Below, piece by piece: positions 1 to 51,048 of a stretch of 51,048 nt of DNA. This DNA comes from a virus. Taxonomy: Duplodnaviria; Caudoviricetes. A program made the position numbers and the translations under genes. Under the pieces are notes generated by a model, which was given only the letters and a program-made list of their open reading frames with translations, was not told where the DNA came from and ran no database searches. Location: IMG/VR virus record IMGVR_UViG_3300030331_003305, positions 1 through 51,048 of that record, one strand, 5' to 3'. Position 1 is the first letter of the stretch. Each line of letters starts with the position of its first letter.

Positions 1-352
1 AAATCTTCAGCCGCTTACTGGGCGGATAAGGTGAAGTGGTAACATGCCTTCTAATTCAAAAAGATCTGAAGCAGCTACGTCTACAGTAAATAAATCCGGT
101 AACTACACAAAGCCCACTATGCGAAAGCGTTTATTCTATAGAATAAAAGCCGGTAGCAAAGGTGGAAAAGCGGGTGAGTGGAGTGCTAGGAAAGCCCAGA
201 TGCTGGCCTCTCAATACAAAAAGGCTGGTGGGGGATACAAGTAATGCCCACTCACAAAAGGCGTTTAGCAGCAGCTCAAAAGAGTTTGAAAAAATGGTCA
301 GACCAGAAATGGCGTACTCCCAGTGGTAAACCGTCTGGAGAAACTGGAGAGG
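1..352. repeat. Left copy of terminal overlap (circular/permuted genome)
   Basis: 1-63 is identical to 50700-50762; 236-352 matches 50932-51048 with one mismatch (288 G vs 50984 A); 64-235 is diverged. Confidence 0.95.
44..244 (+). CDS. Small basic phage protein, DUF5872-like N-terminal half (allele A)
   Basis: NYTKPxMRKRLF..IKAG.KGG..G.WSARKAQMLA.QYK.AGGGY motif; TAATG coupling to the next gene. Confidence 0.8.
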   Translation: MPSNSKRSEAATSTVNKSGNYTKPTMRKRLFYRIKAGSKGGKAGEWSARKAQMLASQYKKAGGGYK

Positions 353-507
353 TTTATGCGCCTTCTGCGACAATCGCTTCTTTGAAATCTTCAAAAGCCG
401 GGAAGAAAAAACTAGCCGAGGCTAACAAAAAGAAAAGAGAAGCTACCAAAAAAGGTGAGCAGTATGCTAAACATGGATTGCACAAAGGTAAGAAGGGGTA
501 CGCATGA
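244..507 (+). CDS. Small basic phage protein, DUF5872-like C-terminal half
   Basis: QKSLKKW..QKWRT.SGKPS..TGEVY.P...NKKKR.A.K.G.QY motif; coupled to the upstream gene. Confidence 0.75.
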   Translation: MPTHKRRLAAAQKSLKKWSDQKWRTPSGKPSGETGEVYAPSATIASLKSSKAGKKKLAEANKKKREATKKGEQYAKHGLHKGKKGYA

Positions 508-668
508 GTATGGAAGATATGCGAAAGAAAGCAGCTAAGAAAGCTATGGATTTGAGCAAATCCGAGAAAGCTGTAGTTAAAGAAATTATCGGAGAGCTGA
601 AGAAGGCTGTTGCGATGCACACTAGCCAACATGAAAGACTACAAAAGATTTTAGATAAGTCTGAATAG
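504..668 (+). CDS. 54-aa hypothetical protein (not in ORF track): MSMEDMRKKAAKKAMDLSKSEKAVVKEIIGELKKAVAMHTSQHERLQKILDKSE
   Basis: ATGA overlap with the upstream stop; fills the gap before 678. Confidence 0.75.
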   Translation: MSMEDMRKKAAKKAMDLSKSEKAVVKEIIGELKKAVAMHTSQHERLQKILDKSE

Positions 669-677
669 GAGAATACA

Positions 678-1070
678 ATGCCACTACTAAGTAAAGAAGA
701 ACGCCAGACCCTAACCCCCGATGAAAAGCGAGCACTGCGTAAAGAACGCAGGGCTAAGCGGCGGGAGGAACGAGGCCCCTTTTTAGGGATTAAGTGGGAG
801 AAGATGGAGCCCATAGCCGAGGAGCTTATTCTAGACATCGCATCGGATGTAATCCCCGGCGAAGAAAAAATGAAAGAAGTCATCGACGATTTGGCCGAGC
901 GAGCTGACGACTTCTTGGAGTGGAAGGGACTACCCTTCTTTGTGTCTGCTGCGCTTGAGGCAGTTGACGGTATCATTATTAAAGCGATTGCCCGTGGTAT
1001 TCTTAAAGGTCCAGTGCAGAAGGTATACGACCGAATGAAAGAAGAAGGCAAGTTAGACGGGGAAGAATAG
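678..1070 (+). CDS. Hypothetical protein
   Basis: AGGAG SD upstream; tight operon packing. Confidence 0.8.
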   Translation: MPLLSKEERQTLTPDEKRALRKERRAKRREERGPFLGIKWEKMEPIAEELILDIASDVIPGEEKMKEVIDDLAERADDFLEWKGLPFFVSAALEAVDGIIIKAIARGILKGPVQKVYDRMKEEGKLDGEE

Positions 1071-1297
1071 TGGCTTACGACCCAAATAGCAAAAAAGCCA
1101 AGTTGCAACGAGCTATGTTGGGTCGTCTTAACTACAAGATGGGAAAAGAAGGCGACGGCAAGGACGTTTCCCATCAACCGGATGGTTCTGTTAAACTAGA
1201 GAAAGCCAGCAGGAACAGGGGAAGAAAAGGCGAGGGCGGTCGAAAGAAGGGCGTTCCTCACAATTATCCCAAGAAGCGGGATTCTCGCTTGAATTAG
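1070..1297 (+). CDS. Small basic protein, degenerate HNH-like
   Basis: GDGKDVSH...E..S.NR motif resembles small phage HNH-type proteins; GTG start overlaps the upstream stop. Confidence 0.5.
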   Translation: MAYDPNSKKAKLQRAMLGRLNYKMGKEGDGKDVSHQPDGSVKLEKASRNRGRKGEGGRKKGVPHNYPKKRDSRLN

Positions 1298-2182
1298 ATG
1301 GTGGATTACTGGTACATAAGAAAGCAGCGTGCAGCCCTATTAGAAAGAGAAAGAGATATGCCCAGCACAATCAGAAAAGGCTCTACAGGCGCAGATGTTA
1401 GGCTCTGTCAAGAACTCCTAAATGAGCAGGGGTTTTCTACGGGTGTGGATGGAGTGTTCGGCTCCGGTACGGAGAAGTCCGTTAAGTCTTTTCAATCGGC
1501 TAAGGGCCTCACCGCGGATGGTATAGTAGGACCTGCTACTTGGGCAGCTCTAGAAACGCCCGCACAAAAACTTGGGTCTGTAGAGTTTTCCAAAGTAGCC
1601 GAGCTGTTTCCGTACCTGTTCCCTCAAACCTACATATTGTCCGGGGCTCAATGCCCTAGCAACCCACCTGGGGTTGCCTTAAAACGTATAGGTCAAGAGA
1701 CCAGCAACTGTGTGCTTTTTACAGCATGGCTCTTGAGCACAGCCTTCCATAACGTCTATCCCAGCATTAAGTTTGTAGGAGACCAATGGTCCAAATGGAT
1801 GGTCTCTGGCAAGGCTCCTACGGGAGTAGCTCCTGCACCTGATTACGGTCCAAAGGTAATTATGGAATGGGGCATGGGAAAGCCCCAACCGTCTGCACCT
1901 GGGCCTTGGTTAGTGCAGACGTTTAGTGAGACCGGTGGGCACAGTTACATAGTGTTAGCTGACGATCCTTCTGGGAAGATTCTTACGTTAGAAAGTAATG
2001 CGTCTCTAAATGGATGCGGCTGGAATCAGATAGGTCCTTTGCGGGAAATCGAAAACCCAGGGCCTAATTGGGCAGACAAGGTAACACAAACATGGGCAAA
2101 CAGGATATACTCCAATCGTGCTGTTCACATATGTAGCCTCAATATAACAGGCGTACAAGAGTGGCTGGAGAGTGCCCAATGA
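1298..2182 (+). CDS. Endolysin: N-terminal peptidoglycan-binding domain plus CHAP/papain-like catalytic domain (alternative start 1358)
   Basis: IRKGSTGADVRLCQ..L...DGVFG..TE.SVK.FQ..KGL.ADGIVGPATW is PG_binding_1; NCVLF / GHSYIV / TLESN has CHAP-like Cys-His-ExN spacing. Confidence 0.8.
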   Translation: MVDYWYIRKQRAALLERERDMPSTIRKGSTGADVRLCQELLNEQGFSTGVDGVFGSGTEKSVKSFQSAKGLTADGIVGPATWAALETPAQKLGSVEFSKVAELFPYLFPQTYILSGAQCPSNPPGVALKRIGQETSNCVLFTAWLLSTAFHNVYPSIKFVGDQWSKWMVSGKAPTGVAPAPDYGPKVIMEWGMGKPQPSAPGPWLVQTFSETGGHSYIVLADDPSGKILTLESNASLNGCGWNQIGPLREIENPGPNWADKVTQTWANRIYSNRAVHICSLNITGVQEWLESAQ

Positions 2183-2610
2183 CTAACGTAGAAGATACTG
2201 TTACCATCCACGGTAAACGGATTGCTAGTCTGGAGAATGATGTGAACACATTAAAAGTAGACACTTCCAAGTTGCAGTTGACTCTTGACCACCAAGATGA
2301 GCGACAACAAGAACGCTTTAATACTCTCTGCACCTCCCAGATAGAGCTGAAAGACATTATGAAAGCCCGCATGGAAGCGGATGAAAAGCGTGCCGAGGAG
2401 TCTAGAAAGTACCGAGCGGAGCGGGAAAAGCAGGAAGCGGATGCTAACTTGCAAAAGCAGAAGTGGATGCAGTCTTTACTTACTCCTCAAACTATGGTTA
2501 TTATCTTGGTTATCTTAGCAGGATTATTCGGGGTTAAGGGTCTCGATATGATGGATGCTGCAACCCTTGTAACTGAACCCAGCTCACCGCCCACAGGGAC
2601 TATCCCATAG
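2179..2610 (+). CDS. Coiled-coil protein with C-terminal transmembrane helix; holin-like lysis protein
   Basis: GGAG SD before ATG 2179; heptad-like N-terminal half; TMVIILVILAGLFGV hydrophobic segment; directly follows the endolysin. Confidence 0.55.
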   Translation: MTNVEDTVTIHGKRIASLENDVNTLKVDTSKLQLTLDHQDERQQERFNTLCTSQIELKDIMKARMEADEKRAEESRKYRAEREKQEADANLQKQKWMQSLLTPQTMVIILVILAGLFGVKGLDMMDAATLVTEPSSPPTGTIP

Positions 2611-2618
2611 GAAGTATT

Positions 2619-2729
2619 ATGGAAAAGAATCGCTACATGAAAGCAGCCAAGGCAACTATGGCTAAGATGAAAAAGAAGAAAGGCAAAAAGAAAGAGCCTA
2701 AAAAAGCCGAAAGCAAAGGCGGCTACTAA
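2619..2729 (+). CDS. 36-aa very basic peptide (not in ORF track): MEKNRYMKAAKATMAKMKKKKGKKKEPKKAESKGGY
   Basis: AGGAAG upstream; TAATG overlap with the next gene. Confidence 0.7.
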   Translation: MEKNRYMKAAKATMAKMKKKKGKKKEPKKAESKGGY

Positions 2730-3004
2730 TGGCTAACCGCTATCGCAAGGCTGCGAAGGCGGCGATGAAAAAAGAAAAAGGTGGGCTATCTGAAGCGCGG
2801 GAACGCATGGAAGAAAAGGGCACCGTAGGCGAGTTCACAGCCAAAGCCAAGCGTGCTGGGTTTACGAAAGCCGATGGCTCTGGTGATGCTCAAGCGTATG
2901 CACGAGAGGTGCTCGCCAATAAGGATAAACACGACGAGGAAACCATTAAGCAAGCCCAGTTTGCGAAGAACATGGGTGACCTCGCAAAAGACAAAGATGA
3001 ATAG
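2729..3004 (+). CDS. Small phage protein
   Basis: Coupled ORF; G.FTAKAK.AG...Q.YA..VL......K.A.FA.N pattern typical of small late phage proteins. Confidence 0.75.
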   Translation: MANRYRKAAKAAMKKEKGGLSEARERMEEKGTVGEFTAKAKRAGFTKADGSGDAQAYAREVLANKDKHDEETIKQAQFAKNMGDLAKDKDE

Positions 3005-3209
3005 CTACCTCATCCAAAGCCTCGGTGGTATGTCGATGGGCATGTGGAAAGGTAAGAATCCACAAGAGGCCCTTCTGAAGTTCTACCGCAAGCGCGGCTA
3101 TACCAAAGAAGCTGTTTGGATTGAGGATGGAGAGCTAGTATTTGCTGATGATGTATTAGACATCTTTGGCAGCTCCCCAAACACCTGGCTTGTAGAGCGT
3201 ATCAATTAG
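2997..3209 (+). CDS. 70-aa hypothetical protein (start ATG 2997 rather than 2853)
   Basis: Overlaps the upstream stop; ends at the convergence point of the two arms. Confidence 0.6.
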   Translation: MNSYLIQSLGGMSMGMWKGKNPQEALLKFYRKRGYTKEAVWIEDGELVFADDVLDIFGSSPNTWLVERIN

Positions 3210-3717
3210 TCGGTAGCCCAGCTCTGCCTGTTCGACCTGTGGCGTACAGACCTATACCTATAGCGTCCCACATATCGTGAGTGCCATCGGGGTCTACGCA
3301 CTTGTGCTCGGATTTACTTAGAGCTTTTTCTATCCTTCGTCTATGGACATTTTTAGGTATGTTACCCTTCCACTGGTTTGGATACACGTAGTCTTTAACC
3401 AGAATACCATACTTCTGGAAGGCATCAAGAACGTCAAAGAGCGCGTCTACCCCACGAAACGTAGCGCGTTTTTTTGCGTAGTATTTAGGGACTTCAAACA
3501 CAAACTGCGGAGCAGCTTGGTCAAAGCCTTCCACATATTCAATCCAAAGGTCCTCTACTTGAGAGGGCAGATTGAGCAGATTACCTCCAGGGCGTATGCT
3601 GCACGCATACAGGAGCTGCGTCTGGTGAGGCTCGCAACCCCACACAGACACTCCGCATACCCTTTTACCGGGGTCAATGGCTATTAGAAGATGGGAAGCT
3701 ACTCTTTCTGCGTTCAT
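3202..3717 (-). CDS. RuvC-like Holliday junction resolvase
   Basis: IAIDPG...G, VFEVP, P..WKG, HD.WDAIGIGL catalytic motifs. Confidence 0.85.
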   Translation of the reverse strand: MNAERVASHLLIAIDPGKRVCGVSVWGCEPHQTQLLYACSIRPGGNLLNLPSQVEDLWIEYVEGFDQAAPQFVFEVPKYYAKKRATFRGVDALFDVLDAFQKYGILVKDYVYPNQWKGNIPKNVHRRRIEKALSKSEHKCVDPDGTHDMWDAIGIGLYATGRTGRAGLPTN

Positions 3718-5659
3718 CTGGACTCTCCCACACTAGAAGTTTGCCACTGTCATCGTAGACAGGGGCAGCATCTTTGTACCACCTTCGCATAAGAGCGGGC
3801 TCCGCTTCAATAGGAACATCAGGGATGTACTCCTGCATAGTCTTTACCATCAGCTCTGCCATAGCAGGTGCCCACTTGTGTGCGGTATCTTCTGGCCCTT
3901 CTGCGATGATCTCATCGTGAATGAGTACCCAAGGGTACACACCCTCAAAAGGAACCGAAGATGTGTAGCAACGCTTACACAGCTCCCACATAGCGTACTT
4001 GATTCCATCTGCAGTAAGACCTTGGAAGAAGGAGTTACAGGCAGAGGTATAAGATACATCCCCGCGGATTCGACCAGAGCGCAACTGCACGATAGTCCCA
4101 TCCAGTTTGGTCATCCTGCTAACGTCCTCGAAGTATTGGCGTGTCTCCTCCCACTCATCGAGCCACGCTTTACGAAGCTCACGAGCGCGGGTAATGTCGA
4201 TGTGCTTGCCGTAGTTGTTGCAGTATTCAACGAAGGTCTCTGCTGCCAGCCCACCTGGGAATCCGAAGTTGGCAATCTTGGCAAACTGCCTAGCCTCCTT
4301 CACTTCTTTGTGCTCTGGGTGGGTATCGTCCTTCAGAGCTTCTTTGGCAAGCTCCAGCTCCATACCGATAAGACTGGCCCCGAACTGCAGATGAGGGTCT
4401 ACCCCACGCTGGAAAGCCTCTGCTAGTCTGCTGTTCCCATACCAGTCTAGTTGGACCTGTGCGAAGGCCCGCAGCTCTATACTACTGTAGTCCACAGTGC
4501 AGAAGATGTTACCGGGTTGAGGTATGAAGCACTCTCGGAATCCAGACTTGCGAGGGGGATTCTGCAGGTTGGGGTACTTCCAACTCGTTCTACCAGAGCG
4601 CACCAGCACGTTTGGCTTGGAGCAGATGGGGTTTCTAATCCCTTGCTCTAAGATGGGCAGGTAGGTATTGAGGAGCTTCTCGGCGTTGAGATTCTTCGCG
4701 TATTCTGCCAACTGCAAGTTGCCTGACTTCTGCAGAGTCTTACGGTCTGTTTTGATTGCACCCTTGGCAGTGACAGGTGGGTTGTCACCGTAGGCTTCTG
4801 CAACCAATCCTTTGAGTATCTTCATGTTTCGAGAGCCGTCGAGTCGCATGAAGCCCAAGTCCATAGCGATTGCCCTAGCTTCTTCCACTTGGTCCATCAC
4901 TTGGATTCTGAAGTTGCCCACGGCTACGGGGTCTGTGACTACACCTCGACATGCCATCAGATGCAGAGCGAGCGCGGCTGCAGTCTGCTCCAGTTCGTTT
5001 ACTACCAATCCTTCTCTATGCAAAGGCTGAATGGTAGTGCCCACTCGGACACCTGCAGGTGTTTGATTCTGGGCCTCAAAGACGCGCCTAGCCCATGTGG
5101 AGTCCTGGGCACTGTAGACCAAGGCTGCTTCGGGCCACTCTCGCAGAGGTACGAACTCCAACTCATTGTACCTAAGTCTCCAGCTATCTCCGGTCTTGGT
5201 AGCACTGATGTCCACTTTGAAATACTTCTTCACTAGGTCGGCGAGGCTGTACTTCATCTTCTGCTTTGTCTCGTGATGGAAGTCTAAGTCGCCATGTGCG
5301 ACGTTGATGAGCTTTTCTCGCAGCAGGGTGTCACGTAGCTTGCCCTTTTCCATCATGGCGAATATGTCTGCGATGAACTGGGGCTCTTTCTTTATGAGCA
5401 CGCCCAAGTCGAAAGAGAGGTTGTGAGCCACCAGCACGACATCAGGGTCGGCACTCAAGTTTGCAAAGACGTAGCGCGTGTGTCGTGCAGAGTAGACAAC
5501 TTCCCAGCCGTCATCTACAGACCTCCACCAGCTCTCCTCGTCACGGGGTAAGTACTTAGGGGGCTCCCCTCTACCCGCTAGTGAGATGCACACAGCTCTA
5601 GGAGCTAAGCATCCGGGTTTAATGGGGTGGGTTTCAAAGTCAAATCCAATTAGTCTCAT
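3674..5659 (-). CDS. polA: Family A DNA polymerase with 3'-5' exonuclease
   Basis: ExoI GFDFET, ExoII AHNLSFD, ExoIII YSAQD; SGRTS..PNLQN, motif A DYSSIELR, motif B RQFAKIANFG, motif C IHDEI; GGAG SD before ATG 5659. Confidence 0.95.
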   Translation of the reverse strand: MRLIGFDFETHPIKPGCLAPRAVCISLAGRGEPPKYLPRDEESWWRSVDDGWEVVYSARHTRYVFANLSADPDVVLVAHNLSFDLGVLIKKEPQFIADIFAMMEKGKLRDTLLREKLINVAHGDLDFHHETKQKMKYSLADLVKKYFKVDISATKTGDSWRLRYNELEFVPLREWPEAALVYSAQDSTWARRVFEAQNQTPAGVRVGTTIQPLHREGLVVNELEQTAAALALHLMACRGVVTDPVAVGNFRIQVMDQVEEARAIAMDLGFMRLDGSRNMKILKGLVAEAYGDNPPVTAKGAIKTDRKTLQKSGNLQLAEYAKNLNAEKLLNTYLPILEQGIRNPICSKPNVLVRSGRTSWKYPNLQNPPRKSGFRECFIPQPGNIFCTVDYSSIELRAFAQVQLDWYGNSRLAEAFQRGVDPHLQFGASLIGMELELAKEALKDDTHPEHKEVKEARQFAKIANFGFPGGLAAETFVEYCNNYGKHIDITRARELRKAWLDEWEETRQYFEDVSRMTKLDGTIVQLRSGRIRGDVSYTSACNSFFQGLTADGIKYAMWELCKRCYTSSVPFEGVYPWVLIHDEIIAEGPEDTAHKWAPAMAELMVKTMQEYIPDVPIEAEPALMRRWYKDAAPVYDDSGKLLVWESPDERRKSSFPSSNSH

Positions 5660-5678
5660 GGGTATCTCCAAAAAGAAA

Positions 5679-5767
5679 GCTCCACGAAAGGCGGGACTAT
5701 GTGCTGGCACAACGCAAATGCACCTGTCCATCTGGGAGCAGATGAACGCACTGCCTATCGTGGAGCT
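5679..5767 (-). other. Structured intergenic RNA element upstream of polA
   Basis: Perfect 10-bp closing stem AGCTCCACGA/TCGTGGAGCT enclosing further stems, followed by TTCTTTTT. Confidence 0.6.
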
Positions 5768-5781
5768 AAATGGTTACAGCT

Positions 5782-6216
5782 CTATCCGTTGTGAGAACGC
5801 CAGATGACTTTCATAAAGGGGTTGCCTTTCAGTGTAGTGATGGTCTTTGCGTCTGCGACAACCTCAATACCACTGATAGCCGAACCGTCGCCTTGCGAAA
5901 GCTCCTCGCACATTTCGGATGTTACATCACCATAATCCACACCACTGGCTGCAGCTACGAAGCCTTTGACAGCAGATAGGAAGGTTTCTTTCTGGCGGCA
6001 CATGACGACCCAAGACACTCGTTCACCTGCTCGGTTGCTCTCCTCATCACCGTTAGTGACTTCCAGAACAGTGGCTTCTACTGCCACGTAAGGAGTGTTA
6101 TCGCGGCGGCTGCTGCCTTGTACGAACTTGTGAAGCTCTACGAGGTACGTTCCGTCTGCGAAGTATCGTTGTTGGGCGGGTGCCGCTGCTGTTTCAATGT
6201 TTGCAAAAATACTCAT
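5782..6216 (-). CDS. Putative single-stranded DNA-binding protein (OB-fold-like)
   Basis: YF.DGTYLV.L...G.SR...PY motif; position between helicase and polymerase; AAGGA SD before ATG 6216. Confidence 0.55.
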   Translation of the reverse strand: MSIFANIETAAAPAQQRYFADGTYLVELHKFVQGSSRRDNTPYVAVEATVLEVTNGDEESNRAGERVSWVVMCRQKETFLSAVKGFVAAASGVDYGDVTSEMCEELSQGDGSAISGIEVVADAKTITTLKGNPFMKVIWRSHNG

Positions 6217-6259
6217 TAGTTTTCCTTTTGTTTGAGTTTCTGATTCATTCTTTTTCTGT

Positions 6260-7933
6260 CTAACATTTAGACCAGTCACAGTAACATAGTTTTTGTTTGT
6301 TACCAGTCGTTTCTTCAATATACTTAGCTTGTTTCTTTGCGCTCTCCAAAGCGCGGGTTTGAGGCCAGTAATCCTGGCATACGGTTGTGTAAACTGTGTC
6401 AGCCCTCTGGCCGCTTCGATGGGTACGTCCGAGCAACTGCTCCCAAGTGGCTCCCGTAGGAGGAGGCTCAACAACTAGATTGTTTGCCCATGCTTGATAA
6501 TTACGGCCTTTATGGTGGATGGGGATTGACAATCCACAGGTCTGCCCAGGCGCGGGGTCAGTTCGATGGTGGACAGGCACCCCAAACTCTTTCATCTTCT
6601 CACCCACAGCTCGGCTCTGGAACCACACGAGGGTGGGGTCCTTCTGGCTTTTGACCCAGTTGCAGATGTCTCGAAGATAGTCCGAGCTAATCCAAACTGC
6701 CTTGACAGGAGGAGCGGGTCTGTGCTTTAGAGCTGCCCACGCGAAGTAAGTATTCTGCAGTTTGCGACTGCCCCCTCCAGACATAATCCATTTGACGAGC
6801 AGACTCTCGCTGTCTACGCCTTCTCGACTATGGTATCGAAGATAGCTTCCACAGGCAGAGTTCCACGCTTTTCGCGCGTCGTTCCACTCGTGGTCTACAC
6901 TACCGTCTGGCCAGTCCCACACGTAGTAGAATCCTAAACTCAACTGACGGGCTGCACGCATAAACTCCAGAGCATCGGCTAGGTACTCGCCGTTGGGTAG
7001 CTCCCAGTCAGCACCTAGCTTTTGTAGAGCTGCAGTTATCTTACGGTCCCTTCGTCCCTCCCAACCTTGCAGTACGAGGCTGCATCCAACGCTGCCTTCC
7101 TCTGATGCGACTACGCCCAAGGTATTTCGGAAGCGAGCTTGGAACGCTTTTCGATACACAGCTTCGCTGTCAGTGCCTTCCCCATGCCACGCGACCATTG
7201 GCATCAGAGCTTTGTAGGCGCGTCGGTCGGGCTCTCCATCTGGGTCCAACACGGATGACCAGATGTCCAAGGTTCTTTCATCTAGAGGGAGAGGGCTACC
7301 CCCACGTAAGGCTAGTTCGCAGAGGTGCCCATAGTCTTTCAGGGACTTCGAAGTAAGTGTACCAGATAATGCTGCGAAACGGGTACTAGGATTTTTTTGC
7401 ATGTAGCGAATAAACCGTTTGGTTCGTGCTGCCGTAGGGTGTCGGAGGCAGTGGGCCTCGTCAGCGATGATGCAATCAGGTTTGATAACTTCTAGTACGT
7501 TCCCACGGGTAGGTGAGCTTAGGTCGCTGTAGGCTACGATGTGGGGCATGGGGAAGTCGTAGTGCTGTGACCACTCCTGTAGGTCTCTACGACACTGCTC
7601 TCGCATGGCAGGGGGGATAAGGAGCACAGGCTTCTTACAGCCCCAAACCACAGGTAGCAGGAATGATGTGAGGGTCTTGCCATGTCCTACCCCAATGGCA
7701 CCGATGATGCCTTTGGGTGCGGGTAGTTGTTTGGCGACCTCCAACACTAAGCCCTGTAGAGGAAATAGTGTAGGTGCATCGACGTGGTTGCGTAATTCCT
7801 TGGTCATTCGGACGTGCGCGTCGGGCATGTCAGGGGTCTGGGGTAGCTTTAGAATACGCTCCATGTCTGTCTTGATTCCCTTCAGCTCCCTGGCTCTACG
7901 TGCTTTCTCAAGTGTGTTAGAAGCAGTCATCAT
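6260..7933 (-). CDS. SF2 (SNF2-like) DNA helicase
   Basis: GVGHGKT, IIADEAH, LSGT, EQLLGRTHRSGQ. Confidence 0.9.
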   Translation of the reverse strand: MMTASNTLEKARRARELKGIKTDMERILKLPQTPDMPDAHVRMTKELRNHVDAPTLFPLQGLVLEVAKQLPAPKGIIGAIGVGHGKTLTSFLLPVVWGCKKPVLLIPPAMREQCRRDLQEWSQHYDFPMPHIVAYSDLSSPTRGNVLEVIKPDCIIADEAHCLRHPTAARTKRFIRYMQKNPSTRFAALSGTLTSKSLKDYGHLCELALRGGSPLPLDERTLDIWSSVLDPDGEPDRRAYKALMPMVAWHGEGTDSEAVYRKAFQARFRNTLGVVASEEGSVGCSLVLQGWEGRRDRKITAALQKLGADWELPNGEYLADALEFMRAARQLSLGFYYVWDWPDGSVDHEWNDARKAWNSACGSYLRYHSREGVDSESLLVKWIMSGGGSRKLQNTYFAWAALKHRPAPPVKAVWISSDYLRDICNWVKSQKDPTLVWFQSRAVGEKMKEFGVPVHHRTDPAPGQTCGLSIPIHHKGRNYQAWANNLVVEPPPTGATWEQLLGRTHRSGQRADTVYTTVCQDYWPQTRALESAKKQAKYIEETTGNKQKLCYCDWSKC

Positions 7934-9828
7934 CCGAAGAATCCACGAACGATGATGATGTCTGCACGACGCTCTAAGAGAGGTAGTAGCTCATTGAGAC
8001 AAGGGTCCTTCTGTGAGGCGAGCACCGACTTGCCCAGCATTTTGCTGGCATGAGAGCCATTCAGCAGGGCTAAGAACTTAGACGCTACGTGCTTAGGCCC
8101 CATGTTGTAGTCGGCCAAGTTATAGTAGGCAAGCCCTTTTTCCTCGGCAACTTGTTCCTGCAAAGGCTCCAAGATAGTGGAGAGCTTTGTGGGGATGTGA
8201 TCGGAAGGAAATGCGTTGATGTAAATCACCACAGGTGCTAGAGCTTCAGCAGCCACGGGCTCTTTGGGCTTCTCGACCACAGGGGTCGTAGTCACCACCA
8301 CATCTTCTTCGACCTTACCAACGGGCTTGAGATGCGTCTTAGTCTCCTCGACGGGCTCCTGCACCGTTACAGGGGCTTGAGCGAGCTTCTCTGCCATCTC
8401 GACCTCGTGGTCTGATACACCGAGTCGCAGTGTGCAGTCGTCTGTTGACATCTCCACAGGGACTCCAGCATCATTGACCCACTTCACGAGGGTCTTGATG
8501 GTACTGCTTCGGGGCAGTCGGTTACCAGATACAGCCTCCTTCGCCATCGTGCGAACCACTGTGTCTGTTAACACTTCGGAGCTGGACAGGGCCATCAGTG
8601 CTTTCTTCCAGAAGCTCTCGACTTGAGCGAGGTTCCAATTACCAGGAAGGCACTTGTTCTTTTTGAACTGCAGCATCGTATCGATGTAGTCCGATAGACC
8701 TCCAGTAGTTTTGGGCTGCTCCACAACGACCTCCACGTCTTTGAGGGAGATGTAGTTCATACCTTTAACCAATCGACCGCCGCACGCTTCCATGAGCTTG
8801 TTGGCATCTTCCTGCTCAATCTTACGCTGCAGGTGCCACTCTAGGAACTCGAACAAGGTATCGAAGGTGAAGTCCTCATCCGCGGCTTCCTTCTCTTGGA
8901 TAGCCTTGATGAGCTGCTCGCCTAAGCGAACCCAGTCCACTTCCTCTTTGGGAGCAAGGGGATGGTCAATCTCTGCAATCGCTTCGGACGCTTGCTTGAC
9001 TTCCTTTTTCAGCCTTTCGATTTCAGCTTTGGCTGCAGCTTGTTTGGCTTTCTGTTCGTTGATTTTATCCATGATACTCATATCTTCTTCTCCTGTTTCT
9101 TTTTTCTGTTTGGGGTTTGTTTTTGTCTTTTTCTTTGGATATGCACTGCAGTGTTCTTTGAACCAGCAGAACCGACACTGCGAAACGTCGGGTGTAATTT
9201 CTTCCTGACGTTGAGCTTTCGCGAGTCGTGACATTACCTTAGCGACTCGTTCGAAATCGCGCCAGTTTTTTTCTACATCTGCCCACTCCGCTTCCGCATC
9301 TACTCGGAAGGAAGTAGCTATTTTAGATTTGGTTAAGTAGTAGATGTGACTGAATTTAATCTTAGTGGGCTGGATGTTGAGCTTTCTCGCTAGGACATAG
9401 GCATAGGCCAACATCTGGGGATTGAGTGCCAGCTCTGCTTCAGTCTTGGCGTTTGAGCTACGGCTGGTAGTCTTGTGGTCGGAGATGTGCAGGATGCCAT
9501 CTTTACAAGTGTAGAAGTCCACCTTCCCGCGGAAGGGTAGAGGTCCACAAACATCTTCGACCCACTCCTCAACTTGGACTGTACCGGGTTCGGGTAAGAA
9601 CTCGATACCTGCCTTAGCGATGTTCACGAGCTTCTCGTCAATGTCAGGCAGCTCCTTACCTTTAAGATAGGCTTCCAGCCAATCGTGTACATCGATACCC
9701 GTCTGCAGTGCAGGGGTCTTAGGTACGTCAGGTTTGATGACGTAACCGATGTACCACTTGCGCTCACACTGATTGAACTGTGTGTACGACGAGGCACTGA
9801 TGCCCATCTTTCTTTTAGGTCTACCCAT
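7930..9828 (-). CDS. PD-(D/E)XK Cas4/RecB-like exonuclease with long C-terminal extension
   Basis: S.S....F..C.RKW, G.DVH..LE, GKVD...ISDHKT, QMLAY, C..C.....C. Confidence 0.85.
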   Translation of the reverse strand: MGRPKRKMGISASSYTQFNQCERKWYIGYVIKPDVPKTPALQTGIDVHDWLEAYLKGKELPDIDEKLVNIAKAGIEFLPEPGTVQVEEWVEDVCGPLPFRGKVDFYTCKDGILHISDHKTTSRSSNAKTEAELALNPQMLAYAYVLARKLNIQPTKIKFSHIYYLTKSKIATSFRVDAEAEWADVEKNWRDFERVAKVMSRLAKAQRQEEITPDVSQCRFCWFKEHCSAYPKKKTKTNPKQKKETGEEDMSIMDKINEQKAKQAAAKAEIERLKKEVKQASEAIAEIDHPLAPKEEVDWVRLGEQLIKAIQEKEAADEDFTFDTLFEFLEWHLQRKIEQEDANKLMEACGGRLVKGMNYISLKDVEVVVEQPKTTGGLSDYIDTMLQFKKNKCLPGNWNLAQVESFWKKALMALSSSEVLTDTVVRTMAKEAVSGNRLPRSSTIKTLVKWVNDAGVPVEMSTDDCTLRLGVSDHEVEMAEKLAQAPVTVQEPVEETKTHLKPVGKVEEDVVVTTTPVVEKPKEPVAAEALAPVVIYINAFPSDHIPTKLSTILEPLQEQVAEEKGLAYYNLADYNMGPKHVASKFLALLNGSHASKMLGKSVLASQKDPCLNELLPLLERRADIIIVRGFFG

Positions 9829-12153
9829 TTACTCTACTCTGTTTTTTGCTTTGTTTTCTGGTTCGTCTATTGGGAGGCCGAGGTTTTCTGCCTCGGTGAC
9901 CACTGATGCCCAGGGTATTGCCCAGAACACCAGTCGGCTTCCTCCTTTTCTTCTTTTGCTTGTCGAGAGGTTGGACAGCGCGTTGGCTAACCGTCTAGGT
10001 GTTGGTGACTTGAAGGACGGGAAGTACGCATCCCACTTGTCTACAACGACCTCTGTTGTAACATATACTTGTTCGTCTTGCTTAAAGCAAGCATCTTTCT
10101 TATTCCCATCACGAGAAATCATTTTGGCGATGATGTAGAGCACTTGGCTGTTGATACCGACGCTCACGATAAATCTTCTATGCCAGTCCTCTAGCCTACC
10201 TTCGACTAGCAATCGGTTGCCGTAGCGCACTACTCGATTCTGTGCGAGCCATGCGATGTGCTTGGCGATACGTCCAGGGTTGTTACCTTGCATCACCCAA
10301 TCCTTCGTGGCGTTCCTGCCTCCGAGGTTGCGTAGAAAGGTTGCTGCAGCACCTTGAGCTTCGATGTACAGGGTTCGAGATACGATAGCTTGCAAGTCCT
10401 CCTCGGTTAGTGAGTTGTTGAATTGAAGTGCTCGGTCATTGTTTGCACAGATGATAACGCGAGCACACCCCTGTACCCGGACAACAGGTTGGTTTTTTCT
10501 ATTGATGGAGTGGTCACTATTGGCGACTAGGTTACGGAATACGATGTCAGGACTCATCCCGCCTTGGGTCAGGGTCACACCCTCATCCGCGGCTACCACA
10601 GGACATTCGAGAAGTCCAGCATTAAACTGCGACATCATCTCCTGCAGGGGCGTTGCCTTGCTACCCCACACCGATGCCAGTGCAGAGATGAGCATCGACT
10701 TGCCTGTACCGGGTTTGCCTTTCAAGTACATGGCGCAAGTGGGTAGGTCCAAGACCTTGAGGGTAGCCAGCCAGTCTAGGAGCACGTCCACCTTTGGGCC
10801 TGCTAAGGTTTCCAGCCACTCGGCTACTTTGTCATCCTGTTCGGGCTCAACGCCTACAGGCACGCAGCATCCGAGGAACAGCGTACCCCCGTTGTCTTTC
10901 TTGAACTCGGCACGAGGCTGACCCATCACATAGATGACTTGGTTTACGACGCGCCCATGATCGGACACTAACTGTCGAACGCTAGAGGGAGTTCCCTTGG
11001 TGCTTCGAGTAGAGATAGTGGGGATACCCGCCAAGGTGTACGCCTCTAGAGCGTTGACCAACATATTCCCTCCCACAGGAAAAGGGTGGTACTGCCACGG
11101 CTCTTGGCGGGTATCCAATACATAGAAGTGTTTATCTTGATGGACGAGTATTGCGGGCTGTCGCTCCCGGTTTTGAGCTTGGGTCTTCTCCTCTCGGAGC
11201 TTACCTGCTTCGCGTGCTGCGATTCGACAGCACTTTTCCCAGGCGTTTTTGAGTGACGGAGCCCCTTCGGATTGGTCTGCAGCTACGCTTCGATGGATGA
11301 AGCGATAGATTTGATTGGGGTCTGTAGCTTTGAGATACCCACCGAGGGATGCGATGCACTCCATCAAGGCGTTGTCTCTGTTGCCGGGTTTGCCCAGGGG
11401 CTCTCCCTGTTGGAGCTTGTGCAAGTATCTTCCAGCGAGGGATGCGCCGATTAGGTGTCGCCACTCCTCTCGTGTAGGAGGTACGACCTCTCGTTTGGTA
11501 TCGTCGATGTGGGCGGTGCTGGTGCCCACTTCTGTTCTTAGTCGTGCGGGTGGTGTCCATGTGAGTGTGTATCCATCTGCGATAGGTGTGAAGTCAACAA
11601 CGGACTGTGTGTGTTTTCCGTCGCGTGTGACGTGGGGTAGTCGAAAGGACGTGGACCATACAGAGAGGGTCTCGGCTGTGTCAGCAGGGATGCCATTGTC
11701 GATAAGGTACTTACGAAACTGGTTGTAGAAGGACTTCCAGTGTCGAGCGAGTACGGGCTTATCGAGTCTCCAGACGAGTCGGTAGCCAGCGCGGGTGGTA
11801 TAGATACCCGCATCTTCGAGCAGGGGGTTGATGGTCAGCTCGTCCATAGCCTGTTGTTTTTGCTCTTGGCTCTCCCACTCTGCATGTCCGGGGTTGTCCA
11901 CGTCGATGAATAGCCACTGGACCTTGGGCTCTTTACCTTCGTCAATTAGCCACTGGTGAGCGGATTTGTTGATACGGGGTAGTTCTGTTTCTCCTTCTAT
12001 GTAGTAGCAAGCTACGTGTGCATCGGTTGTGTAGCGGGACTGGATAGCTTCCTTCCAGTCTAGTAGTGGAAATGTTCGGACGGCACTGGTGGGTCCGTCT
12101 AGGCCCTTGACGTGGCGGTCGGGCCAGACGCATAGTTGGGTCATGGGGTTCAC
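9829..12153 (-). CDS. Primase/PrimPol fused to SF3 (D5-like) helicase
   Basis: FIDVD and YTTRAGYRL (AEP motifs), FRLP, GNRDN (PriCT-like), GKPGTGKS, VAADE, IICAN. Confidence 0.85.
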   Translation of the reverse strand: MNPMTQLCVWPDRHVKGLDGPTSAVRTFPLLDWKEAIQSRYTTDAHVACYYIEGETELPRINKSAHQWLIDEGKEPKVQWLFIDVDNPGHAEWESQEQKQQAMDELTINPLLEDAGIYTTRAGYRLVWRLDKPVLARHWKSFYNQFRKYLIDNGIPADTAETLSVWSTSFRLPHVTRDGKHTQSVVDFTPIADGYTLTWTPPARLRTEVGTSTAHIDDTKREVVPPTREEWRHLIGASLAGRYLHKLQQGEPLGKPGNRDNALMECIASLGGYLKATDPNQIYRFIHRSVAADQSEGAPSLKNAWEKCCRIAAREAGKLREEKTQAQNRERQPAILVHQDKHFYVLDTRQEPWQYHPFPVGGNMLVNALEAYTLAGIPTISTRSTKGTPSSVRQLVSDHGRVVNQVIYVMGQPRAEFKKDNGGTLFLGCCVPVGVEPEQDDKVAEWLETLAGPKVDVLLDWLATLKVLDLPTCAMYLKGKPGTGKSMLISALASVWGSKATPLQEMMSQFNAGLLECPVVAADEGVTLTQGGMSPDIVFRNLVANSDHSINRKNQPVVRVQGCARVIICANNDRALQFNNSLTEEDLQAIVSRTLYIEAQGAAATFLRNLGGRNATKDWVMQGNNPGRIAKHIAWLAQNRVVRYGNRLLVEGRLEDWHRRFIVSVGINSQVLYIIAKMISRDGNKKDACFKQDEQVYVTTEVVVDKWDAYFPSFKSPTPRRLANALSNLSTSKRRKGGSRLVFWAIPWASVVTEAENLGLPIDEPENKAKNRVE

Positions 12154-12185
12154 CTAGAGGTATGTATGTGGGAGATGTATGTAGT

Positions 12186-12479
12186 CTATCTGCTGCTAGA
12201 CTTCGCTTGCGGTGGAGCTGCTGGCCAGAAGGCTAGGTAGTCTGCCGCGACCTCGCTGTAGTACCACTTGTTCTTATTGTGGCGCAAGGCAAATTTTGTA
12301 ACTAGCCCTTTGTTGGCTAGTCGCTTCAGTGAATCTTGCACCCCTCGAAGGGAGATGCCCGTTGTTTCGTGCAGCTCTGCTGTAGTGCAGCCTGTGGACC
12401 CTGCGGTATGCAACGCCATAAGTAAGTCGTATTGTGTTTTCTTTATAGTTAGTGATCGTCCGTCTGCTTGTTTCGGCAT
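12186..12479 (-). CDS. Winged-helix transcription regulator
   Basis: TTAELHETTGISLRGVQDSLKRLANKGLV wHTH signature. Confidence 0.8.
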   Translation of the reverse strand: MPKQADGRSLTIKKTQYDLLMALHTAGSTGCTTAELHETTGISLRGVQDSLKRLANKGLVTKFALRHNKNKWYYSEVAADYLAFWPAAPPQAKSSSR

Positions 12480-12494
12480 TGTGTTTTCCTTTTC

Positions 12495-12701
12495 TTATAT
12501 CAGTTTGTCCAACCATCCTGGCTGGATTTCATCTTCTGGGTTTTTGGTTGCCCGGTCGATGGCGACCTCAAGTTGATTTTTTGTGAGGAGCAAATTTTGA
12601 TAGCCATCCCCCTTCCACACTAGCACTCTGAAGTAGACCCCACTAGAGCCTTTCTTAGCATCTAGGTTTTCTATCTTTTCAAGTTTTCCTCGTTTCAACA
12701 T
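12495..12701 (-). CDS. Hypothetical protein
   Basis: GGAGG SD; operon context. Confidence 0.7.
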   Translation of the reverse strand: MLKRGKLEKIENLDAKKGSSGVYFRVLVWKGDGYQNLLLTKNQLEVAIDRATKNPEDEIQPGWLDKLI

Positions 12702-12764
12702 GGGACCATCCTCCGAACTGGTTTGGTGTTCTTTGTTAATTACTATCAGATTTTTGTAGCGAGG

Positions 12765-12995
12765 TCACCTCCTCCTGCTCGGATGCTGGGGTAGTATCTC
12801 CAGCTTCGCGTTCACTCGCTTAGCCTTGCAGGTCAGGCAAGGGTTAAGGTGCGTACATCTCTGCTCTGGGAACATCGACTTGACGCTGCCCTCACACCCG
12901 CGTTGGGCTAGTGTGTCGATAAGTCTTAGCGCATCTACGCCCAGTTCAAGATTCATCACTACGCCCTCCACCAGACGGGCTGGTTCCTTTTCCAC
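12765..12995 (-). CDS. Small Cys-rich hypothetical protein (start may be 12959)
   Basis: C...C.H..PCLTC; operon context. Confidence 0.5.
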   Translation of the reverse strand: MEKEPARLVEGVVMNLELGVDALRLIDTLAQRGCEGSVKSMFPEQRCTHLNPCLTCKAKRVNAKLEILPQHPSRRR

Positions 12996-13420
12996 TTTGC
13001 AAACCCCTTCTCTCCGATGTAGAACGCTCGATAGGCTTGGACCACATCGTCAGTCTTGTACTGGTCTGGCATACACTGTGGCTGCGTCGACCATCCGTTG
13101 TCCTCGATGCAGGAGCGTTGTAGCCTAGTGGCCTCGATAACTTCCTGGCAAGCATGTATCTTACCATAGCGGGCGGTGTACTCCCAGCACAAGGCGAGAC
13201 CGTGTTGGACTAGCCAGTCGAAGTGCTGACGGCTGTCACGGGTCCAGACGGTACACGGATGGTTTTTGTGTGTGGGCTTGTACCTTGCGTATCCACCGTT
13301 GAGCACGATGGCAGTACAAAGCATTTGAGCGCACTCTAGTGGCATCTTGACAATGTGCTTGTCGCACTGTTGCTTGGCTGCGCTGATGGGGTCTGTGTCT
13401 AGTACAAAGATGTTCATCAC
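12959..13420 (-). CDS. Pyrimidine-dimer DNA glycosylase / endonuclease V-like protein
   Basis: MNIF.LD.DP..AA...CDKHIVKMPLE.AQML, H.NHPCT.W.R, EY..RYGK.H, AYR.FY...K. Confidence 0.85.
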   Translation of the reverse strand: MMNIFVLDTDPISAAKQQCDKHIVKMPLECAQMLCTAIVLNGGYARYKPTHKNHPCTVWTRDSRQHFDWLVQHGLALCWEYTARYGKIHACQEVIEATRLQRSCIEDNGWSTQPQCMPDQYKTDDVVQAYRAFYIGEKGFAKWKRNQPVWWRA

Positions 13421-13881
13421 TCCCCCTCCACCGCCATCGCCACGTTGTCGAAGTCGGATATATCTAGCTCGTCCCAGTCTGCGTAGGCAGGTTCCTCGTA
13501 GACCTCATGTATATCGACGAAATCTTGAGGGTCACCTATGCTACCAGCAGCTGACTCCCACTCGTCTATCCAAGACTGGTACGAAAGCCCTTTCTCACTC
13601 TCCTGCCATTTCTCACTTCGAGCGTCGAAGAACTCTGTCAGAGAGTCTCGCACTTCTTCTGCGAATTCTTCAGCTTCTTCTAAGCAACTTCTATCTAAGT
13701 TGCCTATGTCGCTCAAAAGGTCAGCCCCTAGATTCTCTACGGTGTCGTGCAACTCTTGGTATAGTTCCGCGAGCTTGTCGTTGTATGCGCTCACAAGAGC
13801 GCTGCCTTCTGCTTGGTACTCCTCTAGCTTATCGACTATCTCTCTATGTCTAGCTTGTTGTGATGATGTTAGTTTTTTCAT
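13417..13881 (-). CDS. Highly acidic early protein
   Basis: Own promoter and GAGG SD; RSEKWQESEKG..Y..W..EWE motif; very D/E-rich. Confidence 0.8.
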   Translation of the reverse strand: MKKLTSSQQARHREIVDKLEEYQAEGSALVSAYNDKLAELYQELHDTVENLGADLLSDIGNLDRSCLEEAEEFAEEVRDSLTEFFDARSEKWQESEKGLSYQSWIDEWESAAGSIGDPQDFVDIHEVYEEPAYADWDELDISDFDNVAMAVEGE

Positions 13882-13920
13882 TTGTCTTTTCCTCTTTGGT
13901 TTTGTTTAGTTGGTTTGAAT

Positions 13921-13948
13921 AAGTTAATAGCTTTTCGCGAATAGTCAA
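13921..13948 (-). promoter_or_regulatory. Sigma70-type promoter with TTCGCGAA operator in the spacer
   Basis: TTGACT-16-TAACTT; TTCGCGAA at 13934-13941. Confidence 0.65.
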
Positions 13949-13957
13949 TAGTTTATT

Positions 13958-13990
13958 TAAAAGAAAAGAGGGGGTAGTATGTCTCCCCCC
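13958..13990 (-). terminator. Intrinsic terminator
   Basis: Minus strand GGGGGGAG-ACATAC-TACCCCCT followed by CTTTTCTTTT. Confidence 0.75.
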
Positions 13991-14680
13991 GCTCATGCTC
14001 TTGACCTCTTTCGAGTACACACACCGGCAAAGTTAAACCGTTCAAGAGCTTCCTCCCTGTTCTCGTCTCTCGACACTGAACAGCAAGCAAATGTCTGCGA
14101 GGATGTTCTGCGCTTGGGTCAAGTCGTTGGCCAGTAGACTCAACCCTCCACGCCCTTACAAAGTAACTACTCAGGATAGCCAAGTTGCAAGACCCTTTCG
14201 GGACACCTCCCAGGTTTCCCCAGGAGGTAGAGAGGCTTCCACCTCTCGCAGTTGTATTCTAGGGGCTGCCCCCATTTCCCTGAGACTTTTTGAGTTCTTA
14301 GGGTGGATGCCTAATCCGACCGTTAGGAGGATGAATACACAAGTCCCCCCTAAGCAACTCAACAGTAATGAAGCCCTCTACAGCTTCCCCTCTTGAGTTA
14401 CTCACTGGCAGGTTTTACCTTGGGTAGAGACCAAGTTAGTCCTGCCGCGCTCACAAGTCCGGTGGCAGGAGTGTGTGAACACTCCCCATGTCGGACGCGC
14501 TTCTGCCTATCAACCGTCTACTTACGGTTGAGGAGAGGCCCGGTTAAAAAACCTCTCATTTAAAGACCCGGCAGCTAGGGGTCAGTTAGCGATGTAAAAG
14601 AACAATGATGTCTATGGAGGCATGAAGGGCTCCTTGGTTGTGGCATTTAAGGGAATGTTTTTCTTATGTTCCCTCCCCCC
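13960..14680 (-). ncRNA. Large structured ncRNA, ROOL-like candidate
   Basis: No credible ORF; more than 10 stems, several nested; GAAA/GAGA tetraloops and G-U pairs mostly favour the minus strand; TATAAT at 14684-14689; terminator at the 3' end. Confidence 0.7.
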
Positions 14681-14736
14681 TCAATTATATAGACGGACTC
14701 GAACCACATCTTCGGATACGCAATCTGCATTTTTAT

Positions 14737-15132
14737 TCAATCTCTCTCTCCTTCAATGCTTGGCCAGCTAGATGTAAAGGACATCATCGCTTCCAGCTCC
14801 CTATCTCTGTTGTTAATAAAGTTGTCCATCTCGTCTCGACGAGCTGCGTGAACCCCGCCATACATTACCGGATGCTCACTAGGACGTACACACGGGCTAC
14901 CTTTATTTGCACCGCACTTATCGCATGGCACCTCACGGGAAATCACCCTTCGCATTAGTCTTGTAAACTTATCCCCTGGAGTCGTGCCGTGGATGTGGTG
15001 AGGGTTGCCCATAGCCTTCGCAACCTTCAGACCTTCAAGTGCAAACCAGTGGCTGATGAAGTAACTAAAGTCCTCACCTTCCCACTTCAATACATAGTCT
15101 CTACCCGGAGTTCCTTTATCTAAGGACCACAT
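14737..15132 (-). CDS. Hypothetical protein with C-terminal zinc finger
   Basis: V.CDKCGA.KG.PC....H..R. Confidence 0.7.
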   Translation of the reverse strand: MWSLDKGTPGRDYVLKWEGEDFSYFISHWFALEGLKVAKAMGNPHHIHGTTPGDKFTRLMRRVISREVPCDKCGANKGSPCVRPSEHPVMYGGVHAARRDEMDNFINNRDRELEAMMSFTSSWPSIEGERD

Positions 15133-15133
15133 G

Positions 15134-15328
15134 CTACTCTATCTCCTCGGCGCACACCCAGACCCACGCCTGGACGTAGCACCCTTTCGCATCTTCATCA
15201 TCACTGATGGACACCTCTGCTTCCTCGTCCACTTCGATGTGCCCTTCGTCATGGTAGAGCCTACGGGCTGCGTTGCGGTACTTGGCTTCTAGGTACATTC
15301 TTGCTGCTATACGGGAGGCTTTCATCAC
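15134..15328 (-). CDS. Hypothetical phage protein
   Basis: IEVD..A.VS....G.YVQAWVWV motif; GGAGG SD. Confidence 0.7.
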   Translation of the reverse strand: MMKASRIAARMYLEAKYRNAARRLYHDEGHIEVDEEAEVSISDDEDAKGCYVQAWVWVCAEEIE

Positions 15329-15648
15329 TCACCTCCCATCTCTAGTGTCATGCTCCCATGCTCCTCCACTGTATCCAGCGTGTCGTCTATGAAGTTGAGG
15401 ATTCCATCTAGGTGCTCTATGGATTCCTTAGTAAGCCCTGGAGACGAGGTAGGCTTGCCGTCGATACGTTCTACCAATGCACCGAGGATGTTGATGATGG
15501 TGTCTTTCTGGTATCTAAGAAGTTCAGTGTCTATCTTTCTCGTTTGATTCATTCTCTTTGCTCCTCCGTCTTTCATTACGAAAGCGTGCTTGTAGTCTGG
15601 TTGTTCTGATTTCAGTCTTTCGATTTCTTCTTCTGTCATTGTCCACAT
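15325..15648 (-). CDS. Hypothetical protein
   Basis: Coupled ORF in early operon. Confidence 0.7.
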   Translation of the reverse strand: MWTMTEEEIERLKSEQPDYKHAFVMKDGGAKRMNQTRKIDTELLRYQKDTIINILGALVERIDGKPTSSPGLTKESIEHLDGILNFIDDTLDTVEEHGSMTLEMGGE

Positions 15649-15712
15649 CCTTTTCTAATCCCTGCCCACATGGTGGCTGTAAAGAACAGCACCACCCAAA
15701 ACATCGGCCACG

Positions 15713-15931
15713 TTAGCATGGTGCGTCCCCCGTGTACTCACACTTGGCCCATTCCACTAGGTGGTCAGTGGGCACTACCAGCTTCACAGTGATGGTGGTT
15801 TCTCCAAAGTAGTCATCGTGGTACACATCACCTTTGGTGGGCACCTTTATATCAAACTCCACAGGTCGGGCTTTGCTCTCTCTGATTAGTTCACGCACAC
15901 CATGACGTGCTTGTGCATCTGTCAGTTCCAT
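15713..15931 (-). CDS. Hypothetical protein
   Basis: Follows a promoter and an A/C-rich leader. Confidence 0.7.
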   Translation of the reverse strand: MELTDAQARHGVRELIRESKARPVEFDIKVPTKGDVYHDDYFGETTITVKLVVPTDHLVEWAKCEYTGDAPC

Positions 15932-15977
15932 TTCGTTTCTCTCTTTGTTTTTGTTTTCGGTTTTGTTTTGCTTGAGT

Positions 15978-16006
15978 ATCGTAGTTTTCTATTCGCGAAA
16001 GGTCAA
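15978..16006 (-). promoter_or_regulatory. Sigma70-type promoter with TTCGCGAA operator
   Basis: TTGACC-17-TACGAT; TTCGCGAA at 15992-15999. Confidence 0.75.
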
Positions 16007-16188
16007 CTACTTTCTTTTTCTTTTTGGTATCCATCTCGATACCAGCCTCCTCCTTTCAGTGCGAAGTTGGTTCGGCTGATGAGCTTCGTCATAGGTTTGC
16101 CGCAGCACTCTGGTGGTGGGTCATCGTAGCGTTGTAACTTCGTGGCTCCCCTGCCACACTTCCCACAGTGGTATTCATACAGTGGCAT
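16003..16188 (-). CDS. FmdB-family zinc-ribbon protein
   Basis: MPLYEY.C..CG...C.CG..M.KLIS...F.LKGGGWY.DGY. Confidence 0.9.
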   Translation of the reverse strand: MPLYEYHCGKCGRGATKLQRYDDPPPECCGKPMTKLISRTNFALKGGGWYRDGYQKEKESS

Positions 16189-16201
16189 TGATGTTTATCC
16201 T

Positions 16202-16708
16202 CTAGAATGTGCCAGCGTTCCATTGGCGAATCATACTATCATACGTCTCGTCCATAGCGCGGTCTGCTTCTGCCTGACCTAGCACAGCGTCTGCGTGGTC
16301 GTCGAACATCTCCTCTAGATCCCATTCAGATATGAGTTTGTGCTCCATCTCGACGTACTCCCGTTTGGTCATGTCACACCCGTCTTTCCACTTCTCGAAC
16401 TTCTCAAGGTCGATACCCTTTTCTAGTACAGCACTCACCATGGCTTCGAGTTCTGTGTATACCTCGTTCAGAATGTCGGTCATGTATGGTCCAACGGAGT
16501 CCTCTTTCTCCTCCTTTAAGTCTTGTAGGGGTTCATCGGTAGCCTCCTCGAAAGTTAGCATCTTTGGTGTGTTGTCTGTCTTACTCATTGTTCTCTCCTT
16601 GTTACTCATTGGTCTTTGTCTCCCTAAGTTCACATTCCTGTGGTGATATGGAAGTTCTTCCTTAGCTTTCTCTGTCTCTAAGTGAGACTGTAGTTTACTC
16701 CCTGTCAT
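16202..16708 (-). CDS. Acidic hypothetical protein (start 16708 or 16588)
   Basis: TAATG overlap at 16708; AAGGAG SD before 16588. Confidence 0.7.
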   Translation of the reverse strand: MTGSKLQSHLETEKAKEELPYHHRNVNLGRQRPMSNKERTMSKTDNTPKMLTFEEATDEPLQDLKEEKEDSVGPYMTDILNEVYTELEAMVSAVLEKGIDLEKFEKWKDGCDMTKREYVEMEHKLISEWDLEEMFDDHADAVLGQAEADRAMDETYDSMIRQWNAGTF

Positions 16709-17049
16709 TATGCCCCCTTCGCCATGCGCTCTGCGGTTTTGATTAGGACGGTTGCCCAATCGTATCGTGTCAGGTTGCGTACAAAACTCTGGCCGTTTGA
16801 GTAGCTACCCTCTACCATGTTGGGCCTGGCCCCAAACTTGGCTTCGTACGCTCGGATGAATGTATCTACATCTTGGTCTTCCTCAAGGTAGAAGGTCTGG
16901 CAGTCTCGCTTCATGTAGGAGTAGCGGGTTAGCTTGTCTCCAATGCCTAGCAGGTAGACCATAGCGAAGGGTACTTCGAGCCACCCATGTTGGGGGTCAG
17001 TGTGTGTTTTGTAGGTGTTGACGTTTTGGTTTTGTGTGTTGTCTGACAT
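16708..17049 (-). CDS. Conserved hypothetical early phage protein
   Basis: DP.HGWL.VP....LGI.....YSY.....YLEED.D motif; ATG 17049 follows an A/C-rich leader. Confidence 0.75.
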   Translation of the reverse strand: MSDNTQNQNVNTYKTHTDPQHGWLEVPFAMVYLLGIGDKLTRYSYMKRDCQTFYLEEDQDVDTFIRAYEAKFGARPNMVEGSYSNGQSFVRNLTRYDWATVLIKTAERMAKGA

Positions 17050-17100
17050 TTTGTTTCTCACTGTTAGGTTTTGATTAGGTTTTTGTTTTGTCTTGTTAGG

Positions 17101-17130
17101 ATATATAAATATTCGCGAAAGGTTAGTCAA
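17101..17130 (-). promoter_or_regulatory. Sigma70-type promoter with TTCGCGAA operator
   Basis: TTGACT-17-TATATA; TTCGCGAA at 17112-17119; A-tract UP-like element upstream. Confidence 0.7.
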
Positions 17131-17158
17131 TCTTTTTCTTCAAATTTTTTTGGGCCTA

Positions 17159-17401
17159 TCATTTTCCCCACTGTTGAGCCATAGCATCTGCGATGCCTTG
17201 AAAGGTTTCGCTCCTTATCTTCCACCGGTCTTGCCCTAGGACGGGGAGCACGTCGCCCTGGATATGGTAGGGGCTACCGTCGTCTGCGGGTAGCAGGTCA
17301 CAACTCCATGCGTCATGGCCTAGCCTGCGGAAGGCTTCTCGAACCTTGCCGCTATATTCACACGCCACCAAGACGCGCAGCCTGTTGTCCATGTTCATCA
17401 T
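17159..17401 (-). pseudogene. Internally deleted phage DNA cytosine methyltransferase remnant
   Basis: N-terminal VLVACE.SG.VREAF...GHDAWSCDL...HIQGDVL joined directly to C-terminal DRWK.RS.TF.GIA.AMA.QWG; catalytic PC motif absent. Confidence 0.7.
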
Positions 17402-17640
17402 TCCCCCAAATCTGGATGTTTAAGTAGGAAGCCCACTAGCTTTGAGTATTCCCAATGTTGATACTTACAGGCTAGTTGATGTACCTCGTTAGCTATCTGC
17501 TCTGCGTTGTCATAAAGCCAAGATGGTATTTGAATTGGATATCCTTGTTTAGTTTCTGGACACCATAGGTTGACAGTGTACACTGGCATCCTTTCGTAAC
17601 GGTCGAATCGTTCTGTCTTTGTCGCTAAAATTCCCATCAT
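17398..17640 (-). CDS. Hypothetical protein
   Basis: Coupled ORF with SD. Confidence 0.65.
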   Translation of the reverse strand: MMGILATKTERFDRYERMPVYTVNLWCPETKQGYPIQIPSWLYDNAEQIANEVHQLACKYQHWEYSKLVGFLLKHPDLGE

Positions 17641-17645
17641 TCCCC

Positions 17646-18509
17646 CTATGCTGCCAATGCAGCGGTCTGTGTTTCGATGTCCTGTACAAATCCCGATGTA
17701 TCTTTTTTCGCCTTGCCCTTGGCGAATAGGATGACCGCTGTCCCTTTCGGGTCGTCATATCGCAGGTCGTTTTTGTCTCCGTCAATAGCTGGATAGCCTC
17801 GGAATCCCATAGCCACTGCCCATCGGGCTTGTAGTTTGCTACGGACTACGACCGCCACGTTCCCGCCATTGTCCAACCATTCCCTAGCATTGTCCCAGCT
17901 ACCCGCTTGTTCAGATAGAGAGTAAGTCAAGTGATAGTTGCTCGGCACGTTTGGTCGTTGTCGCTTAGTGAACTTGGTGTAGTCGTAGAATTGTAGCTCT
18001 GGGAACTGGTCAATGATTCCCGTTCGTTCCCATAGGATGTCGGATGTACCATTCAAGCGCACCGCTGGAGTGTAGCCGTCCAGCTCGCAAGTGTACTTGT
18101 GGATGTTTAGCTCGCACTTCAAATCGTGCATGAACTGTTCACGATATAGATAGTATCGAAGTGTACGCTTTATCCTAGCCTTGATAGCTGGACGCATCAC
18201 CATTTGTCCCGATGTGTTGATGCAAACGCTTGCGCAGTTACCCGCCATAGGACAGGTATTGACACCAGCCTCCTTAGCTGGACTCATGTAGAGAATAAAC
18301 GTCTTTACTTTCTCGCTCAATCCTTTGTCAGTTTTAAAACTCTGGCTTGCAAGGGTAGCGTACCTACTCTTGCCACTCTTGCCCCCACTCGTGGTGCGTA
18401 GCCACTCGCCAAGGTCCATGGTTTTGTTGCGATGTAGGCAAGTCGAGGTTTCGACATCGTAGCCGATGGACTTGAGCACATCAGATATAGCTGGCGTGAT
18501 ACGTGGCAT
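17646..18509 (-). CDS. Gp88-like protein with Cys triad (radical-SAM-like fold)
   Basis: TCPMAGNCASVC, VRLNGTSD, FYDYTK, NYHLTYS, DGD..DLR..DP. Confidence 0.7.
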   Translation of the reverse strand: MPRITPAISDVLKSIGYDVETSTCLHRNKTMDLGEWLRTTSGGKSGKSRYATLASQSFKTDKGLSEKVKTFILYMSPAKEAGVNTCPMAGNCASVCINTSGQMVMRPAIKARIKRTLRYYLYREQFMHDLKCELNIHKYTCELDGYTPAVRLNGTSDILWERTGIIDQFPELQFYDYTKFTKRQRPNVPSNYHLTYSLSEQAGSWDNAREWLDNGGNVAVVVRSKLQARWAVAMGFRGYPAIDGDKNDLRYDDPKGTAVILFAKGKAKKDTSGFVQDIETQTAALAA

Positions 18510-18566
18510 TGTAGTCTCGTTTGTTTTTGTTTTTCGGTTTAGTTTTTGTTTTTGTTTTGTCTATGC

Positions 18567-18950
18567 CTAACGTTGTTCGTCTTCTGCATCCATGGCCATG
18601 ATAGCGAGTCGGGCGACGCTCATAGCCTCATTGACTACCCTTCTTTGTGTCTGCGAAGCAAACCGATTGAAGTGCCTTTGGGCGTCATCCTTACCCAATA
18701 GAGACGCTAGGATCGTGAATAGTGGGGTGTCAGGGTAAAGGTATACTTCTTTACCGTCGAGTTGACGGTCATACGCTCTGACGTAAGCACGAAGGACCAG
18801 ACAGCGCTTTTCGGCCACGGTATACTTCCCAACGTAGAATCGCGACAATAGGAAGTGAGAGATCATATAGTCCTTCCGACGCGCGATTTGTGTAGCGTTG
18901 AGGCGGTTGAATGCTTCGGTAACTTGTTTCATAACTGGCTTTGAGTACAT
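18567..18950 (-). CDS. Hypothetical protein
   Basis: Follows a promoter; AAGGA SD. Confidence 0.7.
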   Translation of the reverse strand: MYSKPVMKQVTEAFNRLNATQIARRKDYMISHFLLSRFYVGKYTVAEKRCLVLRAYVRAYDRQLDGKEVYLYPDTPLFTILASLLGKDDAQRHFNRFASQTQRRVVNEAMSVARLAIMAMDAEDEQR

Positions 18951-18997
18951 GGTGTCTATCCTTTTTCGGTTTAGTTTTTTGTGCGTTCACGTCTACC

Positions 18998-19026
18998 GTT
19001 TTAGGCGTTCGCGATTAATCAGTCAA
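18998..19026 (-). promoter_or_regulatory. Sigma70-type promoter with operator variant
   Basis: TTGACT-17-TAAAAC; plus-strand TTCGCGAT at 19008-19015; A-tract upstream. Confidence 0.65.
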
Positions 19027-19094
19027 GAGGTTTTTTATTTTATTCAATCAGCCAGTTCGAGTCGTTTGGCGTTGACCTGCTATGCAGGTTGAAC

Positions 19095-19349
19095 CTAGTC
19101 TGTACTGTTAAACAGTTGGGTGAGTTGTTCTAAGACCTCGAACACGTGTTCGGCGCTACTTTTGAGCCGTCGTGTGGATGTCAGGCGTACGCATACAGCC
19201 GGATCATTCGCGCTCTCGTAGAATTCGACATCGAACGCGGATAGGCTAATGGTCCCGCGTTGCTTCTCCTTGTCGAATGTTAGTCTACAGTATTGAGTGT
19301 TGTAGTTAGCCTTCAACAAGGCTACAAAGGTTTCTGCGTTAGTCATCAC
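19095..19349 (-). CDS. Hypothetical protein
   Basis: Coupled early ORF. Confidence 0.65.
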   Translation of the reverse strand: MMTNAETFVALLKANYNTQYCRLTFDKEKQRGTISLSAFDVEFYESANDPAVCVRLTSTRRLKSSAEHVFEVLEQLTQLFNSTD

Positions 19350-19695
19350 TCACCCCGGCGTAAACGTTTTTTAGGATGTGGGTGGCTTCTTGTTCTAAGC
19401 TGGTAAGGAGATAAACATACTCGTGCTCTAATACTTTCCAATCACAATCACGGGCTACAGTGACTGTTTCAACTAATCGCTTACACAGAGCCAACATATC
19501 AGGGGCGGCACAGATTAAACGACTGTTAGCATCAGCGACCGGAGAGAAGGGATAGTTAACGCCGCTGTCCTCTGGACGGGATAGCATCTCACAGATAGAC
19601 GTACCGTCAGGGGCTTGTATCTCACAAGCGTTCTCGACCCAGGGGCCGGGAGTGTTAACGGCTAACACTTGCACAACTTTATAAGGCTTACTCAT
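19339..19695 (-). CDS. Phage TPGPW...ANARLIAAAP-type protein
   Basis: TPGPW and DANSRLICAAPDML motifs; TAATG coupling at 19695. Confidence 0.7.
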   Translation of the reverse strand: MSKPYKVVQVLAVNTPGPWVENACEIQAPDGTSICEMLSRPEDSGVNYPFSPVADANSRLICAAPDMLALCKRLVETVTVARDCDWKVLEHEYVYLLTSLEQEATHILKNVYAGVSDD

Positions 19696-19880
19696 TACTT
19701 CCCCCAATATTTGTACTTGCTCACAGGCAGTGCCACGAATTGGCCCATAGTGATTACATCGTTCGTTTCTACGACTAGTTCGTAGAGGTACTCAAGAGCA
19801 TTGTCACCTTTACAGTCTTCAACAGACTTGAGGATATAGGTTCGACGTTCGCCCCATAGTTCATTGACTTCTACTTCCAT
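19695..19880 (-). CDS. Hypothetical protein (start ATG 19880)
   Basis: GGAGG SD; TAATG overlap. Confidence 0.65.
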   Translation of the reverse strand: MEVEVNELWGERRTYILKSVEDCKGDNALEYLYELVVETNDVITMGQFVALPVSKYKYWGK

Positions 19881-20149
19881 TATTCCTCCTTCCATGCGTT
19901 CAATTTGTAGCGGTCTCCACCCAGATGTGAGCCGCAACACTCGCAGCCATGATGACTGAAGCCTAGCGATTCCCCGCCCAGGGCGAGCACCCACCCGGAC
20001 CAATTCGCTTCGATACGGTCAGGGTCAAAGTTGTTAAGGTTGTCATGTGGTAATTCACCATTGGCAATCCACATGATGCAATCGGTACATGCCTCTACTT
20101 CGTACACGTCGCGAAAATCTTCGGGCCATTGTGAGTCGTTTTGTTCCAT
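19880..20149 (-). CDS. Small zinc-binding early phage protein
   Basis: C.DC...IANG and FS...C.CCGS.LGG.R motifs; GGAG SD. Confidence 0.75.
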   Translation of the reverse strand: MEQNDSQWPEDFRDVYEVEACTDCIMWIANGELPHDNLNNFDPDRIEANWSGWVLALGGESLGFSHHGCECCGSHLGGDRYKLNAWKEE

Positions 20150-20152
20150 TAC

Positions 20153-20437
20153 TTACTCCTCGAAAGTCCACATGCTACCTCGCAGCATGTTGTGAAGGTA
20201 CTCCACCGCGCCGGATGGTGTTCTGTAATAGCTTATCGACTCGGTAGTACCTCCACGGTTTTCCATCACTTGGACAGACAATGCGCACCCATCGCTTGCG
20301 ATGGTCACTTTATACAAGTGGTTCTTGTACGTCGTCTGATTACACTTGAACACTTCCACCTTGCCGATGGATGTACCCGCTGTTTGATTCATCAGCATCC
20401 TAGTAATGGCTTCAGTCAGTCGTATTGCTTTAGGCAC
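20153..20437 (-). CDS. First early gene, hypothetical
   Basis: GTG start with GGAGAG SD after a long leader. Confidence 0.65.
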   Translation of the reverse strand: MPKAIRLTEAITRMLMNQTAGTSIGKVEVFKCNQTTYKNHLYKVTIASDGCALSVQVMENRGGTTESISYYRTPSGAVEYLHNMLRGSMWTFEE

Positions 20438-20449
20438 TTTTCACTCTCC

Positions 20450-20737
20450 AAAGTTTCAAATAAGGAGCTAATCGAAGTTAGCTCGCTATTTCAAACCACG
20501 AGCCCTTGCTATCGGGCTCGTGTTAATGGTTTGAAAGCGTTACCCACCCCCACTGGTATGAATACCAGGGTTGCCTCTATCTAGCCCTACGGGTTCCACG
20601 TAGTGCATGGCGATGATGTGGGATGACCTATCGAATCAACTTACTGGCAGCGTTGACGAAATAGACATTCGGGCGACAATTCCTTATGAGTTATGCTGTC
20701 ATTCCCGTTGTCGTTGGTGAGTGTCTCACCGTCGGAC
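20450..20737 (-). other. Structured ~290-nt 5' leader or ncRNA
   Basis: Series of stems, including TTTCAAACCA/TGGTTTGAAA enclosing CGAGCCC/GGGCTCG, plus GAGCTAA/TTAGCTC, CTGGTA/TACCAG and GGTGAG/CTCACC. Confidence 0.55.
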
Positions 20738-20743
20738 AATTTC

Positions 20744-20787
20744 AATGTAGGTATTGAGGATTCATAGGGCAAGTATTATTTCACGAA
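20744..20787 (-). promoter_or_regulatory. Main leftward early promoter with upstream operator variant
   Basis: TTGCCC-17-TACATT; minus-strand TTCGTGAA at 20780-20787. Confidence 0.65.
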
Positions 20788-20989
20788 TAAATATTTAGAT
20801 TGACGAAAACCAAGGTTTAACCGAAACAATTAAAATAAAAAAAAATTCGATTTATTTTTGAGAGAAACCAAAACCGCATGACACGCGCATGCGCGTTACA
20901 TCCTTAAAGGGGAAAAACTGGGTCAATTCTAAATGGGGTACGTCTAGCCATATGCAGAGACGTCTAGCGGTCAAAAATTTGGTGTTTGA

Positions 20990-21140
20990 GATATGACAGG
21001 TTGTCAGGAAAAGACATCAAAATGTGACAAATTGTCAAAGGTTAAGGCGTTAACGGGTAATTGTTAGCGTTTAACCTGGGGTATCGGCTACCGGGTAACG
21101 GTTAACGGTTTCGGTTACCGGGTAATTGTTACGGTTAATC
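20990..21140. repeat. Cluster of short palindromes and direct repeats
   Basis: TGACA-N3-TGTCA twice; CGGGTAATTGTTA at 21054-21066 and 21119-21131; multiple GGTTAA/GGGTAA. Confidence 0.7.
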
Positions 21141-21165
21141 CTGGCCTTTCGATTAATTGTAACCT

Positions 21166-21208
21166 TTCGCGAAATAATACTTGACTTTCAAACCGAGAAA
21201 ACTATAAT
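21166..21208 (+). promoter_or_regulatory. Strong rightward promoter with upstream operator
   Basis: TTCGCGAA 21166-21173; TTGACT-16-TATAAT. Confidence 0.7.
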
Positions 21209-21896
21209 GAGGTATCAGTTAATTTTAACAGGAGGTGCAACACGACGAAAATGCAGGAACAAAGCGGAGAACCGCGTGCCAAAGGTGGGTGAAAATCCAC
21301 AGGGGGTAGTGCGCGTTGAGGTTAGAGGCCCCACCAGCCCCGGTTTAGTGTGCCATGTTGTATATTTCCAGAGGCTCCAAGTACAAATCAATCAAATTTC
21401 CAAGTCGTCCCTCCGGGTAGTAAATCCGCGGTAATAAGACTCCGGTTAAGAAAAATTTACCCTTAATGGGGGGGCTATTTTTTATTAAGTAGGGACCCAA
21501 AAATATAAAAATTGGTTTAGTAAAAAGTCCATTTTTTCTCTTAACCAGATTCCGGTTAAGCCTAAATTTGCTTAACCGAGTTTTTTTATATCAAGGAATT
21601 GTAAAGTTTTTTTTTTTTGAAATCTAAAAAACAAGGAGATCGTGGAGTTTTCGCATGTATTGACAAGTCAACACCGTCCCATAATCACCGAAGGACCGTC
21701 AGATTAAACAAATAACCACGATACCACGATTTTCTCAAGTTAGTACAAATTTTTTAAAAAATATATATGAACTTGGAAAAACACATAGATCGTGGTTTTT
21801 TCTTTAATGTGCTGGATGGAACTGGATTATCGCTGCCACATTTTCTTGTTTTTTAAAAAACTACGTGGATGTACAGCGTTTACGGTTAACGGCGGT

Positions 21897-21961
21897 TTGA
21901 CACAGCCAATTTTTGAACGTAAAATATGCTTAACCAGAACAATCCCATGAATTTTCGCGAA
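21897..21961 (+). promoter_or_regulatory. Promoter of the morphogenesis operon with downstream operator
   Basis: TTGACA-17-TAAAAT (21897-21925); TTCGCGAA 21954-21961. Confidence 0.75.
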
Positions 21962-21984
21962 ATGTCTTTTGCCACGGAGTTATT

Positions 21985-22797
21985 TTGCACTCAAAAGAAG
22001 AATACTTGTTTCCGTTTTTGAACTTCTTAAACAAGCATCGACGGAGTAAGCGTAGATCTCCCTATTTAACTCCGGCTACTTGGAAAGTTCCTTACTTCTT
22101 TGGTCCGAACAAACCTCGGACGTTGAAAGAAATCGAAAAGTACAAAGAGTTCAAGCCTTGGATTTTGGATAACCAGCATTATGCCCAGTGGCTTTGGCAA
22201 CCGGAGTCGATGTATGCCCCGCGGGAGTACATGATACCAGAGCTTAAAAAACTTTTGTTAGTCACACCACGGTATTTTGCAGCTCACTTTTTCCCTAGCT
22301 ATTCTTCGGACCTTTTGTCCGACCTTACAGTGTATCAGATACAAAGAATTAGAAAAACCATACCGACCGAGGGTTTGGAGTATCTGACGGCTCACTGCCA
22401 CGGGGTGCCCACAAGATTGATTTGCAACTGGTCTGGTAAGAGTGAAGCAGACATCCATAAATCCGTGTTGGATTGTGTGGGTAGTTTTGCAAACTCGGTC
22501 CCATATTGGATTTGGGCGTACCGTGTGGACATGAGGACTATTCCATTTACTCAAAAAAAGAACAGTCGTTGTAAGTTTGCTAAGAGGCTGCAGATATGGA
22601 ATGATTTAAACGAACGGCCCCAGTTCACAACTTGTAATACTGCTAAGATGCTTTTACCGAACTACCTGCACACACCAGAGGCTTTGAGTAGTTTGCCTAA
22701 AAAGCGCGTTAAGAAACCGATAGATACATTATTGTTATCTTTGTCTCACCATCGGAACCCTCCGGTTCGCAAGTTGAGTAGGTACAAAAGTTTTTAA
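21985..22797 (+). CDS. Hypothetical basic protein, possible HTH regulator
   Basis: TTG with GGAG SD; GVPTRLICNWSGKSEADI segment has HTH-like spacing. Confidence 0.55.
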   Translation: MHSKEEYLFPFLNFLNKHRRSKRRSPYLTPATWKVPYFFGPNKPRTLKEIEKYKEFKPWILDNQHYAQWLWQPESMYAPREYMIPELKKLLLVTPRYFAAHFFPSYSSDLLSDLTVYQIQRIRKTIPTEGLEYLTAHCHGVPTRLICNWSGKSEADIHKSVLDCVGSFANSVPYWIWAYRVDMRTIPFTQKKNSRCKFAKRLQIWNDLNERPQFTTCNTAKMLLPNYLHTPEALSSLPKKRVKKPIDTLLLSLSHHRNPPVRKLSRYKSF

Positions 22798-22827
22798 TTT
22801 CTGTTATTCTGGCCCTGTGAGGTATCC

Positions 22828-23229
22828 GTGGCAAAAAGAAGGTCTGCAAGTGAGTACGCATTATTTCTGGAGAGGATTCCAGAAGACACTCGAAATGAAA
22901 TCGCAAACACGATTAAGGATTCGCCGGTCGAGGACTTGAATGATTTTGCGTATATGTGTTCTGGGCTTATTGCGGAGATAGTGCGTGGTAACATTCCACC
23001 TACGGTAGCGGATGCGGCTCAGCCGTATGCGGAGTTGATGTATACGGCTATAGTTTCTGCGGGTAAAAATGGTAAGACAAATCGAGAAGCGGCTTTCACT
23101 ACAGTCCTCGGACGGTTACAAGAGGCTGCAGATAACGCCAAGAGTTTGGAAGCGAAGTATGTGGTCGATGAAAGTTTTGAAGCACCTAAAGCGCGAGAGC
23201 CAATCCCAGCCACAGCTTTGGGAGAGTAG
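22828..23229 (+). CDS. Putative terminase small subunit
   Basis: GAGG SD; helical protein directly before TerL (position-based call). Confidence 0.45.
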   Translation: MAKRRSASEYALFLERIPEDTRNEIANTIKDSPVEDLNDFAYMCSGLIAEIVRGNIPPTVADAAQPYAELMYTAIVSAGKNGKTNREAAFTTVLGRLQEAADNAKSLEAKYVVDESFEAPKAREPIPATALGE

Positions 23230-24981
23230 ATGCCAAAAGTCGAGCCCCAGGTCGAGTCTTTTTCTACGTTGCGGAATCCTATTGTTAGTTTGCCCGCCTT
23301 TGGTCATGTGCTTGACCAAGCGACAGGTAAAGAAATTTTATACGACCCCTCCAGAATCACAACCGACCTCCAAACTACGTTACTCTCCTACCTTGGTAAC
23401 CCACCAAAAAATGAGCTTGGGCACAATCGGTGGTTATGTCTCCTTGGATACCGACAGGGAGGAAAATCATTATGTGCAGAACTTGGGGCCTACGCCTTAA
23501 CTGCGTACACGCCTGGTCACGACCACGTATGTATTGCGGATACGAAGCATCGAGCAGATTACTTACATCAGCGGGTGCATTTCAACCATAAGCGTTGGGA
23601 TGAGAAGTTCCGGTCTCCCACTGTACCAAACCGGGAGAGTCGTCAGCTCACGTTCGACTCGAAATACGGCGGCAGGATGCGTACATTGTCTGCTGAAAGT
23701 GGTGCAGTGGGGATCGGACAGTCGCCGGATTCGGTACACATTTCCGAGATTGGATTCTTTTCCAGCCCCGGAACCATTATGAATTTAATGCTGCCATCTA
23801 TTATCAACCGACAACATGCTACCGCCGTAGTGGAATGTACACCCGTCCCCTCTGGCGCACCGGGTGCTCGGTACTGGCAAGACTTGTTTAACTCCGCAAA
23901 ACGAGGCAAAGGCAGATGGGTGGCAGCATTTTTCCCCTTCTGGGATAACAAACTGGCCCGCAGACCCTGGCCAAAAAACGCAACACCCCACAAAGAAGAA
24001 CTAGAGCTGTACGAGCAGTACCACAAAAAGGGCCTGACTTGGGAAAACCTAGCATTTCGTAGAGAAATGATAGAGGCAGACGCAGAAATCCGAAGGAACC
24101 CCGACCTATTTCGCACCTTTTATCCTTTCGATTCGGTGTCCTGCTGGATGGCAACAGCAGGTGGAGTCATCCACAAAAGCATTTTAGAAAAACATATTAA
24201 GTCACCGCTACTCATACCTTGGAATGGACCTTTCCAAGAGTACGAAGCACCCGAAGCAGGTGCCATTTACGCCATCGGCGTTGACCCTGCGGGCTTTGGA
24301 GCGGGTGACCACGCCTCTTTTCAAGTGCTAAAGGTCTGGAAAAACGAGTGGACACAGGTCGCGTGCTTCTCCGACAACGAAGCAGACCCGGTTTCTGTAG
24401 CAGAACGACTCGTACTCACTGCCAAAAGGTACAATAACGCCTACATTTTGGTAGAATCCAACGGTGTAGGAGCTGCAGTGCTCGCTATTTTGCAGACCAA
24501 AGAGTGGGAAAACCTGTATTACCACGACAAAATGAAGCCGGGTATCCCAGCAACCTCGAAATCTATCGACGAAGGTCTGGCAAATCTCCTCGATGCACTG
24601 ATGGACAACCTAAAACTGTACGATGAAGACCTCGTACAGCAACTGATGACCTACAAAAACGACAAGAAGGTGCAGGATTCGGACAAAGCTCTAATGCTCC
24701 GCGGGAAGGTAGGTCGACATCGTAGAGAAAAACATCACTACGATAAAGTTAGCGCACTGATTTGGGCGGCATACGCAGCACGAGACTTACCCCAAAGAAA
24801 AAAACCCGGTGAGAATGAGGAAGTTTCTTTCGATAACGTGATTCCTTTTAACAACATGGCGTATAATGCACGCCAGCAGTATTTGAAAGACGTAGAAAAA
24901 GCGACTAAAACCAAATCTCGAAAATCGAAATACAAGTCCACTCGCATGATTCGAAATAAAAAACGAAACAAGCGACGTTAA
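23230..24981 (+). CDS. terL: Terminase large subunit
   Basis: YRQGGKS Walker A, VHISE Walker B, VECTP, FFPFW, IGVDPAG, LVESNG, HYDKVSA. Confidence 0.92.
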   Translation: MPKVEPQVESFSTLRNPIVSLPAFGHVLDQATGKEILYDPSRITTDLQTTLLSYLGNPPKNELGHNRWLCLLGYRQGGKSLCAELGAYALTAYTPGHDHVCIADTKHRADYLHQRVHFNHKRWDEKFRSPTVPNRESRQLTFDSKYGGRMRTLSAESGAVGIGQSPDSVHISEIGFFSSPGTIMNLMLPSIINRQHATAVVECTPVPSGAPGARYWQDLFNSAKRGKGRWVAAFFPFWDNKLARRPWPKNATPHKEELELYEQYHKKGLTWENLAFRREMIEADAEIRRNPDLFRTFYPFDSVSCWMATAGGVIHKSILEKHIKSPLLIPWNGPFQEYEAPEAGAIYAIGVDPAGFGAGDHASFQVLKVWKNEWTQVACFSDNEADPVSVAERLVLTAKRYNNAYILVESNGVGAAVLAILQTKEWENLYYHDKMKPGIPATSKSIDEGLANLLDALMDNLKLYDEDLVQQLMTYKNDKKVQDSDKALMLRGKVGRHRREKHHYDKVSALIWAAYAARDLPQRKKPGENEEVSFDNVIPFNNMAYNARQQYLKDVEKATKTKSRKSKYKSTRMIRNKKRNKRR

Positions 24982-24990
24982 GGAGTCACC

Positions 24991-26817
24991 GTGGCCGATA
25001 CAAAGTACAATCCCGCAAAGAAGTTTCCCGCTATCATCAAGCAGCAAAAAACAAAGCTGGATGGAGAAAGAAAAAGGTGGGCTAAGTGGGCACGTTGGTA
25101 TCGGAGTGAGTTCTTCCGAACAAATGATGAAGACTACGAGCTGGATGGTAGTTTGGGTGTACCCAACTACAACTCCGATGAGATTACAATGGAGCAGAAC
25201 TTTGTCTACTCCTATTGCGACACTATGGTCGCCAACATCGTGCCACCAAATCCACAAGTCACAGTACAACCTAGAAAAGAAGACCTACGAGAAGCAGCCA
25301 AGCTGCGAGAAATGCTCATCAATGACTGCCTTAGACGAAACAAAGTACACGAAAAACTTTGGAAACTAACCACACGAGCAAGCGTTTGGCCTCGTGCTTT
25401 TATGAAGACAGTCTGGAACCCAAAACGACGAACGCCAATCTTCCGAGTCATAGACCCTAAGAACATATTCTTCGACAACTCCGTAGAGGAATACGAAGAC
25501 ATTCGATACATCATCGAAGTTACCGTACTTACCCGTGGTGAATTTGAAAAAAGAGCAAACGGAAAAGGTAGGAAGAAAGGCATTTACAATAAAGAGGTCG
25601 CAGACAGAGCAACCTTCGGCGCGTTCCCCCAGTGGTTGAAAGACCCACTCAAAGACAGTCCTTCGGATATGTATGCGTCTCAAAATGTGTACCAGTGGAT
25701 TACAATTTACGAAGTCTACGATTTTGTATCGGACAAGTTCTTTCATTTTATGGACGATGTAGATGAGCCTTTGCTCGAAGACAACCTTCCGTACACAAAC
25801 CTACGGAACCCATATCAGATTCTGACGTTCAATGACAATCTGAAAGACATCGGTGGTATGAGTGATGTCCAGTTGATTCAGACTGCTCAAGAACGCCTCA
25901 ACGAGATTGATACCTTAGAGATGTGGCACTCTAAGACATCAATCCCCGTTATGCTTATTAACGGGGGCCTTGTCGATGACCCCGCCGTTTTGATGGACTT
26001 GTTAGAGGACATCGGCGGTCCTGGGGAAATCGGGGTCATCGACACTAAGGCGAGGGTAGGCATCGGTGACGTAATTGGCAGCACTCCTATTCCGCAGTTC
26101 TCCCCTAACTTTTCTCAAATGCGAGCGCGTTGTATTGAGACCATTGAGTTTGTTTTGGGCATCCCTGCTTATAGCCGTGGCATGGTGGGTCAGTCAGATG
26201 TTGCGACAGAGCTGGCTCTGGCTGATACGGCTACGCGAACTAGAAACGCCCGAAGGCAGAAGGCGGTATATGATGTTATCGCTTGGATGGGTGAAGCTGT
26301 TATCGCGTTGTACAAAGAGTTTATGCGTCCTGATGAGGTTATCCCAGCTCGTCTTTTGGACAGTCCCAACGTAGAGCAGTTGACCAAAGAGCTTTTGGTA
26401 ATGAACGAAAACGAGCGTGCTTTGGATTACGATTATGAAGCTGTACCGTTCTCTGCCCCGGAAGCAAACCGAGTTGTGTTGCTCAAGCAGTTGGAGCGTT
26501 TTGCACCTGTGTTGTTGAACAACCCTATGGTCAATCAAGACAAGCTCATCCAGCAGCTCTTGGACTTGTTACTCATGCCAAACGTAAAGGCAGAGCAGCC
26601 ACCGCCACAACCCGGTATGCCAGGTATGACAGGTATGTCTCCAGAAGGACTGCCACCGGGAGTAAACGCACAGGGCGTGCAGGGTCTTGACCCGAATACA
26701 CTTCTTCAGATGATGGGGCAAGGTGCTCCAGAAGATACACCTATGAGCGGGGGAGGAACCCCCGAAAACTTACAAGAAGGCAGCGTATCAGGCGGTGTCG
26801 GAGGAGAGGGAGTCTAA
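24991..26817 (+). CDS. Portal protein
   Basis: 608 aa directly after TerL; P22-like features (FRVIDP.NIFFD, ATE motif, Q/P/G-rich tail). Confidence 0.85.
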   Translation: MADTKYNPAKKFPAIIKQQKTKLDGERKRWAKWARWYRSEFFRTNDEDYELDGSLGVPNYNSDEITMEQNFVYSYCDTMVANIVPPNPQVTVQPRKEDLREAAKLREMLINDCLRRNKVHEKLWKLTTRASVWPRAFMKTVWNPKRRTPIFRVIDPKNIFFDNSVEEYEDIRYIIEVTVLTRGEFEKRANGKGRKKGIYNKEVADRATFGAFPQWLKDPLKDSPSDMYASQNVYQWITIYEVYDFVSDKFFHFMDDVDEPLLEDNLPYTNLRNPYQILTFNDNLKDIGGMSDVQLIQTAQERLNEIDTLEMWHSKTSIPVMLINGGLVDDPAVLMDLLEDIGGPGEIGVIDTKARVGIGDVIGSTPIPQFSPNFSQMRARCIETIEFVLGIPAYSRGMVGQSDVATELALADTATRTRNARRQKAVYDVIAWMGEAVIALYKEFMRPDEVIPARLLDSPNVEQLTKELLVMNENERALDYDYEAVPFSAPEANRVVLLKQLERFAPVLLNNPMVNQDKLIQQLLDLLLMPNVKAEQPPPQPGMPGMTGMSPEGLPPGVNAQGVQGLDPNTLLQMMGQGAPEDTPMSGGGTPENLQEGSVSGGVGGEGV

Positions 26818-27233
26818 TGCCACTATATGATGCCCGTTGTCCAGAGCATGGAAGACAGGAGGTCTTTCAACTACTTGCACATTTTGAAGATGGATTGAGA
26901 TGTCCGATTTGCGACAGAGAGGTATTACGCATTGTGAGCCCTGTTGCACAAGCAGGACCTAGTGATGACAGGCCCTTGAGGATTAAACAAATCGGTAAGA
27001 CCTTTACAACCAAAACGCAGCTCAAAGAATACTTGAAGGAGAACCCGGATTGTGAGATGGTTAGCTCATCTAGCAGTCAGTGGAAGGATTTTAAGCATAC
27101 TGCCAGAGAGAACGCGGATGCCTATTACAAAGAGGCGGGATACCGAGATAAAGATGATTATAGAAAGAACATCCGTAAAGATATGGCTGAGCAAAAACGG
27201 GCTGCTTCCGCTGCAGCTACAAAAAAATCTTAG
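26817..27233 (+). CDS. FmdB-like zinc-ribbon protein
   Basis: MPLYD.RC..HG...CPIC...RI.S. Confidence 0.75.
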   Translation: MPLYDARCPEHGRQEVFQLLAHFEDGLRCPICDREVLRIVSPVAQAGPSDDRPLRIKQIGKTFTTKTQLKEYLKENPDCEMVSSSSSQWKDFKHTARENADAYYKEAGYRDKDDYRKNIRKDMAEQKRAASAAATKKS

Positions 27234-27242
27234 GAGTTAATT

Positions 27243-27722
27243 ATGCACTATGAAAGCGATCACAAAAGTCCAGAGGAGTGTTTGCTAGAACTTATGAAAG
27301 AGAATCTTCCTCCAGAGGAGGTCATCCGCCGCTTCAAAGAAAAAGGCTACAGCCTTGAAGGTGAAGGTAAAAAGGAAGATTACGAAGAAAAAGGCAAAGA
27401 CGAACATTCTGATTACGACAAGGAAGACAAGAAAGAGTATTCTAGAGATGAGATGATTGAATGTCTTATGAAAGATTGTGACTCTCTGGAGGAGTGCAAA
27501 GATAAGCTAGACCATTACGGGTACGACGTTGTAAAAACCGATAAAGAACATTCCGAGCACAAAGAAGATAAAGAAGAAGTAAAAGAAGACGACGGTGTGA
27601 TGGACCTTAAAATCAAAAAGGTCACCGTTATGGGTGATGAGGAAGGAGCGCACCCTGTCCCTCGCATGGCTAAACTGATTCGAGTAGCCCGTAAAGCTAT
27701 GAAAGGCGACAAGGAGTACTGA
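27243..27722 (+). CDS. Acidic protein with two internal repeats
   Basis: ELMKE...EEV..RF..KGY repeated as CLMKD...EEC..KL..YGY; AGGAG SD. Confidence 0.75.
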   Translation: MHYESDHKSPEECLLELMKENLPPEEVIRRFKEKGYSLEGEGKKEDYEEKGKDEHSDYDKEDKKEYSRDEMIECLMKDCDSLEECKDKLDHYGYDVVKTDKEHSEHKEDKEEVKEDDGVMDLKIKKVTVMGDEEGAHPVPRMAKLIRVARKAMKGDKEY

Positions 27723-27724
27723 TT

Positions 27725-28471
27725 ATGAAAGAGAATATGATGAAAGAAGATATGATGTCTTCAGATGTGCAAATTGATGAAATTGGTGATACCAAAATGG
27801 GTGAAGCTAAGGGAGTTATGAACTTTCCTAAAGAACGCGCTAGAGTTGCCCAGAAGATAATGTCGCAACAAAAATTTAAAGGACTTCCTAAGAGGTGGAA
27901 AGGCCGCGGAGATTACTTCTTTGAGACCCAAGACGATGGCACGATTAAAGTTACAGGCGGTGACAAGGCTTCTAGTCTTACGGGCGGTAAGTCTACAATC
28001 GTTAGGGATAAAGAAAGAATCCAAAAGATTATAGAAGCTGCCCGTGATGGTGACGTTATTGAAGAAAATGTAACGTATAAATCTAGTGATATGTCTAAGG
28101 AAGAAATGGATACCATTCCTCAACGCACCATGTTCGAAAGTTCTGACTATCAAGCTGGAGGGGGCATCAAATCTTTCGGAGAAAGTGACGCAGAAGCTGG
28201 AATGGAAGAACGTCTACAAGAGTCTGGCCCTGATGTGCGAAAAGCAGATATGGCTAGAGGCGTAGACCTGTCATCAGAAAGAGAGAGTGAAGTTGTAGAA
28301 GATGACCCTGTACTCAAAAAATTCAAAGAGACCATGGGTGCTCTTAGAAATATGATTGAAAAAGAGAAAGAAGGTCCTACAAGAGACGCTTACTCTGACG
28401 CTTTAAGCCAGTTAGAAGGAAGATTTTTACAGAGTCTTCAACAACGTGGAATTGCACTAAATAAAAAATAG
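27725..28471 (+). CDS. Hypothetical head-module protein
   Basis: AAGGAG SD; position in the head module. Confidence 0.75.
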   Translation: MKENMMKEDMMSSDVQIDEIGDTKMGEAKGVMNFPKERARVAQKIMSQQKFKGLPKRWKGRGDYFFETQDDGTIKVTGGDKASSLTGGKSTIVRDKERIQKIIEAARDGDVIEENVTYKSSDMSKEEMDTIPQRTMFESSDYQAGGGIKSFGESDAEAGMEERLQESGPDVRKADMARGVDLSSERESEVVEDDPVLKKFKETMGALRNMIEKEKEGPTRDAYSDALSQLEGRFLQSLQQRGIALNKK

Positions 28472-28479
28472 GAGAAGTT

Positions 28480-29328
28480 ATGGAAGAAACTACTGAATCC
28501 CCGGCAGTAGCTGAAGCACCAGCGACAGATACAGCCCCTGTTGAAACTGCTGAACCCGTTGAAGCTGCAGAGCCACCTGCAGAAGAAGCTCCTGCGGAGG
28601 CGGAAGCCCCCGCGGAGGAGCCCGTTACGTTCGACTCATTTGGGTGGGACGATTGGGATGGCAAGCACGAAGCCTTCCCAGAAGACATTCGAGGTTGGGC
28701 AGAGAAGATTAACGGCTACTGGAGTCCTAAGATTAAAGAGCACGAGGAAGATGCTGCGCGTTATCAGCGTTTGTACGAAGCTCTTTCTTATGGTCAAGAG
28801 GACCCTCGTCTTAACGAGTTGCAAACAAAGAACACCGAGTGGGAGACTAAATACACCACTTTGGAAAACGAGCTGAATGGTTTTAAGGAATCTTTAGAGG
28901 AGTACGAGAACCAGCAGGTCGAGGAGTTTGTTACTAAGTTTTACGACACACATGGCGAGGAGCTGGAGCAAAACCCAGAACTTAAAAGTGCAGTTACAAC
29001 CTTGGTAGAGCAAGAGTTTGACCCCTACTACGCGGTCAAATTAGCGAAACTAGGGACTGACGCTGCAGAGTTTGCACTAGAGTTAAAGAAAGAAAATGTT
29101 CCAGATAAGCGAGCATTGGAATTGATTTCTTTAAAGTTTGGTGCTAAAAATGTTCCATCGGCGCAGACTCCTGTGCAGCCATCGCTTTCTAAATCACAGC
29201 AAGCGGTGACTGGTGCGACACCAGCCCATCGGCCTCAAAAACCGGTGGTGAGGATGCAGGATTTAAGCAGGAGAGATCAACTCTCCCGCGCTGCAAAAAT
29301 AGCAATCGCTTCTAATAGAAAGAGGTAA
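28480..29328 (+). CDS. Capsid scaffolding protein
   Basis: A/E/P-rich N-terminus, coiled coil, basic C-terminal helix; directly upstream of the capsid gene. Confidence 0.75.
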   Translation: MEETTESPAVAEAPATDTAPVETAEPVEAAEPPAEEAPAEAEAPAEEPVTFDSFGWDDWDGKHEAFPEDIRGWAEKINGYWSPKIKEHEEDAARYQRLYEALSYGQEDPRLNELQTKNTEWETKYTTLENELNGFKESLEEYENQQVEEFVTKFYDTHGEELEQNPELKSAVTTLVEQEFDPYYAVKLAKLGTDAAEFALELKKENVPDKRALELISLKFGAKNVPSAQTPVQPSLSKSQQAVTGATPAHRPQKPVVRMQDLSRRDQLSRAAKIAIASNRKR

Positions 29329-29331
29329 ATA

Positions 29332-30426
29332 ATGGCATTTTCACCTGACGTATTAGTCACCGCGCTGCAGGAACTTATTCCTGGCTACTCGGAGACTTTC
29401 ACCAAGTGGCACCCTGCTTTCGATGCAATCGTAAAGAAGGGACAAAAGGTCACTGCAAAAGGTCCTTTTAGAGAGTTCGCTCTTGTCCCAAGTGGACCTG
29501 GACAAATCACCCCCATCTTGACTGGTAACGAAGTTATCGCAGGTGGTCGTACTATGAATTCTGTTCGCGCTAATACCTATGCCGCGACCATGATTTACGC
29601 ATACGACGTACCGGGTCAAGACCTTCGGGAAGCAAATGGAGAGATGGACCTAGTTCAACTCATCAAGCGTTACCCCGAACGAGCTATCATGGACTTCCAT
29701 GAGCGCATCGCACAGCAGCTTGTTGCTGGTAACGGTGCTGGAGCAGGCTCTTTCCCAACATTCAACGGCAACGTAACCTACGATCCCAAAGGACTTGGTG
29801 CGCGACGAGGAGCTTTTGAGTACGCAAATGCAGCAGCTCAAACAGACACCGTATTCGGTGTTCAAAAGAACTCCATTACAGGCTGGCACAACCAGTACCG
29901 CGACATCGCTTCCTTCGCTGCAGAAGGTCGTAAGCAAATGCGAGCAGCTTACTATGATGCGAGCCAAGAAATGGCTAACGCAGAAGGCGATGTTGACTTG
30001 CTCTTTGGTGACCGGGGCTCCTTCGACAATTACCTAGAAGACCTTGATGACCAAGTTCAAATCATCACGCCATCTACTGAAGCAGGTGACCGCGCTCCTA
30101 GCAAGCTCCGTCAAGGTGCTAAGTTCTTAGGTGCTACGTTCTACTCTGACCAGTACATCGATGTCACTTCCGCAGCAATTAGTCAGCGCGGCGGCGTTGC
30201 TTCACCTGCAGCGAACGGTCTCATCTACGGAATCCACTCCAGCACATGGCACTTGTACACTATGGGGCATGATTCTATGATGGAAACCAAGGGTGACTTC
30301 GCACAACGTGGCCCTATCCGTCACCCGACGCAGGATATGTGGCGTTACGAGTTCGTGCTTAGCATGGGCATGTACTGTGATAACCTTCGTTGTAACTTCG
30401 CCGTAACCGGCGGAAACCTACCTTAA
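29332..30426 (+). CDS. Major capsid protein
   Basis: 364 aa after the scaffold; GAGG SD; strongly biased codon usage. Confidence 0.8.
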   Translation: MAFSPDVLVTALQELIPGYSETFTKWHPAFDAIVKKGQKVTAKGPFREFALVPSGPGQITPILTGNEVIAGGRTMNSVRANTYAATMIYAYDVPGQDLREANGEMDLVQLIKRYPERAIMDFHERIAQQLVAGNGAGAGSFPTFNGNVTYDPKGLGARRGAFEYANAAAQTDTVFGVQKNSITGWHNQYRDIASFAAEGRKQMRAAYYDASQEMANAEGDVDLLFGDRGSFDNYLEDLDDQVQIITPSTEAGDRAPSKLRQGAKFLGATFYSDQYIDVTSAAISQRGGVASPAANGLIYGIHSSTWHLYTMGHDSMMETKGDFAQRGPIRHPTQDMWRYEFVLSMGMYCDNLRCNFAVTGGNLP

Positions 30427-30438
30427 AGGAGATTTATC

Positions 30439-30939
30439 ATGGCTATAGATACTGGAATTGGTATTTCGATTGACCTAGTTTCGACAACCGCTGAAGGTGC
30501 TCAAGCACCTCTTGGGCAAACTCTTCTAAAACCTGCAGGAACAAATGGGGAAGGCGAGCAAGTGTGGATTTACGTTCAAGCCTCGGAAGCCCTAGTAGCA
30601 GGTAATGTTGTTTGTCGTAAAATTACGGCGGGTGCCCTAGACGCCGATTTAATTGTGCAAAAAACCCTCGCAGGTATGCCCGCGGATTTGGTTGTGGGTG
30701 TAGCTCAACACGCGATTGCTTCTGGCAGTTTCGGATGGGTTTTGAAATCTGGTCAAGGAGTAGTTTTAACTGACTCTGGTAATGCAGTAGGTGGAACAGG
30801 CGGTTTGATCCCAGGTTCAAATGCTGTGGGAACTGCAGAAGCTGCAGGTGCAACAGCAAGAATTCTTGGTGTCGGCATCGCGACAACTGCGGCTGGGGGC
30901 CTGCTGGCTCCAGTTATTCTAGACTGTCCGTCTAGGTAA
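30439..30939 (+). CDS. Capsid decoration/cement protein (DUF2190-like)
   Basis: G/A-rich; W.YVQA...G, VGVA..AIA.G.FGWV...G; follows the capsid gene. Confidence 0.65.
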   Translation: MAIDTGIGISIDLVSTTAEGAQAPLGQTLLKPAGTNGEGEQVWIYVQASEALVAGNVVCRKITAGALDADLIVQKTLAGMPADLVVGVAQHAIASGSFGWVLKSGQGVVLTDSGNAVGGTGGLIPGSNAVGTAEAAGATARILGVGIATTAAGGLLAPVILDCPSR

Positions 30940-30947
30940 AAACTTTT

Positions 30948-30987
30948 AGGGGAGTTCTTCAAGATAGGAGGACTCCCCTCTTTTCTT
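30948..30987 (+). terminator. Intrinsic terminator after the capsid genes
   Basis: GGGGAGTTCTTC/GGAGGACTCCCC stem then TCTTTTCTT. Confidence 0.8.
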
Positions 30988-31000
30988 ATGGGGGTGTGCC

Positions 31001-32557
31001 ATTTTTAATTTAAAAGGTATTCGTGAAGCTGTATTTGCAAGAGCGGATTGGGCACCCTCACAGTCTACCGTTGCCATCGAACGCACAAACGGTTGGATTA
31101 ACGTAGCTTATATGCAGATTGCAGAAGAAGCCCCGTTTTTATTTTTTGAAGACATCATACCCTTTAGTGTAGATCCTGATGCAAAACCTACCGCAACAGG
31201 CGATACGGTTTCTGTGTTTCCTACGGATGCTTGGGTGTTGCAGCAGGATTTGGATTCCAGCTCTACCACAAAGCTGAACTGGCAAGAAGGGAGAAACTGG
31301 TCTGGTAGAACTGTCAGCATAGAGGATGCAGATGGTCGCTGGTACGACTTTCGTATTCGAGAGGTCTGGACTACCCCCAGTTTCCCTCCAGCTTACGGCA
31401 GGTCTTATATGAGCCTTGAAAAGCCGTGGCCTACTGCAGTTTTACCTACAGGATTAAATTATCGTATTCAAACTTCTGAAGTGGCCTTACCCGATGACAT
31501 GATTGAGATTCGGTCTATGACACTGAAAAGAAATCAGTTGGACTATCCTTTAACGGTCATAGGTCAAGATAGAGCTGAGTACGCTTCTCTCAATATGGCA
31601 GATAGGCTTCAGTCCCAAGGAGTACCCCGCTGGTGTTTCCGTAGAGAGTATCAGGTACTCCAAGCCCCTACATTTGACCCCGTGGCAACTAGCGCAGTTT
31701 CTTTACCGTTTTGGACAGGACCGGAGCCAAGAGGTAAGTTTGAGTATTTGTTCACGTACATTTGGGGGCAGCGAGAAATCTTTTATGCAACTTCTGGCCC
31801 TAGAACGCAAGATCAATCCCAGCCGATTACAACTGCAAATACAACAGGTTCAAGAGTAGAAGCCTATTGGGAAAGCGGTCCTTCTAATACAACCCTATCT
31901 ACTCAAGTGCTGGAGCATACTACAGCAGGTCAACCTCCAATTACTACGCATCATGGTATAGAGATTACATTACCGAATATAGATTTTATGCTAGGGTTTG
32001 ATGATAATGCACGTCAGAGATACCAAAGAGCTGGTATTAAAAAAAGAATTTATCGTCGTCGTTTAACGGATGATGGAGATCAAGTCGGTGCAGGAATTAG
32101 GGTCGAGACTCCAGACAACTTCTTTTTCTTGGACGAGGTAGATGGGCATGTCATTACCTACACGGACACTGGCGCGGTTACACCGGACTATAATAGACCG
32201 TTCCGCGATATACATGGGTATCAAACGCTTCGGTTCATTCCGATTCCAGATAAAACGTATGAAGTGGACCTGCGATGTGTCCGTACACCTAGAAAGTTAG
32301 TGGATGATAAAGATGTGCCACGTATACACAGTGACGCCATCCCCACGCTTATTAACAAGACGTTGCAGTATGTTTATGAAGCGATGGGTAACGAGGCAGC
32401 TAAGAGGTCTGCACAAGCAGACTACGAGAGAGCCCTATACAATCTGACGAAACGATATGGAGATGCACGACCTTCTAGTAGGCCACGTAATAAGCGAGTT
32501 GCATCAGTACGTCGAAATCTGATATACCGTCGTCAGTTCCCATTAGTAAAAGGATAA
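31001..32557 (+). CDS. Head-tail adaptor / tail tubular protein A-like; probable ATT start at 31001
   Basis: Frame is open upstream of ATG 31112 and encodes an adaptor-like helix (WINVAYMQIA); C-terminal L..D.D.P.I...A...LI motif. Confidence 0.6.
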   Translation: MFNLKGIREAVFARADWAPSQSTVAIERTNGWINVAYMQIAEEAPFLFFEDIIPFSVDPDAKPTATGDTVSVFPTDAWVLQQDLDSSSTTKLNWQEGRNWSGRTVSIEDADGRWYDFRIREVWTTPSFPPAYGRSYMSLEKPWPTAVLPTGLNYRIQTSEVALPDDMIEIRSMTLKRNQLDYPLTVIGQDRAEYASLNMADRLQSQGVPRWCFRREYQVLQAPTFDPVATSAVSLPFWTGPEPRGKFEYLFTYIWGQREIFYATSGPRTQDQSQPITTANTTGSRVEAYWESGPSNTTLSTQVLEHTTAGQPPITTHHGIEITLPNIDFMLGFDDNARQRYQRAGIKKRIYRRRLTDDGDQVGAGIRVETPDNFFFLDEVDGHVITYTDTGAVTPDYNRPFRDIHGYQTLRFIPIPDKTYEVDLRCVRTPRKLVDDKDVPRIHSDAIPTLINKTLQYVYEAMGNEAAKRSAQADYERALYNLTKRYGDARPSSRPRNKRVASVRRNLIYRRQFPLVKG

Positions 32558-32561
32558 AATT

Positions 32562-32864
32562 ATGGCCACAAAAAAAGTAACTAAAACTGTAAAAGTAGAA
32601 GAAGAAGTTGAGATTGCCCCTGTACTCGCAGGAGCAATTTACACCTTTACTGGAAAAAGCGGAGAGCTGGAGCACGCTATTTGTTTAGCTACGCGACAAA
32701 GAAGTGGGTGTACAGTTCGCGGTCTTTTCCGTACCTTTGGCGAAGCGGAAGCATGGTATGAAGAAGGTTCAGATGCCCTCTTAAATTGGAAACTTGTTTC
32801 TAAGCCCCAAGTTGAAGCTCCTAAGAAAGCTACTCGAAAGAGAACCACCAAATCGAAAGAGTAG
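32562..32864 (+). CDS. Hypothetical protein with basic termini
   Basis: AAGGA SD; operon context. Confidence 0.7.
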   Translation: MATKKVTKTVKVEEEVEIAPVLAGAIYTFTGKSGELEHAICLATRQRSGCTVRGLFRTFGEAEAWYEEGSDALLNWKLVSKPQVEAPKKATRKRTTKSKE

Positions 32865-32867
32865 GTC

Positions 32868-35159
32868 ATGGCAGATGAGAGAACTCGTAATTCAGTCGGT
32901 CCTTTTCAACTTAGAGTCGAATCCGGTAGGTTAATCGCTCCTAACGAAGTCGCTTCTAAGATTGAGAATATGTACTTGACTGAGACGGGTTCTCTGCGCT
33001 CTGTTCAAGGACCTGTACCTTATCAGCCCACATACCCTGTAGCGGCTACTGCTGACCCCGACCCTGGCCTAGATTTCGCTCGCAGCGCAGGGGTGTATCA
33101 CTGCCTTCTCCAGAGCGGTGAGCGAGACATACTGCTTTGGCATGTGGTGTACACAGGCTCTCCCACTTTGTTTTCTGTGATACAAGAGCACAAAGGCTGG
33201 GATGTAAACGCCGGGGCCCCTTTTGGTATCACTCTTTTAGCTCCCAACGGGGTGGCTGCAAAAGTAAATGCAGACGTATCTCTTTCTTTGAGACCCCAGT
33301 TTCCTACGCAGTTTGAGTCCACACCGGATGGTGTAGTCATCGTGCCTCAAGGGGGTATTGCCTATTTCTATGATGGGGATGTCATAGCACCTTTGGGATT
33401 TCCAGAACGACCTGGCTCTCCTAGCGGGGAAGGCCCACAAACGGACATCGTTGTAGGTGGGAGTAAAAGCCCTCCAAATAATGTCGGGTACGCGCATAGA
33501 GGTGCAAATGCTTTAGGGGGGTTGCCAACAATAACTCCTGTCACTCCTGGTGTGCCTGTAGTCACACTAGCTGCTAGTTTTGGTAACTGTCGGATAGGCA
33601 CTACAGAATTTTCAGATGTTATATCTCCGGGCAATAACAATAAAAATACCTTTGGGGGTGTTTTAAGGCAAGGGAGTTGGAGGTGCTCTGTCCAATTTGT
33701 AGATAGATGGGGTAACCTTTCTGCACTTTCTCCTCCTTCTGGTCGCGTAACTCTAGAAAAAATGGAAAATGCAGACGACCAAGCCAAAGACAAGTATCTT
33801 ACAGATCAAACAATAGATGCTTTGAAGTATCAATTCCTTTGGTCAGGTATCGATAAAGGCCCCGCGCACTGCGTTGGTAGGAATCTTTACAGAACTAAAG
33901 ACCTGTCAAACTCTGGTGATGACAAGTATTACGAAATCCCTTCTAATTTTGGAGGAGGATTTTTAGAGTTTTCTACAATACCCGACAACTTAACTGACTC
34001 TTTTCCAGATGACATACCGGATTCTTCCCTACTTATCGAAGCAGAAAAGTATATACCTGTTCCAGAGTTTAAACTCTGTAAACTAGCTTTTAGCAGACTG
34101 TGGATTGCTAATTTTAAAAACCAACCTGGAGCTGTTCGGTATAGCGTAGTTGGTAAGTGGGGAACTTTTAAAGAAGACGATTTAATCTTCCCAGACCCTA
34201 CGGGAGATGAAGTAACGGGCCTATGGCCTACAGACCAAGGGCTTTTAGTCTTTACGTCTTCTAGCACTTTCTTATTCGTTTCAAATAGTGATGGCGATGG
34301 CTTTAGAGCTTCGACTCTTAGCACAACCATTGGATGCGTTGCCCCCAGCTCTTTACAAACTATGAGAAACGGCCAAACTGTTTGGTTAGGGGAAAAAGGC
34401 TTTTATGCGTATTCTGGAACTACGCTAGACCCTATCAGCATTGTTGTACAACCTACGGTGGACAGAATAAATATAGCTCGTAGAAAGCAAGCTGTATCTG
34501 CAGTAGACAAAAAAATGGACGAGTACAGATGCTGGGTTCCTGTAGATGGGAGCACAACTAACAACCTTTGTTTGATATATGATGGAGAAGGTTGGAGGCA
34601 GAGAAACGATGTCAAAGCAACCAGTGTTTGTGTCACAAAGGACCATCGAAATTATATGCTCGCAACAGGAGAAGTCGCCAAGTCGGGAGGAACAGACCAC
34701 TCCCTGTGGCTCCTCGATAGAGAAGCCTTGTCTTACACAAGAGCATCGGCTAGAGAATCTGTTGTGCAAACAGCATGGCTCAAGTCCATACAGTCAATGC
34801 GACGGTCTACGCTTCTTACAGTCTATATTTGGATGCGAGCTACAGAGAAAGGCGACTTAACTGTTGAAGCGTTCAGAGATTGGAGAGAATCTCCGATTAT
34901 AGAAACAACTGCAGGAGCCACACATCCTCCTAAGTTGTATGCTCAAGAGGACCCACCTTCTTTTTGGGATGAAGCAATAACCGGCTCCACAGGTGCTACT
35001 TGGGTGCGCCGTAGACCTTTTTGGGTCAAGGTAGATTTTCACATGCCTTCGTGCGAGGTCTTTAAACTTAAATTTAAGTATTCCGGTGATTGGGAATTTG
35101 TTGGTATGCTCTTTGAAGACCGCGACGTTCATGGCGGTGGTGTACAGGTGGCCCCATGA
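32868..35159 (+). CDS. Tail nozzle / DNA-stabilisation protein (P22 gp10- or T7 gp12-like)
   Basis: Beta-propeller-like; SRLWIA, VRYS, GDEVTGL, IGCVAP.S, VWL...GFY.Y.G. Confidence 0.7.
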   Translation: MADERTRNSVGPFQLRVESGRLIAPNEVASKIENMYLTETGSLRSVQGPVPYQPTYPVAATADPDPGLDFARSAGVYHCLLQSGERDILLWHVVYTGSPTLFSVIQEHKGWDVNAGAPFGITLLAPNGVAAKVNADVSLSLRPQFPTQFESTPDGVVIVPQGGIAYFYDGDVIAPLGFPERPGSPSGEGPQTDIVVGGSKSPPNNVGYAHRGANALGGLPTITPVTPGVPVVTLAASFGNCRIGTTEFSDVISPGNNNKNTFGGVLRQGSWRCSVQFVDRWGNLSALSPPSGRVTLEKMENADDQAKDKYLTDQTIDALKYQFLWSGIDKGPAHCVGRNLYRTKDLSNSGDDKYYEIPSNFGGGFLEFSTIPDNLTDSFPDDIPDSSLLIEAEKYIPVPEFKLCKLAFSRLWIANFKNQPGAVRYSVVGKWGTFKEDDLIFPDPTGDEVTGLWPTDQGLLVFTSSSTFLFVSNSDGDGFRASTLSTTIGCVAPSSLQTMRNGQTVWLGEKGFYAYSGTTLDPISIVVQPTVDRINIARRKQAVSAVDKKMDEYRCWVPVDGSTTNNLCLIYDGEGWRQRNDVKATSVCVTKDHRNYMLATGEVAKSGGTDHSLWLLDREALSYTRASARESVVQTAWLKSIQSMRRSTLLTVYIWMRATEKGDLTVEAFRDWRESPIIETTAGATHPPKLYAQEDPPSFWDEAITGSTGATWVRRRPFWVKVDFHMPSCEVFKLKFKYSGDWEFVGMLFEDRDVHGGGVQVAP

Positions 35160-35833
35160 GTTGGAAGTTTCCAGATAAGTATTTCAGTTCTTCTGGTGTA
35201 ATGAACACTGAAGATACCAATGAGGCTATGCGTAGCTCTGTTGAAGAAATAACGGGACAACTAGGTGAGCAAAACTTCGCTAGAAATGCGTTCACTACGG
35301 CTACTGATTACGAAAAGGACATAGCCTATCGACATGCAAAGCTAGAGGTGGATGTAAAAGGTTACTACGATGGTACTGGCGCAGAGAGCATGTTTGTGGA
35401 TAACAATACTGCTATACTAGCTAGAAACACCGCGTGGCAAACTATACAGGACCAAAATACGGGAACTCCTTTTAGATATGACTTTGTGTCTAGAGGGGGC
35501 CTACTTTTTATCACAGCTAGACTTTGGGGCTCTCAATTAACTTTAGGGGGCGGCACTCTCCGTTTAAATCCCATACTTTTTGCTATACGATTAAACGGGG
35601 CTTTAATACCAGAATCCATAGATGGTAACTTAGATGTTTTAGATTACTCTTATGATAGGGACACTGGTAACACTGGAACCTTTTGTGTAAATATAGATTT
35701 CGTAGCTCCTGTTGTTCCTGGAGATACTACTGTAGAGTTAGTGGCAAGAGTCCGACCTCAAGCTATTGAATCTAAGAAATATGTACCAATGGTGGGTAGT
35801 CGAGCACTTATTCTATGGGAGATTTCTAGCTAA
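35156..35833 (+). CDS. Virion tail-associated protein
   Basis: Beta-rich; coupled in the structural operon. Confidence 0.55.
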   Translation: MSWKFPDKYFSSSGVMNTEDTNEAMRSSVEEITGQLGEQNFARNAFTTATDYEKDIAYRHAKLEVDVKGYYDGTGAESMFVDNNTAILARNTAWQTIQDQNTGTPFRYDFVSRGGLLFITARLWGSQLTLGGGTLRLNPILFAIRLNGALIPESIDGNLDVLDYSYDRDTGNTGTFCVNIDFVAPVVPGDTTVELVARVRPQAIESKKYVPMVGSRALILWEISS

Positions 35834-36633
35834 TGCCTTTTCCTAATTTTGATCCCCTAGATGAAGGAGAAGCTCTTACTGCAGCTTCTCTAAACTCCAA
35901 GCTGCAAGACACCCGTGGAAGCATAAACGCGCTTCCTTCGGACGCTATATCAAATGGAGCTTTAAGGTCAGAACACCTATCTCCAATTACTTTAAGCAAC
36001 TTGTCTACAGACGCTACAGGCGCGGCTGTAAATATGACACACGATAATCCTTTTCCTACAGTAGTTTCGGGGGCCTACACGAACGATTACACAACAACGC
36101 CCGCCACTGTACCGAACTCTAGAGGAACTTTTTTAGGGTGGGGAGAAGGTCAAGTCGGAACTGGCTGGGCAGGTATAGCAGTTGCAGGAGGTACTTTAGA
36201 TACAAGAGCCCAATTAGTTTTTCCAGTACCTGGGCTTACAATTATGCCCACTACAGGAGCTGCTACTAGCAGTCAAATGTGTACAGGACTTTTAGTAAAA
36301 GTAAGTGTAGCAGTTATACTTCCTAGTAACGCGAATTTATATTGGGGGGGCCTCGGACTATCTATTTTTTGGCAAGGTAATAGTGCTACCTATCACTGGG
36401 TGCCTTCTTCAGCAGCTTTTAACTCTAGGGCAAATGGTATATTTTGTGATATGTCAACCAGTGCTCTAATAACAAAAGCTGATTTAGATGCACCTTTTGG
36501 GGGAGCTGCTGCAGAAACAGCACTTTTTAGTGTAGGGGCGGCAGTCTGCCGAACGCGCTTTTTAGGCACTGCAAGTATACATCTTAGGGAATGGAGGATT
36601 AGTGCTATTCCCATTTACGGAGGTAGTCTGTAA
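35833..36633 (+). CDS. Virion tail-associated protein
   Basis: GE.LTAA.LN N-terminal anchor-like motif; TAATG coupling. Confidence 0.55.
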   Translation: MPFPNFDPLDEGEALTAASLNSKLQDTRGSINALPSDAISNGALRSEHLSPITLSNLSTDATGAAVNMTHDNPFPTVVSGAYTNDYTTTPATVPNSRGTFLGWGEGQVGTGWAGIAVAGGTLDTRAQLVFPVPGLTIMPTTGAATSSQMCTGLLVKVSVAVILPSNANLYWGGLGLSIFWQGNSATYHWVPSSAAFNSRANGIFCDMSTSALITKADLDAPFGGAAAETALFSVGAAVCRTRFLGTASIHLREWRISAIPIYGGSL

Positions 36634-37394
36634 TGCCTTTAATACCTTCACCCGCACCTTTAGTAGACGGAACCGCTGCTTCTTCTGAAGCCGTAGACGG
36701 TGTACTCTACAGACCTTTAGCTACACCTGCTAATTTTGAAGTTTTAAATGGGCGTTTAGACAGTGCTAACGCATCTGGTGTAGATGTTTCTAGTTCAATG
36801 GTGCAGTCTGGGGCTTTTACTTTAGCTGAACAAGTGGGTGCGACAGGTCGTAACGACTACTTTCACAATGTATTCAATGGAGTAGACCTACCGCCCTACG
36901 GAGCTGCCCCTATCGCAGTAGCTGCAGACTTAGATAATATATCGGGAGCTTCTACAGCAGATTATTTGCTTAGAGATTCTGACCATTTGATTATTCCAGG
37001 AGCTGCAAAACAATTCTATTTGCCTAGAACTTTTAATGTTCTGCTTTTCTGGCACGTAGAAACGGAAGCTCGGAATGTTAAACATGGAGCAGGTGGAGCT
37101 CCCACAGAAGACTCGGAAGCTCAAAATGACTCGATGTCTTTAAAACTATTTGTAGATGGTCAGCCTGTATCTAATGAACGAAGACAAATGCGTTGTACGC
37201 AAACGCAAGTAACTACAAATTATGGCATAAGTTTTTCGGCTGCTGAATCCCGCTTACAAAGAAGAAAATGGTCTGGTCACTGTATTGTGCAGCTCGCTGA
37301 AGGATGGCATAATGCGGGTATCGGTATCGCACATCAAGTTTATCACGTTCGGACGACGACAAAGCGTTTTGGCTATGTCGCATTGAGGGCTTAG
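36633..37394 (+). CDS. Virion tail-associated protein
   Basis: NG.LD..N motif; TAATG coupling. Confidence 0.55.
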   Translation: MPLIPSPAPLVDGTAASSEAVDGVLYRPLATPANFEVLNGRLDSANASGVDVSSSMVQSGAFTLAEQVGATGRNDYFHNVFNGVDLPPYGAAPIAVAADLDNISGASTADYLLRDSDHLIIPGAAKQFYLPRTFNVLLFWHVETEARNVKHGAGGAPTEDSEAQNDSMSLKLFVDGQPVSNERRQMRCTQTQVTTNYGISFSAAESRLQRRKWSGHCIVQLAEGWHNAGIGIAHQVYHVRTTTKRFGYVALRA

Positions 37395-37397
37395 AAG

Positions 37398-39194
37398 ATG
37401 GAAAGACTAGCTGCAAAAAAGAGAAAAGGTATCCTTTCTCGTATGCCAAAAGAGAGCAACGAAGACATTTTGGTAGACTTGAAAAAAGCTGAAATTAAAA
37501 GTCGAGAGGAAGGAAAACGTAAGGCTACTGCAGCAGACGCAGAATCCGTTCGTGAAGAACTTGAACTGGCTAATGCTCAAGATAAGTTAGACGCTCGAAA
37601 GCCAGCAGGTAAACTAAAAGCGAGACCTGACATCGAACTAGAAGGTCTAAAATCTTCCACAGACATTGTGCAAGAGGCTATGCAAAAGCCCTCTAACCAG
37701 AAGGCATTTTCAGAGCCTAAAGCAACTACTGCAGAAGAACGTGCAGACCTAGAGAAAAAATACGGAAGTTTCGAGGGTGCTAAAAGAGCTATCGCTGCGG
37801 AAGGTGCTCGATACCGCGAAGCTCTACAACCTAAGAAGGGCTTTGAAGAAGACTACGATGCCGATGTGAAGTTCCAAGAGGAGGAGTACGGCGGGGGCTC
37901 TATCCGTAGAGAAATGGAGTTGGACGAAATCCGCGGAGAGGCAGACCCCGAAACCGGAGTACGAGAAGCAGCCTTGGGAGAGGATGCTGCCGAGTATGAC
38001 AAGCAGTATGCAAAGCTCGAAAAAGAAAATCCAAACCTGTCTGAAACAGAACTCCAAGATGCGGCGATTAAAGCTGTTAGAGCAAAACAAGCTACGGATG
38101 CCGAGGATGCAACTAAGGATTTTAACACCGTAGATTACGGCGATGAAATGGAGAATGAAGTTCGTCGTAAAAGGTTGGAAGCTGAAGCTGCAGAAAAGGA
38201 AAGGAAAGAACGCCAAAAAAGCATGGTCAAAAAAGCTATTGGTACAGGCAAGTTAAAAGGCGACCGCATTACAAAAACCCCGGATGGAACACCTATCCAA
38301 GAAGCTGCTCGTAAATACATTGAGTCTTCTTACGGCCCTGACAAAGAAGCCTCCGAATCCAAGCTGGCACGCATGCGAGAAACGGCAGATGCTCGAAGAA
38401 GAAATTTACTTGTAGACGTAGGGGAGTCAGAATCATCGGGAGACCTAGAGTTCGAACCGGAGGAATCCCCCGAAGAAACCATAGAAGAAACAGACCGCCG
38501 GGTTACTCAAGAGGTTGTGTCTAGAGAACCTGCTATTTCTAAAGTCCTTCCGGGTCCTGACAGTTCTGTAGAAGAACGACAACAATGGGCTAGGCTTCGA
38601 CCCTCAGTTAAGTCTGAAGCTATGAAAAATGTGGTTCAACCTATGACACAGCGTGTTGATGATATGTACGAAAGCGTAGATAATGCTTCTAAATTTGCTG
38701 CTAATCTGTCTAGTTATTTTAGAACTGTGGGCAGTGACCCTACTACGCCAGAGGCAAATATACAATCTCTCACTGCTAGGTCTCCATACCAATACTATAA
38801 GACACTACCTTTGAGTGTAAAACGTAATTTAGATTTGCAAGCTCTAGAGGCTTTCGAGTTTTTTAGAAAGAATAATAAAGATAGAGGCTACCCAGAAAGA
38901 TCTAAGACAACGGCATACAGAAGTGCTGCCGATACACCAGAAGCAAAACTACGTAGTAGGTTAGAGTCTTACAAAAGAATTTTAGAGCGCAGGGTAAGAA
39001 CAGGCGATTACGAAACTTCCGAAGCGCTTCCCGGTAAATTCTCAAAAGGTCAGTACCTACCGATACCACTTCCTGGTTTTGAAACTGAAACTCCAGCGTA
39101 CTTTAAAGATGTACCCCTTGAAGCTCAAGAGGATGTATATCAAGAGTCCGAAATGGAAGACCTTATAGCGGCAGCAGCCGCAGAAGGTGAGTAA
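37398..39194 (+). CDS. Charged helical protein, possible internal virion protein
   Basis: E/K/R-rich, 598 aa, in the core-protein region. Confidence 0.5.
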   Translation: MERLAAKKRKGILSRMPKESNEDILVDLKKAEIKSREEGKRKATAADAESVREELELANAQDKLDARKPAGKLKARPDIELEGLKSSTDIVQEAMQKPSNQKAFSEPKATTAEERADLEKKYGSFEGAKRAIAAEGARYREALQPKKGFEEDYDADVKFQEEEYGGGSIRREMELDEIRGEADPETGVREAALGEDAAEYDKQYAKLEKENPNLSETELQDAAIKAVRAKQATDAEDATKDFNTVDYGDEMENEVRRKRLEAEAAEKERKERQKSMVKKAIGTGKLKGDRITKTPDGTPIQEAARKYIESSYGPDKEASESKLARMRETADARRRNLLVDVGESESSGDLEFEPEESPEETIEETDRRVTQEVVSREPAISKVLPGPDSSVEERQQWARLRPSVKSEAMKNVVQPMTQRVDDMYESVDNASKFAANLSSYFRTVGSDPTTPEANIQSLTARSPYQYYKTLPLSVKRNLDLQALEAFEFFRKNNKDRGYPERSKTTAYRSAADTPEAKLRSRLESYKRILERRVRTGDYETSEALPGKFSKGQYLPIPLPGFETETPAYFKDVPLEAQEDVYQESEMEDLIAAAAAEGE

Positions 39195-39406
39195 TGAGCA
39201 TGTCTCAATCCGATATGCGAGGTGAGATTAACCGACGTGTTAATCAAATCATCGCAAACAAGCTCAAAGCCGAGCAGGGTATTATCGGAGAAGATTTAGC
39301 TGCATTTGAACAGCGACTTGGTGTAGATTATGGGGGAGACCAGCCCGCCACTGGCAAGTCTAAAGATGAACTCGGCATCCACCGCGGAAAAGAAAAGGTA
39401 GGTTAG
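39194..39406 (+). CDS. Hypothetical protein
   Basis: TAATG coupling. Confidence 0.65.
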   Translation: MSMSQSDMRGEINRRVNQIIANKLKAEQGIIGEDLAAFEQRLGVDYGGDQPATGKSKDELGIHRGKEKVG

Positions 39407-39408
39407 GT

Positions 39409-40038
39409 ATGGCAAATGCAGCTAAGACCCGTCGTATGGGCGAAGACATTGGTATTCAGAAGTATCAGTCTGCTTTAAAACAAGGTGGTCCTACACAATC
39501 CCAGCTCGGTCAAGCGATTGCTCGACAACAAAAGTCTAAGTTGGGTTTGATAAGTGGGACTCTAAAAGCTGCAGGTAACAGAAAACCGATGAGCGCAAAA
39601 GGTGTTCAAAGCCCCGTTGGTATGCAACAACAAAAGACTGTGGAAACACTTTTTGAGAAAGCCTATAATCCCCAAGATATAGCTGCCGCGGAAGCGGGTG
39701 AGCAAGCTAAGTACCAGCAGACTCTCGCACAAGGTAGGGCTATGACGGATGCTGCTGCTCAAAGACGCGCACAGCAAAGAGCTAAGGTTCTTCAAACCAT
39801 CGGTAAGGTTGGAGGAGCTGCTACAAAACTCGCAGGTCGGGCTGCTGCGGGTGCTTTGACAGGCGGTGCTTCTGAAATGTTTAAAGCAGGAACTGCAGGA
39901 GCGAGAGCACTGGCAGGTGCTATGGGTTCTTCTCCAGAGCAGATTCAGCAACAGCAATTTATGGCAGACCTACAAGAGCGAGCTAGGTCTGGGGATGAGA
40001 CAGCTAAACAACAACTCTTTGAACTATACAAAGGCTAG
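39409..40038 (+). CDS. Putative ejection (pilot) protein
   Basis: A/G/Q-rich helical protein with AAAGALTGGAS segment. Confidence 0.55.
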   Translation: MANAAKTRRMGEDIGIQKYQSALKQGGPTQSQLGQAIARQQKSKLGLISGTLKAAGNRKPMSAKGVQSPVGMQQQKTVETLFEKAYNPQDIAAAEAGEQAKYQQTLAQGRAMTDAAAQRRAQQRAKVLQTIGKVGGAATKLAGRAAAGALTGGASEMFKAGTAGARALAGAMGSSPEQIQQQQFMADLQERARSGDETAKQQLFELYKG

Positions 40039-40045
40039 GTGAGGC

Positions 40046-41239
40046 ATGGCTGTAGACAAAAAAATCAAAGACGATACTGCAAGAGCTGTGCAATCTTTTT
40101 TTAGAGCACGAACTTTAGAGAACATACAGAACTTCGGATTAGCACCTTTGGATGCTATATTTGGAGTGCTAGAGGGAAAAGGTTCAGATCAAATAGCGCA
40201 ATCTGCGGCTTCTGTTATGGCCCAGAAACATGGTCTATCGTTTGCTGAAAAAGCAGAGATTGAAAAAGAAGCTAGGGAAGACATCCAAAAAGCAGAGGAA
40301 AAACTGCAAACGGAGTACGGCAAACTGTCGAAAGCAGTGTTGGATGCAGAGAGTAACGAAGAAAAGGCTTACTATAATCAGCTCGGTAAGTTTGCTTCTG
40401 CACGAGGGGCTTTAGCAGGTCGTCAAATCAACGCGGAGTTGCAGTCACATAAAGAACAGATGGCAGATTTAGAAACCAATGATGCCATGACCGACGAGAC
40501 AAAAGCTATGGCGAGAAGTATTCGAGCTGCAGCTAAAGCAAATTCTTCTAAACCGGATGATGAGTTTTCGGGCAAGTCGGTCGTAGACCAAGATGCCTAT
40601 AAAGCGTATGTAGAAAAGCAAGTGGAATTAGTAATCAATGACGAAGGTATTGAGGAATCTCAAAAAGAAATTTTAATTAGAAATCTAAGACCTTCTTTGC
40701 CAGACGATTCTCCTAGTCTAGAGATTTTAGAGGGAGACACGGTACAAGATTCTGAAGAAGTTGCTCGTCAAAAAGCAGAACTTAGAGATGAATTCCGCAA
40801 CCGGATTAGAACGAAATATGGGACAGGTTCTTCTTCTATGATGAGAAAAGCGGAAGAACGTCTGCAGAAAGCCTCTGATAAACGTATAAAGGCACTCTCG
40901 GATTTCCAGAAAAAGAACCCTATATCTAAGGCGTTTGGAGATTCTGAAACCATTAAAGCAGCAACTTCTCAAATAGAGCAGGTTAGAGCACTTCCAGAAA
41001 GAGACTTTAGAAGTAGGCAGATTGCTACCCAGTTGGCTCAAAGAGAAGATGTCCAACCTTTTCTACAGGGAGCCCCGTCTGTGAGGAAGGGTTTAAAAGG
41101 CTTACTTTCTGAATATAAATCCCAACAAATGGCGGCAAAACGACCTAAGCTACCCGCACCCCCAACCGCGGTTTTTGGAGCTGAAAGCCAAGTTGCTGTA
41201 GACGAGGAACCAGATGGAACCAACCCCACAGCAGCCTAG
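40046..41239 (+). CDS. Putative internal virion protein
   Basis: Helical; GAGG SD; position before the giant gene. Confidence 0.5.
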   Translation: MAVDKKIKDDTARAVQSFFRARTLENIQNFGLAPLDAIFGVLEGKGSDQIAQSAASVMAQKHGLSFAEKAEIEKEAREDIQKAEEKLQTEYGKLSKAVLDAESNEEKAYYNQLGKFASARGALAGRQINAELQSHKEQMADLETNDAMTDETKAMARSIRAAAKANSSKPDDEFSGKSVVDQDAYKAYVEKQVELVINDEGIEESQKEILIRNLRPSLPDDSPSLEILEGDTVQDSEEVARQKAELRDEFRNRIRTKYGTGSSSMMRKAEERLQKASDKRIKALSDFQKKNPISKAFGDSETIKAATSQIEQVRALPERDFRSRQIATQLAQREDVQPFLQGAPSVRKGLKGLLSEYKSQQMAAKRPKLPAPPTAVFGAESQVAVDEEPDGTNPTAA

Positions 41240-44200
41240 CACTAAACTTACTTTAAAAGAGCGACTAGCTGCTGTTAAACAAGCTAGGGAAGCAGAGCCG
41301 TCTACGCAAGCAACTTCAACAGAGGAAGCAAAAAGCGTGGAACCTATGGAACCCGCAAACGCACCTGTACAAGAGCAGCCTAAAACAGATAGAAAGTTAA
41401 CCTTAAAAGAAAAGTTGGCTGAAGCTAAGGCCCGTAGAGGTCAAGCCACAATTCCCCAACCTACCGGCGACCCCCAGCTCCCTCTCCCTATGGAACCAAA
41501 GCAACCCGCCAAGCCTCCTACAGCGATGCAAGGTGGCGTTTCGGCTTCTAAAAAGGACATCAAAGTTCCTGCTTATGTGCGTCGATATATGGACATGGAT
41601 GACCGGGGGGAGCCTGTTCTTTACATTACACAGTCTCCAAATCAGAAGACTGGGGTAAATATATCTAGACATAAGGCGAAGATTAAAAGAAGCCTTCTTT
41701 TGGAAGAACGAGAGAAGTGGAAGAAGGCGGGTCAAGAGTGGGATGATATAAGTGACGAGGTTAAAGAAGACATTAAAAAATCCGTAAGCCGTAAAGCTGA
41801 TAAGCTAATCAACAGTTGGATTGATGAGCAGCAAGGAACGGACACAGTTTGGATTAAAGGCGACCCTAATTACGCGGAAAATGACTTAGTAGATAGGGCT
41901 AAAAGTTCCATGCTTTGGAGAGCTTGGGCACCTATCGAAGCTACTCTTTTCCCTTCTACTGTAGAGGTTATAGAAAAGTCCGATATAGGAAAGACGTATA
42001 GCCAGGAGAATAAGATAACCACGCTGGAGAGGCTAGGTAGGATAGCTCCTTCTACTGTTATTTTTACTGCCATAAAAGCCGGGGGGTATGGTAACGAGGA
42101 GCATTTAAAAGAGCTTCAAGCGGGTAAGGAAGCCATGTCTTATATACCGGAGATAGGTGACTACATAACGGACACGGCTGAAAACTTAGGACTTATTAGT
42201 GAGGAGACTTCCAACAACTGGTGGATAAACACTGCTATTGGATCTGGTTTAACTATACCTATTATTCTCACGGAGCCGGATATAGCTACAGCAGTAATAG
42301 CAGGTGCCGGGTTTTTAGCAGGGGGTCCTGCAGGTGCGGCTGGAGGGTTTTTAGCTTCTAGAGGAGCCAAAGGTTTAAAAGCAATCAAACCGATTGCGGC
42401 ATTAAATAAAACTGCAAATAGAGCGAATAAATTTAAGGCTAATCTAGCAGAAGTGGCAGGAAAAACAGCGAGAGAAAAAGCAGCCGTTGCTAAACAAGTT
42501 ATCCGAGATTCCCAAAAATCTTCGTTCGGTACAGTCCTCAAAGAAACAACTTCCAGTAGACTCGCTACAGGAAAGACAAATAAGAATTTAGACGACCAGG
42601 TTTCTGCTCAACTTGATGCTATGCAGGAAGCTAGAAAAGCCGCGCCGTCTACAATTTCTGAAATAGAAAAATTAGATTTAGATAAGTTAGCTGCCAAAGC
42701 AGAAGGCAAGACTCCCAAAGGGGGCATATCTGAATTTAATAAGTTGCGAGAACTCACAGAAGGTAATGAACTAGAAGCTCTAAAATATGTGCAGTCTAAG
42801 GCTACTGCAGACGCACTACTGGCTAGAGAGTTGCAAAAAAGAAAAGTGTACGCAGAGGGGCTGTCTCAATTCAAACCGAAGCTGGCCACTGCCGACGAGT
42901 ACAAAGGAGTTACTTCTAAACTTCGATCTAAATATGATGAGTTAGCAGACCTAGAAAAGTCCATAAACAAAAAGGGCATAACGGATGGCGACCTAGCTAA
43001 GAGAGCTAAACTTATAGATGAAATACAAGGTGAGCAAAAAGCTCTAGCTAAATTAAATGCCCAATCCGGTTTGGAAGTGGCTGTAAAACGAGCAGAGATA
43101 GCTCAAAAAGCTGCAGATAAATCTAGAAGAATGGCAGAAGTTTTAACGCAAGTCGCTGTTAAAAGTGCCCGAATGGGAGATGAGGCTTTTAGTAAAGGTG
43201 TGAAAGAGGCCAATGCTTCGTATACGAAACATAAAAATTGGCTTGCTCGAAGCGCACAACAGGCTGATAACGAAATACTCTACGACACGGTGGTCGGTGC
43301 TCTAGACGACATCTTAGAATCTACTAATTCTTTAAAGAAAAACTTAGGTGTAAAGACCAAAAAGTACAATGTTCCAGAGCTGCAAGAAAAAGTGAGCGAC
43401 TTGTACGACACGAACGTGGATTTTAAAGATGTGAACAAGCTGTTTGACGAAACCTTTGGAGAGGGTGCGTTTGCAGAATTTGTAGCAAACAACGGTAGCT
43501 CCGCTCTAAAATCCGCAAATGCAGGTTCTGACCTTGTTCGAGTAACTCCCGAAATGTACGATGAGCTACAAATTGCCATGAAGTCTTTAGTAGACAGTGG
43601 TGTACAGAGCCAAAAACGAGAGCTGGGCATAGAGTTAGCAGAACAAGTTTTAGAAAACTCGGATTTCATAAATTACTTTACTAACATTAGCGGTGTAAAC
43701 TGGGTTTCCAGAAGTATGGCTAGGATGGCAGAAATCGGTAGGGACTTTGCAGACCCTGCTAGAAAAGCCTTTGGCAGCACTTCTAAGGCTGTAGTAAAAG
43801 CTGGACGCTCTATGGACAGCTTTTTTAAGCGTTCTACAAATGAGATTGCGGATGTCCTTTCGGAGCGAATAGATAAGGTTGATGACGCTACACGAGCTGC
43901 GTACATAGACGACTTAGCTAAAGAAACAGTAGAGTATGCCAAAGAAGGGGGCCTAGAAACACCTTTAATTAGAGAGCTTTTAAGGCAGCTAAAGATGTCG
44001 GATGAGGGGAGCCTTATAAAAAGAAAAGAAGCCGTGGTTAATTTTATGCGCTCTCCAGATGAAAAGTTGTACGACAAGATAGTCGCGGGAGCCATGAAGC
44101 AGCAAAACTTGAAAAAGTTAATGACGACTACGGAGCCTTTGACTATCCAAGGGCGTAGACAAACGATGTCTAATGTAGGAAAGACTTCTTGGTGGGAGAC

Positions 44201-46574
44201 TTCTAAATCCTGGTGGATACGAAACATCGCAGAAGAAACAGGAGAAAAATCTTTAGACGCTTTCGTCGTGTCTTTCTTAGGCAAGGGCAGGAAAGAAGCG
44301 GAAGCTCAAAAGTATTTAAATCTGGGAAAAGCTGCAGTAAAAAAACAATTACGTAAAAATCCAGATGCGTCGTATCAAGACATAGAAAAGGCTGTCATAG
44401 GAGCCATGACCCGCGGGGGTCAGGATTCTGTACCTTTAGACCTGACTGCTAGAGGGCTAGGATTTAGAGCTACTGCAGTTGCAAATGCGGCCTCTCAAGA
44501 GAGGGCAGTATTTGATATGATTCGCAGAGTAGGTGGCGTGACGGAAGAAACAGCCCAGAGCTATGTAGCTTTTAAAGGTGCAGATGGAGCTGTCGAGGCA
44601 AAAGCCTTCTCTGGACTTTTGGATTTACTGCAGAAGTATAACCTGCCTATAAGTAGAGAGACATACAGGCGAGCAAAAGAGGATGTGTCCACTACATTAA
44701 AATTAGTAGGTAAACTAAGCGGTGAGGGTCAGAGGGCTTTTATACCTACAGGTATGATAAAAACTGCGGCTAGTAGCTTAGACAACATAACTAAGCAGTT
44801 AATTCAGTACGACCCCACCGGAGATGTGGCTATGAAAATGGCTACAAACAATCTAACGGGCCTAGCATCCCTTTGGAAAACCTCTTTAGTTACAGGTTTA
44901 ATACTGCCCAACCCAGGACACTGGACCAACATATTCTTTGGAAACTTTTCTCAAATGTGGGGAGAGGTAGGTTTTAAAACAGCCACACGGGTCTCTGCTC
45001 AAACGCTTACAGACTTTGTTCCTTTCTTCGGTAAAAAGGTAGACGAGATGTTGGCGCGTAGCCAAAAGAAATTTGGAGAGGATACAACTCTAGGCTCCAC
45101 TTTTAATACTGTATTGAATCCACATCTATCCGCGTTCTTTAATAGAGCTGTGGCTAAAGACTCCGACAAACTTGTAGGAGCTGGGGCAAAATACGCAAAG
45201 ACGTGGGGGGAATTGAGAGAGATTGCTGTCCAAGAGGGTGTTCTTTCTACCTTTATCGGTACAGACATTCGTAAGGCGTTGAGCACTCGGATGTCTGAAA
45301 ATCTTTCAAAGTCTAATTTCCCCAAGTCTAAACAAATACTGAAAGACATTCTCACAGGAGAGCCGTATAAAAATTTTGCGGAAACTGTAGAGCAGCGACA
45401 GCGTGTGGCCCTATTCATGGACCTCGTAATGCGAAAGGGTATGAACCCAAGGCAAGCAGCAGATAACGTAAAGAAAGCACTGTATGACTGGGACTCTCCC
45501 CTATCAGATTGGGAAGCTAAATACTTAAACAACGTATTCCTTTTCTGGCGTTTCTGGAAACTTAGTTTGGGGCAAGCAGGGCGACACCTCATGGACCCTT
45601 TTGTCAAACCACTAGAGAAACCAACGGATTTAATTGCATACAGCATGTTGCAAAAGTCTCCTCTTAGTAGAGGTATTGCACAAGGTAGGATTGCATCTGC
45701 TGCACCAGAATTGGCTTTTGATAAATTAAAAAGCGACATGGAGCAACAGTTAGAGAGTGGGGAAGTCACCCCCGAAGAATACTACCTGTTCTTACTAAGC
45801 ATTAAGTACCCTCATTGGAAGCAGGGGGGAAACAAAGTATTCCTAGCAAATTATCCTATAGACTCTCAAATTTCCGAGCAGTATGAAAAATTAAAGGGAT
45901 ATGCGCCAACTCACGAAGCTGTAACCATGCCAGGGTTAACAACTTTGGACACATATAATATGTTGTTAAGTATGTTAACTGGGCTATCCGCTACTGCCGT
46001 AACTGCAGGTAGGGCGGGCTTTGGAGAAGGGGATGTATCTGCAACAGATGCTATACAAACCGCGGTGAAAACCATTACAAACCCTGCTCTAGAAATGGCC
46101 AACCCTCTTACTAAACCTGCAATAGAACGAATAGAGGAATTTTTCTTAGGGGCTAGAGCGGAATACCGGGCACCTTATGTTAGACTAAAACCTTCCGAGA
46201 AAGCCTTACTAGAAAAGCTAAATGCTGCAGGATTTTTAAATAACTCCGCTAAGAGAAAGGATAAAGACCCCGAAGGAGTCGTTCGTATGAATAGAATGGC
46301 AGTAGATATATTTAGGGCCACTCCATTCTTAGGTACTCAAATGTCTAGGTTGTACGACCCTTTTCTAGAAGCGGGCGAAAGACAAGGTTACACAGAAGGG
46401 TTAATGCACATACTAAGACAGTTAACTGGCTTAGGTAAGGTATATGCCCATGACCCAGAGTATACTATTTCTAGGTCCATATCGGACATAGGGGAAAGAG
46501 CTAGTGAAATGGGTCAAGAGTCTAAGTACGAATCTATAGTTAAAGAAGAAGACGTTGAGATAGAAGACGAATAA
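41214..46574 (+). CDS. Large internal virion / DNA ejection protein (1786 aa)
   Basis: Size and position; glycine-zipper hydrophobic segment IAGAGFLAGGPAGAAGGFLA; C-terminal P.....N..GN and LYD...LS..E......F.FW motifs. Confidence 0.65.
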   Translation: MEPTPQQPSTKLTLKERLAAVKQAREAEPSTQATSTEEAKSVEPMEPANAPVQEQPKTDRKLTLKEKLAEAKARRGQATIPQPTGDPQLPLPMEPKQPAKPPTAMQGGVSASKKDIKVPAYVRRYMDMDDRGEPVLYITQSPNQKTGVNISRHKAKIKRSLLLEEREKWKKAGQEWDDISDEVKEDIKKSVSRKADKLINSWIDEQQGTDTVWIKGDPNYAENDLVDRAKSSMLWRAWAPIEATLFPSTVEVIEKSDIGKTYSQENKITTLERLGRIAPSTVIFTAIKAGGYGNEEHLKELQAGKEAMSYIPEIGDYITDTAENLGLISEETSNNWWINTAIGSGLTIPIILTEPDIATAVIAGAGFLAGGPAGAAGGFLASRGAKGLKAIKPIAALNKTANRANKFKANLAEVAGKTAREKAAVAKQVIRDSQKSSFGTVLKETTSSRLATGKTNKNLDDQVSAQLDAMQEARKAAPSTISEIEKLDLDKLAAKAEGKTPKGGISEFNKLRELTEGNELEALKYVQSKATADALLARELQKRKVYAEGLSQFKPKLATADEYKGVTSKLRSKYDELADLEKSINKKGITDGDLAKRAKLIDEIQGEQKALAKLNAQSGLEVAVKRAEIAQKAADKSRRMAEVLTQVAVKSARMGDEAFSKGVKEANASYTKHKNWLARSAQQADNEILYDTVVGALDDILESTNSLKKNLGVKTKKYNVPELQEKVSDLYDTNVDFKDVNKLFDETFGEGAFAEFVANNGSSALKSANAGSDLVRVTPEMYDELQIAMKSLVDSGVQSQKRELGIELAEQVLENSDFINYFTNISGVNWVSRSMARMAEIGRDFADPARKAFGSTSKAVVKAGRSMDSFFKRSTNEIADVLSERIDKVDDATRAAYIDDLAKETVEYAKEGGLETPLIRELLRQLKMSDEGSLIKRKEAVVNFMRSPDEKLYDKIVAGAMKQQNLKKLMTTTEPLTIQGRRQTMSNVGKTSWWETSKSWWIRNIAEETGEKSLDAFVVSFLGKGRKEAEAQKYLNLGKAAVKKQLRKNPDASYQDIEKAVIGAMTRGGQDSVPLDLTARGLGFRATAVANAASQERAVFDMIRRVGGVTEETAQSYVAFKGADGAVEAKAFSGLLDLLQKYNLPISRETYRRAKEDVSTTLKLVGKLSGEGQRAFIPTGMIKTAASSLDNITKQLIQYDPTGDVAMKMATNNLTGLASLWKTSLVTGLILPNPGHWTNIFFGNFSQMWGEVGFKTATRVSAQTLTDFVPFFGKKVDEMLARSQKKFGEDTTLGSTFNTVLNPHLSAFFNRAVAKDSDKLVGAGAKYAKTWGELREIAVQEGVLSTFIGTDIRKALSTRMSENLSKSNFPKSKQILKDILTGEPYKNFAETVEQRQRVALFMDLVMRKGMNPRQAADNVKKALYDWDSPLSDWEAKYLNNVFLFWRFWKLSLGQAGRHLMDPFVKPLEKPTDLIAYSMLQKSPLSRGIAQGRIASAAPELAFDKLKSDMEQQLESGEVTPEEYYLFLLSIKYPHWKQGGNKVFLANYPIDSQISEQYEKLKGYAPTHEAVTMPGLTTLDTYNMLLSMLTGLSATAVTAGRAGFGEGDVSATDAIQTAVKTITNPALEMANPLTKPAIERIEEFFLGARAEYRAPYVRLKPSEKALLEKLNAAGFLNNSAKRKDKDPEGVVRMNRMAVDIFRATPFLGTQMSRLYDPFLEAGERQGYTEGLMHILRQLTGLGKVYAHDPEYTISRSISDIGERASEMGQESKYESIVKEEDVEIEDE

Positions 46575-46652
46575 ATTATCCACCCCTACAATTTTTTATC
46601 AATTTGTGTTATCTTTCCCACAACTTCCGTGGATTAGGAACAGGAGTCTAAA

Positions 46653-47105
46653 ATGGCCATTAAGCCCCGTAGAATTAAAGCGAATACCACGACTGATTAC
46701 TTAGATTCGTGGCAGGTAATGAACGAAACTGGTGCAGACATCGCGCAAGGTAAGATTGTCCAAATCTCTGGTGTTAACTCATCTGGTGCCTTTTTATTGG
46801 TTAAGCCTTTGGACGTAGGCGCAGCCAGTGCTGCTCTTGTAGATGCTCCAAAGTTTGTAGCAGGAACAAAAATTCCTAACGGTGGAACCGGGGTTGCCCG
46901 CGAAAACTACATCGTAACTAATGTAAATACCTCTGCCGCCGCTGCAGTGGGCTCTCCTGTATTCGCCGCTTTGAGTGGATCTGCGGGCGACTGGGTTATT
47001 TCAGCTCCTGGGGGCTCTCCAACTAAGGTCGGCATCGTTCTTAAAAAAGACGCTACTACTGGTGTTGTTCTGTTAGCTCCTCAAGCTCGTGTCGGTGCCG
47101 CCTAA
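46653..47105 (+). CDS. Virion decoration/fibre protein
   Basis: N.TGA.I..G.IV.ISG and VG.V...DATTGV motifs; CAGGAG SD. Confidence 0.6.
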   Translation: MAIKPRRIKANTTTDYLDSWQVMNETGADIAQGKIVQISGVNSSGAFLLVKPLDVGAASAALVDAPKFVAGTKIPNGGTGVARENYIVTNVNTSAAAAVGSPVFAALSGSAGDWVISAPGGSPTKVGIVLKKDATTGVVLLAPQARVGAA

Positions 47106-47129
47106 TTTATCTTTTATTAGGAGGATACC

Positions 47130-47633
47130 ATGTCTAATTCTGATTTTCCAAGGTTGCGCTACAGTGATGTAGTAGAAACCGAAGCGCGAGCTTTAGGTCA
47201 ATTTAAAGTAGCTGCTAATGCTCCTGCCGCCGAAATCGACACGGACACTCATACAACTGCGGTAAACATCCAAGGGTGTAAGCAGTTGGACATCTTTATC
47301 GATGTGGCCACTAACCCTGGTAGCAGCTCTACAAAACTCTACATCAAGGTCCGATTCTCTGGTAAGCAGGCTCCATCCACGGGTACAAATGCTGACTGGG
47401 GTTACATTCAAGTAGACAAACTCGACACTGCTACAGGCATTAGCTCTGTACAAGATTACATGATTGAGATTGATTTACTTAATGTAAACGGCACAGCTTC
47501 GGCTGTAGTACCTCGACGGTACATCTCTCGTATTCAACAAATTAGTGGTCGCCATGCGAGTGCAGTTGTTTGGGTGGATGCAGGGACGGCAACCGGCACA
47601 GTGTACTTTCAACGTCAGGGCGGGAGTATGTAA
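47130..47633 (+). CDS. Virion structural protein (beta-sandwich)
   Basis: GGAGG SD; beta-rich. Confidence 0.6.
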   Translation: MSNSDFPRLRYSDVVETEARALGQFKVAANAPAAEIDTDTHTTAVNIQGCKQLDIFIDVATNPGSSSTKLYIKVRFSGKQAPSTGTNADWGYIQVDKLDTATGISSVQDYMIEIDLLNVNGTASAVVPRRYISRIQQISGRHASAVVWVDAGTATGTVYFQRQGGSM

Positions 47634-47878
47634 TGCGCTATTTCTACACGCCCATATTTCACGACGCAGACCTCAATCTGTCTTCTCCTGGCCAAGAAAA
47701 AGGGGGTGTACTTGTTGAAGCTGCGCTGCCAACTCCCTGCAGCTCCCCTCTTTGCGACAAAGGGGATGGCCAAAGGTTTGTTTTGTGTATACCAGAGGCG
47801 TCCTTTGAGGCTCCTGACGACTGGCAGGAAAAGACAAAAGAGGAAGTCAATAGCGACTACCCCGACTTAATCCCGTAG
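47633..47878 (+). CDS. Small hypothetical protein, possible fibre chaperone (start 47633)
   Basis: TAATG coupling; GGAG SD. Confidence 0.55.
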   Translation: MRYFYTPIFHDADLNLSSPGQEKGGVLVEAALPTPCSSPLCDKGDGQRFVLCIPEASFEAPDDWQEKTKEEVNSDYPDLIP

Positions 47879-47887
47879 GAGAAACAA

Positions 47888-48934
47888 ATGGCAGTTCATT
47901 GGTCATGGCCGTGGGGCCAAGAATCATCACTAGAGCTAGAAACTAATATGGGCTGGGATTTTCAAAGTACGTCTAGCTCTAACGGCCAACCGGACTCGAC
48001 GACTGTGTATACCTACCCCGGCAGTCCCACGCGGTTTAGTTGGGCGCAAGATGATGCTCTTTTTAATAATAGCTTCACGTTACCGACTGAGGCTTGGGTT
48101 CCAGCAGGTTGGCTTTGCGTTCCATTCTACGCAAACGGAACGCTCAACAGCAACACATTTATTTTTGAAGTCAAGGGAGGTTCATCAGGTCGAACCATCG
48201 CGATTCGACATGCTAGTGGTGGGACCGGACAGCTTTACGTCGATAGTAACTTTAAGGCAAATTTTGCGGGTCTAACTATAAATAACTGGCATTTTCTTGC
48301 TTTACAGTACGATATGACTGCTGACCCGTGGTCAGGTCGAGTTTATTTAAATGGGGTAGCTGCCACGGCACAATTTACCGACGCGCAAAATCCCGAAACA
48401 GCAGGTAATTACACCTTTTTTGGCTTCACAGGTGGTACAAGAGCAACTTACTACGGGGGTATCATTGTTTACAACAGCACCTCCGACTCAGGTGAGACTC
48501 CTCTGTTTGTGACTAGACTAGCACCCAACGACGATGGTACAGGGGCGGGCGGAACTGTAGGCACATGGGTTCCCTCCAGCGGCCCCGATGACTTTGCTGT
48601 GACTAATACAGACCCTTTCTCAAACTCTACATTTACACAAGAAGCCTCTCCCTCATCTTTGGATCAATGCGTCACAGAAGTCACCAACATGACGACTCAG
48701 TTAGGGATTACACCCCCTTCGATAGCGGCCATAACCGGTCATACATATAGCAGTGGTAGCGGAATCGTGGTCAATGCAGGGGTCGGTTCTGGTAGCAACT
48801 ACACCGCAGGGGATAATGCGGTGCCTAACGCTGGAGATACCACGTATGCTTTCGGCACCGCACCCGTTGACCCCACAGGGGGTGGTGCCTGGTCTAGCGG
48901 AACGACGGTACGGTTTCGATATAAGGTGGTCTAA
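47888..48934 (+). CDS. Tail/receptor-binding protein with LamG-like segment
   Basis: N.WHFLAL.Y.......VYLNG motif; S/T/G-rich. Confidence 0.6.
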   Translation: MAVHWSWPWGQESSLELETNMGWDFQSTSSSNGQPDSTTVYTYPGSPTRFSWAQDDALFNNSFTLPTEAWVPAGWLCVPFYANGTLNSNTFIFEVKGGSSGRTIAIRHASGGTGQLYVDSNFKANFAGLTINNWHFLALQYDMTADPWSGRVYLNGVAATAQFTDAQNPETAGNYTFFGFTGGTRATYYGGIIVYNSTSDSGETPLFVTRLAPNDDGTGAGGTVGTWVPSSGPDDFAVTNTDPFSNSTFTQEASPSSLDQCVTEVTNMTTQLGITPPSIAAITGHTYSSGSGIVVNAGVGSGSNYTAGDNAVPNAGDTTYAFGTAPVDPTGGGAWSSGTTVRFRYKVV

Positions 48935-50442
48935 TGGCTATTTTACGCGGTCAAATAGGTAGCGTAGTTCACAGCGTTACCCCGTCCAATTCAAAATTGG
49001 AAGGTCAAATAGGCAGCGTAGTCCATTCTGCAAGCCCCTCTTTACTTAAATTAGAAGGACAGTTTGGCTCCGTCGTTCACGAGTCTGCACCAACCACCGC
49101 CGTTTGTCCCGACATTACAGGCAACCCCGGCGTTCCTGCCACATTTGATGGATCTGCCAGCAGTGCTGTACTGTACTACCATTGGAAATGGATTAGCGTC
49201 CCTGGCAGTAGTGCAGTAGCTAATGCACCCATACCCTTCCCCGACAGCGGGGCTACGACTCCCATTGATATGACTAACAATGTGGGCCTATGGCACTTTG
49301 ATACTTTAAATTCTGTGTCTAGTCCAACTGGCTCCATAGGATTACGTGATACCTTCGGCGACGGGTGGCATGGGAACAACTTTGTAAACCTGACCGTCAA
49401 CGGTGCCCCGGCTTTAACAAACATTACCCTACCAAGTGGTGGTGGCCCTTTATGGTTTGATTATGCAGCGAGCACTGGGGATTCTATCGTTGTTACTTTT
49501 ACTGGGGGCTCATTTCCTAATGAATGTTTCTACCTGTTGAATGATGCGGCAGGGGGTACAGGCACGAACTTCTTCACATCGAATAATCCTCCTGTTACAC
49601 CGTACTCTTTTTCTGCTCCTGCTTTCAGTCCCTCTACCAGTTTTAGCACACCAGACACTAGTGGTAACAGTAATACAGCCTCGGTTTTTGGAGCTACGCA
49701 GGTCGCGGGTAAAGTGGGTACACACGCATTAGATTTCTCTGCTGGCAATTATCTTGAGGTGCCCCATTCAGCATCTCTTATTTCGTCAACAGGTACTATA
49801 TCTTTGTGGATTAAAACAAGCACAAGCACTGCTGGAAGCACTGCCTCTTTAATCTCGAAAAATACGACCGCAGCCTCACGGGAGGGGTTTCATCTCTATA
49901 TAGAGAGCAACCAGATTGCAGGGCAACTGAAGGACGCGGGATCTGGGATAACAACAATCGCACCCGCTGGGCCCCTGCTGAATGACGGAGCATGGCATCA
50001 CATAGTGTTTGTTTACACTTCTGGAGGTACTTCAGAAATATATGTAGACGGGGTCATGGTTTCTTCCAGTAGTACAATCCCTTTTACGCCCACTTCGGCA
50101 TTTCCTTTAAGAATCGGCTTAAATGTAGACAGTTTTTGGGGCAACTACGTGGGCTCTATGGATGAAGTGGGTATGTGGAGTAGAGCACTTAGCTCTGCGG
50201 AAATAGACAACATTTATCTTGCACAAGGCGGAACTATAGCAGGATTAGGGTCTAGCACTTTTACATTTACCCCCGATGTAGTCGGCACATACACAATCAA
50301 TCTAGCGGTATCTGGCTCGGTGAACACCAATGCGGATGCTGTAATCTCTTTGCCGTCTAGCGGTGGAGGAGGGCTACCAGGGCAGGGAGGTAGCTTACAG
50401 GGTAACATCTTGCAGGGCTTTAGTACAGAAGGTCTGATATGA
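48934..50442 (+). CDS. Tail fibre/adhesin with PKD-like and LamG domains
   Basis: VGLWHFD, DTSGN, GKVG..ALDF, TISLWIK, NDGAWHHIV, YVDG, G.MDEVGMWSRALS..EI; three N-terminal GQxGSVVH repeats. Confidence 0.8.
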   Translation: MAILRGQIGSVVHSVTPSNSKLEGQIGSVVHSASPSLLKLEGQFGSVVHESAPTTAVCPDITGNPGVPATFDGSASSAVLYYHWKWISVPGSSAVANAPIPFPDSGATTPIDMTNNVGLWHFDTLNSVSSPTGSIGLRDTFGDGWHGNNFVNLTVNGAPALTNITLPSGGGPLWFDYAASTGDSIVVTFTGGSFPNECFYLLNDAAGGTGTNFFTSNNPPVTPYSFSAPAFSPSTSFSTPDTSGNSNTASVFGATQVAGKVGTHALDFSAGNYLEVPHSASLISSTGTISLWIKTSTSTAGSTASLISKNTTAASREGFHLYIESNQIAGQLKDAGSGITTIAPAGPLLNDGAWHHIVFVYTSGGTSEIYVDGVMVSSSSTIPFTPTSAFPLRIGLNVDSFWGNYVGSMDEVGMWSRALSSAEIDNIYLAQGGTIAGLGSSTFTFTPDVVGTYTINLAVSGSVNTNADAVISLPSSGGGGLPGQGGSLQGNILQGFSTEGLI

Positions 50443-50741
50443 AAGACATGAAAGCAAAACGCCGAGCTGCGGTTTTAAAAAGGTTAGGTCTGTCTGGCGT
50501 AAACAAACCTAAACGAACACCGAGCCACCCCAAGAAGTCTCACGTAGTTTACTATAAAGACGGAAACAAAGAGGGCGTTATACGCTTTGGAGAACAAGGT
50601 GCAAGCACTGCAGGGAAACCAAAGTCTGGAGAGTCCGACAGGATGAAGAAGAAGCGAAAGAGCTTCAAGTCCAGACACGGAAAGAACATCGCAAAAGGTA
50701 AATCTTCAGCCGCTTACTGGGCGGATAAGGTGAAGTGGTAA
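50439..50741 (+). CDS. Conserved small basic phage protein
   Basis: NKPKRTP.HPKKSHVV...IRFGEQG...RKSFK.RH......SAAYWADKVKW. Confidence 0.8.
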   Translation: MKDMKAKRRAAVLKRLGLSGVNKPKRTPSHPKKSHVVYYKDGNKEGVIRFGEQGASTAGKPKSGESDRMKKKRKSFKSRHGKNIAKGKSSAAYWADKVKW

Positions 50742-51048
50742 CATGCCTTCTAATTCAAAAAGGACTCAAGCCGCATCTAAAGTGAACCAAGCTGGTAACT
50801 ACACAAAACCCGGTATGCGAAAGCGTTTGTTTGAAAAGATAAAGGCTGGAGGTAAAGGTGGAAATCCGGGGCAGTGGAGTGCTAGAAAAGCCCAGATGCT
50901 GGCTAAACAATATAAAGCTGCAGGTGGAGGGTACAAGTAATGCCCACTCACAAAAGGCGTTTAGCAGCAGCTCAAAAGAGTTTAAAAAAATGGTCAGACC
51001 AGAAATGGCGTACTCCCAGTGGTAAACCGTCTGGAGAAACTGGAGAGG
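50700..51048. repeat. Right copy of terminal overlap
   Basis: Matches 1-352 as described for the left copy. Confidence 0.95.
50743..50940 (+). CDS. DUF5872-like N-terminal half (allele B)
   Basis: 14 substitutions and one indel relative to the 44-244 protein. Confidence 0.8.
   Translation: MPSNSKRTQAASKVNQAGNYTKPGMRKRLFEKIKAGGKGGNPGQWSARKAQMLAKQYKAAGGGYK

Follow-up and report, generated by a model that had tools for sequence, protein, structure and literature searches.

We analysed a stretch of 51,048 nucleotides (hereafter the window), which comprises positions 1-51,048 of the IMG/VR record IMGVR_UViG_3300030331_003305 (Caudoviricetes) and whose phage origin is attested by terminase, portal and major head protein genes. 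In an arm that carries primase, nuclease and polymerase genes, two minus-strand open reading frames (ORFs; 13417-13881 and 14737-15132) are separated by 855 nt without genes (13882-14736). An initial annotation, made from the letters of the sequence, had singled out this gap in an otherwise tightly packed arm as the seat of a large non-coding RNA (ncRNA), and we likewise found no credible ORF within it. The gap is oriented on the minus strand, like the early genes on either side (Table 1). ARAGORN called no tRNA gene in the 51,048 bases, in agreement with the earlier description of a phage devoid of a tRNA cluster, and a T-loop-like motif at 14705-14695, considered as an upstream tRNA remnant, was called by neither ARAGORN nor Rfam. 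A tblastn search of the phage collection with the primase returned no match.

Table 1. Features of the locus, in window coordinates
Feature	Position	Strand	Basis or remark
Conserved cassette block	13877..14745	-	contains gap 13882-14736; blastn block limits in L002 and L035
Upstream gene P0002, phage zinc-finger domain	14737..15132	-	missing from L002 and L035, both RNA carriers
Downstream gene P0001, acidic coiled-coil protein	13417..13881	-	missing from L035, an RNA carrier
TATAAT, -10-like hexamer, no recognisable -35	14684..14689	-	sequence reading; conserved in L002 and L035
5' leader feature	14604..14635	-	sequence reading
Core of the RNA	13979..14585	-	metatranscriptome contigs; 607 nt
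Hairpin with conserved base and variable tip	14510..14531	-	fold and variants
Candidate kissing-loop pair	14376..14429	-	loop 14429-14424 against loop 14381-14376, 6 Watson-Crick pairs
Long 12-bp helix enclosing hairpin 14370-14387	14351..14404	-	fold and variants
Central region, variable, with A-rich loop	14280..14345	-	fold and variants
Two adjoining GNRA-capped hairpins (GGAA 14240-37; 11-bp stem, GAAA 14218-15)	14204..14247	-	p 0.88, 0.98
10-bp hairpin, 11-nt loop with self-complementary UGGCCA (14133-14128)	14116..14146	-	fold
GAGA-capped hairpin	14064..14075	-	fold and variants
GAAA-capped hairpin, 3' domain	14006..14015	-	fold and variants
Terminator-like G-rich stem followed by U-run	13959..13990	-	helix 13990-13983/13977-13969 in fold; sequence reading

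The slot that the gap occupies is spanned by six closely related phage genomes, three of which carry the RNA (the window, L002 and L035); the non-carriers are L025, L030 and L034, and in L025 the slot holds small ORFs and an HNH endonuclease gene. Between copies the RNA block is 96-97% identical, and the neighbouring genes 81-93% (81-87% for those upstream). Downstream of the RNA, the window and L002 have P0001, whereas L035 has a pyrimidine-dimer glycosylase gene; the element is therefore not bound to a particular neighbour. Sequence comparison strongly indicates that gain and loss affect it as a whole and do not depend on either neighbouring gene.

All copies belong to one marine phage lineage. 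An nhmmer search of 162 loci found the element in L035 and L002 only, L002 and L140 being one contig. Three k-mers of the window matched 46, 6 and 5 stretches of viral contigs, among which nhmmer recognised the contig of L002 as the only true copy; the same contig was the sole outcome of a peptide-pattern scan of viral contigs based on a spurious-ORF alignment (A7), and the four matches of one 18-mer to genome contigs were all due to chance, in unrelated metagenome-assembled genomes. A blastn search ('distant') of the phage collection with the gap gave no match, the P0002 protein found nothing when used as a probe for related loci, and when 100 of the 162 loci (0.89 Mb) were searched with a covariance model of domain 14094-14252 (R1), the top match scored 11.1 bits (E 1.6). 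A literature search of full texts found no description of this RNA.

As the structural reference we used the minimum free energy (MFE) structure of 13955-14590, calculated from the window only. For the genome at large, 400-nt windows elsewhere reach a z-score of -4.7 (12 shuffles), and a crude count of GNRA hairpins discriminates weakly, with seven in the element and six at 17601-18250. The core folds to -259.0, compared with -219.3 ± 7.4 for 200 dinucleotide shuffles, the best of which reached -241.3 and none of which was as low; the shuffle check proposed in the initial annotation thereby comes out in favour of the element, at a z-score of about -5.3 to -5.5. By strand, the z-scores are -5.52 (minus) and -3.15 (plus), and 400-nt minus-strand windows give -5.7 and -4.3 within the element and +1.5 to -2.4 in its flanks. 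The MFE structure has 20 hairpins (shuffle mean, 12.1), about four multibranch loops, 26 G.U pairs and seven predicted tetraloops, five of them GNRA (shuffles: mean 0.27, maximum 2; n = 200). Modelling strongly indicates that the fold is exceptional and minus-strand-specific and that GNRA tetraloops are enriched.

All of the local stems named beforehand recur in the predicted structure with high pair probability. Four appear exactly as drawn, at 13997-14004/14042-49 (p 0.95), 14057-62/14078-83 (p 1.00), 14407-12/14441-46 (p 1.00) and 14510-17/14524-31 (p 0.96), and three with slightly wider limits: 14468-74/14479-85 as 14467-74/14479-86 (p 0.93), 14205-14/14219-28 as 14204-14/14219-29 (p 0.98) and 14230-35/14242-47 as 14230-36/14241-47 (p 0.88). 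The minus-strand GAAA loops at 14218-15, 14199-96 and 14012-09 and the GAGA loop at 14071-68 are all present, joined by a further GNRA loop, GGAA, at 14240-37. The longer-range pairings fared worse. A stem proposed to enclose much of the centre (14183-88/14354-59) does not occur in the MFE structure and is contradicted by three independent variants that break it, 14188 G>A in L035, 14355 G>A in the metatranscriptome contig X18 and 14358 G>U in the P0031 group, all of which are kept or compensated within local hairpins; the pairing 14253-59/14333-39 amounts to 6-7 nt of complementarity between unpaired segments. Judged from the letters of the sequence, the proposed pairing of the ends (14620-26 with 13992-98) could form.

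Natural variants came from three kinds of source: DNA (two copies), a single metatranscriptome contig, and protein-database translations of spurious ORFs, from which changes were inferred and in which synonymous changes are invisible. In hairpin 14510..14531, the U-A pair 14524/14517 of the window is C-G in L002, and in L035, after a 6-nt deletion, a GCAA tetraloop caps a stem of 5 bp. Within the 12-bp helix, the P0031 group, whose changes are inferred from translations, replaces C-G with A-U at 14397/14358, a compensatory change, and A-U with G-C at 14394/14361, compensatory if the codon is CGA; changes at 14400, 14398, 14355 and 14403 all keep pairing, and in the enclosed hairpin the pair 14382/14375 occurs as U.G, C-G and U-A. 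The 11-bp stem tolerates four changes (14213, 14208, 14224 and 14226) with pairing kept in all. P0043 combines a compensatory U-A to C-G change at 14073/14066 with U.G to U-A at 14064 and a loop change from GAGA to GAAA, and P0042 shows U-A to U.G at 14007 together with the opposite loop change, GAAA to GAGA.

The hairpin at 14116..14146 keeps its pairing through stem changes at 14118 and 14124, and its UGGCCA is invariant across the variants seen. This loop is a candidate contact between RNA copies; a 6-nt palindrome is found in a hairpin loop in 17% of shuffles. The two candidate kissing loops are similarly invariant, with variation in an adjacent closing pair, and hairpin-hairpin complementarity of at least 6 occurs in 5% of 200 shuffles. 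The central region behaves differently: its predicted pairs are broken in variants at 14293, 14294, 14300, 14307/14315 and 14345.

Taken over eight haplotypes, variant pairs are kept in 24 cases and broken in 8 on the minus strand, and kept in 13 and broken in 18 on the plus strand. Counting DNA-level events, 3 of 12 paired changes break their pair, compared with a null mean of 6.35 (P 0.009). Three to four compensated pairs were observed against a summed null expectation of about 0.30 over six haplotypes, namely 14524/14517 at the DNA level, 14397/14358 and 14073/14066 as inferred, and 14394/14361 as a possible case, and the three GNRA loop changes all yield another GNRA loop. Because the copies differ by just ~3-7%, covariation is limited to these three or four pairs, two or three of them translation-inferred, and a covariation test on the three DNA sequences gave no significant result, its score being attained by 174 of 500 shuffles. 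The variants nevertheless strongly indicate that natural variation preserves the helices and GNRA loops outside the central region.

A hint of expression comes from 4 of 24 listed runs, all of them RNA libraries, from three studies, which were selected for holding this stretch. Their contigs cover 13985-14585 (X12, depth 20.3), 14020-14581 (X15, depth 20.1), 13979-14145 (X17) and 14318-14572 (X18), so that in all three studies they are confined to 13979-14585; as assembled contigs they cannot show strand, ends or level. Pieces of the flanks were ~160 nt long at a depth of 2-3, versus ~20 for the element (two runs of one study), and this poor flank coverage is a hint only because of the way the runs were selected. 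The contigs end ~100 nt short of the TATAAT hexamer, which marks a possible primary transcript start (14689-14684). That hexamer and the terminator-like stem, both reported previously, are readable in the sequence, the latter with a U-run on the minus strand only, but neither was called by a consensus scan, which returned no promoter-like site and one terminator-like site, the internal hairpin 14387-14370. The RNA would thus have a core of ~600 nt, and up to ~730 nt, the span from TATAAT to terminator, if it starts after the hexamer and ends at hairpin 13990-13959.

We consider it rather likely that a large and highly structured ncRNA is the product of the cassette 13877-14745, which would be a stand-alone gene transcribed from the minus strand, in the early-gene direction. 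The reading of a large, ornate minus-strand ncRNA among early genes, put forward in the initial annotation, is upheld by the fold statistics, the GNRA enrichment and the structure-preserving variation, as well as by the lack of a coding signal (see below) and by metatranscriptome contigs confined to the element.

An unlikely alternative is that the element acts in cis as a structured intergenic part of an early polycistronic transcript, as a 5' leader, processing site or stabiliser. It shares its orientation with the flanking genes and has no canonical -35, the RNA contigs stop before the putative start, and its 5' part contains a Shine-Dalgarno sequence and a three-codon mini-ORF. There, AAGGAG, 6 nt and AUG-CCU-CCA-UAG (together 14635-14612) are followed by a variable patch (14615-14604), which extends into the last part of the mini-ORF; L002 and L035 have a synonymous change in the second proline codon and a different stop codon, and the whole stretch lies outside RNA-contig coverage. 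Against a role in cis, however, a terminator-like hairpin and U-run separate the element from the next gene, that gene is P0001 in two carriers but a pyrimidine-dimer glycosylase gene in the third, with the upstream gene differing too, and the RNA-library contigs cover almost nothing of either neighbour. A length of at least 600 nt with five GNRA loops is also far above known leader sizes.

We regard as very unlikely the idea that the hairpins act in DNA, at an origin of replication, a packaging site or a hot spot of recombination. The position in a replication-gene arm by primase, nuclease and polymerase genes would suit such an element, as would the cassette-exchange slot with its HNH endonuclease gene in L025 and the fact that the plus strand, too, folds better than shuffles (z -3.15). 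Yet pairing is strand-asymmetric: the minus-strand MFE contains 26 G.U pairs, and of the pairs touched by variants 24 of 32 survive on the minus strand and only 13 of 31 on the plus. GNRA loops are a feature of RNA and here are still GNRA after mutation, absence from half of the close relatives is improbable for an essential origin, and the element occurs in RNA libraries without its flanks.

A decayed mobile ribozyme that has lost its protein gene (an intron of group I or II, or some other element able to splice or cleave itself) is highly improbable. Presence or absence with sharp borders at gene ends, the many GNRA loops and the HNH endonuclease in the same slot of L025 would all fit, but no ribozyme model, those of group I and group II introns included, matched at E ≤ 10, the element sits between genes and interrupts none, and conservation above that of the flanks argues against decay.

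There is scarcely any likelihood that the gap instead encodes one or more small proteins, for example from a plus-strand ORF of 101-149 aa. Its ORFs are short and in mixed frames (at most 101 aa), and none of five matched PHROGs or reached the Pfam cut-off. In favour of translation, the longest (14091-14396, plus strand) is open in the window and L002, and in six database entries the same frame stays open over 149 codons; this ORF, however, runs antisense to all genes of the arm and lacks an upstream Shine-Dalgarno sequence. Among 5.8 billion proteins it has one related cluster, whose representative matches itself alone among 1.84 billion representatives, so that its relatives are near-identical copies only, without a family match. 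The window's stop codon is read through in variants of the cluster, with a shift in the frame relation near 14517-14533; amino-acid changes are clustered and radical, third codon positions take three of the eight DNA-level changes within the ORF, which is no excess, and the same substitutions are explicable as preserving RNA pairs. A conserved protein-coding signal, which the initial annotation had named as contrary evidence, was looked for in the gap and not found.

The initial annotation had likened the RNA to ROOL, with a new large RNA class as its fallback. ROOL and GOLLD are often found near tRNAs. Rfam 15, which has models of both, gave no match at gathering score anywhere in the window, and neither model matched at E ≤ 10 in 13700-14950, 13955-14700, L002:3500-4400 or L002:3780-4060; the Rfam search that had been recommended thus returned no ROOL or GOLLD match for the element or its L002 copy, and the motif order cited for ROOL constitutes no test. 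At permissive thresholds, matches to the S15 leader (E 5.6-9.5) and to flavivirus xrRNA, Xist and Ocean-VII (E 2.4-4.1) were at chance level. A match of the L002 copy to IMES-1 (RF02034; E 0.26-0.82), which reached 16.1 bits where the gathering score is 81, was also taken as chance: its alignment has non-standard pairs and collapses the middle of the model from 97 to 41 positions, and the window copy has no such match. IMES-1 is a marine metatranscriptome RNA, and the element is likewise marine and found in metatranscriptomes.

The likeness to ROOL is one of kind. Both are large, ornate, multi-hairpin, phage-borne and dispensable RNAs in which the stems vary and the loops are conserved, and both have a self-complementary loop through which copies could be linked. 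They differ in that a tRNA neighbourhood is usual for ROOL and lacking here, and in that ROOL belongs to Bacillota or rumen prophages and the element to a marine tailed phage without a cultured relative in the phage collection; the six junctions and three pseudoknots of ROOL could not be matched to the predicted MFE structure of the element. GOLLD is similarly a large structured RNA of phages and prophages, but is typically longer than 800 nt, and the element is shorter, has no adjacent tRNA and gives no match to the covariance model of the conserved 3' region. Marine metagenomes are the source of some GOLLD members (bioRxiv 10.1101/2024.12.08.627333). At ~600-730 nt the element is near the average ROOL length of 581 nt (Weinberg et al. 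2017, PMC5737381), although size alone is non-diagnostic, and self-complementary loops are a type of feature of ROOL and GOLLD assemblies in the cryo-EM work of Kretsch et al. (bioRxiv 10.1101/2024.12.08.627333). Of all readings considered, a divergent ROOL or GOLLD member is the least probable: size, phage-borne dispensability, ornate form and the self-complementary loop speak for it, against the lack of any gathering-score match in the window or any match at E ≤ 10 in the four permissive searches, and the absence of tRNA genes from 51 kb. Judged from these model searches, the element resembles ROOL and GOLLD in kind only and matches no described RNA family, and the fallback, a large RNA class that is new, suits it better.

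The element is probably an accessory ncRNA of a new class with a narrow distribution. In its hypervariable early slot, its exchange as a unit at gene borders and its presence in only some relatives it is akin to accessory ('moron'-like) early genes and counter-defence cassettes, from which it differs in its product, a large structured RNA as opposed to a small protein. The usual role of swappable early-region accessory genes is host take-over or counter-defence, and on this basis we infer such a role to be the most plausible one here. In the mechanism we propose, the transcript would fold into a compact multi-domain particle, held together by GNRA-mediated contacts and the 6-bp loop-loop interaction (14429-24 with 14381-76), would accumulate as a stable species during infection, and would act in trans as a folded scaffold or decoy. 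Copies of the RNA may in addition pair with each other through the invariant UGGCCA loop (14133-28). The best complementary stretch between the RNA and other parts of the phage genome is 13 nt (E 0.46), and no antisense target is evident. A bolder version, which we offer as speculation with rather little chance of holding in full, would make the element the founding member of a new class of ~600-730-nt ornate phage RNAs from uncultured marine phages, without kinship to ROOL and GOLLD but, as those do, forming RNA-only homo-oligomers, here via UGGCCA and GNRA contacts, and serving as a swappable host-takeover or counter-defence module.

Very few natural classes of complex-fold RNA longer than 500 nt are known besides rRNA, introns and RNase P. 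OLE, GOLLD and ROOL each brought new insights in structural biology, the recent RNA-only cages among them. If our reading is true, an unrelated large RNA class would be added to them, from uncultured marine phages. Metatranscriptomes already hint at expression of the element, its size and its five hairpins with GNRA caps bring it within practical reach of chemical probing and cryo-EM, and its presence or absence as a cassette among near-identical genomes amounts to a natural knock-out series. Its place among exchangeable early genes, by analogy with other such genes, leads to the testable hypothesis that the RNA may serve in host take-over or counter-defence.

The record of 51,048 bases (completeness rating 94%) belongs to a tailed phage whose plus-strand arm encodes terminase, portal and major head protein, and whose minus-strand arm carries genes for a family-A DNA polymerase, a helicase-like protein, a PD-(D/E)XK nuclease, a DUF5906 primase-helicase, a MarR-like regulator and a pyrimidine-dimer glycosylase; no tRNA genes occur in the window. 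The nearest relatives of the lineage are marine metagenome contigs, and neither the gap DNA nor the primase protein retrieved a relative from a collection of 50,697 deposited phage genomes. Between the minus-strand ORFs 13417–13881 (P0001, an acidic coiled-coil protein) and 14737–15132 (P0002, with a phage zinc-finger domain) lies a gap of 855 bases, which the initial annotation had rightly called gene-free: its ORFs are all short (≤101 aa) and mixed in frame and strand, and of five tested none matched PHROGs or reached the Pfam cut-off. The gap is best read as an independent gene on the minus strand, encoding a highly structured accessory non-coding RNA that belongs to no class described so far.

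Of the 24 sequencing runs listed, 20 contained all or part of this stretch, eight of them RNA libraries. Over 12000–17000 we aligned the contigs of four RNA runs from three studies, chosen for containing this stretch. Two runs of one study yielded contigs 13985–14585 (depth 20.3) and 14020–14581 (depth 20.1), and the other two studies yielded contigs 13979–14145 and 14318–14572, while coverage of the flanks was limited to a few fragments, each about 160 nt long, at depth 2–3. This coverage fits a stable RNA far more abundant than the neighbouring messages and speaks against carried-over DNA, although contigs cannot reveal strand, ends or level. They end about 100 nt before a TATAAT (14689–14684) and, on the 3′ side, within a terminator-like hairpin (13990–13959). 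We consider a cis-acting leader less likely than a separate RNA gene, and likewise an element acting as DNA.

Two further features lie towards the 5′ side. At 14612–14635 (minus), a strong Shine–Dalgarno sequence (AAGGAG) stands 6 nt ahead of a three-codon mini-ORF, Met-Pro-Pro-stop; in the related loci L002 and L035 its second Pro codon is changed synonymously and its stop is replaced by another stop, and a 12-nt hypervariable patch (14604–15) starts within its last two codons and runs downstream. One possibility is the relic of a gene start stranded by cassette exchange; another is a leader that is translated. Directly upstream of the TATAAT, within the conserved cassette block, a T-loop-like tRNA motif (GGTTCGAGTCC, 14695–14705, minus) was not called as a tRNA by ARAGORN or Rfam and could be either the remains of a tRNA or a coincidence.

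The minus strand of 13940–14700 folds at −288.2 kcal/mol (z −5.52; plus strand, z −3.15). For the core (13955–14590), the minimum-free-energy (MFE) structure reaches −259.0, whereas 200 dinucleotide shuffles average −219.3 ± 7.4 and attain −241.3 at best; it contains 20 hairpins, where shuffles average 12.1. GNRA loops account for five of its seven tetraloops (GAAA three times, GAGA and GGAA once each), against a mean of 0.27 and a maximum of 2 per shuffle. In 400-nt windows, z was −5.7 and −4.3 within the element and +1.5 to −2.4 in the flanks; across the first 14 kb, the most extreme of 70 other windows had −4.7 (12 shuffles), and a crude GNRA-hairpin count gave 7 at the element and 6 at one other site. 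That site, the genome's second highest, comprises six GNRA-capped stems of at least 3 bp at 17601–18250 (minus), within the GP88-domain gene 17646–18509. In the same 12-shuffle scan, windows 801–1200 (both strands) and 9601–10000 (minus) had z of about −4.2 to −4.7, similar to the value for one of the element's halves.

Every local stem proposed in the initial annotation recurs in the MFE structure with pair probabilities of 0.88–1.00; its long-range stem 14183–88/14354–59 is contradicted by the variation data, which include changes inferred from ORF translations. These data also mark 14280–14345 as variable and mis-predicted by the MFE. Loop–loop complementarity and a loop palindrome (Table) are leads to possible tertiary features rather than findings; both sets of loops are invariant in all variants seen, while nearby stem pairs vary. 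Comparing the RNA with the remainder of the phage genome revealed no complementarity.

Coordinates of slot contents, candidate loop features and the weak Rfam alignment
Feature	Position	Strand	Description
Window slot			P0002, RNA, P0001, glycosylase
L002 slot			RNA, P0001, glycosylase
L035 slot			RNA, glycosylase
L034 slot			P0002, RNA, P0001 and glycosylase all missing; flanks joined directly
L030 slot			284 bases of other DNA, without P0002, RNA, P0001 or glycosylase gene
L025 slot	L025:5665–6766		small ORFs and HNH endonuclease replace P0002, RNA and P0001; glycosylase retained
HNH endonuclease	L025:6182–6769		within L025 slot
Candidate loop–loop pair	14429–24 + 14381–76	minus	6 Watson–Crick pairs; such complementarity in 5% of shuffles
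Self-complementary UGGCCA	14133–28	minus	in 11-nt loop on 10-bp stem; loop palindrome in 17% of shuffles
IMES-1 weak alignment	L002:3851–3982 (window about 14288–14419)		collapsed middle, mismatched pairs

Among the three DNA copies plus a metatranscriptome contig (14318–14572), 15 distinct changes occur within 13985–14590. Of the 12 changes at paired positions, 3 break the pair when scored on the MFE predicted from the window by itself, against a null mean of 6.35 (P 0.009). At 14524/14517 the window's U-A pair is replaced by C-G in L002, and L035 has lost 6 nt from this hairpin, which leaves a stem of 5 bp capped by a GCAA loop; pair 14382/14375 occurs as U·G, C-G and U-A. A shuffle covariation test on these three DNA sequences was not significant (174 of 500 shuffles scored at least as high); their divergence is too small.

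Gene callers had translated parts of the region in public assemblies, from which we inferred minimal nucleotide changes codon by codon, an indirect approach to which synonymous changes are invisible. The plus-strand ORF 14091–14396 has one relative cluster (149-aa entries, 87% identical; six members, from 10 contigs that reach 47.6 kb), and ORF 13979–14137 has a cluster on 43 contigs besides two more diverged entries. The inferred changes include compensatory ones at 14397/14358 (C-G to A-U) and 14073/14066 (U-A to C-G), a possible one at 14394/14361 (A-U to G-C), many wobble-preserving changes in the 11-bp, 10-bp and 7-bp stems, and the loop exchanges GAAA to GAGA (14010) and GAGA to GAAA (14069). 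Compensated pairs number 3–4, against about 0.30 expected when each haplotype's changes are placed randomly and summed. Counted separately for each haplotype, the minus-strand fold retains 24 variant pairs and loses 8, whereas the plus-strand fold retains 13 and loses 18. No relatives of the translated 'protein' turned up among 1.84 billion representatives, which fits a non-coding region; small proteins are a less likely explanation.

The element had been annotated as ROOL-like. ROOL is defined by a covariance model and averages 581 nt, with six junctions, three pseudoknots and frequent tRNA neighbours (PMC5737381; bioRxiv 10.1101/2024.12.08.627333). Rfam 15 gave no match in the whole window at gathering score, and permissive searches of the element and its L002 copy gave neither ROOL nor GOLLD at E ≤ 10. 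Since only size and phage location are shared with ROOL, that assignment is unsupported; the element is alike in kind to ROOL and GOLLD but unrelated by any available test. The permissive matches were at chance level for an archaeal S15 leader (E 5.6–9.5) and three further families (E 2.4–4.1), and IMES-1, a marine RNA model matching the L002 copy only (16.1 bits against a gathering score of 81; E 0.26–0.82), was also judged chance. Distant homologues were found neither by blastn of the phage collection, nor by k-mer and peptide-pattern contig scans, nor with a covariance model across 100 related loci, and searches of the full-text literature yielded no prior description. Descent from a mobile ribozyme, now decayed, is likewise less likely than a new RNA class.

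Relatives were gathered through primase homologues (22 viral and 80 metagenome loci). By nhmmer across 162 loci, the gap sequence is present only in L002 (on the same contig as L140) and L035, so that, counting the window, three of the six genomes spanning the slot carry the RNA. Comparison of these six indicates that the RNA moves as a unit: block 13877–14745 behaves as one piece with borders at gene starts and stops, and its copies are 96–97% identical, compared with 81–87% for the upstream genes. The early-arm slot as a whole (window 12960–15135) is a hot spot where cassettes are exchanged at gene borders, with P0002, the RNA, P0001 and the glycosylase gene each present or missing independently among phages whose primases are 88–100% identical (best tblastn segment).

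From its anatomy and genomic position, we infer that this RNA would form a compact, stable, trans-acting particle, possibly self-associating, that may serve the phage in host take-over or counter-defence.
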